From an uncultured bacterium (GTDB lineage Bacteria; Actinomycetota; Acidimicrobiia; Spongiisociales; UBA5794): a stretch of DNA of 64,000 nucleotides. The translations under genes and the position numbers were made by a program. A model generated the notes under the pieces. That model saw only the letters and a list, made by a program, of their open reading frames with translations. It made no database searches and had not been told where the DNA came from. Shown piece by piece: positions 1 through 64,000 of the stretch (position 1 is its first letter; every line of letters starts with the position of its first letter). The DNA lies in the NCBI GenBank assembly GCA_963801165.1, contig CAWDDT010000010.1, positions 233,045 to 297,044 of the forward strand, written 5' to 3'.

Positions 1-2
1 GG

Positions 3-335
3 TCGCTCGACGCAGCCCACGTGATGAGGGAGGCGTTCGACCGGCGCCGGGTCACTATGCACCGGATGCTCAACGAGATCAACGGGGTGAGCTGTGTGGA
101 ACCCCTGGGTGCCTTCTACGCCTTCCCGAACATGCAAGGGCTGCTCGGTCGCGACCTCGGTGGCAAGACCGCAGATACGACCCTCGATCTCGCCGGGCTG
201 GTCCTCGACGAGGCCCAGGTCGCCTTTGTCCCCGGTGAGGCCTTTGGCCTCGGCGGATACGCACGATTCTCGTTTGCGCTCGCCGATGAGGATCTGGTGG
301 AAGGGCTACGACGGATCCAGGAACTCGCCGGCTGA
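3..335 (+). CDS. PLP-dependent aminotransferase class I/II (AspC-like), 5'-truncated by window edge
   Basis: C-terminal motifs [17 protein letters not shown] and ARFSFA. Confidence 0.85.
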
Positions 336-1526
336 CAGCTTGTCGATCTCGGCGATGACTGTTTGGCCGGCGGCGGATTTCGGATTGATCAGCGACGAGT
401 GGTCAACGCCTTCCAGCTCCCGGTAGACGACGGTGTCACCAGCCTCACCCGCCGCAGCTGCATACGCCCGGCTCATCTCAACCGGTACTGCGATGTCGTC
501 AGTTCCGTGGATAAGGACCTGACGTACCCCGAGCGGAAGCAAGCTTCGGGGCGAACTTGCCGCATACCGCTCGGCGCCATCTTGCGGGGTTCTGCGCAGA
601 AACTCGGCTACGGCGCCGTCGCCGAGATTGCGTGCGTATGCGTCTTCGAGATCGGCGACCGGAGCGAGAGCGACCACGGCATGAGGATGTACCCGGGCTT
701 CGGGGTCAGGTATTCCATTCGAGAGATGTGGGCGCGCCGCCGCCCACAGTGCCAGATGTCCTCCCGCCGAGTGTCCGACGAGGACGACCCTGCCTGGATC
801 CAGGTCGTAGTCCGGAGCCAGCGCCGCCAGGCGGTCGGCGCCGGCTGCAACATCCTCGAGCGTGGCCGGCCAGCCGCCGCCGGTGCCGACCCTGTGGTAC
901 TCCAGATTCCAAGTCGCCCAGCCGTGCGAGCAGAGCTCCACAGCGAGGCTATCCATGATGTCCCGTGTCCACCGGTCCCGCCAGAAGCCTCCGTGGATCA
1001 GCACGGCCACCGGGTGCGGCCCGTCACCCTCGGGTGTCAGCAACGCACCCACCTGGTCTTCGGCAGGTCCATAGCGGATGACCTCGGGCCGGACGGACGC
1101 TTGGTTGACGAGGTACTCGAGGGCGTAGCGATATCCGTCGATGCCGCGACCTCTGATCATGTAGTCGCAGGCGGGTGCGATCACAGAGGTCCTGCGCCAG
1201 TTGTCACGCTCTTTGATGTTCGAGATGTGGACCTCGACCGCGGGGAGGGCGATGGCTGCGATGGCGTCGTGGAGCGCATAGCTGTAATGGGTGAGGGCGC
1301 CGGCGTTGATGATGATGCCGTCCTGGGCGCGCCGATCGTCGTGGAGACGGTCGATGATCGCTCCCTCGTGGTTCGATTGAAAGCACGTGACGGTTACGCC
1401 GAGGTCCAATCCCCATGAAATGACGAGCGTCTCGAGCTCGTTGAGGGTCGTCGCACCATAGACGGCCGGCTCGCGCTCGCCGAGCAGGTTGAGGTTGGGG
1501 CCGTTGATGACCAGGACGCGCTTCAT
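306..1526 (-). CDS. aroQ: Type II 3-dehydroquinate dehydratase fused to an alpha/beta hydrolase
   Basis: [33 protein letters not shown], then HGGFW and GHSAGG in the same ORF; start moved to MKRVLVING, with TACGCT 7 nt upstream. Confidence 0.9.
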
Positions 1527-1690
1527 AGTCGGGAGCGTATTGGATTGTTGCCGTCCGGTCGAGTCTCTATTCGCCATCGGGTGCGTAGCCGAGGATGTCG
1601 CCGGGCTAGCAGTCGAGCACCTGCCATAGGGATCGAGTGACGCGAAACGGATACGTCTTTGTCGAAAGTGAACAAGAACCAGAGCCGCTA

Positions 1691-2440
1691 TTAGGGAACA
1701 AAGCGTTTGGCGAGCGGGCGCGCCTCATGCACCATTGCATCGTCGATACGGTCCTTGGTGATGATGTAGTGATCTGCCAGCACCCCCCGGAGTGTCGCCA
1801 GTACCGTGTCGTTGTCGATGCCGTGGCGTACGTCACTCAGTGCCCCGGCGGTCGCGGGACGCCATTCGAGCTCGAGCGCCCGGTACACCGGGATGAGCGC
1901 CCGCAACAGCAGATCGCGCCGGCTGACGGCGATCACTCCTCCGACATGGGCGGCGTGCTTGGCGAGACGCTGGCCGACCCCCATCAGCTTGATCCGGCCG
2001 TCGTGATGAACGCTGAAGTCGCCCGGGCAATACTCGCCGGGGACCTCGCCCACCGCGGCCGAGACTCCCAGTTTCTCGAACGCGGCGACCATGACGCTGC
2101 TGATGTGGCGGAAATTGTCGTAGACAGTGCTGCGCGGATCGGGGTCGGGGAGTGCGAGCGAGAAGGCGATGGTGCCCTCGGTGAAAACGGCAGCTCTGCC
2201 GCCGGCCAATCGCTCCACGGCGCCGAACCCGGCCTGGCGGGCCGCAGCAACGGCAGCCGGATACTGAGGAGTGACCGTGTCTCTCTTGCCGAAGGCCACC
2301 TCACGGCCGGGCACATACAGCCGCATCGTCGCCGGCATTTCCCCGGCAGCAACCCGACTGAGGATCAGGGTGCTCAATGCGGTGTCGAGACCGGGTTCTT
2401 CCGACCAGGAGCCGCCGAGGAGGAGCAAGGGTGTCTTCAC
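1691..2440 (-). CDS. Lipoate-protein ligase family, LipL-like octanoyl/lipoyl amidotransferase
   Basis: RLAGGRAA, GEYCPGDFSV, KLMGVGQR. Confidence 0.8.
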   Translation of the reverse strand: MKTPLLLLGGSWSEEPGLDTALSTLILSRVAAGEMPATMRLYVPGREVAFGKRDTVTPQYPAAVAAARQAGFGAVERLAGGRAAVFTEGTIAFSLALPDPDPRSTVYDNFRHISSVMVAAFEKLGVSAAVGEVPGEYCPGDFSVHHDGRIKLMGVGQRLAKHAAHVGGVIAVSRRDLLLRALIPVYRALELEWRPATAGALSDVRHGIDNDTVLATLRGVLADHYIITKDRIDDAMVHEARPLAKRFVP

Positions 2441-2580
2441 GGGCGCAGGGTAGTGCCTGGGGCAGCTCGGGTCCTGCTTGGAAGCAATGCGCTGCCCAAA
2501 CGTCGGTGCGATCGCCCAGATACATGGCTATCACGTAGGCACGGGTAATCTGAGAGGACATCCCAATCTCCGGAATCCCG

Positions 2581-3264
2581 TTGAAACGCATCATTGTCCT
2601 CATGCTCGTGTGCTTGTCCGTCGCCGCTTGCGGCGACGCGGGTCTGCTCGACGGTCTCGGTGATCGTTCGGTCAATTACGTGCACGGCGGGACGACCACA
2701 ACGACGACCACCACCGAGGGACCGCTTCCCGAGGCGCCGCAAGGCTCGGTTCATGCCGTCGACATTGTCTGGTTCAACGACGGGATCGCAGGAGAATCGC
2801 CCACGATGGAGCAGGGCGTCGCCGTTTCAACCGTGTGGAGCCGCGGAGACGGTGTGACTTCGGTGATCCAGGCGAGCAGGAAGGAGATCGCCGCGGCGTT
2901 GCCGGGCGTCCAATTCCCCGAGCTCGTTCCTGACACCGTCGGTTGGGTGACCAGCCAGCTCGTGTTCGACGTCGCCTCCGGTCTGCTCAGCGCGGACACA
3001 TCGGCACAATTCGGGCTGTGGCACCAGGAGCCGTACAAAACCGAGGGGGGCCGGACCGCAGTGATTTCGGTGCGTCCTGCGACGAGTGCCGACATCGTCG
3101 GGTCGATTCAAGCGGAAGAAACGACCACTGGTCTCGATCTGTCATGGGCCGCTGAGGCCTATCACTACGTCATCGAGTGCCCTTTGGAGCTTCCCGAGGA
3201 CAACTGCTGGCAAATGGCTGAGTCCGTGATGCCACTCAGCCAGATGCTGCCGGACGAGGGCTGA
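2581..3264 (+). CDS. Hypothetical lipoprotein
   Basis: Signal peptide with lipobox VAAC and a poly-Thr linker. Confidence 0.7.
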   Translation: MKRIIVLMLVCLSVAACGDAGLLDGLGDRSVNYVHGGTTTTTTTTEGPLPEAPQGSVHAVDIVWFNDGIAGESPTMEQGVAVSTVWSRGDGVTSVIQASRKEIAAALPGVQFPELVPDTVGWVTSQLVFDVASGLLSADTSAQFGLWHQEPYKTEGGRTAVISVRPATSADIVGSIQAEETTTGLDLSWAAEAYHYVIECPLELPEDNCWQMAESVMPLSQMLPDEG

Positions 3265-3335
3265 GGCGACCGCCCCGTCCTCGATCGCAGGGACCCGGCT
3301 CTAAGGTTGCGTGATCTGAGAAGGGAACGCTCATT

Positions 3336-5240
3336 CTGCATGGCACGGGATGGTGGTCGTATGTTCGCTACGACGAGGACCAGGATCGCCCTGAGATAAG
3401 CCGGTCTTTGCTGCGCCGGGTGCTGGGCTACGGACGCGCGTACAAGAAGGAGATGGTCATCGCGCTGGTGACGATCCTGATCATCTCGATCACATCGTTG
3501 GCGCCACCGCTTCTGATCAGAGACCTTCTCAACAACGCCATCCCCAATTCAGACCTGGGGAGGGTGACCGTGCTCGGGATCGGGATGATCCTCGTTCCGT
3601 TGATCAACGGCGGTTTCGGGGTTTTGCAGCGGTGGGCATCGGCATCGATCGGGGAAGGGATCATCTTCGATCTGCGCTGTCAGTTGTTTTCCCATCTGCA
3701 GCGCATGTCGCTCGGGTTCTTTACGGCGACCCGCACCGGCGAGTTGATGAGCCGTCTCAATAATGACGTCGTTGGTGCCCAGCAGGCCGTTACCGGCACG
3801 TTCATGTCCCTCGCCTCGAACATCGTGTCGGTGATCTTCACCCTCGTCATCATGTTTCTGCTCGAGTGGCGGCTGACCGCGATGTCGCTCGTGATCCTCC
3901 CCGTGTTTATCGCGGTCTCGCGACGCGTCGGCCGTTCTTTGCGGACGGTCCGGCGCGAGCAGCTCGAGGAGAACGCCGAGATGAACGCCCAGATGCAGGA
4001 GACGCTCGGCGTCTCGGGGGCACTGCTCGTCAAGTTGTTCGGTCGCACCCAATACGAGGACGAACGTTTCCGTATTCGGGCCCGCCGCGTAGCGGACCTG
4101 GGGATCAGACAGGCGACCATCGGCCGGTGGTTCTTCATGGCTCTCGGCGTGATGAGCGCCCTCGGCACCGCGCTCGTGTTCTGGGTGGGAGCCGTGATGG
4201 TTATCAACGGCCGGATCAACACGGGGGACATAGTGGCTCTCTCGCTGTATCTCAACAACCTCTACGGTCCCCTTTCCGGGCTCACCAACGCCCGGGTCGA
4301 GTTCGCCACGTCACTCGTCTCTTTCGAGCGGGTCTTTGAGGTGCTCGACCTGGACCTTGACATCATCGAGTCACCCGCCGCCGTCGATCTCGAGTCCGCC
4401 CGGGGCGAGATCGAGTTCGACGACGTGTGGTTCTCGTACGGCGGTCACCTCGGGTTGCAGGCGGTGAAGCGCTATGGCTGGCGGAATGTCACCGATGGTG
4501 ACGAGGGCCCCCGTCAGGAAGGCCCGGTGAGCTGGGCGCTGCGGGGTGTGTCCTTTGCGGTGAACCCGGGTGAGCTAGTGGCGCTGGTAGGGCCGAGCGG
4601 CGCAGGCAAGACCACCTCCACGTACCTCGTGCCGCGGATCTACGACGCCGACCGGGGAGCGGTCCGGATCGACGGCTCGGATGTTCGCACGACGACGCTG
4701 GAGTCGCTGGCACGAGCCATTGGGGTGGTCACCCAGGAGACCTATCTGTTCCACGACACGATCGCTGCCAACCTCCGGTACGCCAAGCCGGACGCGACCG
4801 AGGACGAGCTGCTCGAGGCTGCTGAAACGGCGAACATCCGGGAGTTGATCGAAGGTCTCCCCAGGGGGTTCGACACTGTGGTCGGGGAGAGGGGCTACCG
4901 GCTCTCCGGCGGGGAGAAACAACGGATGGCGATCGCCCGGGTGATCTTGAAGGACCCCCGTATCCTCATCCTGGACGAAGCCACTTCGCACCTCGACGCC
5001 CACGCCGAGGCGCTGATACAGGAGGCGCTCGAGAGAGTGATGGAGGGCCGGACCTCGCTCGTGATCGCTCATCGCCTCTCGACGATTCTGGCCGCCGACC
5101 GGATTCTGGTCCTCGATGGGGGGCGCCTCGTCGAAGAGGGCAGTCACGCCGAGCTGCTTGCCCGCGACGGTCTCTACGCGTCGCTGTACCGCACCCAGTT
5201 TGCCGCAGAAGACGTCGCTGCCGACGGGTTGGGGTCATGA
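3336..5240 (+). CDS. ABC exporter, fused permease and ATP-binding domain
   Basis: TM domain, GPSGAGKT, LSGGEKQR, LDEATS; first canonical start is TTG 3408 but the frame is open to a CTG at 3336 behind GAGAAGGGA. Confidence 0.9.
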   Translation: MHGTGWWSYVRYDEDQDRPEISRSLLRRVLGYGRAYKKEMVIALVTILIISITSLAPPLLIRDLLNNAIPNSDLGRVTVLGIGMILVPLINGGFGVLQRWASASIGEGIIFDLRCQLFSHLQRMSLGFFTATRTGELMSRLNNDVVGAQQAVTGTFMSLASNIVSVIFTLVIMFLLEWRLTAMSLVILPVFIAVSRRVGRSLRTVRREQLEENAEMNAQMQETLGVSGALLVKLFGRTQYEDERFRIRARRVADLGIRQATIGRWFFMALGVMSALGTALVFWVGAVMVINGRINTGDIVALSLYLNNLYGPLSGLTNARVEFATSLVSFERVFEVLDLDLDIIESPAAVDLESARGEIEFDDVWFSYGGHLGLQAVKRYGWRNVTDGDEGPRQEGPVSWALRGVSFAVNPGELVALVGPSGAGKTTSTYLVPRIYDADRGAVRIDGSDVRTTTLESLARAIGVVTQETYLFHDTIAANLRYAKPDATEDELLEAAETANIRELIEGLPRGFDTVVGERGYRLSGGEKQRMAIARVILKDPRILILDEATSHLDAHAEALIQEALERVMEGRTSLVIAHRLSTILAADRILVLDGGRLVEEGSHAELLARDGLYASLYRTQFAAEDVAADGLGS

Positions 5241-5683
5241 CGAAGCTGCCGCTTGTGGCCTTGCTGCTGCTCGTTTCCTGCGCCGCGGAAGCCGATACGC
5301 CGGAAACCACAGAGCTCGTCACCGCAGCGAGCACAACGGCTACCACCGCAGCGGGGACCTCGGAATCAGCCACGCCGGGATGTGCGGACGTGGTCGACGT
5401 CACCATGACCGAGCAGGACGGCACATTTACCGTTGCCGCTACAGTCCGATCGAGCGACACCGGCTGGGACAAGTATGCAGACGCCTGGCAGATCCGGGGA
5501 CCGGGTGGCGAGGTCATTGCCGAGAGGGTGCTCACTCACCCGCATGTGGACGAGCAGCCGTTCACGAGGAGCCTGAGTGGTGTTGTCATCCCGGCGGGTG
5601 TCGCTGTTGTGACGGTCGCCGCCCGGGACTCCGTTTCCGGATTCTGCGGCGAAGTGCACGATGCGGAGGTACCGGGACGGTGA
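5237..5683 (+). CDS. Small hypothetical lipoprotein
   Basis: Lipobox LVSC, T/A-rich linker, DTGWDKYADAW and HPHVDEQPFTRS; ATGA overlap with the ABC gene. Confidence 0.75.
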   Translation: MTKLPLVALLLLVSCAAEADTPETTELVTAASTTATTAAGTSESATPGCADVVDVTMTEQDGTFTVAATVRSSDTGWDKYADAWQIRGPGGEVIAERVLTHPHVDEQPFTRSLSGVVIPAGVAVVTVAARDSVSGFCGEVHDAEVPGR

Positions 5684-6249
5684 CGTATCAGGTCTGGGTC
5701 GACGACTCGTGGTTGGACATACCGGCACTGACGATGAGCGGCGAGGCGATCGTCGTGCCGAATGTGAATGCGATCGTCCGGTCGTCCGACGGAAACGCGA
5801 TCCTGCTCCAGCGTCGTGACAAGGTGGGGGAACCCGTCCGGGGCAAGCTGGAGATTCCCGGTGGAAGGTGGCGGGCGGGAGAACCTCCGGAGACGGCAAT
5901 GCGGCGTGAGGTACAGGAGGAGGCCGGGGTCCGTATCATCGAGTCCATCTCGGTCACCGGGCGAGTGGAGGTCGCGACGAATCGTGCCTGTGGATTCGTG
6001 CACCCGGTCGCCGTTGTCAACGGGATTGAAGGATCGTATCCCTCTCTTCATGTGCTCTTCGAATGCGTCGGTGAGGGTGAGCCGGTGGCCCAACCGGGCG
6101 AGACCGCCGAGCCGCGCTGGTGGCCGATCGGGGAAGTGCGGGCACTCCTCGAAGAAGCACCCGATGAGTTCGTGGATCAGACCCGCGTCATGCTGGCGGT
6201 CTACTTCAAGACGACGGATGACGGTCCACACGCTCCCAGCGGAAGCTAG
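5680..6249 (+). CDS. NUDIX hydrolase
   Basis: Nudix box GRWRAGEPPETAMRREVQEEAG; GTGA overlap with upstream stop. Confidence 0.85.
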   Translation: MTYQVWVDDSWLDIPALTMSGEAIVVPNVNAIVRSSDGNAILLQRRDKVGEPVRGKLEIPGGRWRAGEPPETAMRREVQEEAGVRIIESISVTGRVEVATNRACGFVHPVAVVNGIEGSYPSLHVLFECVGEGEPVAQPGETAEPRWWPIGEVRALLEEAPDEFVDQTRVMLAVYFKTTDDGPHAPSGS

Positions 6250-6752
6250 AGATCGTCCTGTTGGTCCTCGGTGGTCGGATCGTGGGAACCGGGGGGCAGC
6301 ACGAGCACCGGTCTTCCCGACTCGATCATGACCCTTGCGGAAACACTCTCCCACGCCGACTGATCGAATATCTGTCGTGTGGCGCCGAGCAAGACCACAT
6401 CGGCGTCGACTTCCTCGGCGAGTTGCGAGATGGCGCGGGCCGGGTCGGCGCCCTCCCGGAACAAGGTGCGCGACTCGAGTCCGGCGGCTCGTAGCGCCGC
6501 GCAGATCGGCTCGGTGAGACGCCGACCGCGCTCTTCGACGTACCGGTGCATGATTGCCTCGTCGCCGTCACTCTCGGGGACCTCGTCGGTCAGCGGATGC
6601 CACCCCTCAGATCGCAGCGTATCGAGGAAACCATGGGGGACTTCGATGACGGTGGTGACCGTCACTTCTCCGCTCGTGCCGATGAGGTGGCGGGTGAATT
6701 CAACAGCAGGCGCCGGGCTGAGCACGCCGGTCGTGGCGATGAGCACATGCAT
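6246..6752 (-). CDS. Universal stress protein
   Basis: MHVLIAT, DPARAI...ADVVLLGA, SVSARVMIESGRPVLVL; TATGAT 6 nt before ATG. Confidence 0.85.
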   Translation of the reverse strand: MHVLIATTGVLSPAPAVEFTRHLIGTSGEVTVTTVIEVPHGFLDTLRSEGWHPLTDEVPESDGDEAIMHRYVEERGRRLTEPICAALRAAGLESRTLFREGADPARAISQLAEEVDADVVLLGATRQIFDQSAWESVSARVMIESGRPVLVLPPGSHDPTTEDQQDDL

Positions 6753-6858
6753 CGGGGAATCATAGGGCTCTGGTGCGCTCGGCATCCAAGCGGCGGCCGA
6801 CTACACGTCATCCGCTCGAAGTCCCGTCGTTACCCTGTCCAGCGTGGAAGGAGCTGAT

Positions 6859-7383
6859 ATGGAAGCGACGCCAGACGTAGAGACCATCAACAAGGTGATG
6901 TGGCACATCCCGAACCCGCTCTGTCTGCTTGGTTCCCGCGCCGGAGACGAGTGGAATGGGATGACCCAGAGCTGGGTATCGCAGGTGGCCATGGATCCGG
7001 TATTGGTTGCCGTATCGGTCGACGCCGCGGCGGTGACGAACCGGTTGATCCGGCAGGGTGGGTCGTTCTCGGTGAATCTCTGGGACAAGGACGACACGAG
7101 GGTCTTCGTCAAGTTCTCGAAGCCTGCCAGCAAGGATGGCGACACACTGAACGGTCGGCCTATCCGTGAGGGGAAGACCGGGGTCCCGATCTTCACCGAG
7201 GCGGTCGCTTACATCGAATGTCGCGTGGTCGAGACGATTGAGCTGGGCAGCCATGATCTGTTCGTTGGCGAGGTGGTCGATGCCGGCTTCAACGGCGAAG
7301 GCGAGACGTCGCCCGCCGCCGCGATGGATGACACCCGGATGAAGTACGGTGGCGTCCTTCGAGCCGGTCACAAGAAGGGCTGA
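6859..7383 (+). CDS. Flavin reductase family protein
   Basis: NGMTQSWVSQVAMDP, AYIECRV, GSHDLFVGEV; GGAG SD. Confidence 0.85.
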   Translation: MEATPDVETINKVMWHIPNPLCLLGSRAGDEWNGMTQSWVSQVAMDPVLVAVSVDAAAVTNRLIRQGGSFSVNLWDKDDTRVFVKFSKPASKDGDTLNGRPIREGKTGVPIFTEAVAYIECRVVETIELGSHDLFVGEVVDAGFNGEGETSPAAAMDDTRMKYGGVLRAGHKKG

Positions 7384-7413
7384 CGACGGCCAAGTTCGCT
7401 GAGGAGGCGGTAG

Positions 7414-8184
7414 ATGGACGTTCGCATCGACGGCAAGGTGGCGTTGATAACCGGGGCAAGCCGTGGCATTGGCGAGGCCACCGCGGCTGAGATGCTGGCG
7501 TCGGGTGCCGCCGGGGTGACGATCACGAGCCGGAAAGAGGACAACATCGCGGCAGCCGCCGCCCGTCTCGGTGGCGAGCGTGTCCTGGCTCTAGCGGCGC
7601 GTGCCGACAAGGAAGAAGACGCGATACGGGCCGTAGCGGCAACGATCGAGCGATTCGGTCGTCTCGACATCCTGGTCAACAACGCCGGGACCAATCCCGC
7701 CGCCGGGAACCTGGATACTGTCGATCTAGGTGCGGTCGCCAAGACGTGGGAGGTCAACCAGCTAGGGCCGCTGCTGTGGGCGCGCGCCGCATGGCACGGG
7801 GCAATGCAAGAGGGCGGTGGTGCCATCGTGAACGTGGCGTCGGTGGGCGGTTTGCGGGTGGGTCCCCTGCTCGGTGCCTACAACATCTCAAAAGCAGCGG
7901 TTGTACACATGACCCATCAGCTGGCACTCGAGATGGCCCCCGGGGTGAGGGTAAACGCGGTAGCGCCCTCGGTGGTGCGGACCCGGTTGGCTGCGGCGCT
8001 CTGGGAGGGCGTCGAAGAGCACACCGCCCGCGCGCACCCGCTCGGGAGGATCGGTGAGCCGGCCGACGTCGCCAACGCCATCACCTTTCTCGCCTCCGAC
8101 AACGCCTCCTGGATCACGGGTGTTGTCCTCCCCGTCGACGGTGGGGTGACCGGCGCCGCCGCCGCTCCCGGCCTGGGGGGCTGA
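7414..8184 (+). CDS. Short-chain dehydrogenase/reductase
   Basis: TGASRGIG, NNAG, YNISK. Confidence 0.9.
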   Translation: MDVRIDGKVALITGASRGIGEATAAEMLASGAAGVTITSRKEDNIAAAAARLGGERVLALAARADKEEDAIRAVAATIERFGRLDILVNNAGTNPAAGNLDTVDLGAVAKTWEVNQLGPLLWARAAWHGAMQEGGGAIVNVASVGGLRVGPLLGAYNISKAAVVHMTHQLALEMAPGVRVNAVAPSVVRTRLAAALWEGVEEHTARAHPLGRIGEPADVANAITFLASDNASWITGVVLPVDGGVTGAAAAPGLGG

Positions 8185-8236
8185 TCCGCGGTTGCTGCGA
8201 CAGGAGAGCCGCCGTGGGGCGCCGATGTCAGCAAGT

Positions 8237-9469
8237 TCAGTCGAATTCGCCTGAAGCGTGCCGTTTCGCCAACTCTTCGAGCGTGTAGCCGGGGTAGCCG
8301 TCTTTCGCCCATGCCACGTACGCCTCGGCGCTGGGAACGTCTCGACCGAGCCCAGAGGACAGCAGGAAGCGGTGGTGGAGGAAGTCGGTGTATGCCTGAA
8401 CCGGTTCGAGGTCCGTTACTTCATGGCGGATACGCTGCATAAGTGGCTCGAACACCTGCACCCGCCACATCATTGCCGACACGTCCTTGGTGGGGGCGCT
8501 TCGAAACGGCTCGCGGGCGCGGTGATAGTGCAGGTCGGAAAGGATCTGACGCGCCTGGTTCTCGGAAGCGTCGATCCGGGTCAGCTGGCGTAGCCGGCTG
8601 GAGTGATAGTTGCGTCCGCCGACCTGGATCCGCATCCGAACCCTGTTCCCACCCGAATCGTCCGGTATCAGTGTGACATCACCTACCTCGAACCCCAGGT
8701 CGTTGAGCCGCTGGATGCGGGCGCGAATCAGGTGACGCTCTGTGGGACCGACGACCTGGTCATCTTTGAGCTCGTTCCAGAGCGCTTCGTACCGGACGAT
8801 GACATCGGTGCCAAAGCCCAGGTCTGCGTCGTCGAGGTCGCGTCCCAACGACATGGCGATGTCGGCCATGCCGCCTGCGACGTTGGTTTCCATGATGTCG
8901 AGGTCGTGATAGCGCTGGCCGTCGGACAGATGTTCATGCAACTCGACGGTCTCGGCATCGATCATCAGTGCTTCGATGGCGTCGGCGTCGTACCGATACA
9001 GCACATTCGACAGCGAGCAGTCACCCCAGTAGCACCCGGCGAGATGCAGCTCGACGAGCAACCCGGCGAACGCATCGAGCAGCTGTCCTCGCCGTGCGTC
9101 GAAGCCACCGTTATGGATGAGCTCACGATACGTGAACGTAAACGGGATGAATTGGGTGATGACGGCGGATGACCACTCCTCACCCTTGTCCACCCAACCT
9201 CGTTCGACTACCCCGACCGGGACCGCGATCGGGCGAAGACGCTCGCGCAATGTTCGCAGCGAGTCGTGCTCGTGATGCGCAAGGTGCCGGGGCAACTCCT
9301 TGATCGCATAGAGCCCCTCCTCATAGGAGACGAACACGATCGGGTGGCGGTGGACACCGGTGGGCAGATCGACGACGCGGCCGCCGGTCCATTCGGCCAC
9401 CGTCTTTCCCCAGGGCAGGTCCAGAAAATCGGGATGGCCGGGGCGGATGGAGAGGGTCGGTATCGACAT
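8237..9469 (-). CDS. DUF4032-domain protein with kinase-like (Kdo/WaaP) fold
   Basis: HPDFLDLPW, YAIKE, YWGDCSLSNVLYRYD, IDAET, ENQARQIL. Confidence 0.8.
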   Translation of the reverse strand: MSIPTLSIRPGHPDFLDLPWGKTVAEWTGGRVVDLPTGVHRHPIVFVSYEEGLYAIKELPRHLAHHEHDSLRTLRERLRPIAVPVGVVERGWVDKGEEWSSAVITQFIPFTFTYRELIHNGGFDARRGQLLDAFAGLLVELHLAGCYWGDCSLSNVLYRYDADAIEALMIDAETVELHEHLSDGQRYHDLDIMETNVAGGMADIAMSLGRDLDDADLGFGTDVIVRYEALWNELKDDQVVGPTERHLIRARIQRLNDLGFEVGDVTLIPDDSGGNRVRMRIQVGGRNYHSSRLRQLTRIDASENQARQILSDLHYHRAREPFRSAPTKDVSAMMWRVQVFEPLMQRIRHEVTDLEPVQAYTDFLHHRFLLSSGLGRDVPSAEAYVAWAKDGYPGYTLEELAKRHASGEFD

Positions 9470-9573
9470 GGCTCACCCTGCCTGAGGAGACGGGATGTTG
9501 AGATCGGGACACATTTCGGCGGAAACCGTACCACGGCAGGACGGTGCCGGTTCGACACTGATAGTGTTGCGCC

Positions 9574-10008
9574 ATGTCGCATAAGCTCCAGGTCACCTTC
9601 GATGCCGCCGATCCTGCGGCACTTGCAGATTTCTGGGTGGCTGCCCTCGGCTATGTGCTGCAACCACCGCCCGAGGGTTTCGCATCCTGGCCCGATTGGC
9701 TGCGCGAGATGGGGATCCCCGAGGAGAGCTGGAACGATGCCGCTGCCGTGGTAGATCCCGACGGGGAGGGACCGCGTCTCTTCTTCCAACGGGTGCCGGA
9801 GGGGAAGACGGCCAAGAACCGCGTCCACATCGATGTGGGTGTCTCGGGTGGTCCTTCAGTTGGCTATGACGAGCGCGTCGCCGTGGTGGACGGGCACGTC
9901 GCGACCCTGGTTGGTCTTGGGGCATCGCAGCTCGAGATGTTCTCCGAGCGCGGGGAGTACTGGGTGGTCATGCAGGACCCGGAGGGCAACGAGTTCTGCG
10001 TCCAGTGA
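9574..10008 (+). CDS. VOC/glyoxalase-like protein
   Basis: QVTFDAADP, FQRVPEGKTAKNRVHID, DPEGNEFCV. Confidence 0.9.
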   Translation: MSHKLQVTFDAADPAALADFWVAALGYVLQPPPEGFASWPDWLREMGIPEESWNDAAAVVDPDGEGPRLFFQRVPEGKTAKNRVHIDVGVSGGPSVGYDERVAVVDGHVATLVGLGASQLEMFSERGEYWVVMQDPEGNEFCVQ

Positions 10009-10011
10009 CGG

Positions 10012-13000
10012 TCACTTCCGGTAGCTGAGGCCCCGGTATCCGGTGACGAATCCGGCCGCAAGGAGTGCGGCGGAATAGGGCGAGCTGTGTGCCGACTCGC
10101 TGTTGATCTTGTTGATGGATGTCTGTTTGCTACGCCATTTGGCTACCTCGATGAGACCCGAGGCGAGCAGATCGGGATCGGTGTTCCAGGTCAGCACCGA
10201 CCGGGCGCCGCGATCGACGAATGCGGCGAGCCTGCCGTCGGTGAGGATGACGTAGGCGCCCGCATGGCGGCCGGGCGACCCGACCTCATGGTCGGGCCAG
10301 GGGACCGCACCGCCGTACGGGTTTGCCGGGTCGGCGGCCGCGAGGACGTCGATGCCGCGCGATTCGCGATCACGTAACCGGTCGATTGCACCCGGCAGCC
10401 CGAATTGTGCTCCGCCGAGACCCTCGACGAAGTACCCACGCCGGACCCGGCCGGTGTCCTCCATCGCGGCGAGGACCGGGTAGAGACCGGCGAAACCGCC
10501 GGGTATGCCCTCGGCGAGGACGGCGGTGCGGGTGACCACCCCGTGACGCTCGAGTAGCTGCTCGGCGACCGCCTTGGCCCGCAACTCGGGTGAGAGTGGT
10601 GCTGTCTCGTCCCACAGGCTGGCCACCAGATACCAACGCCCGGAGGCGGCAGGAGGGACGGAGAGACGGAGGTTCGGCCTAGGCGTGCTGCGCCGTGTCT
10701 TCGCTCCGGTGAAGGCGCGGCATGGGTGCATAGGTGTCGTTGGTGACCTCGCCGGACCAGACGAGATCCCAAAGAGCGTCGATGACCGGCTGCATTTCCC
10801 CGCCGCCGGCCGCGGCATAGATGTCACCGAAGAAGGAAGCGCCCCGGGAAGAGAGGTGTGCCCGGACCAGCTCATGGATCGTCTCGGAGGGTCGATCGCC
10901 CGTGGGTGGTTCGAACAACAGCCCGGCGTGGTCGCGGTAGTACAGAGCGACCTTGCCGTCGCTCGTGCCGAGCGGCCCCGCACCGATCCAGACGAGCTCG
11001 CCGGACGCCAACATGAGGTCGAGCTCACCGGGGTTGTAATCCATCCGGGCTGCCAGCACGTCCTCTTCGAGGATCGAGGCGGGTACCGGTCGACCTTGTA
11101 GTGATCGGATCGCCTCGGGGAGCCGGACCGGGGCCGGGCCGTGGGTGCCGATGCGGTGCCACGCCGGGAGGAACGAACCGAGCCGGTCGGTGTCGACGGC
11201 TTCGATCTCCTTGCGCAGCGCGGCGAGTGAGCGGCGCCGGAGCCTGCGCAGCACGTCGAGGTCGACCCATTCGGTGCCGACGCCACCCGGCTGATACGCC
11301 CCCGCCGCCACCCGGTTGTCGCGTTCGAGACGACGAAGCACTTCGACGACGGCCGCCTCGGGGAGACCCAGGTCGGTTGCGATCTGATGCGACGTGAATG
11401 GGGCGTGGGTCCGGGCGTACCGGCCGACCACGTCGCCGAGCGGGTCGGTGACGGGCTCGAGCAGCGCTTCGGGGATCCCGGGAGGCGGTTGTACGCCCAG
11501 CGCGTCCCGGAGTCGGGCGACGTCCTCGACGGCGGCCCACCGTTGCTCTCGGCGGACACGGACGGCGACGATGCGTCGGGTCGCGGTCAGCTCGTCGATC
11601 CACTCGCCAACGGCCTTCGTGTCGGTGGATCGGGCTTGCAGCTCTTCGGTCGACAACGGGCCGAGGGTACGCAGGACGTCGGTGACGGCGTCGGGCCCCC
11701 GCACGTGACGATCCTCTGCGAGGTGCTGTAGCTCGAGCTCCACCTCACTGATCACCGCCGGGTCGAGCAGATCCCGGAATTGCGGGTCGCCGAGAAGCTC
11801 CTGGAGAAGATGCCGGTCGAGGGTCAGTGCGGCGGCACGCTTCTCTGCGAGCGGTGCGTCGTACTCGTACATGTAAGAGGCGATGAAGTCGAACATGAGC
11901 GACGTGGCGAAAGGGCTCGGGCCTTCGAGGTCGACCTCGCTGACCCGGGTCGTGCGGCGGGCGATGTCGGTGAGCAGCCGCCGCAGCCCCGGTAGATCGA
12001 AGTAGTCCTGGAGCACCTCCCGGTATGTCTCGAGAACGATGGGGAATGCAGGGAACCGTCTGGCGACGTCCATCAGGTCGGACGCCTTGCGCCGCTGCAG
12101 CCAAAGGGGCGTGCGGCTGCCCGGTCTCCGTCTTGGCAGCAGCAGGGCACGCGCCGCCGCTTCCCGGAACCGGGAGGCAAACAGAGCGCTGTGCCCCGTT
12201 TCCTCGAGCACCAACTCGTCGATGTCCTCAGGCGCGATCACGAGCTCGGTTGTGGCGGGCCGGTCGTCGAGGTCGGGGAAGCGGAGGATGATGCCGTCGT
12301 CGGACCAGACGACATCTGCCTCGACCCCGTGGGTCTCGCGGTAGCGGCGCCGGGCGGCCAGCGCCCACGGGGCATGCACCCGGGCTCCGAACGGCGTGAG
12401 CACAACCATGCGCCAGTCGCCGATCTCGTCGCGGAACCGTTCGATGACGATGCTCTTGTCGGTGGGAAGAACGCCGGTGGCGGTGCGCTCTTCCTCCAGG
12501 AATGAGGCGAGGTTGTTCGCTGCCCACGGATCCAGCCGGTACTCGTCACGGAGCGTGGTGGCCGCGTCCTCGGGCTTCATCCGGCCGAGTTTGCGGATGA
12601 AGCCACCGACGGCCTCGCCGAGCTCGGCTGGACGGCCGGGACCGTCGCCGTGCCAGAAGGGGAGCTTGGCTCCGGGCTGGCCCGGTGCGGGCGCAACCAC
12701 CACGCGGTCACGCGTCACCTCGGAGATCTTCCAGGACGAGGAGCCGAGCACGAAGGTGTCGCCGACACGGCTCTCGTACACCATCTCCTCGTCGAGCTCA
12801 CCTATCCGGCCGCCGTCGGGGAGAACCACCGTGTACAGGCCCCGGTCCGGGATGGTTCCCGCGTTGGTGACGGCGAGCAGTTTGGCATTGCCGCGCGGTG
12901 CCAGCGTGTTGGCCACCCGATCCCACACGATCCTGGGTCGCAGCTCTGCAAATTCGTCCGACGGGTACCGGCCGGCGAGCATGTCGAGAACCGCCTCGAA

Positions 13001-14392
13001 GGAGGCACGGGTGAGGTGCCGGTAGGGAAGGGTGCGCCTCACGAGGTCAAACACCGTGTCGACCTCCAGCTCCTCGACGGCAACCATGGCCACGATCTGC
13101 TGAGCGAGCACATCGAGTGGGTTCTGCGGGATCACCGTGTGCTCGATCTCGCCCCGGTACATCCGCTCGACAACGACGGCCGTCTCGAGCAGGTCGCCGC
13201 GGTGCTTGGGAAAGACCCGCGCTCGGGAGGGTGCACCAACCTGATGGCCGGCGCGGCCCGCCCGTTGTAGGCCCCGGGCGACTGATGCGGGCGATTCCAC
13301 CATGACGACCAGATCGACTGCGGCCATGTCTATGCCCAGCTCGAGTGTCGAGGTGGCGACCACACCGCGCAGTTCCCCGCTCTTGAGCCTGCTCTCGATC
13401 TCGACCCTCTGTTCCCGGGACACCGACCCGTGGTGTGACTGCACCAGCTCTTCGCCGGCGAGCCGGTTGAGCTCTGCCGCCAGACGCTCGGCGAGCCCGC
13501 GGCTGTTCACAAACAGAAGGGTCGAAGTGTGCTCGAGAACGAGATCGAGGAGCTTCGGGTACACGGCAGGCCAGATCGACTTGCGTTCGGGGTGCTCACC
13601 GACGGGATCGGGGGGACCGGTCTCCTCGGGTCGGGTCATATCCTCGACCGGGACGACGATCTCGACCTCGAGCTGCTTCTCCCAGGGAGCGTCGACAACC
13701 GTCACCGGCCGGGCCCGCCAGTCCGATTCCGGTGTTTCCCGTACCCCGCCGCCGAGGAACTCGGCTATGGCTGCCAGCGGGCGTTGTGTCGCCGACAACC
13801 CGATACGCTGCGGCGGGCTCTCGGTGAGAGCGGAGAGCCGCTCGAGGGTCAGCGCCAGGTGGCTGCCTCGTTTGGTGGCGGCGACCGAGTGGATCTCGTC
13901 GACGATGACATACTCGACCGACGCCAGCATCTCGCGTGCTTGCGAGGTGAGCATCAGGTAGAGGGACTCGGGCGTGGTGATCAGGATGTCGGGTGGGTGG
14001 CGGAGCATGGCGGTACGCGCGGCAGGTGGTGTGTCGCCGGTTCGCATCGCAGTCGTTATCCGGGGCGGTTCGACGCCGAGTTGTGCGGCGGCGAGATGAA
14101 TGCCGGCGAGCGGGGCACGCAGGTTGCGCTCGATGTCGTAGGCGAGTGCCTTCATCGGTGAGACGTACAGCACCCGGCACCGTTCTCGCTCCGGTGGGAT
14201 GGGCTCGACGGTCAGCCGGTCGATCGCCCACAGGAAGGCGGCCAGCGTCTTGCCCGACCCGGTGGGGGCGTGGATCAAAGTGTGCTCGCCCCGTGCGATT
14301 GCTTCCCAGCCCTCGCTCTGGGCCCGGGTAGGCGCGGCAAATGAGGCCTCGAACCAGGCCCGGGTCGCAGGTGAGAACCGATGCAGCGCCAT
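10012..14392 (-). pseudogene. lhr: Long Lhr-family DEAD/H helicase with a +1 frameshift near 10720 (pseudogene, truncated form or sequence error)
   Basis: APTGSGKT, DEIH, SAT, QRAGRAGH in ORF 10679-14392; the C-terminal part (LLERHGVVTR, RRGYFVEGLGGAQF, DPANPYG) is in ORF 10012-11559. Confidence 0.85.
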
Positions 14393-14400
14393 CAGATGTC

Positions 14401-14422
14401 AGGGTACCCGGTGCTTGCGACA
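14401..14422 (-). promoter_or_regulatory. PafBC/RecA-NDp-type DNA damage promoter for lhr
   Basis: Minus strand TGTCGC-N10-TACCCT, 8 nt before ATG. Confidence 0.7.
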
Positions 14423-14445
14423 TGAACCGCCGAGCTGTCTGGAAG

Positions 14446-14552
14446 CAGCTGGAGAGAATGACAAAACCGACTTAGGCACAGGGCGCGGGTAAGACGGTCC
14501 AGTAACTGGGGAAAATGACAAAATCGACTTACGCGCACAGTCGCGCGTAAGA
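14446..14552. repeat. Two degenerate tandem copies (57-bp period) ending in a palindrome
   Basis: AATGACAAAA(C/T)CGACTTA at 14457 and 14514; second copy has CTTACGCGC-acagtc-GCGCGTAAG. Confidence 0.7.
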
Positions 14553-14614
14553 ACCGGGGTTCCGTCTCTCGGGCAGGGGATCTGGCCAAGCCGATGGCCA
14601 TATGATGGCTTGCT

Positions 14615-14656
14615 CGATAGCCGATAGCCTGATGAAGCCCGACCTGTCGGCTATCG
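14615..14656. terminator. Inverted repeat, possible terminator for the small minus-strand gene
   Basis: CGATAGCCGATAG ... CTGTCGGCTATCG, 13-bp stem with one mismatch. Confidence 0.4.
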
Positions 14657-14694
14657 CGTCGACGGAATGAGGTACCTCGATCAGGTGTTGGGAG

Positions 14695-14979
14695 TCAGCG
14701 TGTGGAATCGGCCTTACGACGCTCGCTCAAGCGGTGTCTTCTCGCACCGGGGCGTGAGTCGTACGTTGTGGAACCCGGGCCTCGGTGCGTGGGGGCGTCG
14801 ATAGGGTTCCCGTCGGTGTCGACGATTTCCTCGTACTCGCCACTGAGGGAGACGGCTTCGTTCTCATCATCCATTGTTTGCACATCATCCGTGCAGGGTG
14901 GGGAGGCAACTCTGATCAGCGCCATGGCGAACAGAAGACCGGCGGTGTATACGCCGGCGATGATATGCCACACGTGCAT
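14695..14979 (-). CDS. Small hypothetical membrane protein
   Basis: GGAGG SD before ATG, one N-terminal hydrophobic helix, acidic tail. Confidence 0.5.
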   Translation of the reverse strand: MHVWHIIAGVYTAGLLFAMALIRVASPPCTDDVQTMDDENEAVSLSGEYEEIVDTDGNPIDAPTHRGPGSTTYDSRPGARRHRLSERRKADSTR

Positions 14980-15199
14980 GGAGCCTCCATCGTGCCCATC
15001 GGCCCCTTTGCCCCAAATCTGTAGTGCAAGAGTGTGCTTTCTTGCATTGCTCCCTGTGCGTACCAATGATCGCCAGTGCTTCATGGTTCGGATACGGGTC
15101 TGTTGTCCTTGTCGGTAGGGCCTCTATGCCTCACCGGAGGTCGTCGGATTCCGGGGTGTCTTCGGCTTGAATCAAAGCTGAAGCTCTGGAGGATCATCC

Positions 15200-15829
15200 A
15201 TGGATATTGCGGTCAATCTCGTCGAGAACTATCTGCGGCTCACCGGCTACATGACGTTGAGTGAGTTCGAGGTGCAGCGGCGTGACAAGGACGGTCGGTT
15301 CAAGTCGGTGACCGACATCGACATCATGGGGATCCGGTTTCCCGGTGACGTCTACCTGGGCGACCCGCGCGGGGCCGCCGACTACGAGATGCTGCTCATC
15401 GACGATCCGGTGCTCGAGCACGAGGACAACACGATCGATGTGATCGTCGGTGAGGTTAAGCAGGGCCAGGCTGAGTTCAACCCCGGCATCAAGGACCATG
15501 GGGTACTCCACTCGATGTTGCGCCGGGTCGAGTGGGTCTACGACGTCGGTGTCAACGATGTTATCGACGGGCTGCAGCGGGAGGGCCTGCACCGGACGCC
15601 CAGCAAGGGCGGTGCGATCGTGCGCACCCGCCTGGTCGCATTCGGGCGTAGCTCGCACTCGAACCTCAACACGATCTCGATCAGCCACATCGTGACGACG
15701 ATGCTCGAGTTCTTCGAGAAGCACGAGGATGCATTCCGGCCCATCCAGTTCCGAGAACCGGCGCCCGCCCTGCTCAGCCTGCTGTTGAAATCGGGGTTCG
15801 ACGTCAACAAGACGAGGGGGGCGAACTGA
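15200..15829 (+). CDS. Conserved hypothetical protein, probable PD-(D/E)XK nuclease fold
   Basis: N-terminal helix with E, TDIDIMG and GEVK; GGAGG SD. Confidence 0.6.
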   Translation: MDIAVNLVENYLRLTGYMTLSEFEVQRRDKDGRFKSVTDIDIMGIRFPGDVYLGDPRGAADYEMLLIDDPVLEHEDNTIDVIVGEVKQGQAEFNPGIKDHGVLHSMLRRVEWVYDVGVNDVIDGLQREGLHRTPSKGGAIVRTRLVAFGRSSHSNLNTISISHIVTTMLEFFEKHEDAFRPIQFREPAPALLSLLLKSGFDVNKTRGAN

Positions 15830-15930
15830 AGGCGTGAACCTCGGAGTGCGGTTTCGATTCTTGGTGAGGGTGCCCGCTGCGGGTCCCCGCGAGGGAGAGG
15901 GAGATGCAGGAGATCAGCGAGGACCGCCGA

Positions 15931-17127
15931 ATGAAACCAAACAGACCCCACAGCAAACGGTCATCTGTGTGGCGACGCTCTTTCACGACGGTTTCACTTG
16001 TGAGCGGAGCACTCGTCGTGGGGGTACTGGCGCTCCTCATCCTCGGCGCGTTCGTCCCCGGCATCCCCGTCGTGGGTCTCTTCGGATCGATCGTCTCAGG
16101 CGTCGTCGGCTGGATGGCTCTCATCTTGGTGGTGGCACTCGGCGTGGCCGTGTGGCTGCTCGTCCGGAGGCGGAATGCCTGGCGTATCGCGGTGACCGGT
16201 GTCATAGCCCTCGCTGTGATCGGCAGCGTCACGATGACGATCCGCCTCGTGACGGTTGGCACCCAATACGGTGTCTCCGTCAATCCTCTGGCGGGTTCTC
16301 CCACGACCACACTCCCCGACGAAACTGCGCAGTACTCCGAGTACGACGGTGAGCCACTGACCGTTGCCATCTGGAGACCCAAAGGGCAGGTTGCTTCGGG
16401 TGACGCCCCCGTAGCGCTGTTCGCCCACGGCGGCGGCTGGAGCGAAGGCACCAACATCGACGACAACTCCGGTGTCAAGCAGGATCTGGCCGATCGCGGC
16501 TGGCTGGTGGTCAGCGTCGAGTACACATTGTCGTCACCCACCCATCCCACATGGGACCTGGCCGAGGCACAGATCGGGTGTGCGATGATCTGGGCATCCG
16601 AGAACGCTGGCAGCTACGGCGCCGACGCATCCCGCCTGGTCGTTCTCGGCGATTCCGCAGGCGGCAACCTCGCCATCAACGCGAGCAGCCGGGCGAACGC
16701 GGGCGCTCTCACCCCGTCGTGCGACGGAGACATCCCCAGGGTGTCGGCTGTCGCTACCGTCTACCCGGGCGTCGACCCGTACGGTCTCTACGCGCGAACC
16801 ATCCCGCTGGGTGGAGAACCGGGCAGGAACCCCATCACCCAGTACATCGGCGGCACTCCAGACGAGTTCCCCGAGCGCTACAAGGCTGTCGCTTCTTCGA
16901 CGTACATCAGCTCGATGATGCCCCCGACACTCGTCATCCAGGGTACAAACGACCACCTCGTCGATCCCGGGAGGGTCTACGACTTTGTGGACCAGGCGAG
17001 AGATGCCGGAGCCGACATCGAGCTTGTCCTCATCCCCTACGCGGATCACGTCTTCGACGCCTCCCCCATCGGGGCGCAGCTCTACAAAGGGATCACCCTC
17101 AACTGGCTAGAGGACCACGGCTTCTGA
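15931..17127 (+). CDS. Membrane-anchored alpha/beta hydrolase (HSL-like esterase)
   Basis: Three N-terminal TM helices, HGGGW, GDSAGG, NDHLV, ADHVFD. Confidence 0.85.
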   Translation: MKPNRPHSKRSSVWRRSFTTVSLVSGALVVGVLALLILGAFVPGIPVVGLFGSIVSGVVGWMALILVVALGVAVWLLVRRRNAWRIAVTGVIALAVIGSVTMTIRLVTVGTQYGVSVNPLAGSPTTTLPDETAQYSEYDGEPLTVAIWRPKGQVASGDAPVALFAHGGGWSEGTNIDDNSGVKQDLADRGWLVVSVEYTLSSPTHPTWDLAEAQIGCAMIWASENAGSYGADASRLVVLGDSAGGNLAINASSRANAGALTPSCDGDIPRVSAVATVYPGVDPYGLYARTIPLGGEPGRNPITQYIGGTPDEFPERYKAVASSTYISSMMPPTLVIQGTNDHLVDPGRVYDFVDQARDAGADIELVLIPYADHVFDASPIGAQLYKGITLNWLEDHGF

Positions 17128-17219
17128 GACCTAACGTGGTCGGGGGTTGCGCCCGTTCTACGCCCGGTCCACAGGGGGCCGGCGAGTTCGAGCGCGGGTC
17201 GCACGACTGACGACTCGTG

Positions 17220-17981
17220 TCAGTAGGTGCGGACGACCTTGATGGCGGCCTCGGCCTTCTCACCCTCGGTCTTTAGCGAGCTAGCGGCAGAGTCCATACG
17301 ATGAACCGCGATCCGGCACCATTCCCCCGCGATGCCTTTGATGATGTCGGTGGCGTCCTCGGGGCCGTAGACCCAGCGGGAGTAGCTCGGTCCCATCAGC
17401 TCCAACCGAATGCCGCCCTCTGGGAACTCCTCGCCGGCCTCGGCAAATGCATACGGGAGCATGCGATGAGCCAGCCAGGCGACGTGACGGATGCGTGATG
17501 TGTCGGCGGTCGGGTCGTCTTCTTCATCGTAGGTGAGCCGCCCCTCCATTGCGTCTTTGATGTCCAGACCGTGCGCCCAGGTCTCCATCAGACGCAATGT
17601 GGCATAGGCGCGGGCGCTCATGTCGCCGCTGAACCAGGGGACCCGGTCGCCGCCGTCCATACGCGAGAGCGCATCGACGACGTCGGCGCGGCTGTTGCGC
17701 CACCATTCGATCACCTGCTGGTAGCGCATCTTGCGACCCTCTTTGACCCCCCGCGCGGTCCACTCGTCAATGTCGTCCTTGTTCACACGAGAAACGACCT
17801 TTTTCCCGTCGGCAAGCACCTCGGCGGCGAAGCGTTCGGAGTAGGCGAGGTGGCTCACCGTGTCCTTGATGCTCCAGCCGGGCGCAGAAGTCGGCAGATT
17901 CCACTGCCGCTCGTTGATCCGTTGCAGGAACTGGTCGAGGGATTGTTGCTCAGCTACGAGGTCAGAGAGTATCTCACGCAT
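17220..17981 (-). CDS. Maleylpyruvate isomerase family mycothiol-dependent metalloenzyme
   Basis: PGWSIKDTVSHL, RLMETWAHGLD. Confidence 0.85.
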   Translation of the reverse strand: MREILSDLVAEQQSLDQFLQRINERQWNLPTSAPGWSIKDTVSHLAYSERFAAEVLADGKKVVSRVNKDDIDEWTARGVKEGRKMRYQQVIEWWRNSRADVVDALSRMDGGDRVPWFSGDMSARAYATLRLMETWAHGLDIKDAMEGRLTYDEEDDPTADTSRIRHVAWLAHRMLPYAFAEAGEEFPEGGIRLELMGPSYSRWVYGPEDATDIIKGIAGEWCRIAVHRMDSAASSLKTEGEKAEAAIKVVRTY

Positions 17982-18005
17982 CAGGACCGCATTTTACTGC
18001 GCCCC

Positions 18006-19073
18006 CTATGCGGGTGAATCCTCCGCGGCGGCATTGAGCTGATCGACCATCAATCGGAGCTTTCCGAGGTGACGTCGATCGAAGTGGAGACGGATCCTCG
18101 GCAGGTCGACGTGGTCGTCGGTGCGGATCTCGGCGGGGGTTGCGGCGATCTTTTCGATCCTGCCTTTTACGAGGATGTCGCCGAACTCGTCGTTGAGACG
18201 CTCGATCAAGGCGACCGACGGCTCATGCTTGAGACGGAGGACCAGCTTTCCGTCCACATAGCGTTGCGAGTGGTAGTTGTTGTAGAAGCGTCTGATCTCG
18301 TCGGCGGCCTCTTCAGCGTTGTTGGTGTAGGTGAACAGGCTCAGGTCGTCCGGGGCGATCATGCCCTGATCTCGCAGCGTCTCGACGAAGTCGAACCACT
18401 CTTTCCAGTACCCGGTTCCCTCGGCCTCCATCAACACGATCGGATGCATGTCCGACTTCCCGGTTTGGGTGAGCGTCAGCAGCTCGAACGTCTCGTCCTG
18501 GGTGCCAAACCCACCTGGAAACACGGCAAACGCGTCGGATTCCTTGACGAAGACGAGTTTTCTGGTGAAGAAGTACTTGAAGTTGATGAGCCGGCTCTCG
18601 TGTACGTACGGGTTGGCGTCGGCTTCGAAGGGGAGCCGGATATTGACCCCGAATCCGTAGTCACTGCCGGCGCCGCGATTGCCGGCCTCCATGATCCCGG
18701 GGCCGGCTCCGGTGATGACCATCCACTGGTAGCCGTCCGCCATCAGGTTGGCGAACTCTCCCGCCAGCTGGTAGTTGGGGCTACCGGGAGCGGTACGAGC
18801 CGAGCCGTAGACGGTCACCTTCGGTGTCTCCGTGTAACGGGAGAACACCATGAATGAGTAGCGCAGCTCCTTGAGCGCGCTATTGACGATCTTGAGATCT
18901 CCGCGGTCGGTGTCGTCGCGGTGCATCTTGATGATCGAGACGATCATCTCGCGAATGAGATCATCGTCGTGGTCGTGGCCGGCGTGGCCGGCGACCGCGT
19001 CGCTGACGAGGGCGGCCAGCTGATCGTCCAGTTCTTTGTTACCCAGGTGATAGTTCCGCATCAGGCTCCGCAT
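18006..19073 (-). CDS. LOG family (TIGR00730) nucleotide phosphoribohydrolase
   Basis: GSART, TGAGPGIMEA, FFTRK, PGGFGTQDE. Confidence 0.9.
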   Translation of the reverse strand: MRSLMRNYHLGNKELDDQLAALVSDAVAGHAGHDHDDDLIREMIVSIIKMHRDDTDRGDLKIVNSALKELRYSFMVFSRYTETPKVTVYGSARTAPGSPNYQLAGEFANLMADGYQWMVITGAGPGIMEAGNRGAGSDYGFGVNIRLPFEADANPYVHESRLINFKYFFTRKLVFVKESDAFAVFPGGFGTQDETFELLTLTQTGKSDMHPIVLMEAEGTGYWKEWFDFVETLRDQGMIAPDDLSLFTYTNNAEEAADEIRRFYNNYHSQRYVDGKLVLRLKHEPSVALIERLNDEFGDILVKGRIEKIAATPAEIRTDDHVDLPRIRLHFDRRHLGKLRLMVDQLNAAAEDSPA

Positions 19074-19124
19074 GGCCCGGCACCGACGTGTACCGGACTG
19101 TCGACGCTACTACCGTCCGTGTCT

Positions 19125-19763
19125 ATGCGCCATGTGATCTGGGACTGGAATGGCACGCTTGTCGACGACCTCCACGTCGTCGTAGATGCCGTCAACGTAT
19201 CTCTCGCCGGGTTCGGTGCGGGCCCGATCGACGCCGACGACTATCGGGACCACTACACCCGTCCGGTACGTGTCTTTTACGACCGATTGCTGAACCGCGC
19301 CGTCACCGATGACGAGTGGCGCCGCATCGACACGACGTTTCACACCAACTACTCGAACGGGCTACACCGGGTAGCTCTGACCGAAGATGCCGAAGCGGCG
19401 ATCCGGGCGGTGAAAGCGGCGGGGGCCACCCAGTCGATCCTCTCGATGTGGTGGCAAGAGGACCTGGTTCCCGAGGTGAGACGGCACGGGCTGGACGACA
19501 TCATGGTTCGTATCGACGGCAATACGCTCGAAGGGGGCGAAACGAAAGCAGCGCTGCTCGAGATGCATCTCAGCCATCTGCCCGCCCGCAGCGAACCGGT
19601 GCTGATCGGCGACGCCACCGACGATGCCCATGCGGCGGCCTCCGCAGGGATTCCGGCCGTCATCTACGACGGCGGGAGCCACCATCGTGAGTTGCTCGAG
19701 TCGCTCGGCGTCCCGGTTGTCGGCACCCTGACGGAAGCGGTGATGGTGGGTCTGGCGCTATGA
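19125..19763 (+). CDS. HAD family hydrolase
   Basis: WDWNGTL, IGDATDD. Confidence 0.85.
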   Translation: MRHVIWDWNGTLVDDLHVVVDAVNVSLAGFGAGPIDADDYRDHYTRPVRVFYDRLLNRAVTDDEWRRIDTTFHTNYSNGLHRVALTEDAEAAIRAVKAAGATQSILSMWWQEDLVPEVRRHGLDDIMVRIDGNTLEGGETKAALLEMHLSHLPARSEPVLIGDATDDAHAAASAGIPAVIYDGGSHHRELLESLGVPVVGTLTEAVMVGLAL

Positions 19764-19800
19764 CGACGTTACGATCGTTCAGCTGCGCCGGGGGTAACCC

Positions 19801-20460
19801 GTGATCCTCGCGGACAAGTGCTTGATCCTCCACATGCCCAAGACAGGCGGTGTGTTCATCCGCATGCTTCTCGAGAAGCACTACGGGGACGCCGTGCAGC
19901 TCGCAACGGGGAAGGGGTTCGACGATCCGAGCGCTCCGTGGGCCCAGCACCATTCGATCGACGACGTCCCGGCGGAGTTCCGCAGCCTCCCCGCGTTTGG
20001 GTTCGTCCGGAACCCGTGGGATTGGTATGTCTCGTGGTTCCACTTCTTCATGTCCTATCCGCACCGGCCCCCGCACTTTGTCACCGTCTCGCACGACAAG
20101 ACCCTCGACTTCGCCGGCTTCATGACCAGCCTGTACAGCTATCCCGAGGACTCGCCCGAGTACCTGTACAACAGCTTCTCCGCCGAGTATTACCGGATCT
20201 TCGGTTGCAACGAGGCCGTACCCCGTAACCCGGTCATCGAGATGGGGCGCTACGAGACAGTGCACGACGATCTGCACGCGTTCTTGGCCCGCGTCGGAGT
20301 CGATCGGGAATGCCTCGACGATATCGAGGGGTTCCGCCGGATGAACCCGAGCCCGCACCGCCATTACTCGACCTATTACACCGACGAGGTTGTCGACCAG
20401 GTCTACCGCCACAACCGCGCCGTGATCGACGAGTTCGGGTATAGGTTCGATCCGGCGTAG
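19801..20460 (+). CDS. Sulfotransferase family 2-like protein
   Basis: HMPKTGG, FVRNPWDWYVS, GRYE, FGYRF. Confidence 0.75.
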   Translation: MILADKCLILHMPKTGGVFIRMLLEKHYGDAVQLATGKGFDDPSAPWAQHHSIDDVPAEFRSLPAFGFVRNPWDWYVSWFHFFMSYPHRPPHFVTVSHDKTLDFAGFMTSLYSYPEDSPEYLYNSFSAEYYRIFGCNEAVPRNPVIEMGRYETVHDDLHAFLARVGVDRECLDDIEGFRRMNPSPHRHYSTYYTDEVVDQVYRHNRAVIDEFGYRFDPA

Positions 20461-20527
20461 ACCACGCCGGCATTCCGCCGGGGTCTACGCAAGAAACGCA
20501 TGCGGGCGATGTCACCGGCCCGCGGTG

Positions 20528-21013
20528 CTAATCGCGGTAGTTGATGTACTGGAGGGGGAGGCGGAAGTCCAGGTCGCGGAGCAGTTGGATGACCTCCTGG
20601 AGGTCGTCCCGCTTCTTGCCCTGCACCCGCAACTGGTCGGCCTGGACCTGGACCTGCACCTTCAACTTCGAGTCGCGAATGAGTTTCGACAACTCCTTGG
20701 CGGCGTCCTGTGGAATGCCCTGGCTCAGGGTGAAGAGTGTCTGTGATCTGCCACCCGCGGCCGGTTTGATCTCTCCACCTGCGATGGATTTGAGCGACAC
20801 CTTGCGTTTGACGAGACGGCCCTTGAGGACGTCGATAGCGGCCTCCAACCTGCTGTCGGCGTTGGATTCGAGCGAGATGCCCTCGTCGGTCAGCCCGACC
20901 TTGGTGTCGGTGCCCTTGAAGTCGTAGCGGTTGGTGATCTCGCGTACCGCCTGGTCGACCGCGTTGCGGACTTCCTGCATGTCTACCTGGGAAACGATGT
21001 CGAATGAAGGCAT
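20528..21013 (-). CDS. yajQ: YajQ family nucleotide/c-di-GMP-binding protein
   Basis: MPSFDIVS, NRYDFKG, GKKRDDLQ, LQYINYRD. Confidence 0.95.
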   Translation of the reverse strand: MPSFDIVSQVDMQEVRNAVDQAVREITNRYDFKGTDTKVGLTDEGISLESNADSRLEAAIDVLKGRLVKRKVSLKSIAGGEIKPAAGGRSQTLFTLSQGIPQDAAKELSKLIRDSKLKVQVQVQADQLRVQGKKRDDLQEVIQLLRDLDFRLPLQYINYRD

Positions 21014-21042
21014 GACGTGACCTTAGTGCTCCGTACCGCCGC

Positions 21043-22032
21043 TCACCGGTACGGATTCTCGCCCGGGCCGCGCCGGGCCACCGCCGACCAGACGGTCTCG
21101 TAGTGGTCACGATCGAAGCGGTCGACGTGGGGGAGCACGAACTCTTCCCAGGTGCGGCGCAGCGGATCCGGGGCCGTCGCGTAGACCCGTAGGCCCGCCG
21201 GGATCCGGTCGAGCACGGTCCGCAGGCTCATCGGGGTCTCTACGCGTGTCTGGGAATCCGTGGAGCTGAATGAGGCGTTCACCTCGACGGCCAGCTTGGC
21301 GATGGGCTCCGAGAACACCGGCTTCAGGCCGCTATGGCGGCGATGGAGCATGCTCACCAACTCCTCCTCGGCGGGGAAGTCCTTCTCCCAGATGATCCAG
21401 CGATCGGCGAAGGCCTTGTTCAGCGTCTGGGTGCCTGCGTAGTCGCGGAGATCGGTCGGGTTGAGCGTCCCGAACACACGGACGTCGTGGCGAAGCCGCA
21501 CCATCTCGCCAGTCGGTAGCTCCAGGGCTTGATGACGGTCGAGCAGACCGTGCAAAGCGAACAGGGTCTCGGCACCGGCAGCGTTTAGCTCCGACAGGTT
21601 GATCAAGGCCGGACCGCGCAGCGCTCTTGTTATGTCGCCATCTTCCCACCGGCTTTCGGTTCCGCCCTTGCCGTCGCCGTAGAGCTTCACCGATCCGATC
21701 AACGTGATGTCACGAACCTCACCCGTCAAGGGGATCCGGTAATGCGGCATACCGAGTGTCGCGGCGAACTGCTCGAGATCATGATCCTTGCCGGTCCCCA
21801 TGTGGCCACGCAAGGCGAGGTGCAGCGGAGAGTCCTTGAAGTGGTTGCGCCGCACCTCCTCCACCTGGGCGAGGCGATACAGCATCCCGAGATCCACGTA
21901 ATACGGATCCGGATCGGGGATGTGCTCGATCCGCAGGTCGTGGTCCGGCATGTCGGCCGGGATCTCGGTTTTCTCTAGCTCGATGGGCGGGCCTTCCCCT
22001 GCAGGATCGTCGAAAGTCACCATCTCAGGCAT
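21043..22032 (-). CDS. MoxR/CobS/NorQ-like AAA+ ATPase with atypical Walker motifs
   Basis: GHMGTGKD, WEDGDITRAL, LINLSELN, GTLNP..YAGT..LNKAFADRW. Confidence 0.85.
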   Translation of the reverse strand: MPEMVTFDDPAGEGPPIELEKTEIPADMPDHDLRIEHIPDPDPYYVDLGMLYRLAQVEEVRRNHFKDSPLHLALRGHMGTGKDHDLEQFAATLGMPHYRIPLTGEVRDITLIGSVKLYGDGKGGTESRWEDGDITRALRGPALINLSELNAAGAETLFALHGLLDRHQALELPTGEMVRLRHDVRVFGTLNPTDLRDYAGTQTLNKAFADRWIIWEKDFPAEEELVSMLHRRHSGLKPVFSEPIAKLAVEVNASFSSTDSQTRVETPMSLRTVLDRIPAGLRVYATAPDPLRRTWEEFVLPHVDRFDRDHYETVWSAVARRGPGENPYR

Positions 22033-24247
22033 TGGTGATGCTCCTTTGTTTGCTCAGATATTCGGAAGAGGAATGTGCCCACCACGTCTCGCCGCCGGCG
22101 GCAGCGATGGTGCGGAGCAAGCTCGAGCGGACACCGTCGATCATCGCTCTGGTGAGCTCCGCCGGCCACTCTACGACCTGGTGGCGTTGGTACGCCGCGG
22201 TCACAGTGTCGTCTCCGATGCCGATGCCCAGCACCGTGGTGCCGTTCCTCTCGGCGGCGTCCACGGATTCGGCAAGGGCTCGGACCGTGCCCCGCGTCAT
22301 ACCGTCGGCGAGGACGACGAGGATGCGGGTCGATACGTGCCGGGCGGCGAGCCGCTGCGTCGCATAGGTCACGTTGAACTCGTCGACGTTGGCTGCTTTG
22401 TCGAACATCGACACCGGCGGAGTGTTTTCCGGGTCTCTGCGTGCCGCATGCCCTGCTTCGCGGGGCGCAGCCGCCATGTAGAAGAGACCGGCCATCACGT
22501 CTTCGTGCTGGCGCCACCGGTTGTCGAACGGTTTGACCAGATAGTGGTTGACGGTGCGGGAGAGCCGGTCGGCCGAGCCACCATGGCTGCGACGCAACCC
22601 ACCGATGGCGCTGTGTCTCCGGCTGGTGAAGGTTCGCTCGGTGTCGTCGCCGGTGGCGGGGAAGGAGCGGTTGAACACGGCGACTTCGAAGTCGATCTGG
22701 AGCTCATGGCAAAGCGCGGCGAGTGACCACGCACCGAGAGTCGCGGCGGCCAGGGCCCACGGGGCTTTGCGCGCGGTACCCACCCGGAGCGGTTGCAGCA
22801 TCGACGCCGACCCGTCGACGAGCAGGCTGACGGCATAGCTGCGTCGTGTCGGCAGATCGCGCCGCTCGAACATACGCTCGTACAAACCTGCACCGAGCAG
22901 CAGCGCCGAATACGGCGAGAGATCACCTGCGTCGAAACCGGAGCGGAGCCCCCGCCGCTGGTTGGCCAGGAACAGCGGATACAGCTCCCCGGCTACCCGG
23001 CGTTGCTCCACACCCCATTGTTTGGCTGCGGCGTCGAGACGCTCCCTGCCTTCTTTGGCGAATTTGCGGAAGTGGTCGGGAAACGGGCCGACCACGAGCT
23101 TGCCGGTCTGTCCCGTTGGCAAATAGATGGAAGGGGCCTGCGAGACACGGACGAGCTGCTCGGTGGCGGGATCTCCGGCCTGGTCGGCGTCGCCCGCCTT
23201 GCCGTGTTCGGCGGAGACGGATTGGGCGGCCGCCCACGATTGCTCGTATGACTCGATGTCTCGCAGTGGTGGCGTGACGATTCGTACCGCGTCAACCGAA
23301 TCACTGATCGCAGCGCTGTCGTCCTCGCCTTTGCCGGTTCGGACGTGCTTGGCGTCCGCCTTGGTGACGATGTGGGCGAGGCCGTGGATGCGTGCCACCT
23401 CGAGAAGCTGTAGCGCCAGCCCACCAACGGTCCACGGGTCGTCGGCGGCGGCGACGTCGTCTATGAAAGGCTGGGCGTCGTCGAGAGCCATCGCCACGTG
23501 TGCCGGTAGCTGTCGTTGCAGCTTGTCTTTTGTGGTGTAGCCCCCGACGAGAAGGAAGCAAGCGAGCGCGTACTGTCCGAGGGGACGAGCCTGTTCCATA
23601 CCCCCCGGCGTAGCAGCCAGATAGAGGTCGGACAGCACCGAGCGCACGCCGCCGAACCCGTCGAGGAGGACACGTTCCTGTCGGGCATCTTCGAGCGAGA
23701 AGAACAAGGCCTCGGCAGCTGGACCTCCGATCTCGCTTATCGCATCAAGCAGACTCACCGGCTGTTCGTCGAGGGCCGGGACCGATCCGGGGATGGGGCT
23801 CTCTGCCTTGTCGAGATCGTCGTCGTCCTCGAACAGCATGGGTGCCCGCTTCGGGAGAGGCATGGGTAGACCCTCGGGTTCCTCGGTCGTGGTCCTGTTC
23901 TCCCGGTGGGCGAGCCAGGCTCGGGGGATCGGACGCTTCTCGTCGAAGTCGGAGGCCAGAAGGTGGACCACCTCGTGTAGCGCCGACGTGAGTGCCACCT
24001 CGGCCGGCGTCACCGGGGCGCTGCGGGCATAGGCTGCCTGGAATACGCCGGGGTCGATGACGATCTCGTCCTCGCTGCCGGAAGCCTGCGAGCCGAGCCG
24101 GACAATCAGGTCCTCCTTGCCGGCGATGGTCCTGGCGAACCGGGTTATGGCCGGGGCGACCCGCTGATAGCGCGCCACGACGGCCTCGATCACCCTCTCT
24201 TCGGGGGGAAGCACCTCATTCAGGACTGACTGATCTCGACCGCGCAT
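22025..24247 (-). CDS. CobT/NorD-like vWA domain protein with N-terminal HEXXH
   Basis: ALHEVVHL, LEDARQE, MIDAS LLVDGSASM and VLADG, GIGIG; 8-nt overlap with the AAA gene. Confidence 0.8.
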   Translation of the reverse strand: MRGRDQSVLNEVLPPEERVIEAVVARYQRVAPAITRFARTIAGKEDLIVRLGSQASGSEDEIVIDPGVFQAAYARSAPVTPAEVALTSALHEVVHLLASDFDEKRPIPRAWLAHRENRTTTEEPEGLPMPLPKRAPMLFEDDDDLDKAESPIPGSVPALDEQPVSLLDAISEIGGPAAEALFFSLEDARQERVLLDGFGGVRSVLSDLYLAATPGGMEQARPLGQYALACFLLVGGYTTKDKLQRQLPAHVAMALDDAQPFIDDVAAADDPWTVGGLALQLLEVARIHGLAHIVTKADAKHVRTGKGEDDSAAISDSVDAVRIVTPPLRDIESYEQSWAAAQSVSAEHGKAGDADQAGDPATEQLVRVSQAPSIYLPTGQTGKLVVGPFPDHFRKFAKEGRERLDAAAKQWGVEQRRVAGELYPLFLANQRRGLRSGFDAGDLSPYSALLLGAGLYERMFERRDLPTRRSYAVSLLVDGSASMLQPLRVGTARKAPWALAAATLGAWSLAALCHELQIDFEVAVFNRSFPATGDDTERTFTSRRHSAIGGLRRSHGGSADRLSRTVNHYLVKPFDNRWRQHEDVMAGLFYMAAAPREAGHAARRDPENTPPVSMFDKAANVDEFNVTYATQRLAARHVSTRILVVLADGMTRGTVRALAESVDAAERNGTTVLGIGIGDDTVTAAYQRHQVVEWPAELTRAMIDGVRSSLLRTIAAAGGETWWAHSSSEYLSKQRSITNA

Positions 24248-24302
24248 GACTAATGATTTTCTCACACGCGTCAAGTCCGGAGGCGCGGTCTATCGTGGCT
24301 GG

Positions 24303-24722
24303 ATGGACGATCTGTCGATACCCGGGGGCCCGACCATCCCGGCGGGCGAGTTGACGTGGCGTTTCGACACGTCGGGAGGCCCCGGAGGCCAGCATTCCAA
24401 CAAGAGCTCCACACGTGTCGAGCTGCTGTTCGACGTTACGACGTCCGTGGCACTCGACGATGCGATGAAGACTCGGATTCTGCGGCAGAAGGGCGTCGAG
24501 CTGGGGGTGATCAGGATTCGGGTGTCCGAGTCGCGCTCGCAGTGGAAGAACCGTCAGCTCGCCCGGCAGCGTCTCGCCGAGTTCCTCTCCCGGGCGCTGG
24601 CGCCACCACCGCGGCGGCGGAAGCTCACCGTGCCGGGTCGGGCGGCGCGGGAACGTCGCCTGGCAAAGAAGCGGGATCGATCCGAGACCAAGCGCCTCCG
24701 CAGACCACCCGAGCCGGAGTGA
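24303..24722 (+). CDS. arfB: Alternative ribosome rescue peptidyl-tRNA hydrolase
   Basis: SGGPGGQHSNK, RSQWKNR, basic C-terminal tail. Confidence 0.9.
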   Translation: MDDLSIPGGPTIPAGELTWRFDTSGGPGGQHSNKSSTRVELLFDVTTSVALDDAMKTRILRQKGVELGVIRIRVSESRSQWKNRQLARQRLAEFLSRALAPPPRRRKLTVPGRAARERRLAKKRDRSETKRLRRPPEPE

Positions 24723-24725
24723 GTG

Positions 24726-25031
24726 CTACTCGACCTGGTCGCGCAGCCGCTCGAGCCGCTGGTCCCAGAGGTCACCCACCGATTCGACCCAGTCCACCAC
24801 CGTCCCGAGCGGGTCGGGACGGAACGAGTAGACAACTTCACGGCCGGTCCTGTGCCGCTCGACGAGACATACCGCGTCGAGTGCCGCAAGGTGTTTGACC
24901 ACGGCCTGTCGCGACACGGGAAGATCGGCGGCGAGATCGGTTGCAGTAGCGGGACCGCCGCGAATCAGCCTGGTTAGCACCTCGAGTCTGGTGGGATCGG
25001 CGAGGGCCGCAAAGACCTCGTGTGTGCCCAT
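24726..25031 (-). CDS. ArsR/SmtB family transcriptional regulator
   Basis: VFAALADPTR, SRQAVVKHL, GREVVY, WDQRLERL. Confidence 0.9.
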   Translation of the reverse strand: MGTHEVFAALADPTRLEVLTRLIRGGPATATDLAADLPVSRQAVVKHLAALDAVCLVERHRTGREVVYSFRPDPLGTVVDWVESVGDLWDQRLERLRDQVE

Positions 25032-25477
25032 CAAGCTGCCGCACAGCTCGCGGTGGGTGCCCACGAGCCGCCCGCCGGGTACCACGGTTGCGGCCCGCCC
25101 AGATACCGCTGCGTGGGCATCTCGGTGACCTGCCACGGCAGCAGCGTCTCCCTCACGGTGATCCGGGTGTTCGTGCCGTCGGGTTCGATCTCGATCTCGA
25201 CGAGCGCGGGCATCCCGTCGTTGGTTCGCCAGCTCCATTGGAGACGGCGCTCCGGGATGATCTCCTCCACCACACCGAAGGTGTCGGGCGTTCCTTCCCC
25301 GGTCATGTGGATGGCCCCGCCCTGGCGTGGCTCGATGGTGACGTCGGCACCCATCCATGCCGTGAGCAGATCGCCCCGTGTCAGGTGCTCCCACACCGTC
25401 TCGGGCCCGGCGGCGAGCTCGATCGAGCGCTCAACCGCAACGTTGCCCGACAGGTCCTCGTATCTCTCTTCAGCCAT
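25031..25477 (-). CDS. SRPBCC (AHSA1/START-like) domain protein
   Basis: PETVWEHLT...[20 protein letters not shown]. Confidence 0.85.
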
Positions 25478-25481
25478 GCCC

Positions 25482-25533
25482 GCAACCTAGCAGTTGCACG
25501 TCCGTTATGCTGGCGTGCAACCATTGGGTTGCA
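25482..25533. promoter_or_regulatory. Divergent promoter with two palindromic operators
   Basis: GCAACC-tagc-AGTTGC (25482-25497) and TGCAACC-attg-GGTTGCA (25516-25533). Confidence 0.7.
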
Positions 25534-25545
25534 AAAGGAGTTGTG

Positions 25546-26157
25546 ATGGTCATACCAACGGTGATCGAGCAGACCCCGCATGGGGACCGGGCCTCTGACA
25601 TCTACTCCCGTCTCTTGAGCAACAGGATCGTCTTCCTCGGCAAACCGATCGACTTCGACGTTGCCGAGCTGATCGTCGCCCAGTTCCTGCATCTGGCGAG
25701 TGAGGACGGGGAGAAGCCGATATCGCTGTACATCAACTCGCCCGGAGGGGAGACGTCCTCGATGATGGCGATATACGACACGATGCAGCACATCGAGCCC
25801 GAGGTGACGACCACCTGTATCGGGCTGGCTGCATCGGCGGCTGCGGTGATTCTCGCCGCCGGGGCCGAAGGCAAGCGGTTCGTGCTGCCACACGCCCGGG
25901 TTCTCATCCATCAGCCCCACCTGAGCGGTGGTCTCGAAGGGCCGGCCAGCGAGATCGAAATCCACGCCCGCGAGATCATCCGCGAGAAGCACGAGATGAT
26001 CGGCATCCTGGCAACGCACACCGGGCAGACCGAGGAAACCATCGACCGCGACAGCGACCGCGACCGGTGGCTCACCGCAGACCAAGCCGTCGCCTACGGC
26101 CTCGCCGATGCAGTGATGTTCCCGGCGCGCGTGCCAAAGCGACTCCAGAGCAGCTGA
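25546..26157 (+). CDS. clpP: ATP-dependent Clp protease proteolytic subunit (stand-alone paralogue)
   Basis: [26 protein letters not shown]; AAGGAG SD. Confidence 0.95.
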
Positions 26158-26308
26158 GGAGCTGCCCTGGTCCGGTCGGTGCGGGTAGAAGAGTCGTGGA
26201 GAATTCCAGTTCAGGCTCGATACCTGCTCGACAATTCAGAGATGCCGATTCATTGCGACCCTTCACGGCTATTCATGAAGACCCTTCTAGACCTCTATCA
26301 TTCCTCGA

Positions 26309-27559
26309 ATGCACTATGACTTGACAACACTGCCCAACGGGCTGCGGGTGATCACCCAGGACATGCCGTCGATCCGTTCGGTTGCCATCGGCGCGTGGGT
26401 CGACACAGGCAGCCGCGATGAAGAGCCGATCGAGGCCGGTACCAGTCACTTTCTCGAGCACCTGCTGTTCAAGGGGTCGGAGCGTCTGTCGGCGCGCGCC
26501 ATCTCGGAGGCATTCGATGCCGTCGGCGCCCGAAACAACGCCTTCACCAGCAAGGAATACACTTGTTATTGGGCCCGGCTCCGCAGCGCCGATCTGCCTC
26601 TGGCGGTCGACATAATCGCCGAAATGCTGCGGCGTCCGGCCTTCCGGCAGAACGAGATCGACTCGGAACGCAACGTCGTGTTGGAAGAGATCAACATGAA
26701 CGAGGATGATCCGACCGACGTCGCCCACGAGGAGTTCGTGACTGCGCTGTGGGAGGATCACCCGTTGGCGCCACCCATCCTGGGGACAAAAGAGTCCATA
26801 ACCGACATGACCCGGGAGACCATCTACAACTACTGGCACCGTCGCTACACGCCACGGTCAACGGTCGTTGCGGCCGTTGGCGATCTGGATCATGAGAAGG
26901 TGGTAGACCTGATTGCGGCACACATGGGTGATTGGGATGGTCCGGCCGTCGGTCGTACCGAGGTCACCCCCGTCATCGTGCCCAAGGTGAGGGTGCGACA
27001 CAGAGACACCGAGCAGTCCCACATTGTCTTTGGCTCGCAGGGTCTGACCCGCAGCGACGACCGCCGGTTTGCGGTCACCATCGCCAACCACGTTCTGGGC
27101 GGCGGCATGTCCTCGCGTCTGTTTCGTGAGATCCGTGAGGACCGGGGTCTCGCCTATGCAGTGCATGCGTTCCGGATGCCGTTTCTCGAGACCGGCTCGT
27201 CAGCGATCTATGTCGGGACCACCCCGACCCAGACAGGTGAGGTGCTCAAGCTGATCAGAGCCGAGCTGGACAAGATCATGGCCGACGGGATCACCGACGA
27301 CGAGATGGAACGAGCCAAGGGCAACGTTGAAGGCAGCCTGGCGCTGTCGCTCGAGGACACCAACGGGCGGATGACCCAGCTCGGCCGTCACGAGATCACC
27401 GGCGTGCCGCACCTGAGCGTCGATGAGATCGTCGCCAAGATCGACGCTCTGACTCACGAGGACATCATTTCCGTGGCCCGGGAGGTATACGACGGTCCGT
27501 ACGTGCTCGGGTTGGTCGGACCGTTCGAGGAGGGTGACTTCGCGGAGACGGTGCGATGA
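26309..27559 (+). CDS. M16 family zinc peptidase
   Basis: HFLEHLLFKG, NAFTSKE, GGGMSSRLF. Confidence 0.95.
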   Translation: MHYDLTTLPNGLRVITQDMPSIRSVAIGAWVDTGSRDEEPIEAGTSHFLEHLLFKGSERLSARAISEAFDAVGARNNAFTSKEYTCYWARLRSADLPLAVDIIAEMLRRPAFRQNEIDSERNVVLEEINMNEDDPTDVAHEEFVTALWEDHPLAPPILGTKESITDMTRETIYNYWHRRYTPRSTVVAAVGDLDHEKVVDLIAAHMGDWDGPAVGRTEVTPVIVPKVRVRHRDTEQSHIVFGSQGLTRSDDRRFAVTIANHVLGGGMSSRLFREIREDRGLAYAVHAFRMPFLETGSSAIYVGTTPTQTGEVLKLIRAELDKIMADGITDDEMERAKGNVEGSLALSLEDTNGRMTQLGRHEITGVPHLSVDEIVAKIDALTHEDIISVAREVYDGPYVLGLVGPFEEGDFAETVR

Positions 27560-28323
27560 CCCGCGTCGGCGTATCGGGCGCCGCCGGCCGGATGGGGAAG
27601 CTCGTTGCCGAGACCGTTGCCTATGCGTCGGGTCACGATCTGGTCGCTCTCTACGACCCGCACGCCCCGGCCGGCACGACCATCGGCGATGTTGCCGTGT
27701 CGACTACACCCGAGGTGATGCTCGATGCCGAGGTAGTAGTGGAGTTCACGAACCCCGACGTCGTGCTGGAGAATCTCAGGAACTGGCACACCATGGGCCG
27801 CCATGCCGTGGTCGGTACCTCGGGATTCAACGAGGCGCGCATCGGCGTGGTGGAGGGATTCTGGACCGGCGGAGCGGGGAATTGCTTGATCGTCTCCAAC
27901 TTCTCGATCGGCGCCGTGGTCATGATGCGGGTCTCGGAGATTGCGGCCCCGCATTTCGACGCCGCAGAGGTCATCGAGATGCATCACGACCGGAAGGCGG
28001 ACGCACCGTCGGGCACGGCCATCGCCACCGCGCGCCGCATCGCCGCGGCCGGTGGCCCGCAGAAGCGCGAGGTGGTCAGCAAGGAGTTGATCCCGGGTGC
28101 CCGCGGCGCCGCCGTCGACGCGGTGCCGATCCACTCGGTACGTCTTCCCGGTCTGGTCGCACATCAGGCAGTCATGTTCGGTGGGATGGGCGAGACGCTG
28201 ACCATCCGCCACGACACCACGGACCGCCAGGCCTTTCTCCCCGGCATCATCCTCGCCATCGGGAAAGTCGCTTCGCTCCCGATGCCGGTCACCGTGGGTC
28301 TCGAGCCGCTGCTGGGTCTGTAA
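27556..28323 (+). CDS. dapB: 4-hydroxy-tetrahydrodipicolinate reductase
   Basis: GAAGRMG, EMHHDRKADAPSGTA. Confidence 0.95.
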   Translation: MTRVGVSGAAGRMGKLVAETVAYASGHDLVALYDPHAPAGTTIGDVAVSTTPEVMLDAEVVVEFTNPDVVLENLRNWHTMGRHAVVGTSGFNEARIGVVEGFWTGGAGNCLIVSNFSIGAVVMMRVSEIAAPHFDAAEVIEMHHDRKADAPSGTAIATARRIAAAGGPQKREVVSKELIPGARGAAVDAVPIHSVRLPGLVAHQAVMFGGMGETLTIRHDTTDRQAFLPGIILAIGKVASLPMPVTVGLEPLLGL

Positions 28324-28443
28324 CCCGCTGTACAGCCGGAACCGGCGCCCGGGCGCACTAAACATCTGAGCCGCTCCTGTCGATACAAGACCGACGGTTT
28401 GACACCGACGCGGTGGCACCGACGCTGTGACAGGAGTACTCAA

Positions 28444-29451
28444 ATGAAGCTTCGTTCTGTGCTGGCTTTCGCCGCATTTGCCCTGGCCGTGGGTGGGTGT
28501 GGAGCCGGTCCCGCTCAATCGGCCGACGGCCCGATATACGCTCGGGCTCTGGCCTACAGCCTCACCGGCGACACCGTGCTCACCTACCACACCGATATCG
28601 AGACCAACGCGACGACGGAGTTCGACGGCATGGGATCGGTCGGTGCCTCCATGCCGGGCTCCATGGACATGCGGATGAAGATGTCGTTGGACTCGACGTA
28701 TCAGATCGGTGACGGTCCCGAACCGGGTTCGTACCGGGTGGCGATGACGACCGACAACGTCGCTCTCGAGTCCGGATCGATCGAGATGGCAGGCGAGAAG
28801 GTCGATCTCTCCGATGTACCGCAAAGCGACCTGGAGGCGGCGCTCGACGCCCAGATGCCCGAATTCGTCTACGTCATTGACGACAAGGGCGAGGTTGTCT
28901 CGGTGGAGGTCGGTGGCGTCTCGATCGACGTCGACGGTCTTCTCGGCGGGATATCGGCAAACGGCTTCAGCAGCGGGCAGATGTTCGGCCCGGAGCTCCC
29001 GGCCGGCGAGGTTGCGATCGGCGACACCTGGACGACGACGTCCGAGCAGAGTCTTGGCGGCGTTGTCGTTGCCACCGTGGAGATCCACGAGATCCTCCGC
29101 AGCGAGGAGCACAACGGTCATCAGACGTGGGTCATCAGAACCACGGCCACAACCGATGGCTACACCGTCACCTGGGACGACATCACCGCGATGCTGGACG
29201 CCATGGGCGGTATGAACCAGGTCGAGGGCATGCAGGACATGCCTGAGTCATTCCAGATGGCCATGCACGCTGCTCCGTCTACTGCGACCATGGTCACCTG
29301 GCTCGATCCGGGGCTCGGTCGTGCCATCGCAGTCGACAACACCAGCGACGTCGTCATGACCATTGAGATGGGTGGTTTCCCAGGGATGTCCGGGTCGTTC
29401 TCGATGCACATCGACGGCCACAACCACGTGGCCATGGAGCTGGTCGAGTAG
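28444..29451 (+). CDS. Hypothetical Met-rich lipoprotein
   Basis: Lipobox VGGC, AGGAG SD, LPAGEVAIGDTW. Confidence 0.7.
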   Translation: MKLRSVLAFAAFALAVGGCGAGPAQSADGPIYARALAYSLTGDTVLTYHTDIETNATTEFDGMGSVGASMPGSMDMRMKMSLDSTYQIGDGPEPGSYRVAMTTDNVALESGSIEMAGEKVDLSDVPQSDLEAALDAQMPEFVYVIDDKGEVVSVEVGGVSIDVDGLLGGISANGFSSGQMFGPELPAGEVAIGDTWTTTSEQSLGGVVVATVEIHEILRSEEHNGHQTWVIRTTATTDGYTVTWDDITAMLDAMGGMNQVEGMQDMPESFQMAMHAAPSTATMVTWLDPGLGRAIAVDNTSDVVMTIEMGGFPGMSGSFSMHIDGHNHVAMELVE

Positions 29452-30297
29452 TCAGAACAACGCGTTGGCGAGTTGGCGACGGTAGTCGGTCGTCAACGGG
29501 TGGCCGTCACCGAGAACTCCGAAGATGTCGAGCATCGCCTTGCGGGCGTCTTCCCTGCTCTCTCCACGCGCCTTGACAACTGCCAGCAGATGGTCGAGCG
29601 CAGGCTCGTACTCCGCACGAGCGGCCAGGGCCATTGCCAGTTCGATACGGACCATGTCGTTGCCGGGATCCGCATCCAATCTACCGGCGAGCTCGTTGAC
29701 GTCGCTGCCGCGTGAAGAGGCGAGGCGCGTCGCGGCTTGGAGGCGTTCAACCTCGTCGGTTGCTGCGAGCTTGCCGAGCACGATCAAGGCGTCGTCGTTG
29801 CGCCCCGATGCGATGAGCAGGGCGGCTAGGCCCGTACCCGCCTCTTGATGATCTGATTGCTCGTCGAGGGCGGCCCGAAACAACCGCTCGGCGGTTTCGA
29901 GGTCGCCGGCGATGGCCGCATCGCGTGCCTGGTCGACGACCAGGTCGAGCTCCGATGGCAGCAAGCTACCCAGCCAGTCACGGATGGCAGTCTCGGGGAT
30001 GGCACCACTGAACTGGCCGACCGGCACACCACCGCGGAATCCGATCACGGTAGGGATGCCCTGCACACCGAACTGCGCGGCCAGCTCCTGGTTCTGGTCG
30101 ACGTCGACCTTGGCGAGAACGAAGCTCCCGTCTGACTCGTCGGTGATCCGTTCGAGCATCGGGCCGAGCGTGCGACACGGTTGGCACCATTCTGCCCAGA
30201 AGTCGACAACGACGGGCACGTCGTGGCTCTTTTGCAACACAGCCTGTTGGAACGTGGCTGTTGTCACCTCAGTTATGTAGGGGCTCGTGGATTCCAT
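29452..30297 (-). CDS. Thioredoxin-TPR chaperedoxin (YbbN/CnoX family)
   Basis: VDFWAEWCQPC, helical TPR region, YRRQLANALF. Confidence 0.9.
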   Translation of the reverse strand: MESTSPYITEVTTATFQQAVLQKSHDVPVVVDFWAEWCQPCRTLGPMLERITDESDGSFVLAKVDVDQNQELAAQFGVQGIPTVIGFRGGVPVGQFSGAIPETAIRDWLGSLLPSELDLVVDQARDAAIAGDLETAERLFRAALDEQSDHQEAGTGLAALLIASGRNDDALIVLGKLAATDEVERLQAATRLASSRGSDVNELAGRLDADPGNDMVRIELAMALAARAEYEPALDHLLAVVKARGESREDARKAMLDIFGVLGDGHPLTTDYRRQLANALF

Positions 30298-30343
30298 ACC
30301 TGAAGAATAGTTGGCCCCCGGGCGCATTTTGCCGGACGATCGG

Positions 30344-30412
30344 GTTGCCGCCCGGTTCGGAAAGAAGTTGCCGGCCGGCTTGGAAAGAAGTTGCCGGCCC
30401 GCTCGGAAAGAA
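30344..30412. repeat. Three tandem 23-bp repeats
   Basis: GTTGCCG(C/G)CC(G/C)G(T/C)T(C/T)GGAAAGAA at 30344, 30367 and 30390. Confidence 0.85.
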
Positions 30413-30447
30413 ATGGCGTATGCCGCGGTACTGCTACCGTTTGGTCC

Positions 30448-31344
30448 ATGGATACACGTCCCTCCGCCCCATTCGGAACCGTCCTCACTGCGGTGCTCAC
30501 TCCGTTCGACGAAGACGGTGCCGTGGACTACGGCGTGTTCTGGAAGCTCATCCGCCACCTCGCCGATAACGGCAGCGAGGGTGTTGTCGTGACCGGGACG
30601 ACAGGGGAGTCGCCGACTCTGTCCAAGCCGGAGAAAATCGCCCTGTACAAAGCGGCTGTTGAGGCCGCAGGCGCCAGGATGAAGGTGATCGCCGGTACCG
30701 GGACCTACAACACCGCCGAATCGGTCGCACTGACCGAGCAGGCCGCGTCGGTAGGTGTCCACGGGATCATGGCGGTCACGCCGTATTACTCGAAGCCGCC
30801 ACAGGCAGGTCTCGTCAAGCATTTCACGGCGATCGCCGACGCAAGCGATTTGCCTCTGATGGTTTACAACATCCCGGGTCGCACCGCTCGCCTCATCGAG
30901 GTGGATACGCTTGTCGAGCTGGCACAGCACGACAAGATCGTGGCCACCAAGGATGCGGTTGGCGACCTCGACTTCACCAGACGCGCCATTGCAGCTCTAC
31001 CGGAAGGGTTTGCGGTTTACTCAGGCGACGACGGCCGTACCAAGGACATCGTCGAGGCCAACGGCGTCGGCGTCGTCTCGGTAGCCTCTCACTTCGTAGG
31101 GAACCAGATCAAGAAGCTGATCGCCGCCGTCACCGAGCAGGACTACGACGAGGCAAAGCGCATCCAGGAGAAGCTCGACCCCATCTTCGAGGCTCTGTTC
31201 GTCGAGCCGAGCCCGATGCCACTCAAGGCCGGCATGACAGCTCTGTGGGGCAACGTCGGCCAGCCCCGCCTGCCGCTCGTTCCCGCATCGGAGGAAACGA
31301 CCGAAAAGGTGAGAGCGGCTTACGAGATCGCTCAGGACGTATGA
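30448..31344 (+). CDS. dapA: 4-hydroxy-tetrahydrodipicolinate synthase
   Basis: GTTGESPTL, PYYSKP, YNIPGRT, ATKDA. Confidence 0.95.
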   Translation: MDTRPSAPFGTVLTAVLTPFDEDGAVDYGVFWKLIRHLADNGSEGVVVTGTTGESPTLSKPEKIALYKAAVEAAGARMKVIAGTGTYNTAESVALTEQAASVGVHGIMAVTPYYSKPPQAGLVKHFTAIADASDLPLMVYNIPGRTARLIEVDTLVELAQHDKIVATKDAVGDLDFTRRAIAALPEGFAVYSGDDGRTKDIVEANGVGVVSVASHFVGNQIKKLIAAVTEQDYDEAKRIQEKLDPIFEALFVEPSPMPLKAGMTALWGNVGQPRLPLVPASEETTEKVRAAYEIAQDV

Positions 31345-31357
31345 CAAGACCGGGGCC

Positions 31358-32992
31358 GTGTCGATGACGGTGAGAGTTGGCTTCCTCGGTGGTCTTGGCG
31401 AGATTGGTCGTAACTGTGCGACGCTAGAGGTCGACGGGAAGATCGCGCTGATCGACTGCGGGATCATGTTCCCCGAACAGGACATGCTCGGGGTTGACCT
31501 GGTTCTGCCGGACTTCACCTCGGTGCTCGAGCGACCCGACGACATTGCCTGTGTCATCCTTACCCACGGCCACGAGGATCACGTTGGCTCGCTTGCGTAC
31601 CTGCTCAGGGAGGCCAACGTCCCTGTGTACGGCACCCGGCTGACGGTGGCGTTGGCGAGAAACCGTGTCGAGGAGGCAGGGGTCGAGCCCGACATGCACA
31701 CTGTGCCGCTAAACGAGTGGGTTGAGCACGGGCCCTTCAAGTTCACCTTTGTGCGGGTGGCCCATAGCGTTCCCGACGCAACCGCAGTGGTGCTCGACAC
31801 ACCGGAGGGGATCATCATCCACACCGGCGATTACAAGCTGGATCCGACTCCGATCGACAGGGAGCCGACCGACCTGATGACGTTCGCCGGCTTTGGACGG
31901 CAAGGCGTGCGGCTGCTGCTGGCCGATTCGACCAACGCAGAGCGCCCCGGCTTCATTGCATCCGAGTCTTCGGTGGGTGCGGAGATCCGGAATCTGGTTG
32001 CCCACGCCGATGGTCGCGTGATCCTGGCCTGCTTCGCTTCCCACCTTCACCGGGTCCAGCAGATAATCAACGCTGCCGTGGCCGACGGTCGCAAGTTCTC
32101 CTTCCTCGGTCGTTCCATGGTCCGCAACACCGAGATCGCTCGCGACCTCGGGATCCTCGACTACCCGGAGGAGAGCCGGGTCGACAGCGCCGACATCGCG
32201 GAGCTCGCTCCCAAGGAGGTCGCCGTCATCTGCACCGGGAGCCAGGGTGAGCCTTTCGCCGCTCTATCGCTGATGGCGTCGGGTCAGCACCGGAGCGTCA
32301 AGCTCGAACCGGGAGATACGGTGATCATCTCCGCGAACGCCATTCCAGGGAACGAGACGAACGTGTCGCGGGTAATCAACCACCTTGTCGCTTCCGGGGC
32401 AACTGTGTTTCATGGATCCGACACGCACGTGCACGTGTCGGGTCACGCAGCCCAGGACGAGATCAAGACGCTCATCAACGTGGTGCGCCCCGGGGCGTTC
32501 ATCCCGGTTCACGGCGAGCGCCGTCACCTCCACGCCAACGCCAGGATCGCCCGCGAGATGGGAATCCCCCAAGTCGAGGTCTGCGTAGACGGAGACGTGG
32601 CGGTGCTTGAGGGCGGGGCTCTGCGAATAGAGCGGGGCGCGGTCCCGGCGGGGTATGTGTATCTCGACGGTGTCGATATCGGGGACGTAGAGGACGTCCT
32701 GCGTGATCGGCGCCATCTTGCCGACGACGGCGTCGTCATCGTCACCGTGGGGGTCGACATGGGCTCGGGGGAGATCGTGATCGGCCCGGAGGTCGATAGC
32801 CACGGCGTCCGGGATGATGCGGAAGGACTCCACAAGGACGTGGTCGAAGCGGTAGTCGCGGCCGTTGCGAACCTCGAATGGCCCTCCGACCTGGACACGG
32901 TCCGCCGGCGGGTGCGGAACACGACGAGCCGGTCGGTCAAGAAACAGATCAACAGCCGACCGGTGGTCATCCCGGTCATCATCGAGGTTTGA
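31358..32992 (+). CDS. rnj: Ribonuclease J
   Basis: GGLGEIGRN, THGHEDHVG, TGSQGEP, HVSGH. Confidence 0.95.
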   Translation: MSMTVRVGFLGGLGEIGRNCATLEVDGKIALIDCGIMFPEQDMLGVDLVLPDFTSVLERPDDIACVILTHGHEDHVGSLAYLLREANVPVYGTRLTVALARNRVEEAGVEPDMHTVPLNEWVEHGPFKFTFVRVAHSVPDATAVVLDTPEGIIIHTGDYKLDPTPIDREPTDLMTFAGFGRQGVRLLLADSTNAERPGFIASESSVGAEIRNLVAHADGRVILACFASHLHRVQQIINAAVADGRKFSFLGRSMVRNTEIARDLGILDYPEESRVDSADIAELAPKEVAVICTGSQGEPFAALSLMASGQHRSVKLEPGDTVIISANAIPGNETNVSRVINHLVASGATVFHGSDTHVHVSGHAAQDEIKTLINVVRPGAFIPVHGERRHLHANARIAREMGIPQVEVCVDGDVAVLEGGALRIERGAVPAGYVYLDGVDIGDVEDVLRDRRHLADDGVVIVTVGVDMGSGEIVIGPEVDSHGVRDDAEGLHKDVVEAVVAAVANLEWPSDLDTVRRRVRNTTSRSVKKQINSRPVVIPVIIEV

Positions 32993-32998
32993 TCGGCG

Positions 32999-33862
32999 CT
33001 ACTTCTTGGCGCGTCTGCGACCCTTGCGACCCTTGGGCTCCGACTCTGGACGCATGTCGCCTATAGCGCTCAGTACGGAGCGTCCGCCGCCGCCTTCGAG
33101 CCGGGGCAGCTTGGCGGAGTGGCGGTCGTAGAAGGAGCGGTCGGCGCCGACCAGCAGGGCGCTGACGTGTTGGTCGTCGGCATCGTGCTTCTCGGCGAGA
33201 GGGTAGGTGTCATTCCAATGCGAGGTGTCGGCATCGGACGGAGCGGAAGCGGAGGCCGCAGCTTCAGCCTCCTCCGCCTGGCGGAGACGCGCCGCCAGCG
33301 ACGTGTCCTCGTTGGCGGTCTTCGGCTTCTCGGCCTGACGGAGGCGAGCCGCTAGAGACGTGTCTTCTCGCGAATGGTCGGTCTCGTAGGAACGGGTCTC
33401 TTCTTGCGCCTGGTCGCTCTCGTAGGAATACATCGGTGGCGGCGGGGGCTTCATCGGCGATCCGGCGGTGGAGGGGCGATTCTGGGCGCCGTCGGCGATC
33501 TTGGCCAGCTCCTCCATACGGTCCACGGCGTCGGTGAGCCTTTGCACGAGCTCGTCACGTTCGGACTTGAGGGACTCGATGGTGGCGAGCATCTCCTCAC
33601 GCTCGGTCTGCAGCTGGCGCTGCTTGCCGATCAACTTTCGTACCTGTCCGATGATCTCCTCGGCGTTGTCGCCGAGCGCGGCGAGGGGATTGGGTGCGGA
33701 ACGGGCGGCGCCTCTGGCCTCGGCAACGATGGCTTCGGCCTGGCGTCGGGCGCGGGCGATGATCTCGGCTGCCTCGTGCTCGGCCCGTGCGATCGGGTCC
33801 CGAGATCCGGCGTCGGTCTCATCGTTGTGGTGGTTTGGCACCGGTTGGAGTGAAACACTCAC
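32999..33862 (-). CDS. Hypothetical coiled-coil protein with DivIVA-like repeats
   Basis: AEHEAAEIIARARRQAEAIVAEAR, heptad region, duplicated EDTSLAARLRQAE. Confidence 0.65.
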   Translation of the reverse strand: MSVSLQPVPNHHNDETDAGSRDPIARAEHEAAEIIARARRQAEAIVAEARGAARSAPNPLAALGDNAEEIIGQVRKLIGKQRQLQTEREEMLATIESLKSERDELVQRLTDAVDRMEELAKIADGAQNRPSTAGSPMKPPPPPMYSYESDQAQEETRSYETDHSREDTSLAARLRQAEKPKTANEDTSLAARLRQAEEAEAAASASAPSDADTSHWNDTYPLAEKHDADDQHVSALLVGADRSFYDRHSAKLPRLEGGGGRSVLSAIGDMRPESEPKGRKGRRRAKK

Positions 33863-34026
33863 GATTGGTGGCTCCCTTCAAGCCCTTGTCCGCGGGCAGC
33901 AGCTCGTCTGCCAAGTTCTATCGGCAGGAGGCTCTCACATCTGAACCGCTTCTCGCGCGGAGCGCGCGGAGTAGCGCGCTGTGGGTTGTTTGTTGTAGCG
34001 CCACCTTCTTGTATGCTGAGACACCC

Positions 34027-36273
34027 ATGGCAACACGGACCAAGCGACGTGGGGCTACCGGGCGGAGAACGACAAAGAGCAAGCAATCGAAAAAGCGGCA
34101 GCGCCTCTCCATCCTCCTCGCGCTGAAGGGGATGAAAGAGCGGATGCGGCAGCGGCTGGGGCGCCACACGGACGATGTCTGGGGGGTGCTCTTGATCATC
34201 CTCGCAGCCTTGCTGCTGCTGTCGTTCTTCGAGCTGGCGGGCCCGCTCGGGGCAGGGTCGGCGAAGGCGCTCCATTTTGTTTTCGGGCTATGGGCGTATT
34301 TCGTACCGTTCGTGCTTGCGGTCATCGGGATCGCGATGATCTCGTCGATGCCCCGTACCGACTATGGCCGGATAACGCTGGGCATGGTCTCGCTGTTCGT
34401 TGCCTCGATGGCACTGTTCCACCTCCTGACCGGTACCATTTCGCTTGCCTCGTCCGTCGACAAGGTCGTCGAACGCGGTGGGGTGGTGGGTTCGCTCATT
34501 GCCTTCCCGTTGCGCCGTCTCGTCGGGTTCTGGGGTTCGTTTGTCGTGCTGCTCGCCGCCGTGGCCATCTCGTCGTTGATCCTGACCAGGGCCACGATCC
34601 GCGATGTGGGGCTGAGCATTGCAGCGATGCTCCGCAAGACGCGCCACCTCGTGCACGAGCTGCGCAAGTCGAACACCGAGGACCGAACGCAGGCACCATC
34701 AGTCGAGCTCACCGTGCCTACGGTCCAACAGCAGCAGGCGCCGCCCAGGAAGGTCGATCAGAAGGGCCCGCCCAATCCCAAGCCGAAGCAGAAGCCGCAG
34801 AAGCGTCCGATCCCACAGCCGCGCGGCAAGGGCGGGTACCGGCTGCCGCCTCTCGAGATGCTCGAGGTCGGCGCCGCCAACGGTCACAACCGCAGGGCCC
34901 TCGAGCAAGCCGGATACGAGCTACAGCAGACGCTCACCCAGCATGGGGTGGACGCAAGACTCACCCGTATCGTGCCCGGCCCCACCGTCACCAGGTACGA
35001 GGTCGAGCTCGAACCCGGCGTCAAGGTGGCCCGGGTCACCGGTCTGGCCACCGACATCGCATACGCCATGGCCTCCGCCGACGTTCGCATCCTTGCCCCG
35101 ATCCCCGGACGCAGTGCGATCGGTATCGAGGTACCTAACGCCCACCGGGACCTTGTGACCCTCGGAGAGATCCTCAACAGCGACATTGCCGGGCATACCA
35201 ACAACCCGCTCGCAGTCGGTCTCGGCAAGGACGTCTCCGGGCGCAGCCGGATGCTGCACATCGACGAGCTGCCACACGTCTTGATTGCGGGCGCCACAGG
35301 AGCCGGCAAGTCGTCGTGCATCAACTCGATCGTCATGTCTTTGTTGATGCGAGCCACCCCCGAGGAAGTGCGGATGATCCTCGTCGACCCCAAGCGCGTC
35401 GAACTCGGTCAGTACAACGGGGTCCCGCATCTGCTGACACGGGTGATCACGAACCCCAAGAAGGCGGCGGACGCTCTTCAGTGGGCCGTGGCCGAGATGG
35501 ACAGGCGTTACGACTTGCTCGCCGACGCCGGAGTGCGAGACATCACGAGCTACCGCGAGCAATATGAGGCCGGTGGTCTCGACGAGGAGCTGTTCGACAG
35601 GTTCCCCTACATCGTCATCGTCGTTGACGAGTTGAACGACCTGATGATGGTCGCCGGGCGTGCTGTCGAAGACTCAATCGTGAGGATCGCCCAGATGGCT
35701 CGTGCCGTCGGTATCCACCTCGTGCTGGCTACACAGCGACCGTCCGTGAACGTGATCACAGGCGTGATCAAGGCGAATGTGCCTTCCCGACTTGCCTTTG
35801 CGGTCGCCTCGCAAACCGACTCGCGCGTCATCCTCGATTCGTCGGGAGCGGACAAGCTCGTTGGTCTTGGCGACATGCTGGTCGTCACTGCCCGCGACCC
35901 CAAGCCGGAGCGCATCCAGGGTGCATTTGTGACCGAAGCGGAGATCCACTCCGTGGTCGCCTGGGTCCGTGATCAGAGCGTCGCCGAGTACCGCGAGGAA
36001 GAGGTCTTCGAGGTGGCGCAAGCCGCGGCTGCAATCGAGGAGGAGTTCGACGGAGAGGATCCCGAGCTGATGCGTCAGGCCATCGAGCTCGTGGTGAGAT
36101 CGCAGCTGGGGTCGACGTCGATGCTCCAGCGCAAGCTGCGGATCGGGTTTGCCAGGGCGGGAAGGGTCATGGACATCCTGGAGAACAAAGGCGTCGTCGG
36201 GCCGTCGGAAGGCTCCAAGGCGCGTGAGGTGCTCATCACCGTCGAGGAGCTAGACCAGATGCTGGTTGGTTGA
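34027..36273 (+). CDS. ftsK: DNA translocase FtsK
   Basis: N-terminal TM helices, GATGAGKS, LATQRPS, gamma domain STSMLQRKLRIGFARAGR. Confidence 0.95.
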   Translation: MATRTKRRGATGRRTTKSKQSKKRQRLSILLALKGMKERMRQRLGRHTDDVWGVLLIILAALLLLSFFELAGPLGAGSAKALHFVFGLWAYFVPFVLAVIGIAMISSMPRTDYGRITLGMVSLFVASMALFHLLTGTISLASSVDKVVERGGVVGSLIAFPLRRLVGFWGSFVVLLAAVAISSLILTRATIRDVGLSIAAMLRKTRHLVHELRKSNTEDRTQAPSVELTVPTVQQQQAPPRKVDQKGPPNPKPKQKPQKRPIPQPRGKGGYRLPPLEMLEVGAANGHNRRALEQAGYELQQTLTQHGVDARLTRIVPGPTVTRYEVELEPGVKVARVTGLATDIAYAMASADVRILAPIPGRSAIGIEVPNAHRDLVTLGEILNSDIAGHTNNPLAVGLGKDVSGRSRMLHIDELPHVLIAGATGAGKSSCINSIVMSLLMRATPEEVRMILVDPKRVELGQYNGVPHLLTRVITNPKKAADALQWAVAEMDRRYDLLADAGVRDITSYREQYEAGGLDEELFDRFPYIVIVVDELNDLMMVAGRAVEDSIVRIAQMARAVGIHLVLATQRPSVNVITGVIKANVPSRLAFAVASQTDSRVILDSSGADKLVGLGDMLVVTARDPKPERIQGAFVTEAEIHSVVAWVRDQSVAEYREEEVFEVAQAAAAIEEEFDGEDPELMRQAIELVVRSQLGSTSMLQRKLRIGFARAGRVMDILENKGVVGPSEGSKAREVLITVEELDQMLVG

Positions 36274-36320
36274 TCGAGCACGCGGCCCAAACCGGGTGAC
36301 CAGGCGGTAGGTTGATATCG

Positions 36321-38111
36321 GTGGAAGCTACCTGCGTCCGGTTCGATGATCTCTCTCCGGGGGGTTCCGGGTCATTTGGGCTCGCCGGTGAGATCGACGA
36401 GTTCACCGCTCGCAGGGAGGAGGACGTTGTCCCGGTGCTGGCAGCCGCCGAGGCCGCGGCCGAAGCCGGATACTGGGTCGCCGGATACGTCGGTTACGAG
36501 GCTGCCCCAGCGCTGAATCCGCTCCTGACGGTTCGCCCTCGCGGCTTGCACGACCCGATGCGCGAACTCCCACTGGCGCATTTCCGTGCGTTCTCCAGCC
36601 GGATCGAGTTGCCCGAGATCGACAGCCTGCACTACCCGGCCGGAACCTACAGCGTGTCCGGATGGACCCCCGATTCCACTCGTCGTGATTACCGGGACAG
36701 TCTTGCGGTGACGGGCCGGGCGATCATGTCGGGCGAGATCGAGCGGGGGAAGTACACCTTTCGTCTCCACGCCGCGTTTGACGGGGACCAGGTGGCGCTT
36801 TACCGCGATCTACTCCAGTCGCAACGGGGACCACACGGTGCCTTTGTCGACACCGGTCGCTTCGGTCTGATCAGCGTGTCGCCGGAACGGTTCTTCAAGG
36901 TCGCAGACGGGGTGCTGTCGGTGCGTCCGGTGCTGTCGTCGGTGCGACGCGGGCGCTGGTTGGAGGAGGACGCCCAATGCGAGGCGCTGCTGCCGTCCAA
37001 TGGATCGCTGGGATACGCGGACCGGGTACTGCTGGCGGAGACCGAGACGGAGCTGGCGCAACTCGGCACGCTGTTGCCGCGGGGTGAGAGCCCGATCGTC
37101 TCGCGCGATCGCATGGAGCTGCTGTGGCACCTCACCGCACGTGTGGGTGTGCGACTCGATCCCGCGGTGGATCTGAAGCGCATATTCGAGGTGTTGTTCC
37201 CGCCGCTCTCGGTGACCGGGGTGCCCAAGCCCGAGGCGATGGAGGTGATCGCGACAACCGAGGACACCGCCCGCGGCGTCTACTGCGGCGCGATCGGGTT
37301 TCTCGCGCCTCGCGGCAGCGGCGGAACCCAAGCCAGCTTCAGCGTCGCGGTCCGCACCGTTGTAGTCGACAACGAGGAGGGCGTGGCGGAATATGGTGTA
37401 GGCACTGCGATAACGAACGCGTCGGATGTGGCCACGGCGTACGAGGAGGCCCGGCTCAAGGCGCGCGTCCTGGTCGACCGCCGTCCCGATTTCCAGCTGA
37501 TCGAGCGCTTCCGCGAAGACGATGGCGCTATCGCGAGGTTGAATCCCAAGCTCAGCATTCTGGAGGAGTCGATCCACTACTTCGGATACGAGCTGAATCG
37601 GGACGACGCCGTTGCCGCCCTCCAGAAAGCTGCTGCCAACGGTGGGTCGCAGGAGCTGGAGCTGAGGGTGAGTCGCAGCGGTGCAATGGAGATCGTCACC
37701 CGGCCGGCTACATCCTGGTCCGGCTCGTTGCAGGAAGCGCCGGTGATCTCCGGGTGCGTCTGCGCTGATCGGGTATCCGTAGACAACGTGTTCCTCTTCC
37801 ACAAGACGAGCGATTCCCGGCTTCGCGACGTGGTCACACGTCCGCATCGGGATGTCGATGTTGTCATCCTGGTAAATGACGAAGGGGAATTGGCCGGATC
37901 GCTGGACGGGAATGTGGTCGTCGACCTCGACGGGGTGTGGCTGACGCCGCCGCGCCGGTGCGCCAACTCCATATACGCCCTGAGCAGCGAGCTGTTGGCG
38001 AGTGGCATCATCGAGGAACGGGTGATCACCGAGGAGGACCTGGCGCGTGCCGATCACGTGGTCCTGCTGGACGATATCGCCGGTTGGAGACTTGTGCGGC
38101 TGAAAGACTGA
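36321..38111 (+). CDS. Chorismate-binding (PabB-like) plus aminotransferase IV (PabC-like) fusion, catalytic motifs degenerate
   Basis: GYVGYE, SPERFF, SVTGVPK, RGVYCGAIG, FLFHKT. Confidence 0.8.
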   Translation: MEATCVRFDDLSPGGSGSFGLAGEIDEFTARREEDVVPVLAAAEAAAEAGYWVAGYVGYEAAPALNPLLTVRPRGLHDPMRELPLAHFRAFSSRIELPEIDSLHYPAGTYSVSGWTPDSTRRDYRDSLAVTGRAIMSGEIERGKYTFRLHAAFDGDQVALYRDLLQSQRGPHGAFVDTGRFGLISVSPERFFKVADGVLSVRPVLSSVRRGRWLEEDAQCEALLPSNGSLGYADRVLLAETETELAQLGTLLPRGESPIVSRDRMELLWHLTARVGVRLDPAVDLKRIFEVLFPPLSVTGVPKPEAMEVIATTEDTARGVYCGAIGFLAPRGSGGTQASFSVAVRTVVVDNEEGVAEYGVGTAITNASDVATAYEEARLKARVLVDRRPDFQLIERFREDDGAIARLNPKLSILEESIHYFGYELNRDDAVAALQKAAANGGSQELELRVSRSGAMEIVTRPATSWSGSLQEAPVISGCVCADRVSVDNVFLFHKTSDSRLRDVVTRPHRDVDVVILVNDEGELAGSLDGNVVVDLDGVWLTPPRRCANSIYALSSELLASGIIEERVITEEDLARADHVVLLDDIAGWRLVRLKD

Positions 38112-38146
38112 TCCTCGCATGGTTGTCCGCGGTTAGCCTGCCGTCC

Positions 38147-38884
38147 GTGACCATCGCACAAGTACTCCTGCTGCTGTTCGGCGGATTGGCGGCCGGCTTC
38201 ATCAATACGCTCGCCGGTGGTGGTTCGGCGATCACGATTCCGATCATGACCGAGATCGTCGGCGTCAGCGTCGCCAACGGCACTAACCGGATCGCCATAT
38301 TGCTTGCCAATGCGTCTGCGCTCACCCGCTTTCAGCGGGGAGACGCGGTCCCGTGGAAACGTCTCACCCGGCTCATCGCACCGACGGTGATCGGCGCCGC
38401 CGCAGGTGCCTGGGTAGCGACTCAGACCTCCGGTGACCTGTTCAAGAAGATCTTCGCCTTCGTTCTCGTCCTGGTGGCAGGGTCCGTGCTGGCCCGGCCG
38501 TCGCGCTGGGTCGACGGACGGGAGCGGGAGATAGCCGAACCGTGGCGAAGCCTTCTGTTTGCCGGAGTCGGCTTCTACGGCGGGTTCGTCCAGGCCGGGG
38601 TGGGCTTCTTGCTTCTCGGGGCGCTGGTGCTCGGATCGGGTATGGATCTGGTGAGAGGGAACGCGGCGAAGGTGGCGCTCATCCTGTGCTACACCCCGGT
38701 GGCATTGATCTTCTTTGCTTCGGCGTCCCAGGTTGACCTGAAGGTGGGCCTCGTGCTGTCGGTCGGGCAGATGACCGGGGCGTGGATTGCAGCGCGGTTG
38801 GCTGTGTTGAAGGGTGCCGCCTGGATACGGTGGGTGCTGGTTGCCGTCGCCGTGATCGCGGCGATCCGAATGCTCTTGACTTGA
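38147..38884 (+). CDS. Sulfite exporter TauE/SafE family
   Basis: GFINTLAGGG, ANGTNR, GFYGGFVQAGVG. Confidence 0.9.
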   Translation: MTIAQVLLLLFGGLAAGFINTLAGGGSAITIPIMTEIVGVSVANGTNRIAILLANASALTRFQRGDAVPWKRLTRLIAPTVIGAAAGAWVATQTSGDLFKKIFAFVLVLVAGSVLARPSRWVDGREREIAEPWRSLLFAGVGFYGGFVQAGVGFLLLGALVLGSGMDLVRGNAAKVALILCYTPVALIFFASASQVDLKVGLVLSVGQMTGAWIAARLAVLKGAAWIRWVLVAVAVIAAIRMLLT

Positions 38885-38941
38885 GCGCCGATTGCGCTAA
38901 CACTAAGAGGAGTGCTTCGACCTCTCTCCGGAAGGAAGAGC

Positions 38942-39295
38942 ATGGTAGGTGATATGGGTTCCATCCTCAGGGAACTGGAACATGTGCAAGACCGGCTGTC
39001 ATCCCTGACGACAGATACATACGAGGAGATGTATAGCCTCCTCATCCGGCAGGACGAGCTGCGAACCGAAGCGGCTCGGCTCGCCGACGACATCGATGCG
39101 ACCTGCTCGACCCAAGAGCTCTTGATCCGGTTAGCCAGCCTTAGGCGCCGACGCGACCTTCTCGACCGGCAACATGGTACGGCTACCAGAGGTTTGCACC
39201 GGCCAGCGCACGGACCGCGGCACTCCTCTCAGGTTGATCAGCGTATCGAGAGGGTCTGTGTGTTGCTGGCCGATCGTGGAATTCGCGTTCACTGA
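38942..39295 (+). CDS. Small helical hypothetical protein
   Basis: Purine-rich SD, amphipathic helices. Confidence 0.6.
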   Translation: MVGDMGSILRELEHVQDRLSSLTTDTYEEMYSLLIRQDELRTEAARLADDIDATCSTQELLIRLASLRRRRDLLDRQHGTATRGLHRPAHGPRHSSQVDQRIERVCVLLADRGIRVH

Positions 39296-39314
39296 CGCGA
39301 CCTCCGCGGTCGGA

Positions 39315-39614
39315 TTGCTCGTTCGGCGACTGTCGGAGGTGCAAGACCTCCTCAGCGCCCTACCCAACGACGCCTTCGTTGAGCGTTCGGCTCTTGTTGC
39401 CGAGCGAGAAGAGCTCCAGCTGCTTGCCGCGCAGCACGCGTCGGGGGCAGATCGGGAGCGCTCCATCGAGGACTGCGGTGCTAGCTCGAGGCATCGCGGA
39501 GTGAGTGGGTCCGGCACCGACCCTTTTTCGTCGCGACCAGCGCGCCCTGCTGTCCGCATCAGCCACCTGACCGACAGCATGCATGAACGTGAAGCGGCGA
39601 CCGGGCGGATCTGA
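39315..39614 (+). pseudogene. Diverged tandem paralogue of the 38942 gene, probably decaying
   Basis: LSEVQDLLSALPNDAFVERSALVAEREEL aligns with LEHVQDRLSSLTTDTYEEMYSLLIRQDEL. Confidence 0.45.
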
Positions 39615-39713
39615 GCTTCGTCTCGAGCGCGGTCTGGTGCGACGGGGAGCGCATCGCGTGTAGCGTCTTGCTCTCATGCGCAGTCCCACGGTCGAGAGAA
39701 CAGAAACCGTCAG

Positions 39714-40565
39714 ATGACATTCGCACTGGCGGCGACGTGTGCGCTGCTTCTCGGGGTTGTCGACTACCTGGCCGGGGTTACGCTGCGGCACGACGGCAGA
39801 CATGAGGCGGCGCTGTCGTACACGGCTTTGGCGTCGGCCGTCGGACTCCTGGTGGTGCTGGCAATCTTGCCGTTGGTTCTGCCCGAGCACGTTGCTCGAG
39901 CAGACATCATGTGGGCGATCGCTGCGGGATTGTCGATTGGGATCGCACTGCCCCTGCTCATGCTGGCGATGGCGAGAGGGCCAATTGCGATCGTAGCGCC
40001 GGTGATCGGTCTGATGTCACTGGCGGTGCCGGCGATCGCCGGGCCGATGCTGGGCGACATGCTCACGCGGTGGGATGTGATCGGTGTGCTCCTCGCCCTC
40101 CCGGCCGCCGCCCTCGTGGCGACGGTTTCCGAATCCGACCGATCGGGCGGTGCGGTACCTTCCACGGTGGCGCTGGCGACCCTGGTCGGAGGCTTGCTCG
40201 GTGCCGCAGCTGTGTTCTTCGGCCGCACTGGAGAGGAGAGCGGGATTGGCCCCGCGGTTGTGGCCCAGGTGACGGCGACGGTTCTTCTTGTCGTTTCCGG
40301 CGTCGTCAGCGGGCGGTTGGTCCGATTGCGTCGCTCTGGAGTGACTCCTGCCGTCGCGATGGGCGTCCTCAATGTCCTGGCCGTACTTTCGAGCGTGCTT
40401 GCCTTTCAGCGGGGACCGGTTTCTGTGGTCGCCGCCATCATCGGCATGGCACCCGGTGTGACGGTGGTTCTCGCCTGGTTGGTGGTCCATGAGCGCATCG
40501 GTCGCCGGCAGCTGATCGGGTTCGGGCTGGGGGCGGTCGCCGTCGTCCTGTTTGCGATCGGATGA
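39714..40565 (+). CDS. EamA/DMT family transporter
   Basis: About ten hydrophobic segments, GPIAIVAP, HERIGRRQLIG. Confidence 0.85.
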   Translation: MTFALAATCALLLGVVDYLAGVTLRHDGRHEAALSYTALASAVGLLVVLAILPLVLPEHVARADIMWAIAAGLSIGIALPLLMLAMARGPIAIVAPVIGLMSLAVPAIAGPMLGDMLTRWDVIGVLLALPAAALVATVSESDRSGGAVPSTVALATLVGGLLGAAAVFFGRTGEESGIGPAVVAQVTATVLLVVSGVVSGRLVRLRRSGVTPAVAMGVLNVLAVLSSVLAFQRGPVSVVAAIIGMAPGVTVVLAWLVVHERIGRRQLIGFGLGAVAVVLFAIG

Positions 40566-40569
40566 GAGC

Positions 40570-41823
40570 TCAGGTGACGACAGTGCGGGCGTTGTCGTAG
40601 CGGAGGTGCGCTCCGTGTGCCACCAAATCGCAAATCCTGCCGACTGCGATTTCTAGCTCGGTGAATGTCGTGTACAGCGGGACGAGGCCAAACCGGATGT
40701 TGTCCGGATCGCGAAAGTCCGGGATGACCCTGCCGTGCTCGATCATGGCGCGGGTGATCCGCCAGCCATCGTCGTGACGTACGGCAATGTGCGAGCCACG
40801 ACGGCTGGCATCGCGGGGGCTCGTGAGCGTGAAACCGAGGTCGGTGAGACGGGCATCGACCAATTCTACGAAGTACTCGGTCAGGGCAACGGATTTCGCC
40901 CGGATGGTGTCGATCCCGGCTTCGAGCACAATGGGAAGGGCGGGCTCCAGAGCGGATAGCGACAGGATCGGCGCAGTCCCGGTGAGTAGGCGCCGGATGC
41001 CGGATTCGGGAGCAAACTCGAGGTCGAACGCAAATGGCTCCCGGTGCGCCCACCAGCCGGGAATGGGGTTGGTGAGGTCGTTGACGAGCGACGGGTGGGC
41101 GAACAGGAAAGCGGGCGAGCCGGGTCCGCCATTGAGGTACTTGTAGGTGCAGCCGACGGCCAGGTCGACGTGATCGTCGAGGAGCCGCAGCGGTACTGCG
41201 CCGACCGAGTGGCTGACATCCCACAGCACCAGCGCTCCGGCCGCGTGTACGGCGCGGGTCACCCGTTCCATGTCGTACATGTACCCCGACTTGAACGACA
41301 CGTGGGACAGCGAGACGAGGGCGACGTCGTCATCCAGCGCCGCCTCGATTTCGGTGACCGGACCATGGATGCCGTCGGTAGACCGAATAACCGTCACCCG
41401 GCGTCCGAGGATGTCCGCCACCGACTGGAGCAGGTAGTTGTCACTGGGGAAGTTGAGATCGTCCGTGAGGATGGTGGTGCGCCCCGGGCGAGCTTGCAGG
41501 GCGGCGAAAGCGAGTTTGAACAGTGAGGTCGAGGTGGAGTCGGAGAGGATCACGTTGCCGGCACCCGCACCTGCGATTTCAGCGATGGCGTCTCCGACGC
41601 GCTCCGATTGCTCCCACCATCGTCCCGGCCACGAGCGTATGAGATCCTCTCCCCACTCCTCGCGGATGACCCTCTCGAGGTGAGCAGGGGTGGTCGCGGG
41701 CAGCCTGCCGAGCGAGTTGCCGTCGAGGTAGATCACGTCCGGATCGGCGACCACAAAGCGTTGACGATGCTCGGCCAGCGGGTCGGCGGCGTCACGGGAT
41801 GCGGCTGTCTCTTTCGGGCTGAT
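40570..41823 (-). CDS. kynU: Kynureninase
   Basis: IYLDGNSLG, DVSHSVG, GCTYKYLNGGPG, RGSH; conserved DAADPL segment lies upstream of GTG 41754, implying an ATC start near 41823. Confidence 0.9.
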   Translation of the reverse strand: MSPKETAASRDAADPLAEHRQRFVVADPDVIYLDGNSLGRLPATTPAHLERVIREEWGEDLIRSWPGRWWEQSERVGDAIAEIAGAGAGNVILSDSTSTSLFKLAFAALQARPGRTTILTDDLNFPSDNYLLQSVADILGRRVTVIRSTDGIHGPVTEIEAALDDDVALVSLSHVSFKSGYMYDMERVTRAVHAAGALVLWDVSHSVGAVPLRLLDDHVDLAVGCTYKYLNGGPGSPAFLFAHPSLVNDLTNPIPGWWAHREPFAFDLEFAPESGIRRLLTGTAPILSLSALEPALPIVLEAGIDTIRAKSVALTEYFVELVDARLTDLGFTLTSPRDASRRGSHIAVRHDDGWRITRAMIEHGRVIPDFRDPDNIRFGLVPLYTTFTELEIAVGRICDLVAHGAHLRYDNARTVVT

Positions 41824-41979
41824 GATGTCTCCCGCGTTCGGCGCTGGTTGGGCGGTCGCGTTGGCCGCTGCTTTCGCCGAAGAGGCTACCCGGCGCCCCT
41901 AGTCGGCGCGAAACGTCCCTTGTTCGTAGACTGTCCCACCCCGACTACTTACAATCCGCAAAACGCTACGGAGGATCAC

Positions 41980-42504
41980 ATGAGCGACCAGGGCGGCGTG
42001 CACGACGAGAACCCTTTCGCAACGCCGAACGACCAGCGCGACCCGGCGCGACGCTTCCGCGGCCGTATGGCGGCACCCGTAACCGTTATCACTGCCGGTG
42101 CCGGCGAGCGTCGCACCGGTCTGACCGTCTCGTCTCTCGTGGTTGCCGAAGGCGAGCCTTCCCGGGTGTACTTCCTCCTCGGTTCGACGACCGACCTCTT
42201 CTATGTGTTGGAGAAGACGGGGAAGTTCGTGGTCCACGTGCTCGAGTCGGGCGATCAGGCCATCGCCGATGTGTTCGCCGGGTTGCGGCCGAGCCCTGGG
42301 GGGAAGTTCACCGACCTCGACATCGAGCAAACCGAGTGGGGGCCGGTGCTCAACGAGGTCAGGACCCGGGCGTTCTGCACGTTCGAAGGGGGTGACGAGG
42401 AGACCTTCTTCATTGTCGCCGAAGGGCGCGTCGACAAGATCGAGATTTCCGACATCACCGAGCCGCTCGTCTACTTCCGTGGCAGATACCGGAAGCTGGG
42501 CTGA
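41980..42504 (+). CDS. Flavin reductase family protein
   Basis: GGAGG SD, VTVITAG, GLTVSS, EPLVYFRGRY. Confidence 0.85.
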   Translation: MSDQGGVHDENPFATPNDQRDPARRFRGRMAAPVTVITAGAGERRTGLTVSSLVVAEGEPSRVYFLLGSTTDLFYVLEKTGKFVVHVLESGDQAIADVFAGLRPSPGGKFTDLDIEQTEWGPVLNEVRTRAFCTFEGGDEETFFIVAEGRVDKIEISDITEPLVYFRGRYRKLG

Positions 42505-42550
42505 CCTGAGCGTCCAAAACCAACCCGGACCGGTGGATAGACTCGGTGCG

Positions 42551-43870
42551 ATGTCCAACGCCCCGAAGATCTGGCTGACCACGCTCGGCTGTGCGAAGAA
42601 CCAGGTCGATTCCGACAAGGTGGCCGGAGTGCTTCACGACGCCGGCTATCAGGACGCCGACGCACCGGAGATCGCCGATGTGGTGATGGTCAACACCTGC
42701 GCGTTCATCGAGCCTGCGCGCGCCGAGTCGATCAACACCGTGCTCGCCATGGCCGACGTGAAGCGTCCCGACGCCAAACTCGTTGTGCTCGGTTGCATGG
42801 CCCAGAGATATGAGCAGGAGTTGGTCGCCGCCCTCCCCGAGGCCGACGCCGTCATCGGTCTCGACCGGTATGCAGAGATCGTCGGGCGTCTCGACCACCT
42901 GACGAGTTGGCAGCCGATTGAGATTCGCCCGGTGCGCCGCAGTCCGATGGACATCTTGTTCGAGACCCGCAGGCCCACCCCTACGACGCCATATGCGTAC
43001 GTGAAGGTGGCCGAAGGGTGCGACAAGCTGTGCACGTTCTGTGCGATCCCACAGTTCCGGGGCAAGCAACGGTCGCGCAGCCCGGAGAACATTTATGAGG
43101 AGATCGCCGTGTTGACCGGGGCCGGGGTAGGAGAGGTTGTGCTGGTGGCCCAGGACCTTGCTGCCTACGGTCGGGACGCCGGTATCGACGGTGGGCTCGT
43201 AGAGCTCGTCAGAAACGCGGCCGCCATCGAGGGCCTGCGGCGTCTGCGCCTCTATTACCTGTATCCCCGAGAGATCCGGCCGGAGTTGATCGACGTCATG
43301 ACTTCGCTGCCCAATGTCGTCGACTATTTCGATCTGTCGCTCCAGCACGTTGCACCGCATCTGCTGCGCGACATGAAGCGCCCGGGGAGTGGCGAGGCCC
43401 ATCTCGAGCTGATCGAGGCAATCCGTCGCCGGGCCCCGCACGCCGCGCTCCGCTCCAGCTTCATCATCGGATTTCCCGGTGAGACGGACGACGATGTGGA
43501 AGAGTTGGAAGCCTTTCTGCAGGCCGCCCGGCTCGACTGGGTGGGGCTCTTTCCCTTCTCACCGGAGGAGGGGACACCGGCGGCGCTGCTACCGGACCAG
43601 GTGGACGAGGAAACTGCCATGGAACGTCTCCGCTACGTGCAGCAGGCCCAGGACGACATCACGCATTCCAGGAACGCCGCCCGGGTTGGCAGCCGCGTCG
43701 AGGTCGTGGTCGATCAGGTCGAGGAAGGTCAGCCGGTTGCTCGCAGTTACCGCCAGGCGCCCGAGATCGACGGGGTGATCCTGCTCGATCGTGGCGGGCC
43801 CGGTGACTGGTTGATGGCGGAGATCGTCGGTGCCTTCGGTACCGATTTGGAGGCGGTGGTGGTGGGATGA
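42551..43870 (+). CDS. rimO: Ribosomal protein S12 methylthiotransferase
   Basis: LGCAKNQVDS, CDKLCTFCAIP, APEIDG. Confidence 0.95.
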   Translation: MSNAPKIWLTTLGCAKNQVDSDKVAGVLHDAGYQDADAPEIADVVMVNTCAFIEPARAESINTVLAMADVKRPDAKLVVLGCMAQRYEQELVAALPEADAVIGLDRYAEIVGRLDHLTSWQPIEIRPVRRSPMDILFETRRPTPTTPYAYVKVAEGCDKLCTFCAIPQFRGKQRSRSPENIYEEIAVLTGAGVGEVVLVAQDLAAYGRDAGIDGGLVELVRNAAAIEGLRRLRLYYLYPREIRPELIDVMTSLPNVVDYFDLSLQHVAPHLLRDMKRPGSGEAHLELIEAIRRRAPHAALRSSFIIGFPGETDDDVEELEAFLQAARLDWVGLFPFSPEEGTPAALLPDQVDEETAMERLRYVQQAQDDITHSRNAARVGSRVEVVVDQVEEGQPVARSYRQAPEIDGVILLDRGGPGDWLMAEIVGAFGTDLEAVVVG

Positions 43871-45132
43871 TCGTCGAGGTGATCGCGGTAGGGACCGAGC
43901 TGCTCTACGGGCAGACGGTCAACACGAACGCAGCGGAGATCGGGGTACGCCTGGCCGAAGCGGGTCTGGAGCACCAGCACTCGTCGGTGGTCGGGGATCA
44001 TCCCGGTCGGATGGAAGATGCGATCACCCTGGCCATGTCACGGGCCGGCGCCGTGATCGTGACCGGCGGTCTCGGACCCACCCAGGACGACATCACCCGG
44101 GAGGCCATCGCCGCCGCCACCGGGCGCAAGCTCCTTTATAGCGAGGAATACGCCGAGCGGTTGCGGCGATGGTGGGAGAGCCGCGGCCGGGAGATGCCGG
44201 AGTCGAACCTGAAGCAGGCGGAGTATCCCGACGGGGCCGACCTGCTGATCAACCCGAAGGGGACGGCCCCGGGTTTACGTCTGGTCCACGACGGGGTCCT
44301 CATCTACGCCGCGCCCGGTGTTCCCGCCGAGCTCGAGGACCTTCTCGACCGCTACATCGTCCCGGATCTGCTGGAGCGCTCCGACTCGCGGGTCGTGTTG
44401 AACCGGGTGCTGCGCACGTACGGAGAGTCGGAGTCGATGCTCGGGGAGCGGGTTGCCGACTTGTACTCAGACGGCAATCCGTCGATGGCATTTCTGGCGT
44501 CGGCCGCCGAGATCAAGATTCGGCTGACCGCCAAGGCAGCGACCCGCGACGAGGCCGAGGCGATGGTGGCCCCAATCGAGGCCGAGATCCGGCAACGGCT
44601 GGGCAAGCTCATCTTCGGAACCGACGACGAGACGATCGAGAAGATCCTCTTGCGATTGGCAGAGGAAACCGGTTGGTCCCTGGCCACGGCAGAATCTGCG
44701 ACTGGTGGCATGGTGGCGGCGCGCATCACCTCCGTTCCGGGGGCGTCTGCGTTCTTCAGGGGCTCTGTTGTGGCATACAGCACGGACGTGAAGCGGGATG
44801 TGCTCGGGGTCCCGGCCGGGATGATCGAGGAGCATGGTGTCGTCAGCGTGCCGGTCGCCATCGCCATGGCGGAGGGTGTGGCCCGGGTACTCGGCGCCGA
44901 CGTGGCAGTGGCCGTCACCGGATCGGCAGGTCCGGAACCCCAGGGGCGCCCGGTGGGGACGATGGTGATCGGGGTGCGCACGCCCGAGAAAGCTATGGCG
45001 CGTACTGTGTCACTCCCTGGTGACCGGGAGCGGATCCGCACCTATACGGCCACCGGTGCGTTGCAGCTGGCGCGGCTGGCAATGACGGGGGAGTGGTGGC
45101 ACGGGGAGCCCCGCTCCGGACGCTGGATCTGA
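43867..45132 (+). CDS. cinA: Competence/damage-inducible protein CinA
   Basis: GTELLYG, GGLGPTQDDIT, AESATGG, GASAFFRG. Confidence 0.9.
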   Translation: MIVEVIAVGTELLYGQTVNTNAAEIGVRLAEAGLEHQHSSVVGDHPGRMEDAITLAMSRAGAVIVTGGLGPTQDDITREAIAAATGRKLLYSEEYAERLRRWWESRGREMPESNLKQAEYPDGADLLINPKGTAPGLRLVHDGVLIYAAPGVPAELEDLLDRYIVPDLLERSDSRVVLNRVLRTYGESESMLGERVADLYSDGNPSMAFLASAAEIKIRLTAKAATRDEAEAMVAPIEAEIRQRLGKLIFGTDDETIEKILLRLAEETGWSLATAESATGGMVAARITSVPGASAFFRGSVVAYSTDVKRDVLGVPAGMIEEHGVVSVPVAIAMAEGVARVLGADVAVAVTGSAGPEPQGRPVGTMVIGVRTPEKAMARTVSLPGDRERIRTYTATGALQLARLAMTGEWWHGEPRSGRWI

Positions 45133-45680
45133 TGCCGGAGCGGATGTTCCTGGCCGTAGCGATCGACAACGAAACCAGGTACGAATTGGCGGCGCATCTC
45201 GATGAGGCGCTCCAGGGGCGCCGGCTGCCGGGCAAGGTCAGCCCGTTCGACAATTGGCATTTGACGCTGCGGTTTCTCGGCAACACCACGACGGTGCAGG
45301 CCGAGCAGATCCTTGCTCACCTCGACGATCATCTGGCTGTAGAGCCGTTCCGGATGCGCTTCATCGGGCTCAGCGGCTTTCCCAGGGAGAGCAAGGCATC
45401 GGTGCTGTGGCTTGGCTGCGACGGTGACCTCGACTCGCTCGAGCTGGTTGCGGGTGAATGTGAGGCGGCGGCGGAGCGGGCCGGGTTCGAGCCGGAGGGC
45501 CGTCCCTTCCATCCCCACCTGACGTTGAGCCGGATCCGCCCTCCCGTCGACATTAGGGATCTGGTTGACCAGGTCGAGCCGTCGGGGGTGGCGACGACGG
45601 TCTCGGCGGTGACCCTGTACCGGTCGATCCTGGGTAGTGGGCCGGCCCGCTACGAGGTTGTGGATTCCGTTGAGCTGTGA
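45132..45680 (+). CDS. thpR: RNA 2',3'-cyclic phosphodiesterase
   Basis: Two HLTL motifs. Confidence 0.9.
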   Translation: MPERMFLAVAIDNETRYELAAHLDEALQGRRLPGKVSPFDNWHLTLRFLGNTTTVQAEQILAHLDDHLAVEPFRMRFIGLSGFPRESKASVLWLGCDGDLDSLELVAGECEAAAERAGFEPEGRPFHPHLTLSRIRPPVDIRDLVDQVEPSGVATTVSAVTLYRSILGSGPARYEVVDSVEL

Positions 45681-45703
45681 TTATGTCGCTAAACACTGGA
45701 CAC

Positions 45704-45717
45704 CGAACGTCTGTTCG
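45704..45717. promoter_or_regulatory. LexA SOS box upstream of recA
   Basis: CGAAC-GTCT-GTTCG. Confidence 0.9.
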
Positions 45718-45758
45718 CCTAGTGTTCTGCGTGCAAAGCGATTACATGCTTGTAGTTA

Positions 45759-45780
45759 TGTCCCAGGCGGCGTATAGGTT
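45759..45780 (+). promoter_or_regulatory. PafBC/RecA-NDp-type promoter of recA
   Basis: TGTCCC-N10-TAGGTT. Confidence 0.6.
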
Positions 45781-45830
45781 GGCTGAAGTGGATGGAATCG
45801 ACTACTCACAACCAACCGAAGGGAGCTCCA

Positions 45831-46880
45831 GTGGAGTCTGACAAGAATCTCGAAATGGCGATGGCTCAGATCGAGCGGCAGTTCGGCAAGGGCGCCATCA
45901 TGAAGCTGAGCGACGGCGCCGTGAGGAACGTCCGTGCGATCCCTACCGGGGCTCTATCGCTAGACCTGGCGCTCGGTATTGGTGGTGTGCCTCGGGGCCG
46001 GATCGTTGAGATATTCGGACCGGAGAGCTCGGGGAAAACGACCCTTGCGCTCCATGTGGTTGCCGAGGCGCAGCGCAACGGTGGAGTGGCGGCGTTCATC
46101 GACGCCGAGCACGCACTCGACCCGGTCTACGCCAAGGCGCTCGGGGTCGACGTCGACGAGTTGCTGATCTCGCAGCCGGATACAGGGGAGCAGGCGCTCG
46201 AGATCACCGACATGCTGATCCGCTCCGGAGCCCTCGACGTGGTTGTGATCGACTCGGTGGCGGCGCTGGTGCCTCGCGCCGAGTTGGAGGGCGACATGGG
46301 CGACACCCACGTCGGTCTCCAGGCCCGGCTCATGTCACAGGCGCTGCGCAAGTTGGCCGGGACGATCAACCGTTCCGACACGACCGCCGTCTTCATCAAC
46401 CAGCTGCGCGAGAAGATAGGTGTGATGTTCGGCTCACCTGAGACAACGCCGGGCGGTCGTGCGCTCAAGTTCTACGCCAGCGTGCGTATCGACGTGCGTC
46501 GCATCGAGTCGATCAAGCAGGGAACGGACAATGTGGGTAACCGGGTGCGGGCCAAGATCGTCAAGAACAAAGTCGCACCGCCGTTCCGGCTCGCCGAGTT
46601 CGACATCATGTTCGGTGAGGGTATCTCTCGGGAAGGCAGCCTTCTCGACGTCGCAGTCGAGCAGGGTGTGGTCAAGAAGGCGGGTGCCTGGTTCACCTAC
46701 GACGGAGACCAACTCGGTCAGGGTCGGGAGAAGGCCAAGCAGTTCCTGCGTGACAACCCGGAGATCGCCGTGCAGCTGGAGGATCGTGTCCTCCACGCCG
46801 TCGGCTTGCTCGGCGATAAGGAGGAGCTCGAGGTCGACGAGGAGACGGGTGAGATCCTGAACAAGAGCGACGGAGAGTGA
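45831..46880 (+). CDS. recA: Recombinase RecA
   Basis: [26 protein letters not shown]; GTG after GGGAG, alternative ATG at 45792. Confidence 0.98.
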
Positions 46881-46986
46881 CGCTTTCGAGGGGTATCGGG
46901 GTATCCGGATGGCAACTCCGCAAGTAATTCCGATAAATCTGGTTTTCGCGGTTCCGGTTGGTTGACGCGTGCTGTACGATCAGATT

Positions 46987-47140
46987 CAGACACACGCAAC
47001 TACTACATGAAACAACGGAATCCGGAGTGAGAGCCGATGGGATGGACTGCACGGAGGTGTCGCCAAGCGGCGACTGACTGAGATCACCTACGCGGGTTTG
47101 TCTCTTGGGCGGCGTGTGCCGAGTCATTTTGACTCGGCAT
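46987..47140 (+). ncRNA. Candidate structured leader or small RNA upstream of rny
   Basis: TACGAT at 46975; CACACGC pairs with GCGTGTG; internal hairpin; 10-bp hairpin 47117-47139. Confidence 0.35.
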
Positions 47141-47173
47141 CGTGCGTTCCGGGGGCCGAGAAACGGGGACGGC

Positions 47174-48703
47174 ATGGATTGGCTTATCGCTATGGCGGTG
47201 GCTCTGCCTGTTGCCCTGCTTGCCTTTCTGGGAGGACGTGAGCTACAGCGGCGCAGCACTTCGCGTACGAGTGCCTCGGCCGTAGACGCCCTTCGCGAGG
47301 CCCGGCTGGATGCGCAGCGCATCCTGTCTCGGGCCGAGGAGGAATCGCGCGCATTGGCAGAGAGCTACAGAGAGCGGGAGGAAGCGGCACTAGCGCACAG
47401 AGTGGTCGAGGCGGAGGCACTCGAGGAGCGTCTCGCTCAGCGGGAAGCGACTCTGGAGCAGAGAGCAACGAACCTGGCGCATCGTGAGGAGATGCTCATC
47501 GACAAGGAGCGGTCTCTGAGCGAGGCCCGGGGCGAGGCAGAATCGCTGCGCGAGGAGGCGCGGGGACATCTGGAGCGTATAGCCGGTTTCGACTCCCGCG
47601 CCGCCAAGCAAGAGCTTCTCAGGAAGGTCGAGGACGAAGCCAGGCGCGAGGCGATGGTCCTCGTCCGGGATTTGGAGATGAAGGCACGCGAGGAGGCGGA
47701 CCGCCGCGGTCGCCGCATCCTGGCAACGGCCGTGCAGCGGCTGGCCGCAGAGGTCGTGTCGGAGTCGACCGTCTCGGTAGTTCCGCTTCCCTCGGACGAC
47801 ATGAAAGGCCGGATCATCGGCCGAGACGGGCGCAATATCCGCACTTTCGAAGCTGTTACCGGAGTCAACCTCATCGTCGACGACACGCCAGAGGCGGTGT
47901 CGCTCTCCACGTTCGATCCGGTACGTCGCGAGACGGCGCGGCTCACGCTGCAACGGCTTGTCGAAGACGGCCGGATCCACCCGGCGTCGATCGAGGAGGC
48001 CTTCGAGAAGGCCCGCGCCGAGGTAGAGCAGTCCGTTCGGGATGCGGGTGAGTGGGCGATGCTCGAAGTTGGTGTAACCCGACTGCATCCCGAGCTGGTC
48101 ACGCTGCTCGGCCGTCTCAAATACCGAACCTCCTACGGCCAGAACGTGCTGAACCATCTCGTCGAGGCCGCCAACATCGCCGGTATGCTCGCTTCCGAGC
48201 TCGGCGTCGATGATGTCGAGGCACGACGCGCCGCATTCCTCCACGACATCGGCAAGGCCGTTTCCCACGAGGTGGGCGGATCGCACGCGATGATCGGTGC
48301 CGAAATCGCCCGTCGCTTCGGCGAGGACGCAGCCATCGCCCACGCCATCGAGTCGCATCACAATGAGGTCGAGCCTCGCACCCTCACCGCCGTTCTCGTG
48401 CAGGCGGCGGACGCAGTATCTGCGGCACGTCCCGGTGCCCGCCGGGAGGCTTTGGAGTCGTACGTGCGGAGGTTGGAACGTCTCGAGGAGATCGCATCCT
48501 CGTTCGAGGGCGTCGAGCGAGTGTTCGCCATGCAAGCGGGGCGTGAGGTGCGCATTGCTGTTGCTCCGAACCTGGTGGATGATCTCGCCGCCGGAGACCT
48601 GGCGCGGCGTATCGCGAGGCGTCTCGAGGAGGACCTGAGCTACCCGGGTCAGATCGAGGTGACCGTAATCCGCGAGTTCCGGGCAACGGACTACGCTCGC
48701 TAG
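47174..48703 (+). CDS. rny: Ribonuclease Y
   Basis: N-terminal TM helix, coiled coil, KGRIIGRDGRNIR, HDIGKA, SAARPGARRE. Confidence 0.95.
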   Translation: MDWLIAMAVALPVALLAFLGGRELQRRSTSRTSASAVDALREARLDAQRILSRAEEESRALAESYREREEAALAHRVVEAEALEERLAQREATLEQRATNLAHREEMLIDKERSLSEARGEAESLREEARGHLERIAGFDSRAAKQELLRKVEDEARREAMVLVRDLEMKAREEADRRGRRILATAVQRLAAEVVSESTVSVVPLPSDDMKGRIIGRDGRNIRTFEAVTGVNLIVDDTPEAVSLSTFDPVRRETARLTLQRLVEDGRIHPASIEEAFEKARAEVEQSVRDAGEWAMLEVGVTRLHPELVTLLGRLKYRTSYGQNVLNHLVEAANIAGMLASELGVDDVEARRAAFLHDIGKAVSHEVGGSHAMIGAEIARRFGEDAAIAHAIESHHNEVEPRTLTAVLVQAADAVSAARPGARREALESYVRRLERLEEIASSFEGVERVFAMQAGREVRIAVAPNLVDDLAAGDLARRIARRLEEDLSYPGQIEVTVIREFRATDYAR

Positions 48704-48731
48704 TTCCATGGCTGATATGACCGTCCTAGGG

Positions 48732-50096
48732 ATGCCAAGCGTCCGCACTCCGCGCCGGCCCACACGGACCGGTCTGACCTATCACGTGCGCACCTTCGGC
48801 TGCCAGATGAACGAGCACGACTCGGAGCGGATCAGCGGCCTGCTGGCCGCCGACGGCATGGTCGAGACGGAGCGCCTCGAGGACGCCGATGTGGTCGTGC
48901 TCAACACGTGCACGATTCGCGAGAACGCCGACAACAAGCTCTACGGGTTCCTGGGGACGCTGCGCTCCGTCAAGGGCGAGCACCCGGGGATGAAGATCCT
49001 CGTTGGCGGCTGTTCGGCGCAGAAGGACGGTGATCTCGTCCGGGAGCGGGCGGGCTGGGTCGATATCGTGTTTGGCACTCACAACGTCCACCGTGTCGTC
49101 GATCTGCTCGATCATGCCGACGAGTGGGGGCCGGTGACCGAGATCTGGGAAGAGACGGTTTCCGCCGACGATTTCCCGTCGTACCTGCCGGCCCGGCGCC
49201 GGACACCACACTCGGCGTGGGTGACCATCGCAATCGGTTGTGACAACTCCTGCACCTTCTGCATCGTCCCGACCGTCCGCGGCCGGGAGCTCAGCCGTCG
49301 TTTCGGCGACATCATCGGCGAGGTCAGAGCACTCGCCGCTGATGGTGTCAGCGAGGTCACCCTCCTTGGTCAGAACGTGAACTCGTACGGGCGTGATCTG
49401 GCGCTCAACGGTCGTAGGCCGGTGTTCGCCGATCTGTTGCGGCAGGTCGGAGCGATCCCGGGGATCAGAAGGGTCCGTTACACGAGCCCGCACCCGAAGG
49501 ACTTCCGTGAGGACGTCGCGCGCGCCATGGCCGAGACGCCGGCAGTGTGCGAGCAGCTCCACTTGCCGCTCCAGTCGGGGAGCGACCGGGTGCTGGCTGC
49601 GATGCACCGGGGTTACAACGCTGAGCGTTTCCTCGGCCGGTTGGACCTGGCGCGGAGGATCATTCCCGACCTGGCCGTTTCCACCGACATCATCGTCGGT
49701 TTTCCCGGTGAGACCGAGGACGACTTTGCGGCGACGATGGACGTGGTCGCGGCATCCCGGTTCGACCAGGCGTTCACGTTCCAATACTCTCCGCGCACCG
49801 GAACCCCTGCCGCCACCATGAAGGGTCAGATCGACAAGACGGTGGTACAGGAACGGTTCGATCGGCTGGTTGCTCTCCAGAACCAGATCTCCCTCGAGAA
49901 GAACGAGGAGGCAGTGGGCCGGATCGAGGAAGTGCTGGTAGAAGGCCCGTCGCGGAAGGATGCGAGCGTGGTGACGGCGCGTACCCGGGGCAACAAACCC
50001 GTCCATGCACCCGGTGTTCTCGACGCGGGTACATACTGTCACGTCGAAATCACGAGGGCCGCCCCACACCATTTGATGGGACGGGTGGTTTCCTGA
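48732..50096 (+). CDS. miaB: tRNA i6A37 methylthiotransferase
   Basis: TFGCQMNEHDSE, CDNSCTFCIVP, YSPRTGT. Confidence 0.95.
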   Translation: MPSVRTPRRPTRTGLTYHVRTFGCQMNEHDSERISGLLAADGMVETERLEDADVVVLNTCTIRENADNKLYGFLGTLRSVKGEHPGMKILVGGCSAQKDGDLVRERAGWVDIVFGTHNVHRVVDLLDHADEWGPVTEIWEETVSADDFPSYLPARRRTPHSAWVTIAIGCDNSCTFCIVPTVRGRELSRRFGDIIGEVRALAADGVSEVTLLGQNVNSYGRDLALNGRRPVFADLLRQVGAIPGIRRVRYTSPHPKDFREDVARAMAETPAVCEQLHLPLQSGSDRVLAAMHRGYNAERFLGRLDLARRIIPDLAVSTDIIVGFPGETEDDFAATMDVVAASRFDQAFTFQYSPRTGTPAATMKGQIDKTVVQERFDRLVALQNQISLEKNEEAVGRIEEVLVEGPSRKDASVVTARTRGNKPVHAPGVLDAGTYCHVEITRAAPHHLMGRVVS

Positions 50097-51013
50097 CTGC
50101 GATCGCCGTCCTCGGACCAACAGCCGCCGGGAAATCGGATGTCGCCATCGAGATCGCTCGCCGCTGCGGTGGCGAGGTGGTGTCGGTCGACTCGATGCAG
50201 GTCTATCGCGGAATGGACATCGGGACGGCCAAAGCAAGTGCCGAGATGCAGGCCGACGTCGCCCACCACCTGATTGACGTGTGCGAGCCGGAGGACGACC
50301 TGACGGTTGCCGAGTTTCAGACGCTGGGGCGGGCGGTGCTGGAGGATCTGGAGGAGTCGGGCGCTGTGCCGGTCATCTGCGGTGGATCGGGTCTCCACTT
50401 TCGTTCGCTGGTCGACCCGCTGCGGTTCCCGCCCAGCGATCCCGAGCGGCGGGCTGAGCTCGAGCTTCTTGCCGAACATGACGCGAGAGAACGTCTGCTC
50501 AGGATCGATCCCGACGCGGCCACATGGGTGGATCTGGCGAATCCGAGGAGGGTGGTGAGGGCGTTGGAGGTGGCGCTGCTGACCGGCGAGACTCCGTCGT
50601 CTCGGGCGGGCTCTGGCGAGTCGGAGGCAATCCGAACCTACCAACCGGAGGTCGACTTCGTGGCCATCGGGCTTGATCCGGGCGTTGAGTTGGCGGAGAG
50701 GGTAGAGCAGCGGTTCGACGGTATGCTCGCCGCCGGTCTGGTGGATGAGGTCGAGAAGCTGAGAGACAGACTAGGTCGCCAGGCCGGACAGGCGGTCGGC
50801 TACAAGCAACTCATCCCTGTCGTTGACGGAACCGAGGGTCTCGAGTCGGCAAGACAGGCGGCCATCCAGGCGACGCGCTCGCTGGCCAAGCGACAAAGGA
50901 CCTTCTTTCGTAGAGATCCGCGCATCGTGTGGTTACCCTGGCAGCCTGATCCGGTGCAGCGCGCCGGAAGGGCGATCGCAGAGTTGAACGGGCGTCTCCA
51001 ATGGAATTCGTGA
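50093..51013 (+). CDS. miaA: tRNA dimethylallyltransferase
   Basis: GPTAAGKS P-loop upstream of the first canonical start, DSMQVYRGMDIGTAK, AKRQRTFF; CTG start overlapping miaB TGA. Confidence 0.93.
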   Translation: MTAIAVLGPTAAGKSDVAIEIARRCGGEVVSVDSMQVYRGMDIGTAKASAEMQADVAHHLIDVCEPEDDLTVAEFQTLGRAVLEDLEESGAVPVICGGSGLHFRSLVDPLRFPPSDPERRAELELLAEHDARERLLRIDPDAATWVDLANPRRVVRALEVALLTGETPSSRAGSGESEAIRTYQPEVDFVAIGLDPGVELAERVEQRFDGMLAAGLVDEVEKLRDRLGRQAGQAVGYKQLIPVVDGTEGLESARQAAIQATRSLAKRQRTFFRRDPRIVWLPWQPDPVQRAGRAIAELNGRLQWNS

Positions 51014-51750
51014 AGATGCAAGGGCTCGGAAACGATTTCGTGGTCGTCGCCGGCCCCCTACAACTGAACGCCGAGCAGATCAGGACCTGGTGCGATCGGC
51101 GGAGGGGCATCGGGGCCGACGGCGTGCTCGAGGTCACTCCGATCGACCCGTGGTCGGTGCGGATGCGCTATTGGAATGCAGACGGGAGCCTGGCCGAGAT
51201 ATGCGGCAACGGCCTTCGCTGCGTCGCCCGCTACGCCGCAGACCGCGGCTGGGTGGAAGAGGACTCGTTTGTCGTGGAAACCTCAGTCGGTCCGCGCCCG
51301 GTCGAGCTGCAGCCGGACGGCACGGTCCGTGCCTACCTCGGGAAGGCCGAACAGGGCGATGATGTGGCGGTCAACGACCTCACGATGCACACGGTGAATC
51401 TGGGCAATCCCCATGCCATCCAGTGGGTCGCCGACTCGCAGCAGGCACCGGTGACGACCGTGGGCCCGGTGATCGAAACGGCCGCGGTCTTCCCCAGAGG
51501 TACCAATGCCGAGTTCGCCCACCTGGCCGGGACCGACTTGATCGAGCTGCGTGTTTGGGAGAGGGGAGTGGGGGAGACCCTGGCCTGCGGGACCGGAGCT
51601 GCGGCGACCGCTTACCTGGCTCACCGCCAGGGCAAGGTGGGGTCGGAAGTGACCATACAGCTGCTCGGTGGAGCGCTGACGGTGACCATCGACGACGACG
51701 AGGTGTGGATCGAGGGTCCCGCCGTGACCGTATTTGCCGGGACGGTCTGA
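51001..51750 (+). CDS. dapF: Diaminopimelate epimerase
   Basis: GLGNDF, CGNGLRC, GNPH, ERGVGETLACGTG. Confidence 0.95.
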   Translation: MEFVKMQGLGNDFVVVAGPLQLNAEQIRTWCDRRRGIGADGVLEVTPIDPWSVRMRYWNADGSLAEICGNGLRCVARYAADRGWVEEDSFVVETSVGPRPVELQPDGTVRAYLGKAEQGDDVAVNDLTMHTVNLGNPHAIQWVADSQQAPVTTVGPVIETAAVFPRGTNAEFAHLAGTDLIELRVWERGVGETLACGTGAAATAYLAHRQGKVGSEVTIQLLGGALTVTIDDDEVWIEGPAVTVFAGTV

Positions 51751-51757
51751 GCGGCGG

Positions 51758-52390
51758 CTATTGCACTCGGCGCAACAGCGCCACCACGACACCGAGGATC
51801 TCGACGCCGTCGCTGAAAACCATGGGCGGGTAGGCCGGGTTCTCGGCCTTGAGAACGACCCGGCCGTCGAGTCGCCGTATGCGCTTGACAGTTGCCTCTT
51901 CACCGTCGATGAGGGCGGCGACGATCGTTCCGTCCGCCGCCGTGCTCTGCTTTCGGATCACGACGTAGTCGCCGTCGAAGATCCCGGCATCGATCATGGA
52001 GTCGCCCTTGATCTCGAGCATGAACACGGGGTCATCGCCGACGAGTTCGACGGGGAGCGGGTAGATCTCGTCGATGTCCTCCGCGGCCAGGATGGGTGAG
52101 CCGGCGGCGATACGGCCAACCTTGGGTACGTCCCGGATGGGAGCACGATGCAGTGACCGCACGTCGTCACCGGGGTCGATCACCTCGATGGCGCGGGGTT
52201 TGCTCGGGTCGCGCCGGAGATAGCCGGCCTTCACGAGAGTCGAAAGGTGGCTGTGAACCGTGGATGGTGAGCTGAGACCGACCGACTCACCGATCTCCCG
52301 CACCGACGGTGGATAGCCGCGCTCGGCGACCGTCTGGAGGATGAGATCGAGGATCTCTCGCTGGCGGGCCGATAGCTTCTTGCGCTCCAT
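51758..52390 (-). CDS. lexA: SOS repressor LexA
   Basis: GYPPSVREI, IAAGSP, GDSM, ATVK. Confidence 0.95.
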   Translation of the reverse strand: MERKKLSARQREILDLILQTVAERGYPPSVREIGESVGLSSPSTVHSHLSTLVKAGYLRRDPSKPRAIEVIDPGDDVRSLHRAPIRDVPKVGRIAAGSPILAAEDIDEIYPLPVELVGDDPVFMLEIKGDSMIDAGIFDGDYVVIRKQSTAADGTIVAALIDGEEATVKRIRRLDGRVVLKAENPAYPPMVFSDGVEILGVVVALLRRVQ

Positions 52391-52444
52391 GTCGAGTTGC
52401 CTTTCTCGCGACACGCCGACCTTAGCCAGGATTTCGCGAGAAGC

Positions 52445-52512
52445 CAAACATATGTTCGACTTGACAGTCGAACGCCTGTTCGTTTATCGTGATTTGTACG
52501 AACAGATGTTCG
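52445..52512. promoter_or_regulatory. Three SOS boxes and a sigma-70 promoter between lexA and the LysM gene
   Basis: CAAAC-N4-GTTCG 52445, CGAAC-N4-GTTCG 52469 and 52499; TTGACA 52461, 18 nt, TATCGT 52485. Confidence 0.9.
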
Positions 52513-52671
52513 CCATCCGGATCGGAAGACACCGTCAACGGACCGGGACACGAGAGAAAACGTGTCACACCCAGGCGATACGGTCTGTTGAGAGGCCCGG
52601 GAGACCGGGCCGCCGGTCAGAGGTTCCGGCTGGGGCCCGGCCGGGGACGGAAAGGACGAAGGAGAAACGCG

Positions 52672-52959
52672 ATGCCACGATATTTGACCACTCCATCTCG
52701 GTTCCTGGTCATCATCTCCACATTCGTGGTGGCGCTGGTGCTCCTACTTTCCTCCTCGGTCCGGGCGGCGGGGCCGGAACCGACGACCGTCGACTATCGA
52801 GTGCGGTCCGGCGACACGCTGTGGAATATCGCCGCCGTCGTTGCGCCGGACGGCGACGTGCGTGACATTGTCGCCGAGATCAAGCACCTGAACGACCTCG
52901 ACACGAGCCTCATCAAGCCCGGACAGGTGCTGGTGGTACCGGGCGACAGCGAAGTCTGA
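52672..52959 (+). CDS. TM-LysM protein, ChiZ/YneA-like SOS division inhibitor
   Basis: One TM helix, YRVRSGDTLWNIA...IKPGQVLVVP, divergent from lexA. Confidence 0.85.
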   Translation: MPRYLTTPSRFLVIISTFVVALVLLLSSSVRAAGPEPTTVDYRVRSGDTLWNIAAVVAPDGDVRDIVAEIKHLNDLDTSLIKPGQVLVVPGDSEV

Positions 52960-53020
52960 TCAAGCCTCAGCTACGTCGCGGGTCCGCACAAGGCTGTTGC
53001 GCTGGTACTCTCGTCGGGCA

Positions 53021-53473
53021 ATGCACTGCCAGATGTGCGATTCCGAAGATACGAAAGTCATAGACAGCCGCTCCGCTGAGGAGGGCATGTCGATTCGTCG
53101 CCGCCGCGAATGTATCTATTGCGGGCACAGGTTCACCACGTTCGAGCGCCCGGCGTACGAGCAGATGGTGCGCAAGCGTGATGGCCGCCTCGAGCCGTTC
53201 TCGGCTAACAAGGTGAGAATCGGCATCGAACAGGCGCTTGCGGACAGCCCGGTACCAGCCGGGCTGGTCGAGGCGCTGGTTCTGGAAACCGAGAGCCTGT
53301 TCTCACCGAAGACACCTGTAGTGCCTGCCGCCGACATCGGCGACACGGTGCTCGAGGGGCTGCGGGCTGCCGACGAGGTCGCCTATCTACGGTTTGCGTC
53401 CGTATACAAGGACTTCACAGGGGCCGGCGATTTCGAGCGGGAGATGGCCAGCCTCGAGGACAGGAACCGCTGA
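53021..53473 (+). CDS. nrdR: Transcriptional repressor NrdR
   Basis: CQMC, RRRREC, RFTTFE, VAYLRFASVY. Confidence 0.95.
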   Translation: MHCQMCDSEDTKVIDSRSAEEGMSIRRRRECIYCGHRFTTFERPAYEQMVRKRDGRLEPFSANKVRIGIEQALADSPVPAGLVEALVLETESLFSPKTPVVPAADIGDTVLEGLRAADEVAYLRFASVYKDFTGAGDFEREMASLEDRNR

Positions 53474-53575
53474 GCGGGTGGGCTGATAAAACCGCCGGGC
53501 TCCGCGGTTGTCGAGCATCGGCCTTTGGGCCCGGCCCCACGGTCTCTCATCCCGTCATCGCCTTCGAACCGCCAA

Positions 53576-53662
53576 CGTCGGCGACGCCGACGCCACTTCT
53601 CCCGCAGGGAGAAGGATCATCCTCCCTCTGGGAGGATCGACCGGCCCGAAGGGCCAGGTCGA
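53576..53662. repeat. Cluster of four short hairpins, REP-like
   Basis: Palindromes at 53576-53592, 53596-53614, 53619-53637 and 53637-53662. Confidence 0.6.
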
Positions 53663-53776
53663 GGAGCGCCTTGCGAATCGGTCCAGATGCCCAGAAAGAT
53701 TGCAGCCGAGATCGCGGCTCGACCCAGGGGAGGGGCACAGCCGGCGGCGGTCGGCTCGAGAAGTCGCGGCTCCCGC

Positions 53777-55255
53777 CTATGGGGCGGGTTCTTCGCCGGT
53801 GGCGAGCGCAACCACCTCGTCTATCGAGCTGGCGAGGTCGATCAGATCAGCGTCGGTCTGACGACGAATCTGCGCAAGGGGCGTCACCAGAGCCGCATCG
53901 AGCTGCTCGATGTCATAGCGGATATCACCGATGAGAGCCTCAGCAGCCACCGTGTCCTGCGTCCGCAAGGCCTCCACGTAATCCACCTGCCAGGTGGCGA
54001 ACGTCTTGTTCAGCTCCAGCGCCCGGGCACGATGCTCTGATAGGGAAACATCGTCCGGGAGTTCGGAGAGGATCGAAGCGGACTCCGCCTGAGCCGAGGC
54101 GAGCGCCACCCGCAGATCAGCTTGTGTCGCATCGTCGGCGGACGTGGGCAGGTCCGGGAGAGTGAGGAAATCCTGCATCAGGGTGCGGTACTGGACGAGG
54201 TTGGCGATTCGCTGCTGGATCGTCAGCGCGGTGGTCGCCAGCGGTTCGAGACGTTGCTGGATCGGGGCGAGCTCATCAATCGGCGCCGAAGAGGTGAAAG
54301 GGAGCGTGCTGGGGAGCGGTTCCCGACCGGCATGATCCACTCCCGTGGCCTTGGCGCTTAGCGAGGTGAGTTGTGTGGAGAGGTTGTTGAGCGCAGTGAC
54401 GGTCGAGGTGGGCTCGGTCGCGACAGCAAGGGAGTCCTGGGTGTCGGGGAGCTCGGCACGCAAACCGTGTAGGGCCTCCACCATCATCGCCCGGTGGGCG
54501 TCGGCACGATTCCTGGTGATGGACGGCAGAAGCACCAGCCCAACTATCACGAGAGCCAGGACCGCGATGGTCGCCACCACCGACGTCCATCGGAAGCTTC
54601 GCGACAAGGACATGGTGCTGTCCATGTCATCGGGTACCCATCCCTCGATCGGACCCTCAGAAGCGTGAGCCGTCCATAGCTGGCCGACCATCTCGGCCGA
54701 TCGCTCGCTCGGCGATTGATGCGGCTCGTCCTCCGACTCGGGCTGCTCGTCGCCCGGCTCGAGCTCCTCGTCCGCTGCGACGGGCTCATGGTCCTCGAGC
54801 ACGACGTCATCCGGAGCCACGGATAGTTCTGCTGCTTCCGTGACGGGCGATACCGGCTCGGCTACGAAAGCAGCCTCGGGTGCATCGTCAGTCTCCGGGG
54901 CTGACACGGTCTCTTCTTCCTCCGGGGCGATGAGGAACGGCGTGGGTTCGTCCAAGCCGTCGAGCGTGTCTTCCCTGGGCTCCGTGTCGGCTCCCATCGC
55001 CTCCGTGAAACCCGGCTCGGTGGTGTCAGCTGGTTCGGCTTCTTGCCCTGGATACTCATCATCCAGCTCCTGAGTCGGCTGGTGGACAACAGGCTCAGGA
55101 GGCTCGGCATCGGGCAGTTGGTCGACGCGGACGAGTTCGGAGGTGTCGGCATCGGTGGTGTCTGCGTGCCCTGTTACGGGCTGCGGCGGCGACTCTTCCT
55201 CCAGCAATGCCCGATACCAGGAGGCATCGTTACCGGGGAGTTCGGTTGTTTCCAC
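53777..55255 (-). CDS. Hypothetical bitopic membrane protein
   Basis: Acidic low-complexity N-terminus, one TM helix, helical C-terminal domain; start placed at GTG to avoid overlap with dut. Confidence 0.7.
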
Positions 55256-55311
55256 CCTGTCCAAAACCCTGCCCTTGCTGCTCGAGACCTGTACGACCAC
55301 AATCGTCGGGA

Positions 55312-55740
55312 ATGAAGATACCTTTCTTGCGGCTCGATCCCGAACTTCCCATCCCGACATCGGCCCACGACGGAGACGCCGGGGTTGATCTGCACGCACG
55401 GACAGACGTCGTTCTCGCCCCGGGTGCGTGGCAGATGGTGCCCACCGGTATCGCGGTCGCCATACCCGAGGGGCACACCGGACTGGTGGCTCCCCGGAGC
55501 GGTCTGGCGGCACGCCACGGTCTCAGTGTCGTCAACGGTCCCGGTGTCGTCGACGCCGGCTACCGAGGCGAGATCAACGTGATCTTGATCAACCACGGTG
55601 GCGAGGAGGTGCGGTTGAGCCGTGGTGAGCGTATTGCCCAACTCGTTGTCGTGCCCATCGTCCAGACTGAGTTGCACGAGGTCGTCGCATTGCCGGACTC
55701 AGACCGGGGCGCAGGAGGATTCGGCTCGACCGGGACCTGA
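55312..55740 (+). CDS. dut: dUTP diphosphatase
   Basis: [31 protein letters not shown]. Confidence 0.95.
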
Positions 55741-55802
55741 GATATGCTGGCGGTGTGGCCAACTTCTCCAGAAACGGCGAGGTGGTAACATCGCCGCTAC
55801 TC

Positions 55803-55875
55803 GCGGACGTAGCTCAGTTGGTAGAGCGCAACCTTGCCAAGGTTGAGGTCGCCGGTTCGAGCCCGGTCGTCCGCT
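55803..55875 (+). tRNA. tRNA-Gly(GCC)
   Basis: Cloverleaf, acceptor GCGGACG/CGTCCGC, anticodon GCC, no encoded CCA. Confidence 0.97.
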
Positions 55876-55912
55876 CGGAACAGGGCGGTCACCCAGACCG
55901 CCCTTGATTTTC

Positions 55913-55983
55913 GGCGACGTGGCCGAGTGGTTAGGCAAGGGTCTGCAAAACCCTGTACTCGGGTTCGATTCCCGACGTCGCCT
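55913..55983 (+). tRNA. tRNA-Cys(GCA)
   Basis: Acceptor GGCGACG/CGTCGCC, anticodon GCA. Confidence 0.97.
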
Positions 55984-56010
55984 CGGGCGATACAATGCCA
56001 GCCACAACAA

Positions 56011-56082
56011 GGGCGCTTAGCTCAGCGGGAGAGCGCTGCCTCGACACGGCAGAGGTCACTGGTTCAATCCCAGTAGCGCCCA
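56011..56082 (+). tRNA. tRNA-Val(GAC)
   Basis: Acceptor GGGCGCT/AGCGCCC, anticodon arm CTGCC-TCGACAC-GGCAG. Confidence 0.95.
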
Positions 56083-56087
56083 CAACA

Positions 56088-56115
56088 AGAATCCCCCGCA
56101 TTTGCGGGGGATTCT
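56088..56115 (+). terminator. Intrinsic terminator hairpin after the tRNA cluster
   Basis: AGAATCCCCCGC-attt-GCGGGGGATTCT. Confidence 0.8.
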
Positions 56116-56933
56116 GCGGTTTACGACCCGAGGCCGTTGACGCGTAGGCGTCGGTTATCTGTCTGGGGGTGTCCAGATGGCCCCGTCCGGTGGGGTCGGG
56201 TTGGACTCGTTGGGGGAGCTGACGCCACCCCAGACAACGAGGTGGTCACCGGTCCACACGGCGTTGGGGGACTGTAACCCGGCGAGGGGTCCGCCGGTGT
56301 GTTGGGCCCATACTCCAGAGGGGACGTGGATTGTGATCGGGGCCTGATTCGGCATGAACAGGAGAATCCAGTCAGACGCCGAGGCCACGGTCACTGTGGC
56401 GAAGTCGTCGATGCTCATGTCCAAGTCGTGCCATGTCCAGGACCCGTCGTGGTAGCGAGCCATGGAGATACTGGAGTTGCCGTCGGTGAGGACCTCGGCG
56501 ATGGCGACGAGGTCGGAGTCGGCGACGGTAGCTTTGCTGACGGAAATGACACCGGTCGGCGGCGACGGCGCGGGCAACTGTTGCCACAACTCGGTTGCCG
56601 GGTTGAAGGTGAGCCCGCCGCCATCGGGATCCCAGAGAACGATCTCGGATCCGGTCCACAACACCGGTTGGTCAAGGGTCAACAGGTCTGACAGGAGCGA
56701 TCCGCTTTCCGGTGTGCCTTCGAAGACCGGACCGTAGATCCACCGGTTGCCTTGCGGATCGAATCTGAGCGATCGCCACGTCGGGTTGCCCTTCGGGGTT
56801 GGAGGCGGCTGGTCCGAGGCCCCACACGGCCTTATCGGTAGCCACCGTGGCTTCGAGCCACATCCCCTCCACCTGGGGTAGGTCGGTCCAGGTGCCGTCG
56901 GTTGGATCGAACCGGGTGCCGCCGCCCTTGGGC

Positions 56934-58352
56934 GGGCCTGTCAGATGCTTTGTGTAAGTGGGGTGGCCTGACATAGTGGCCCTGGACGCGGGTGGCGTTT
57001 GGGGTCTGTGGAAGGACCCACTGATGATGATTGACAAGGACGAGGCGACGGAGGTGGCGAAGGCTGCTGCGACTCCGCTGGTGTCGGCTGAGGTGTTGGA
57101 CGAGTTGATGGCTCGGGTCAATGATGAAGGAGCCGAGCTGTTGGGCCCTGAGGGGCTGTTGTCGCAGGTGACCAAGGCGGTGTTGGAACGGGCTTTGGAT
57201 GAGGAACTGACTGGCGAGTTGGGTTATGAGAAGCATGACCCGGCGGGTCGGGGTTCTGGTAACTCGCGGAACGGCACCAGTTCGAAGACGGTGTTGACCG
57301 ATATCGGTGCTATCGATTTGGAGATACCTCGGGATCGGAACGGCGATTTCGAACCGAAGATCGTCCCTAAGGGCACGACCAGGTTGAAGGGCTTCAATGA
57401 GCGGATCATTGCGTTGTATGCCCGAGGGATGACGGTTCGTGATATCCGTTCTCATCTCGCAGAGATCTACGGGGTTGACGTGTCACCGGATCTGATCTCG
57501 AAAGTCACCGACGCTGTGTGGGATGAACTCGAATCCTGGCGCAACCGGCCGCTGGATGCGGTGTATCCGATTGTCTATATCGACGCTCTGAACATCAAGA
57601 TCCGAGACGGGATCGTCCAGAACCGCCCGGCCTATCTGGCCGTCGGAGTTGATTTGGAGGGCCGCAAACACGTCCTTGGGATCTGGATCGGCGACTCGAA
57701 CGGTGAAGGCGCCAAGTTTTGGCTCAAAGTGCTTTCCGAACTCAAGAACCGCGGCGTCAACGACGTGTTGATCGTCGCCTGTGACGGTCTCAAGGGTCTC
57801 CCCGAATCGATCGAAACCGTGTGGCCACAAGCAGTGATCCAGACATGTGTCGTGCATCTGCTGCGAGGTTCGTTCCGATACGCCTCATACAAAGACCGCA
57901 AGAAGATCGCCACCGCGCTCCGGCCGGTCTACCAGGCGACATCAAAGGAAGCCGCCGTCGAGGCGCTCGGCAACTTCGAAGACGATTACGGGACAAAGTA
58001 TCCCGCCATCGTCAAGTTGTGGCGGGACGCTTGGGAAGAGTTCACCCCCTTCTTGGACTATCCGCCGGAGATCCGCCGAGTGGTTTACACCACCAACATG
58101 ATCGAATCGATCAACTACCAGCTACGGAAGGTCACCAAGAACCGGGGGCACTTCCCCACCGAGAAAGCAGCCCTCAAACTGCTTTATCTCGCGGTGCGTA
58201 ACATCACTACCAACAGAGGAGGTGACACCGGCACAGGAACATGGGGATGGAGCAAGTGCCTCAACGCACTCGCCATCTACTTCCCCGGACGATTCACCAT
58301 CGTCTAACCAAAACCGAATGCCACCCACTTACACAAACGTGCTGACACCCCC
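56934..58352 (+). mobile_element. IS256-family insertion sequence
   Basis: Imperfect TIRs GGGCCTGTCAGATGCTTTGTGTAAGTGGG and reverse-complement GGGGGTGTCAGCACGTTTGTGTAAGTGGG; flanks CCCTTGGGC and CCCTTGGC. Confidence 0.9.
57024..58307 (+). CDS. IS256-family transposase
   Basis: PRDRNGDFEP, YIDAL, ACDGLKG, QTCVVH, YTTNMIES. Confidence 0.95.
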   Translation: MMIDKDEATEVAKAAATPLVSAEVLDELMARVNDEGAELLGPEGLLSQVTKAVLERALDEELTGELGYEKHDPAGRGSGNSRNGTSSKTVLTDIGAIDLEIPRDRNGDFEPKIVPKGTTRLKGFNERIIALYARGMTVRDIRSHLAEIYGVDVSPDLISKVTDAVWDELESWRNRPLDAVYPIVYIDALNIKIRDGIVQNRPAYLAVGVDLEGRKHVLGIWIGDSNGEGAKFWLKVLSELKNRGVNDVLIVACDGLKGLPESIETVWPQAVIQTCVVHLLRGSFRYASYKDRKKIATALRPVYQATSKEAAVEALGNFEDDYGTKYPAIVKLWRDAWEEFTPFLDYPPEIRRVVYTTNMIESINYQLRKVTKNRGHFPTEKAALKLLYLAVRNITTNRGGDTGTGTWGWSKCLNALAIYFPGRFTIV

Positions 58353-58821
58353 CCCTTGGCAAGCGCATACAGCCCGCCATCGAAGAACACGCCGGTTAGC
58401 CCAGGGTGGCCCCATCCGGGGACCGGGATGCTGCGCCAGGTATTGGTTGGGGGGTCGTAGGCGGCACCGTCGGTGTAGGCGAAGTCGCGGTCGAGGTTTG
58501 ATCCTGCCCAAAACACCGCCTCGGTACCCGACCAGACAGAAACTGCATGTGGGCGCGACGTTATCGGTGCCTGCGCCATTTCCGCCCACGTTCCGAAATT
58601 GTCGGGCGGAGGCGGCTCGCTCGCATCGTCGACCGCATCGGAGCCGCGCAGCCAGAAGGCCGGGATGGCAATCGCAGCGATCAACGCCACAGCGGCCACA
58701 GCTGCGGTGGCAACTCGTACAGCTATCCCACGGGATGGCGGTTGCCACGGCGGCAACCGACGTCGATCTGCGGTCTCGCGGATCTCTCGGCCCGTGGCGG
58801 CAAGTTCGTTGTCAACTGTAT

Positions 58822-59361
58822 TCATAGATTTTCCTCCAGCCGGAGACGGCGGGCCAACGTCGCCCCAGCACGCCGCAGATGGGTGTTGACTGTTTCCTTG
58901 GAGCACCCCAACACCAGCCCGATGTCATCCAAAGTGAGATCCTCGACGTACCTAAGAGCAACGACCTGGACCTGACGCTTCGGAAGCCGGCGGACTTCCT
59001 CCCAGACGTGATCGGCATTCTCGGAGACCTCAACAGACGCCTGTGCCTCTCGTCGACCGGCCAAACGAGCCAGCGCCTTCAACTCGGACGCACGGCGGCG
59101 ATATCTCGACACGGCACGATTCAGCAAGATCCGCCGCACCCACACTTCAGGATCGTCAAGCCTCTGAATCCGGTCCCAATCCCGATACGCCGCCGTCAAC
59201 GCATCCTGAGCTAACTCCTCTGCGCCGACCCGGCTACCCGACACAGAAAACGCCAACCCCACCAACCGGCGCTGCTGCCTCGCATAGAACCACTCGAGCG
59301 CCTCAAGCCGAATAGACGGTGCATCTCCGGAACCCGCCTCAGCCAACCGTTCACCTCTCAT
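58822..59361 (-). CDS. ECF RNA polymerase sigma factor (SigE-like)
   Basis: AEELAQDAL, WVRRILLN, LPKRQVQVVALRY, TVNTHLRRA; start uncertain. Confidence 0.85.
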   Translation of the reverse strand: MRGERLAEAGSGDAPSIRLEALEWFYARQQRRLVGLAFSVSGSRVGAEELAQDALTAAYRDWDRIQRLDDPEVWVRRILLNRAVSRYRRRASELKALARLAGRREAQASVEVSENADHVWEEVRRLPKRQVQVVALRYVEDLTLDDIGLVLGCSKETVNTHLRRAGATLARRLRLEENL

Positions 59362-59835
59362 ACCAAGTACTCGCACCAGACCGCAACCAGTGTGACACGA
59401 ATCTCATGAACCGGGCGAGAGCAGCCATCCCGGCGATGTAACCAAACCGGACAATGCACCCGCAAGCCACCAATACCACGTGCATATCACTAGATATGCG
59501 TCACGAACGAGTCCTACGTGTGAGCACACTGAGAGGGCCCCGAGATCGATGCCGACGGCCAACTGGAGCGGCCCGGGGGATCGTTACGTACACGGATCGA
59601 CGGGAACCTAGTGTCGGGGCCGCGGGACGGAAGCCTCTACGGCGAAGACATGGGGGAGACGTTCCCGTAGCAAGTGAACATCGCCTCTGACACCCACCAA
59701 TCGCCCCGATCACTGGATAGGTTCCTAGCGGGCGATCATGGTGGCTTCCCGGCTGCGGCCGAAGAGTATCTCGAGCAGATCGACTCGGCGGTGTTGATCT
59801 CACTGGCTACGTAACGCCCTCGTGCGGCGTGAATT

Positions 59836-60080
59836 GTGAGTCTTGGCTACGAAGCGGCCTACCGAGCAGGACCAACGCGAGCACTTTGCCGCTTCTTGTC
59901 TGGCTTGGCCGAGGGCGCCGATGTGTTCGAACTGGCCGAGTCGGTCACAGACCTCCATCGGAAGAACAGCACCTTTCCCGGTGAGGTATTCATGCCGATT
60001 TGGGCTTGCAGACCGCGCGCTATGCGCTGTCGAGTGGGACCTTCTCGATGGGTATGGGTGGGAAGACAACGACTCGGCGA
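59836..60080 (+). pseudogene. Remnant of a hypothetical gene
   Basis: Protein-like segments GADVFELA...HRKNSTFPGEVFM and DLLDGYGW in different frames. Confidence 0.35.
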
Positions 60081-60271
60081 TGGGCCGGAGTGTCACCGTT
60101 GCTACAAAGGTGGGCTACACCTGGGTGTTGAATCTTGTCCTCGGGGCGGAGGAGGAGTTGGCGGATGGCCGGTTCTAGCCAGGTTCGGTATTGGGCGGTC
60201 GTCCATCGGCATCTGTCAGTGAGGTCGAGGTGGACAGCCACCGACGAGATAACCGAACTAGTGTTCTCCAG

Positions 60272-61834
60272 GTGAGGGAGACCATACCGGAGACCACCGA
60301 GCAGGTACGGGCCGCCGAGGTGATTGCTTCGTTGTGTCTGGCTACCGATCTCGGGATGGGGATCCCTTTCGAGCATGGGCTCCACGCCACGTTGGTCACG
60401 ATGCGGCTCTGCAAGGCCCTCAATGCCGACCAGGAGACGCTGTCGCGCACCTATTACGCCTGCCTCCTCATGTATGTGGGCTGCACCGTCGACGGGGACG
60501 TGCGATCGGAGATCTTCGGGGGCAGCCTGACCGAGCACCACACGCACCGTCAGTTCGGCTCCCGGGTCGAGAGTCTCTCCGGGGTGGCCGGAGCTTTGCC
60601 ATCCCCCGATGCGAGCATCCCCCACCGAGCGTGGCAGGTAGTCACCAGGCTCCCTCGGGCAGCCCGGTTCATGAGCGGGCATTTCGCCCCGTTGTGCGAG
60701 GTCGCGGGAATGCTCGCCGAGCGTCTCGGGATGCCGAAGTCGATTCACGAGATGTTCCCGGTGCTCACCGAGCGGTGGGACGGCAAGAGCGTCCTCAAAC
60801 GCGCCAGTGGCGATGAGATCCCGCTGCCATTGCGCATCATCCACGTGGGCCGGGACGCCGCATACCAACGACTGATCGGTGACGACGCCTACGTGAAGGA
60901 GGTGATTCGATCCAGATCGGGAAAGGCCTTCGACCCAGATGTGGTGTCCATATTCCTGGAGAACGCCGACGAGGTGCTGGGGCCGACCGAACCCCCGACC
61001 ACCGCGTGGGAGGACGTCCTCGACGCCGAGCCCCGGCCGCCGATGATGCTGCATGGGCCAGCAATCGACCGGGCCTTGAGGGCGATGGGTGCGTTCTCAG
61101 ACCTGGTCTCCCCCTACCTCTCCGGGCACTCCTCGGGCGTAGCCGACCTGGCAGCGGCTGCGGCGGAGCTGCACGGGTTCGCCGACGACGAGGTGAAGAC
61201 GATTCGGCGCGCCGGTTTCGTGCACGACATTGGGAGGACGGCCATCTCATCGCGAGTCTGGAACAAGCCGGGATCTCTGACGGCCGACGAGCGCGAGCAA
61301 GCGAGGCTTCACCCATATCACACCGAGCGCGTGCTGTCCCGGTCACCGTTTCTAGCCGAGATCGGCTCAATCGCCATGGCCCACCATGAGCGTTTGGACG
61401 GGTCGGGTTACCACCGGGCTCTCGACGTCGCTTTCCTGTCGCCGGCCTCCCGGCTGCTGGCCGCGGCGGATGCCTTCCAGTCCAAGATCGAGCCACGGCC
61501 TTACCGGGAAGCACTATCGCCGGAGAAGGCGACCTCGACTCTGGCCGACAAAGCCAAACAGGGCGGATTCGACCCGGCAATGGTCACGGCAATCGCCGAG
61601 GCCGCTGGGCAGAAGCCACCCACGCTCGAGCGCCCATGCGGTTTGACCGAACGCGAGCTGGAAGTGCTTGGTCTGCTGGCCCGGGGCCACCAGACCAAGC
61701 AGATCGCCCGGCATCTCGAAATCTCCCCGAAGACAGTCGACCGTCACATCCAGAACAGCTATCGCAAGATCGGGGTGTCGTCGCGGGCGGCCGCCACCTT
61801 GTTCGCCGCCGAGAAGGGGTTGGTCTCCAGATAA
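60272..61834 (+). CDS. Tandem HD-GYP-like domain plus LuxR HTH regulator
   Basis: SLCLATDLGMG, ERWDG, HDIG, HHERLDGSGYHR, LTERELEVL...ISPKTVDRH. Confidence 0.9.
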   Translation: MRETIPETTEQVRAAEVIASLCLATDLGMGIPFEHGLHATLVTMRLCKALNADQETLSRTYYACLLMYVGCTVDGDVRSEIFGGSLTEHHTHRQFGSRVESLSGVAGALPSPDASIPHRAWQVVTRLPRAARFMSGHFAPLCEVAGMLAERLGMPKSIHEMFPVLTERWDGKSVLKRASGDEIPLPLRIIHVGRDAAYQRLIGDDAYVKEVIRSRSGKAFDPDVVSIFLENADEVLGPTEPPTTAWEDVLDAEPRPPMMLHGPAIDRALRAMGAFSDLVSPYLSGHSSGVADLAAAAAELHGFADDEVKTIRRAGFVHDIGRTAISSRVWNKPGSLTADEREQARLHPYHTERVLSRSPFLAEIGSIAMAHHERLDGSGYHRALDVAFLSPASRLLAAADAFQSKIEPRPYREALSPEKATSTLADKAKQGGFDPAMVTAIAEAAGQKPPTLERPCGLTERELEVLGLLARGHQTKQIARHLEISPKTVDRHIQNSYRKIGVSSRAAATLFAAEKGLVSR

Positions 61835-61837
61835 GCC

Positions 61838-61855
61838 ACTTCCCATATGGGGAGT
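61838..61855. promoter_or_regulatory. Palindrome, candidate LuxR operator
   Basis: ACTTCCCAT-ATGGGGAGT, one mismatch. Confidence 0.5.
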
Positions 61856-61924
61856 ATTCCGTATTCACAGTCCGGGGTTCTGTCCTTACCTTCGAGACAT
61901 GCGACGAGGCATGGAGGTAGTGAC

Positions 61925-63034
61925 ATGAGCAACGGAGCACCAGAGCGACTGAACACTTTGGTCATCGGGGGAGGTCAGGCCGGTTTGGCCGTGGGGTATC
62001 TACTAACCCAGGCGGGAGTGCCATTCCTCATCGTCGACGCCAACCAGAGGACTGGTGACGCCTGGAGAAACCGATGGGACTCCCTGCGCTTGTTCACCCC
62101 CAACCGATACAACTCGCTGCCGGGCATGACCATCTCTGGCGAGGATTGGGGCTTCCCCACCAAAGACGAGCTCGCCGACTACCTCGAGTCATACGCCGAG
62201 CACTTCGAGCTGCCCATCCGTCACGGCGTGAAGGTGGACCATCTCACCCACGACGGCAATCGTTTCCTGGCCACCTCCGGTGACATGTCTTTCGAATCCG
62301 ACAACGTGATCGTGGCCATGGCGTCATACCAGGTGCCGAAGAGACCTGGCTTCGCCAACCAACTCGACTCGAGGATCGTCCAACTCCATGTCGGGGAATA
62401 CAAGAACCCGGGCCAGCTTGAGGATGGTGATGTTCTCGTCGTTGGTCTGGGCAACTCGGGCGCCGAAATCGCCAAGGAGTTGGCCGAGGAGCGACGGGTT
62501 TGGCTCTCGGGCAAACCCAGCGCAGTCCAGCCTTTCCGACCGGAACGTCTCTCCGGGAGGATCCTCATGCCGTTCGTGGGGCCGGTGATCCTCAACCGCG
62601 TGCTCACCCGCGGCACGCCGATGGGCAGGAGGTTCCACGCCAAGATGCGCCACAAAGCGATGCCCCTGCTTCGTGTGAAGCCGAAGGACCTGGTCGCCGC
62701 CGGAGTGCAGCGAGTGGGTCGAACAACGGGTGTCGTCGACGGCTACCCCCAGCTGGAGGATGGGACAGTTCTCGAGGTGCCCAACGTGGTTTGGAGCACC
62801 GGCTTCGCTCCCGGCTTCTCTTGGATCGATCTCCCCGTGTTCGATGAGGCAGGTGACGTCATCCACAATCGGGGCGTCGTCGACCAGGTGCCTGGTCTCT
62901 TCTTCACGAGTTTGAAGTTCCTCTACTCTTTGCTGTCAGACACGTTGTTCACCATCCGCCGAGACGCTGGCTACGTAGTCGATCACCTCGTCGAGCGGCA
63001 GCGGGAGAAGGACCTTTCCGAGTTCGCGCCCTAA
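61925..63034 (+). CDS. Flavin-containing monooxygenase (CzcO/ArsO-like)
   Basis: GGGQAG, WRNRWDSLRLFTP, VGLGNSG, WSTGF; GGAGG SD. Confidence 0.9.
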   Translation: MSNGAPERLNTLVIGGGQAGLAVGYLLTQAGVPFLIVDANQRTGDAWRNRWDSLRLFTPNRYNSLPGMTISGEDWGFPTKDELADYLESYAEHFELPIRHGVKVDHLTHDGNRFLATSGDMSFESDNVIVAMASYQVPKRPGFANQLDSRIVQLHVGEYKNPGQLEDGDVLVVGLGNSGAEIAKELAEERRVWLSGKPSAVQPFRPERLSGRILMPFVGPVILNRVLTRGTPMGRRFHAKMRHKAMPLLRVKPKDLVAAGVQRVGRTTGVVDGYPQLEDGTVLEVPNVVWSTGFAPGFSWIDLPVFDEAGDVIHNRGVVDQVPGLFFTSLKFLYSLLSDTLFTIRRDAGYVVDHLVERQREKDLSEFAP

Positions 63035-63070
63035 GGCGACGGTGCAGGGCATGCGCTCCTCAAGCCACTG

Positions 63071-63172
63071 CTACTTCCAGATCATCTCGCCCTCGTCGTC
63101 GAGCTCGCCCGTCGAATAGAGCCCGAGCTTGGCGGCAACCGCATTTGATGCAATGTGATCAGGGTGCGGGTG
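63071..63172 (-). pseudogene. C-terminal remnant of a RimJ-type GNAT acetyltransferase
   Basis: HPDHIASNAVAAKLGLYSTGELDDEGEMIWK-stop with no matching 5' part. Confidence 0.5.
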
Positions 63173-63600
63173 GTCCGAAAGCCGGGCTATTCCCGTGCTC
63201 GCTGGCCGTCACACATCGACCCAAGACGATGTGTGACGGCGAACCAAGTGTCGGTGTTGGTAGCCGACAGCGTCGGCGGATTCTTCGAGGTCAGTGCGGT
63301 TGGGATGAGCTTCCGTGAACTGAATAGGCCGCACAGATCACGAAAAAGCGCGCGAAACCGCCCATACTTGGGACCGGCCGATGTCGGCACTGATGCGTGC
63401 GGGATTTCGAACACCGACGGTGTTGGGTCTCCTGCCGCTCGGTACGCTCGATCTGCCGGGTCTAGCACCGTTCTGTGTGGCCAATGGCTGTCTCATGCTC
63501 GCTCAATCTCCGTGGCGGCTCATGCGCATCTGCTGTGAGTGAGCGGCCCCTCTTGACGGACGCCTCACCAGCACCTAGTCGCCCTGCGTTCCATTCCCGC

Positions 63601-63750
63601 GTTTGTCGATCTCTTCGACCACTCGTTTCGTATCGGGACGATCTCGGAGTTTGTCGATCTCTTCGACCACTCGTTCCGTGTCGGGACGATCTCGGAGTTT
63701 GTCGATCTCTTCGACCACTCGTTTTGTATCCGGCCGGCCCCGCAGTTTGT
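63601..63750. repeat. Three tandem 48-bp repeats with internal palindrome
   Basis: GTTTGTCGATCTCTTCGACCACTCGTT at 63601, 63649 and 63697; partial GTTTGT at 63745. Confidence 0.9.
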
Positions 63751-64000
63751 GCCATTCGTTGGCAAGCCTTCGAAACATGTGACCACCTTTCTAGATAGGA
63801 AGGTGATCGGCGTAGGAGAGTTCCTTGCGCCCGGGTTCCTTCCTTGGATCCACAGACTCCGAGAGCCCGGATTCGGGACGTTGGGACGATTGCGTTGATT
63901 GTACGGGCTCGGGACGCGACGCGGCGACGGACGAGACCCTTCGGCGCTGATCGGGTGAGAGTTGTGCCCCCGGTTTAGTCGTTCGCCGAATCGACGTGGT

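Follow-up and report, generated by a model that had tools for sequence, protein, structure and literature searches.

A predicted CobS-like AAA_5 ATPase encoded in the window, by which we mean the whole 64,000-nucleotide stretch of DNA analysed here, has aspartate where P-loop NTPases have the Ser/Thr that follows the Walker A lysine (position K+1), and serine where they have the Walker B aspartate. This swap is real, fixed and under selection, and the proteins that carry it, with GKD in Walker A and SE in Walker B, make up one distinct, monophyletic and strongly conserved subfamily. In a two-gene, CobS/CobT-like pair of motor and adaptor, this ATPase is the AAA+ motor.

The K+1 Ser/Thr and the Walker B Asp are treated as two near-universal chemical residues of P-loop NTPases, and in a recent general mechanism the hydrogen bond between them is the proton trap of catalysis; in the family described here the members of that pair are exchanged. 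Either this is a new way of building an ancient active site, or it is a deliberately altered switch. The GKD/SE CobS-like subfamily is not previously described in the searchable literature. No account of a K+1 Asp, or of a GKD/SE family, was found in the papers that could be searched, and the public names of the family's proteins are just "AAA family ATPase" or "MoxR-like ATPase".

The ATPase gene and its motifs

The ATPase open reading frame begins with an ATG codon and has an AAGGAG ribosome-binding site eight bases upstream of it. As judged from profile and structure-database matches, its product is a CobS-like AAA_5 protein. Pfam AAA_5 (PF07728) gave a score of 44.4 bits (cut-off 22), with residues 71-211 aligned to positions 1-138 of the 139 in the model. 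The names given to the motifs (Table 1) are based on alignment and not on pattern matching. When the protein was compared by phmmer with three solved midasin AAA domains, GTGKD fell on G(x)GKT, and LINLSELN fell on IVLDELN, VLLDEIN and VLLDELN. From the HMM and PDB alignments, D83 sits where the canonical Mg-binding Ser/Thr would be, and S147 where the Walker B Asp would be.

Table 1. Coordinates of the ATPase gene, the partner gene and their motifs in the window
Feature	Positions	Strand	Basis
Predicted CobS-like AAA_5 ATPase gene, 329 aa	21043..22032	-	ORF, profile and PDB matches
Walker A GHMGTGKD (G76-D83); K82 kept, K+1 is Asp D83 (21784-21786) versus Ser/Thr	21784..21807	-	alignment; D83 in 138/138
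D85 (K+3), acidic, family-specific; hydrophobic or small residue there in 23/23 outgroups	21778..21780	-	alignment
Walker B LINLSE (L143-E148); S147 (21592-21594) for Asp, E148 kept, N145 is Walker B -2	21589..21606	-	S147 in 138/138
Helix-2 insert region G113-D133, 4 residues longer than in outgroups; 13/21 invariant	21634..21696	-	alignment
Sensor 1 GTLNP (N191)	21457..21471	-	alignment, coordinates translated
FADRW, Arg finger R211	21397..21411	-	alignment, coordinates translated
SLR, putative sensor 2 R271; spacing like that of CobS R267/R271	21220..21228	-	alignment, spacing
Predicted CobT-like partner gene, 740 aa from ATG 24247 (749 aa if TTG 24274)	22025..24247	-	stop overlaps ATPase start by 8 nt
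Partner HEVVH (HExxH), invariant	23963..23977	-	alignment
Partner EDARQE, acidic and invariant, located after HExxH; the corresponding motif of phage CobT is LEDTxIE	23675..23692	-	
Partner VWA MIDAS DGSAS, plus T574 (22553-22555) and D657 (22304-22306)	22802..22816	-	

The original prediction had read the Walker A motif as GHMGTGK followed by D and the Walker B motif as LINL followed by S and E, and had described the catalytic Glu, sensor 1 and the arginine finger as retained. All of the coordinates on which it relied were translated and gave these residues, the alignments agree, and the three retained residues (E148, N191 and R211) are each found in 138/138 family sequences. The canonical P-loop has Ser/Thr at K+1 and Asp, or rarely Glu, at Walker B; the residues found here are D83 and S147, again in 138/138 sequences each. 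By sequence the AAA+ catalytic set is complete, with K82, E148, N191, R211 and R271 all present.

We considered the possibility that the motifs have been misassigned and that some other residue of the protein is the true Walker B acid, because a gap opens around the Walker B strand when the protein is aligned by hhalign with phage CobS-like proteins. However, the Pfam model, the three midasin domain alignments and a purpose-built core HMM all put S147-E148 on D-E, and sensor 1, the Arg finger and sensor 2 follow at the distances seen in CobS, so that such an error is very improbable indeed.

Conservation and single origin of the swap

Both D83 and S147 are present in all 120 of the close homologues listed (77-93% identity; the best 120 of 1599 matches), which read GKD and x-S-E-L-N. 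We inspected an alignment of 138 unique family sequences, of which 121 came from protein databases, 16 were genes cut from genomes of the order and one was the window protein itself, and found D83, S147, K82, E148, N150, N191 and R211 each conserved in 138/138, while R271, the likely sensor 2 residue, is invariant in a 19-sequence subset. The D83/S147 combination also occurs in 114/114 family loci, a partly redundant set. There the Asp at D83 is encoded by GAC in 87 and GAT in 27, and the Ser at S147 by TCC in 56, TCG in 35, TCT in 14, TCA in 7, AGC in 1 and AGT in 1. With both Asp codons and all six Ser codons in use, it is the amino acids that are held rather than the bases. The GKD/SE pattern is neither chance nor sequencing error.

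The strength of selection was estimated from 72 unique genes by the Nei-Gojobori method, using 2083 pairs with dS between 0.2 and 1.5; the median dN/dS is 0.12 (range 0.006-0.31). Invariant positions are 88 of the 146 in the core (residues 70-215), 12 of 69 in the N-terminus and 29 of 114 in the lid. The most conserved loops in the ATPase are the one that follows sensor 1, where 13/15 positions are invariant, and the helix-2 insert, where 13/21 are.

In a maximum-likelihood tree the GKD/SE sequences are one side of a branch with 100/100 support. The stem branch is 4.7 changes per site long and branches within the clade are at most 0.36, although long branches meet at this point, which weakens the placement of the sister group. 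The claim of an undescribed MoxR subfamily in the original prediction has therefore held as far as a distinct subfamily is concerned, while membership of MoxR proper was rejected (Pfam AAA_3, 16.8 bits against a cut-off of 27) in favor of a CobS-like affiliation.

An exhaustive HMMER search of representatives clustered at 50% identity gave one full-length representative of the family together with fragments, all of them consistent with GKD and SE. Among the best 150 of 3195 representative matches, the single-domain proteins that come next share 42% and 39% identity and have GKT/DE and GKS/EE, respectively. All 23 metagenomic outgroups have Thr or Ser at K+1, with a Walker B Asp in 17 and Glu in 6. 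We also examined 83 phage CobS-like loci, of which 59 are unique; with the Walker residues taken from an HMM read-out, Ser/Thr, Asp, Glu, Asn and Arg occupy the five catalytic positions in 59/59. Thus all 82 of the nearest single-domain relatives sampled (23 metagenomic and 59 phage CobS-like) keep GK[ST] and [DE]E.

No INTERMEDIATES was seen, that is, neither change was found alone among the close homologues, the outgroups or the phage CobS-like proteins, and no close homologue has GKT/DE, in line with the original prediction. An independent lineage with GKD and SE was not found in the sequences sampled, which for the representatives were the best 150 of 3195 matches. Across 1032 domain matches to midasin-like and other listed proteins, Asp at K+1 and Ser at Walker B occur together in none outside the family. 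The sequence AANVDELN in protein P0132 was considered as a Walker B motif and rejected, as it lies outside the aligned part of that protein. A few midasin-like domains among the 1032 do have Ser at Walker B, and in these the Glu is gone too, whereas the ATPase described here has kept E148. This difference counts against a dead pseudo-ATPase that would have lost nucleotide binding and would have just a structural role alongside the VWA protein. Since, in addition, the P-loop glycines, K82, E148, N191, R211 and R271 are all invariant and no part of the ATPase is more conserved than its nucleotide-binding core, we regard loss of nucleotide binding as quite improbable.

On the stem of the clade, then, the K+1 Thr/Ser became Asp (D83) and the Walker B Asp became Ser (S147), and both have been frozen since by purifying selection. 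As both changes arose once and on one branch, covariation has n = 1 and offers no statistical test of compensation. The same stem also gained M78, D85, N145, R107, T110 and N252, along with the four additional residues of the helix-2 insert. Only 29 positions are conserved in both the family and the outgroups, and these include G76, G79, G81, K82, E148, N150, N191, R211 and S269. That such positions span the stem suggests that selection for nucleotide chemistry continued during the exchange of the Mg-holding pair, and we consider this the best argument available to us. The earlier view that this is not a decaying enzyme fits the median dN/dS, the invariant positions of the core and the presence of K82, E148, N191 and R211 among the stem-spanning positions.

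Chemistry of the exchanged pair

In the canonical site Mg ligand number 4 is the hydroxyl at K+1, which is also the donor in a short hydrogen bond with the Walker B Asp (PMC9599734, section 4.2.8). The part of that source available to us describes the K+1 Ser/Thr and the Walker B Asp as "strictly conserved" and states that the tested enzymes lose their activity when either is replaced. The exceptions that it names there are K+1 Gly in nucleotide monophosphate kinases and a Walker B Glu, with no K+1 Asp mentioned (PMC9599734).

Our best explanation overall is that the ATPase is still active, which we consider about an even call. The protein would still form a ring and depend on Mg-ATP, as its retained motifs suggest. 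By homology with the canonical site, the D83 carboxylate would become a Mg ligand, either directly or via water, or a second-shell acid, and the S147 hydroxyl would become its hydrogen-bond partner. After such an exchange, a carboxylate and a hydroxyl would still face each other between helix alpha1 and strand beta3, and their side chains would together span the same length. From the sequences it is plausible that the swap is compensatory and that the enzyme is still catalytic. The more specific proposal of a working P-loop ATPase built on an inverted module, in which D83 would bind Mg2+ directly as a buried acid with S147 as its hydrogen-bond partner, is a serious possibility that we nevertheless place somewhat below an even chance. 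Against our best explanation, Asp is about one atom longer than Thr and might be repelled by the phosphates or pair with K82 instead. Furthermore, M78, D85, N145, R107, T110 and N252 are near the site, so that it may have been reshaped for a task that is not ordinary hydrolysis.

It may also be that the protein is a nucleotide-binding switch or scaffold, in which ATP would assemble the ring and grip the partner while hydrolysis is very slow or absent, so that it would work as a timer or latch and not as a motor. In the enzymes tested, according to the part of PMC9599734 available to us, hydrolysis is lost or crippled when either the K+1 Ser/Thr or the Walker B Asp is replaced, as this possibility would lead one to expect. 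Retention of the Walker A Lys, the Arg finger and sensor 2 is no proof of turnover, because these elements have a role in binding and assembly too, and very high conservation is compatible with any essential nucleotide-dependent role. We nonetheless think a switch possible rather than probable, as the catalytic E148 and the sensor 1 residue N191 survived a stem that altered most other positions, and binding-only nucleotide sites are usually without the catalytic Glu.

With N145, S147 and the family-specific cluster of D83, H84 and D85, the metal site gains polar and acidic ligands, and CobS/NorQ-type systems act in metal-cofactor insertion, according to the available part of the CobST preprint. 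Both points would suit an altered chemistry, with another metal (Mn, Ca or a transition metal held by D83, H84 and D85), another nucleotide, or an acyl-phosphate intermediate on D83. Parts of this cluster, however, occur in relatives that have the canonical pair. His at K+2 is present in three GKT outgroups (P0278, P0279 and P0284), and Asn at Walker B -2 is found in 4/59 phage CobS-like proteins with the canonical pair, so that N145 is not tied to the swap. We consider an altered chemistry unlikely.

If the inverted module proves true, the proton-relay mechanism proposed for NTP hydrolysis would already have its reciprocal test in this family. Should ATP be hydrolysed, single and double revertants would test the proton-trap mechanism directly; should it not be, a motor would have been turned into a switch by two substitutions.

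The CobT-like partner, its setting and known systems

Directly upstream of the ATPase gene, in 16/16 genomes and at 49-65% identity, is a gene for a partner protein to which the ATPase is translationally coupled. Its start, the ATG at 24247, was chosen from an alignment. In databases the partner is a "hypothetical protein" without a Pfam domain, and the window's own copy reaches no Pfam cut-off. Weak Pfam matches were found among 17 members of the partner family, to VWA in 12/17 and to CobT_C in 8/17, the latter with E values of up to 10 and a best value of 9e-5. The MIDAS site is complete, as D487, S489, S491, T574 and D657 are invariant, and DxSxS occurs in 120/120 homologues; the ATPase thus has next to it a VWA protein with an intact MIDAS, as in MoxR-like AAA+/VWA two-gene systems. 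The HExxH and EDARQE motifs are each present in 119/120 homologues, the exception being a truncated protein.

The phage CobT proteins used as comparators are bona fide, as they pass the Pfam CobT and CobT_C cut-offs. The C-terminal half of the partner aligns with phage CobT by hhalign (98.3%, E 1.1e-14), its N-terminus matches phage CobT family phrog_5298 (9.4e-9), and its HExxH motif aligns with the HEVGH of phage CobT (E 0.014). On these profile comparisons the partner is probably a CobT-like protein, apparently consisting of an HExxH N-domain and a CobT-type VWA domain. One preprint, in its available part, likens the CobT N-domain to a peptidase M48C domain, and phage cobT is described as frequently annotated as a peptidase in the accessible text of PMC8651126.

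By analogy with CobST, NorQD and CbbQO, the N-domain of the partner would dock on the lid of the ATPase, a "finger" of its VWA domain would enter the pore by way of the helix-2 insert and the loops that follow sensor 1, and a client protein other than CobN would be held at the partner's MIDAS site. CobN/ChlH (PF02514) was found in 0/41 genomes, including the window's genome (G000), and in 0/39 when the unpublished G027 and G038 are left out; the same search gave matches in 5/14 reference genomes as a control. A profile search of the window's genome found no canonical CobS and no CobT_C. A CobNST cobaltochelatase was rejected on these grounds. With CobN in 0/41 genomes, the pair is not a cobaltochelatase and its client is other than CobN. 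By the same analogy, a CobS/CobT-like motor that works without CobN would need to have something else as its client.

The ATPase gene is present in 38/41 related genomes and in 26/26 good genomes (completeness at least 90%, contamination at most 5%) of one order of Acidimicrobiia. These tallies include G027 and G038, and become 36/39 and 24/24 without them. In an even sample of the phylum, 8/301 genomes matched at E <= 1e-15, namely the window's genome, six of the same order and one distant relative that is 38% identical; in that sample and at that threshold, other orders of the class, represented by 15 genomes, gave no match. A scan of 185,579 species genomes (one genome per species) gave 474 loci, and the titles of the best 80 are nearly all Acidimicrobiia, Acidimicrobiaceae or Actinomycetota MAGs, with a few bins otherwise labelled. 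The ATPase and its partner are a vertically inherited core gene pair of one Acidimicrobiia order. Apparently broken copies in G005, G014 and G030 were considered as intermediates and rejected, as both genes are split over several frames and the assemblies are in few contigs; GHMGTGKD and LVNLSELN are still readable in the G030 copy.

The window is ordinary chromosome, with lhr, dapB, an M16 peptidase gene, RNase J, ftsK, recA, RNase Y, miaB, miaA, dapF and lexA. In 15/16 genomes the few kb downstream contain a LOG/SLOG-like gene and an MDMPI_N/DinB gene, with the LOG-like gene directly adjacent in six of these; this linkage may be mere conserved gene order. A downstream DUF520/YajQ gene was rejected as a conserved partner, since it is there in just 5/16 genomes. 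Assignment of the pair to a known anti-phage defence system was also rejected, as PADLOC matched 0 families for the ATPase or the partner.

Among known proteins, the best NCBIfam model for the ATPase is CobS, TIGR01650 (3.9e-13, residues 28-274 on model positions 30-274), with a score of 49.3 bits that is far below the equivalog cut-off of 558.55. CobS, which has been solved for Rhodobacter and Brucella, is also among its PDB matches. In the available parts of two sources, the Brucella CobS motifs are given as Walker A G71-S78, D141-E142, N186, R210 and R271, and those of Rhodobacter CobS as T75, E138, N182, R206 and R267 (10.64898/2026.07.21.739949, 10.64898/2026.10.09.757910). The order and spacing of the motifs agree, with 83/148/191/211/271 in the ATPase and 78/142/186/210/271 in Brucella CobS, and the helix-2 insert and post-sensor-1 loops of CobS are conserved in the ATPase as well. 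The difference is in the Mg-holding pair, as CobS has Ser/Thr at K+1 and Asp at Walker B, while the ATPase has Asp and Ser.

The strongest profile match of the ATPase is to phrog_249 (3.9e-26), the CobS-like family of phage cobS-cobT clusters, and a profile-profile comparison by hhalign gave 96.8% probability over 220 columns. These clusters (phrog_249 with phrog_5298 or phrog_17276) have the same gene order, with the partner upstream, and in 3/3 loci the phage CobT has HExxH near its N-terminus and a VWA MIDAS motif, like the partner here. The phage CobS-like proteins share GHMGTGK with the ATPase, but their identity to it is just 21-26%, they keep GK[ST] and DE in 59/59 unique sequences, and they are encoded by phages whereas the ATPase gene belongs to the chromosomal core of a bacterial order.

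NorQ and CbbQ are AAA_5 proteins like the ATPase and are among its PDB matches (5e-11 to 4e-9). The NorQ/NorD and CbbQ/CbbO systems have canonical Walker motifs, and their clients are NO reductase and Rubisco. The NorD and CbbO partners are not known to have an HExxH domain. For these systems and for CobST, the available part of the CobST preprint presents a working model in which a VWA finger enters the pore of the ring.

Departures from the canonical pair are known elsewhere. The nucleotide monophosphate kinases with K+1 Gly and the families with Walker B Glu are exceptions to the pair, neither of them with the residues exchanged, in the part of PMC9599734 available to us. TorsinA, according to the available text of PMC5628414, is a functional AAA+ protein with GKN, and so with a residue other than Ser/Thr at K+1, as is the case for D83 here. 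However, TorsinA keeps the Walker B Asp and is without an Arg finger of its own, whereas in the GKD/SE family the Walker B Asp has changed as well and the Arg finger has been kept.

An orphan CobS/CobT-like pair and its neighbours

The CobS/CobT-like pair, made up of the swapped-Walker ATPase and its partner, is universal among the good genomes of the order (at least 90% complete, at most 5% contamination), while searches of the whole genomes found a CobN/ChlH family member in 0 of 41. This is an orphan motor-adaptor pair. In three few-contig assemblies (G005, G014 and G030), the ATPase and partner genes are each broken over two or three reading frames (L212, L211 and L210, respectively). In the G030 copy, GHMGTGKD and LVNLSELN can still be read, and the split genes look like assembly indel errors rather than pseudogenes.

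LOG/SLOG-like and MDMPI_N/DinB-like genes follow the ATPase in 15 of 16 genomes (L030-L045), and in six genomes the LOG-like gene overlaps the ATPase gene or sits no more than 61 nt away. In the window, a DUF520 gene, an unknown ORF and a HAD hydrolase gene lie in between. On the other side of the pair, a long reading of the partner gene from a TTG start would overlap the divergent gene for a small RF-1-domain protein, which, going by its size, we take to be ArfB-like; this overlap speaks for a true partner start at the ATG at 24247.

Elsewhere in the window, the fusion of a dehydroquinase domain (residues 21-156) to a BD-FAE / alpha-beta hydrolase domain (182-399) would be unusual, provided that the ORF is real. 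The transposase falls in the stretch of lowest G+C, at 0.61 versus about 0.64.

Coordinates of the features discussed (window positions unless a locus is named)
Feature	Location	Strand	Remarks
423-aa ORF	306-1577	-	type II dehydroquinase, then hydrolase domain
MDMPI_N/DinB-like gene	17220-17981	-	
LOG/SLOG-like gene	18006-19073	-	PF03641
Partner EDxRxE	23675-23692	-	downstream of HExxH; kept
Partner HExxH	23963-23977	-	invariant
RF-1-domain protein	24246-24722	+	158 aa; divergent to partner gene
Mutator-family transposase	56958-58307	+	1.5e-121
Nearest genomic outgroup ATPase	L046 (G127:C18:1-12000)		GKT, E-E Walker B
Phage CobT proteins	L127:322-2571; L128:629-2566; L129:403-2553		HExxH and LEDTxIE

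The Glu-Glu sister subgroup

Among the outgroup ATPases, a sister subgroup (proteins P0234 and P0273-P0276, and L046:5041-6126) has Glu-Glu in place of Asp-Glu in Walker B and lacks the sensor 2 Arg (STG versus STR), a further case in which the site varies in a coordinated way. The L046 ATPase gene is convergent to that of a 593-aa VWA protein without HExxH. Pfam runs covered this ATPase and a portion of its VWA neighbour; by sequence inspection, the surrounding genes, among them those for a CobW-like GTPase and a B12-binding-domain-like protein, resemble a corrinoid methyltransferase system.

The partner N-domain and phage CobT

The paired motifs of the partner N-domain have a match in three bona fide phage CobT proteins, as HEVGH or HEVAH followed by LEDTxIE. 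An M48C-like fold has been reported for the CobT N-domain in a preprint. Taken with the HExxH and EDxRxE pair, this suggests that CobT-type adaptors may be zinc peptidases or be descended from them.
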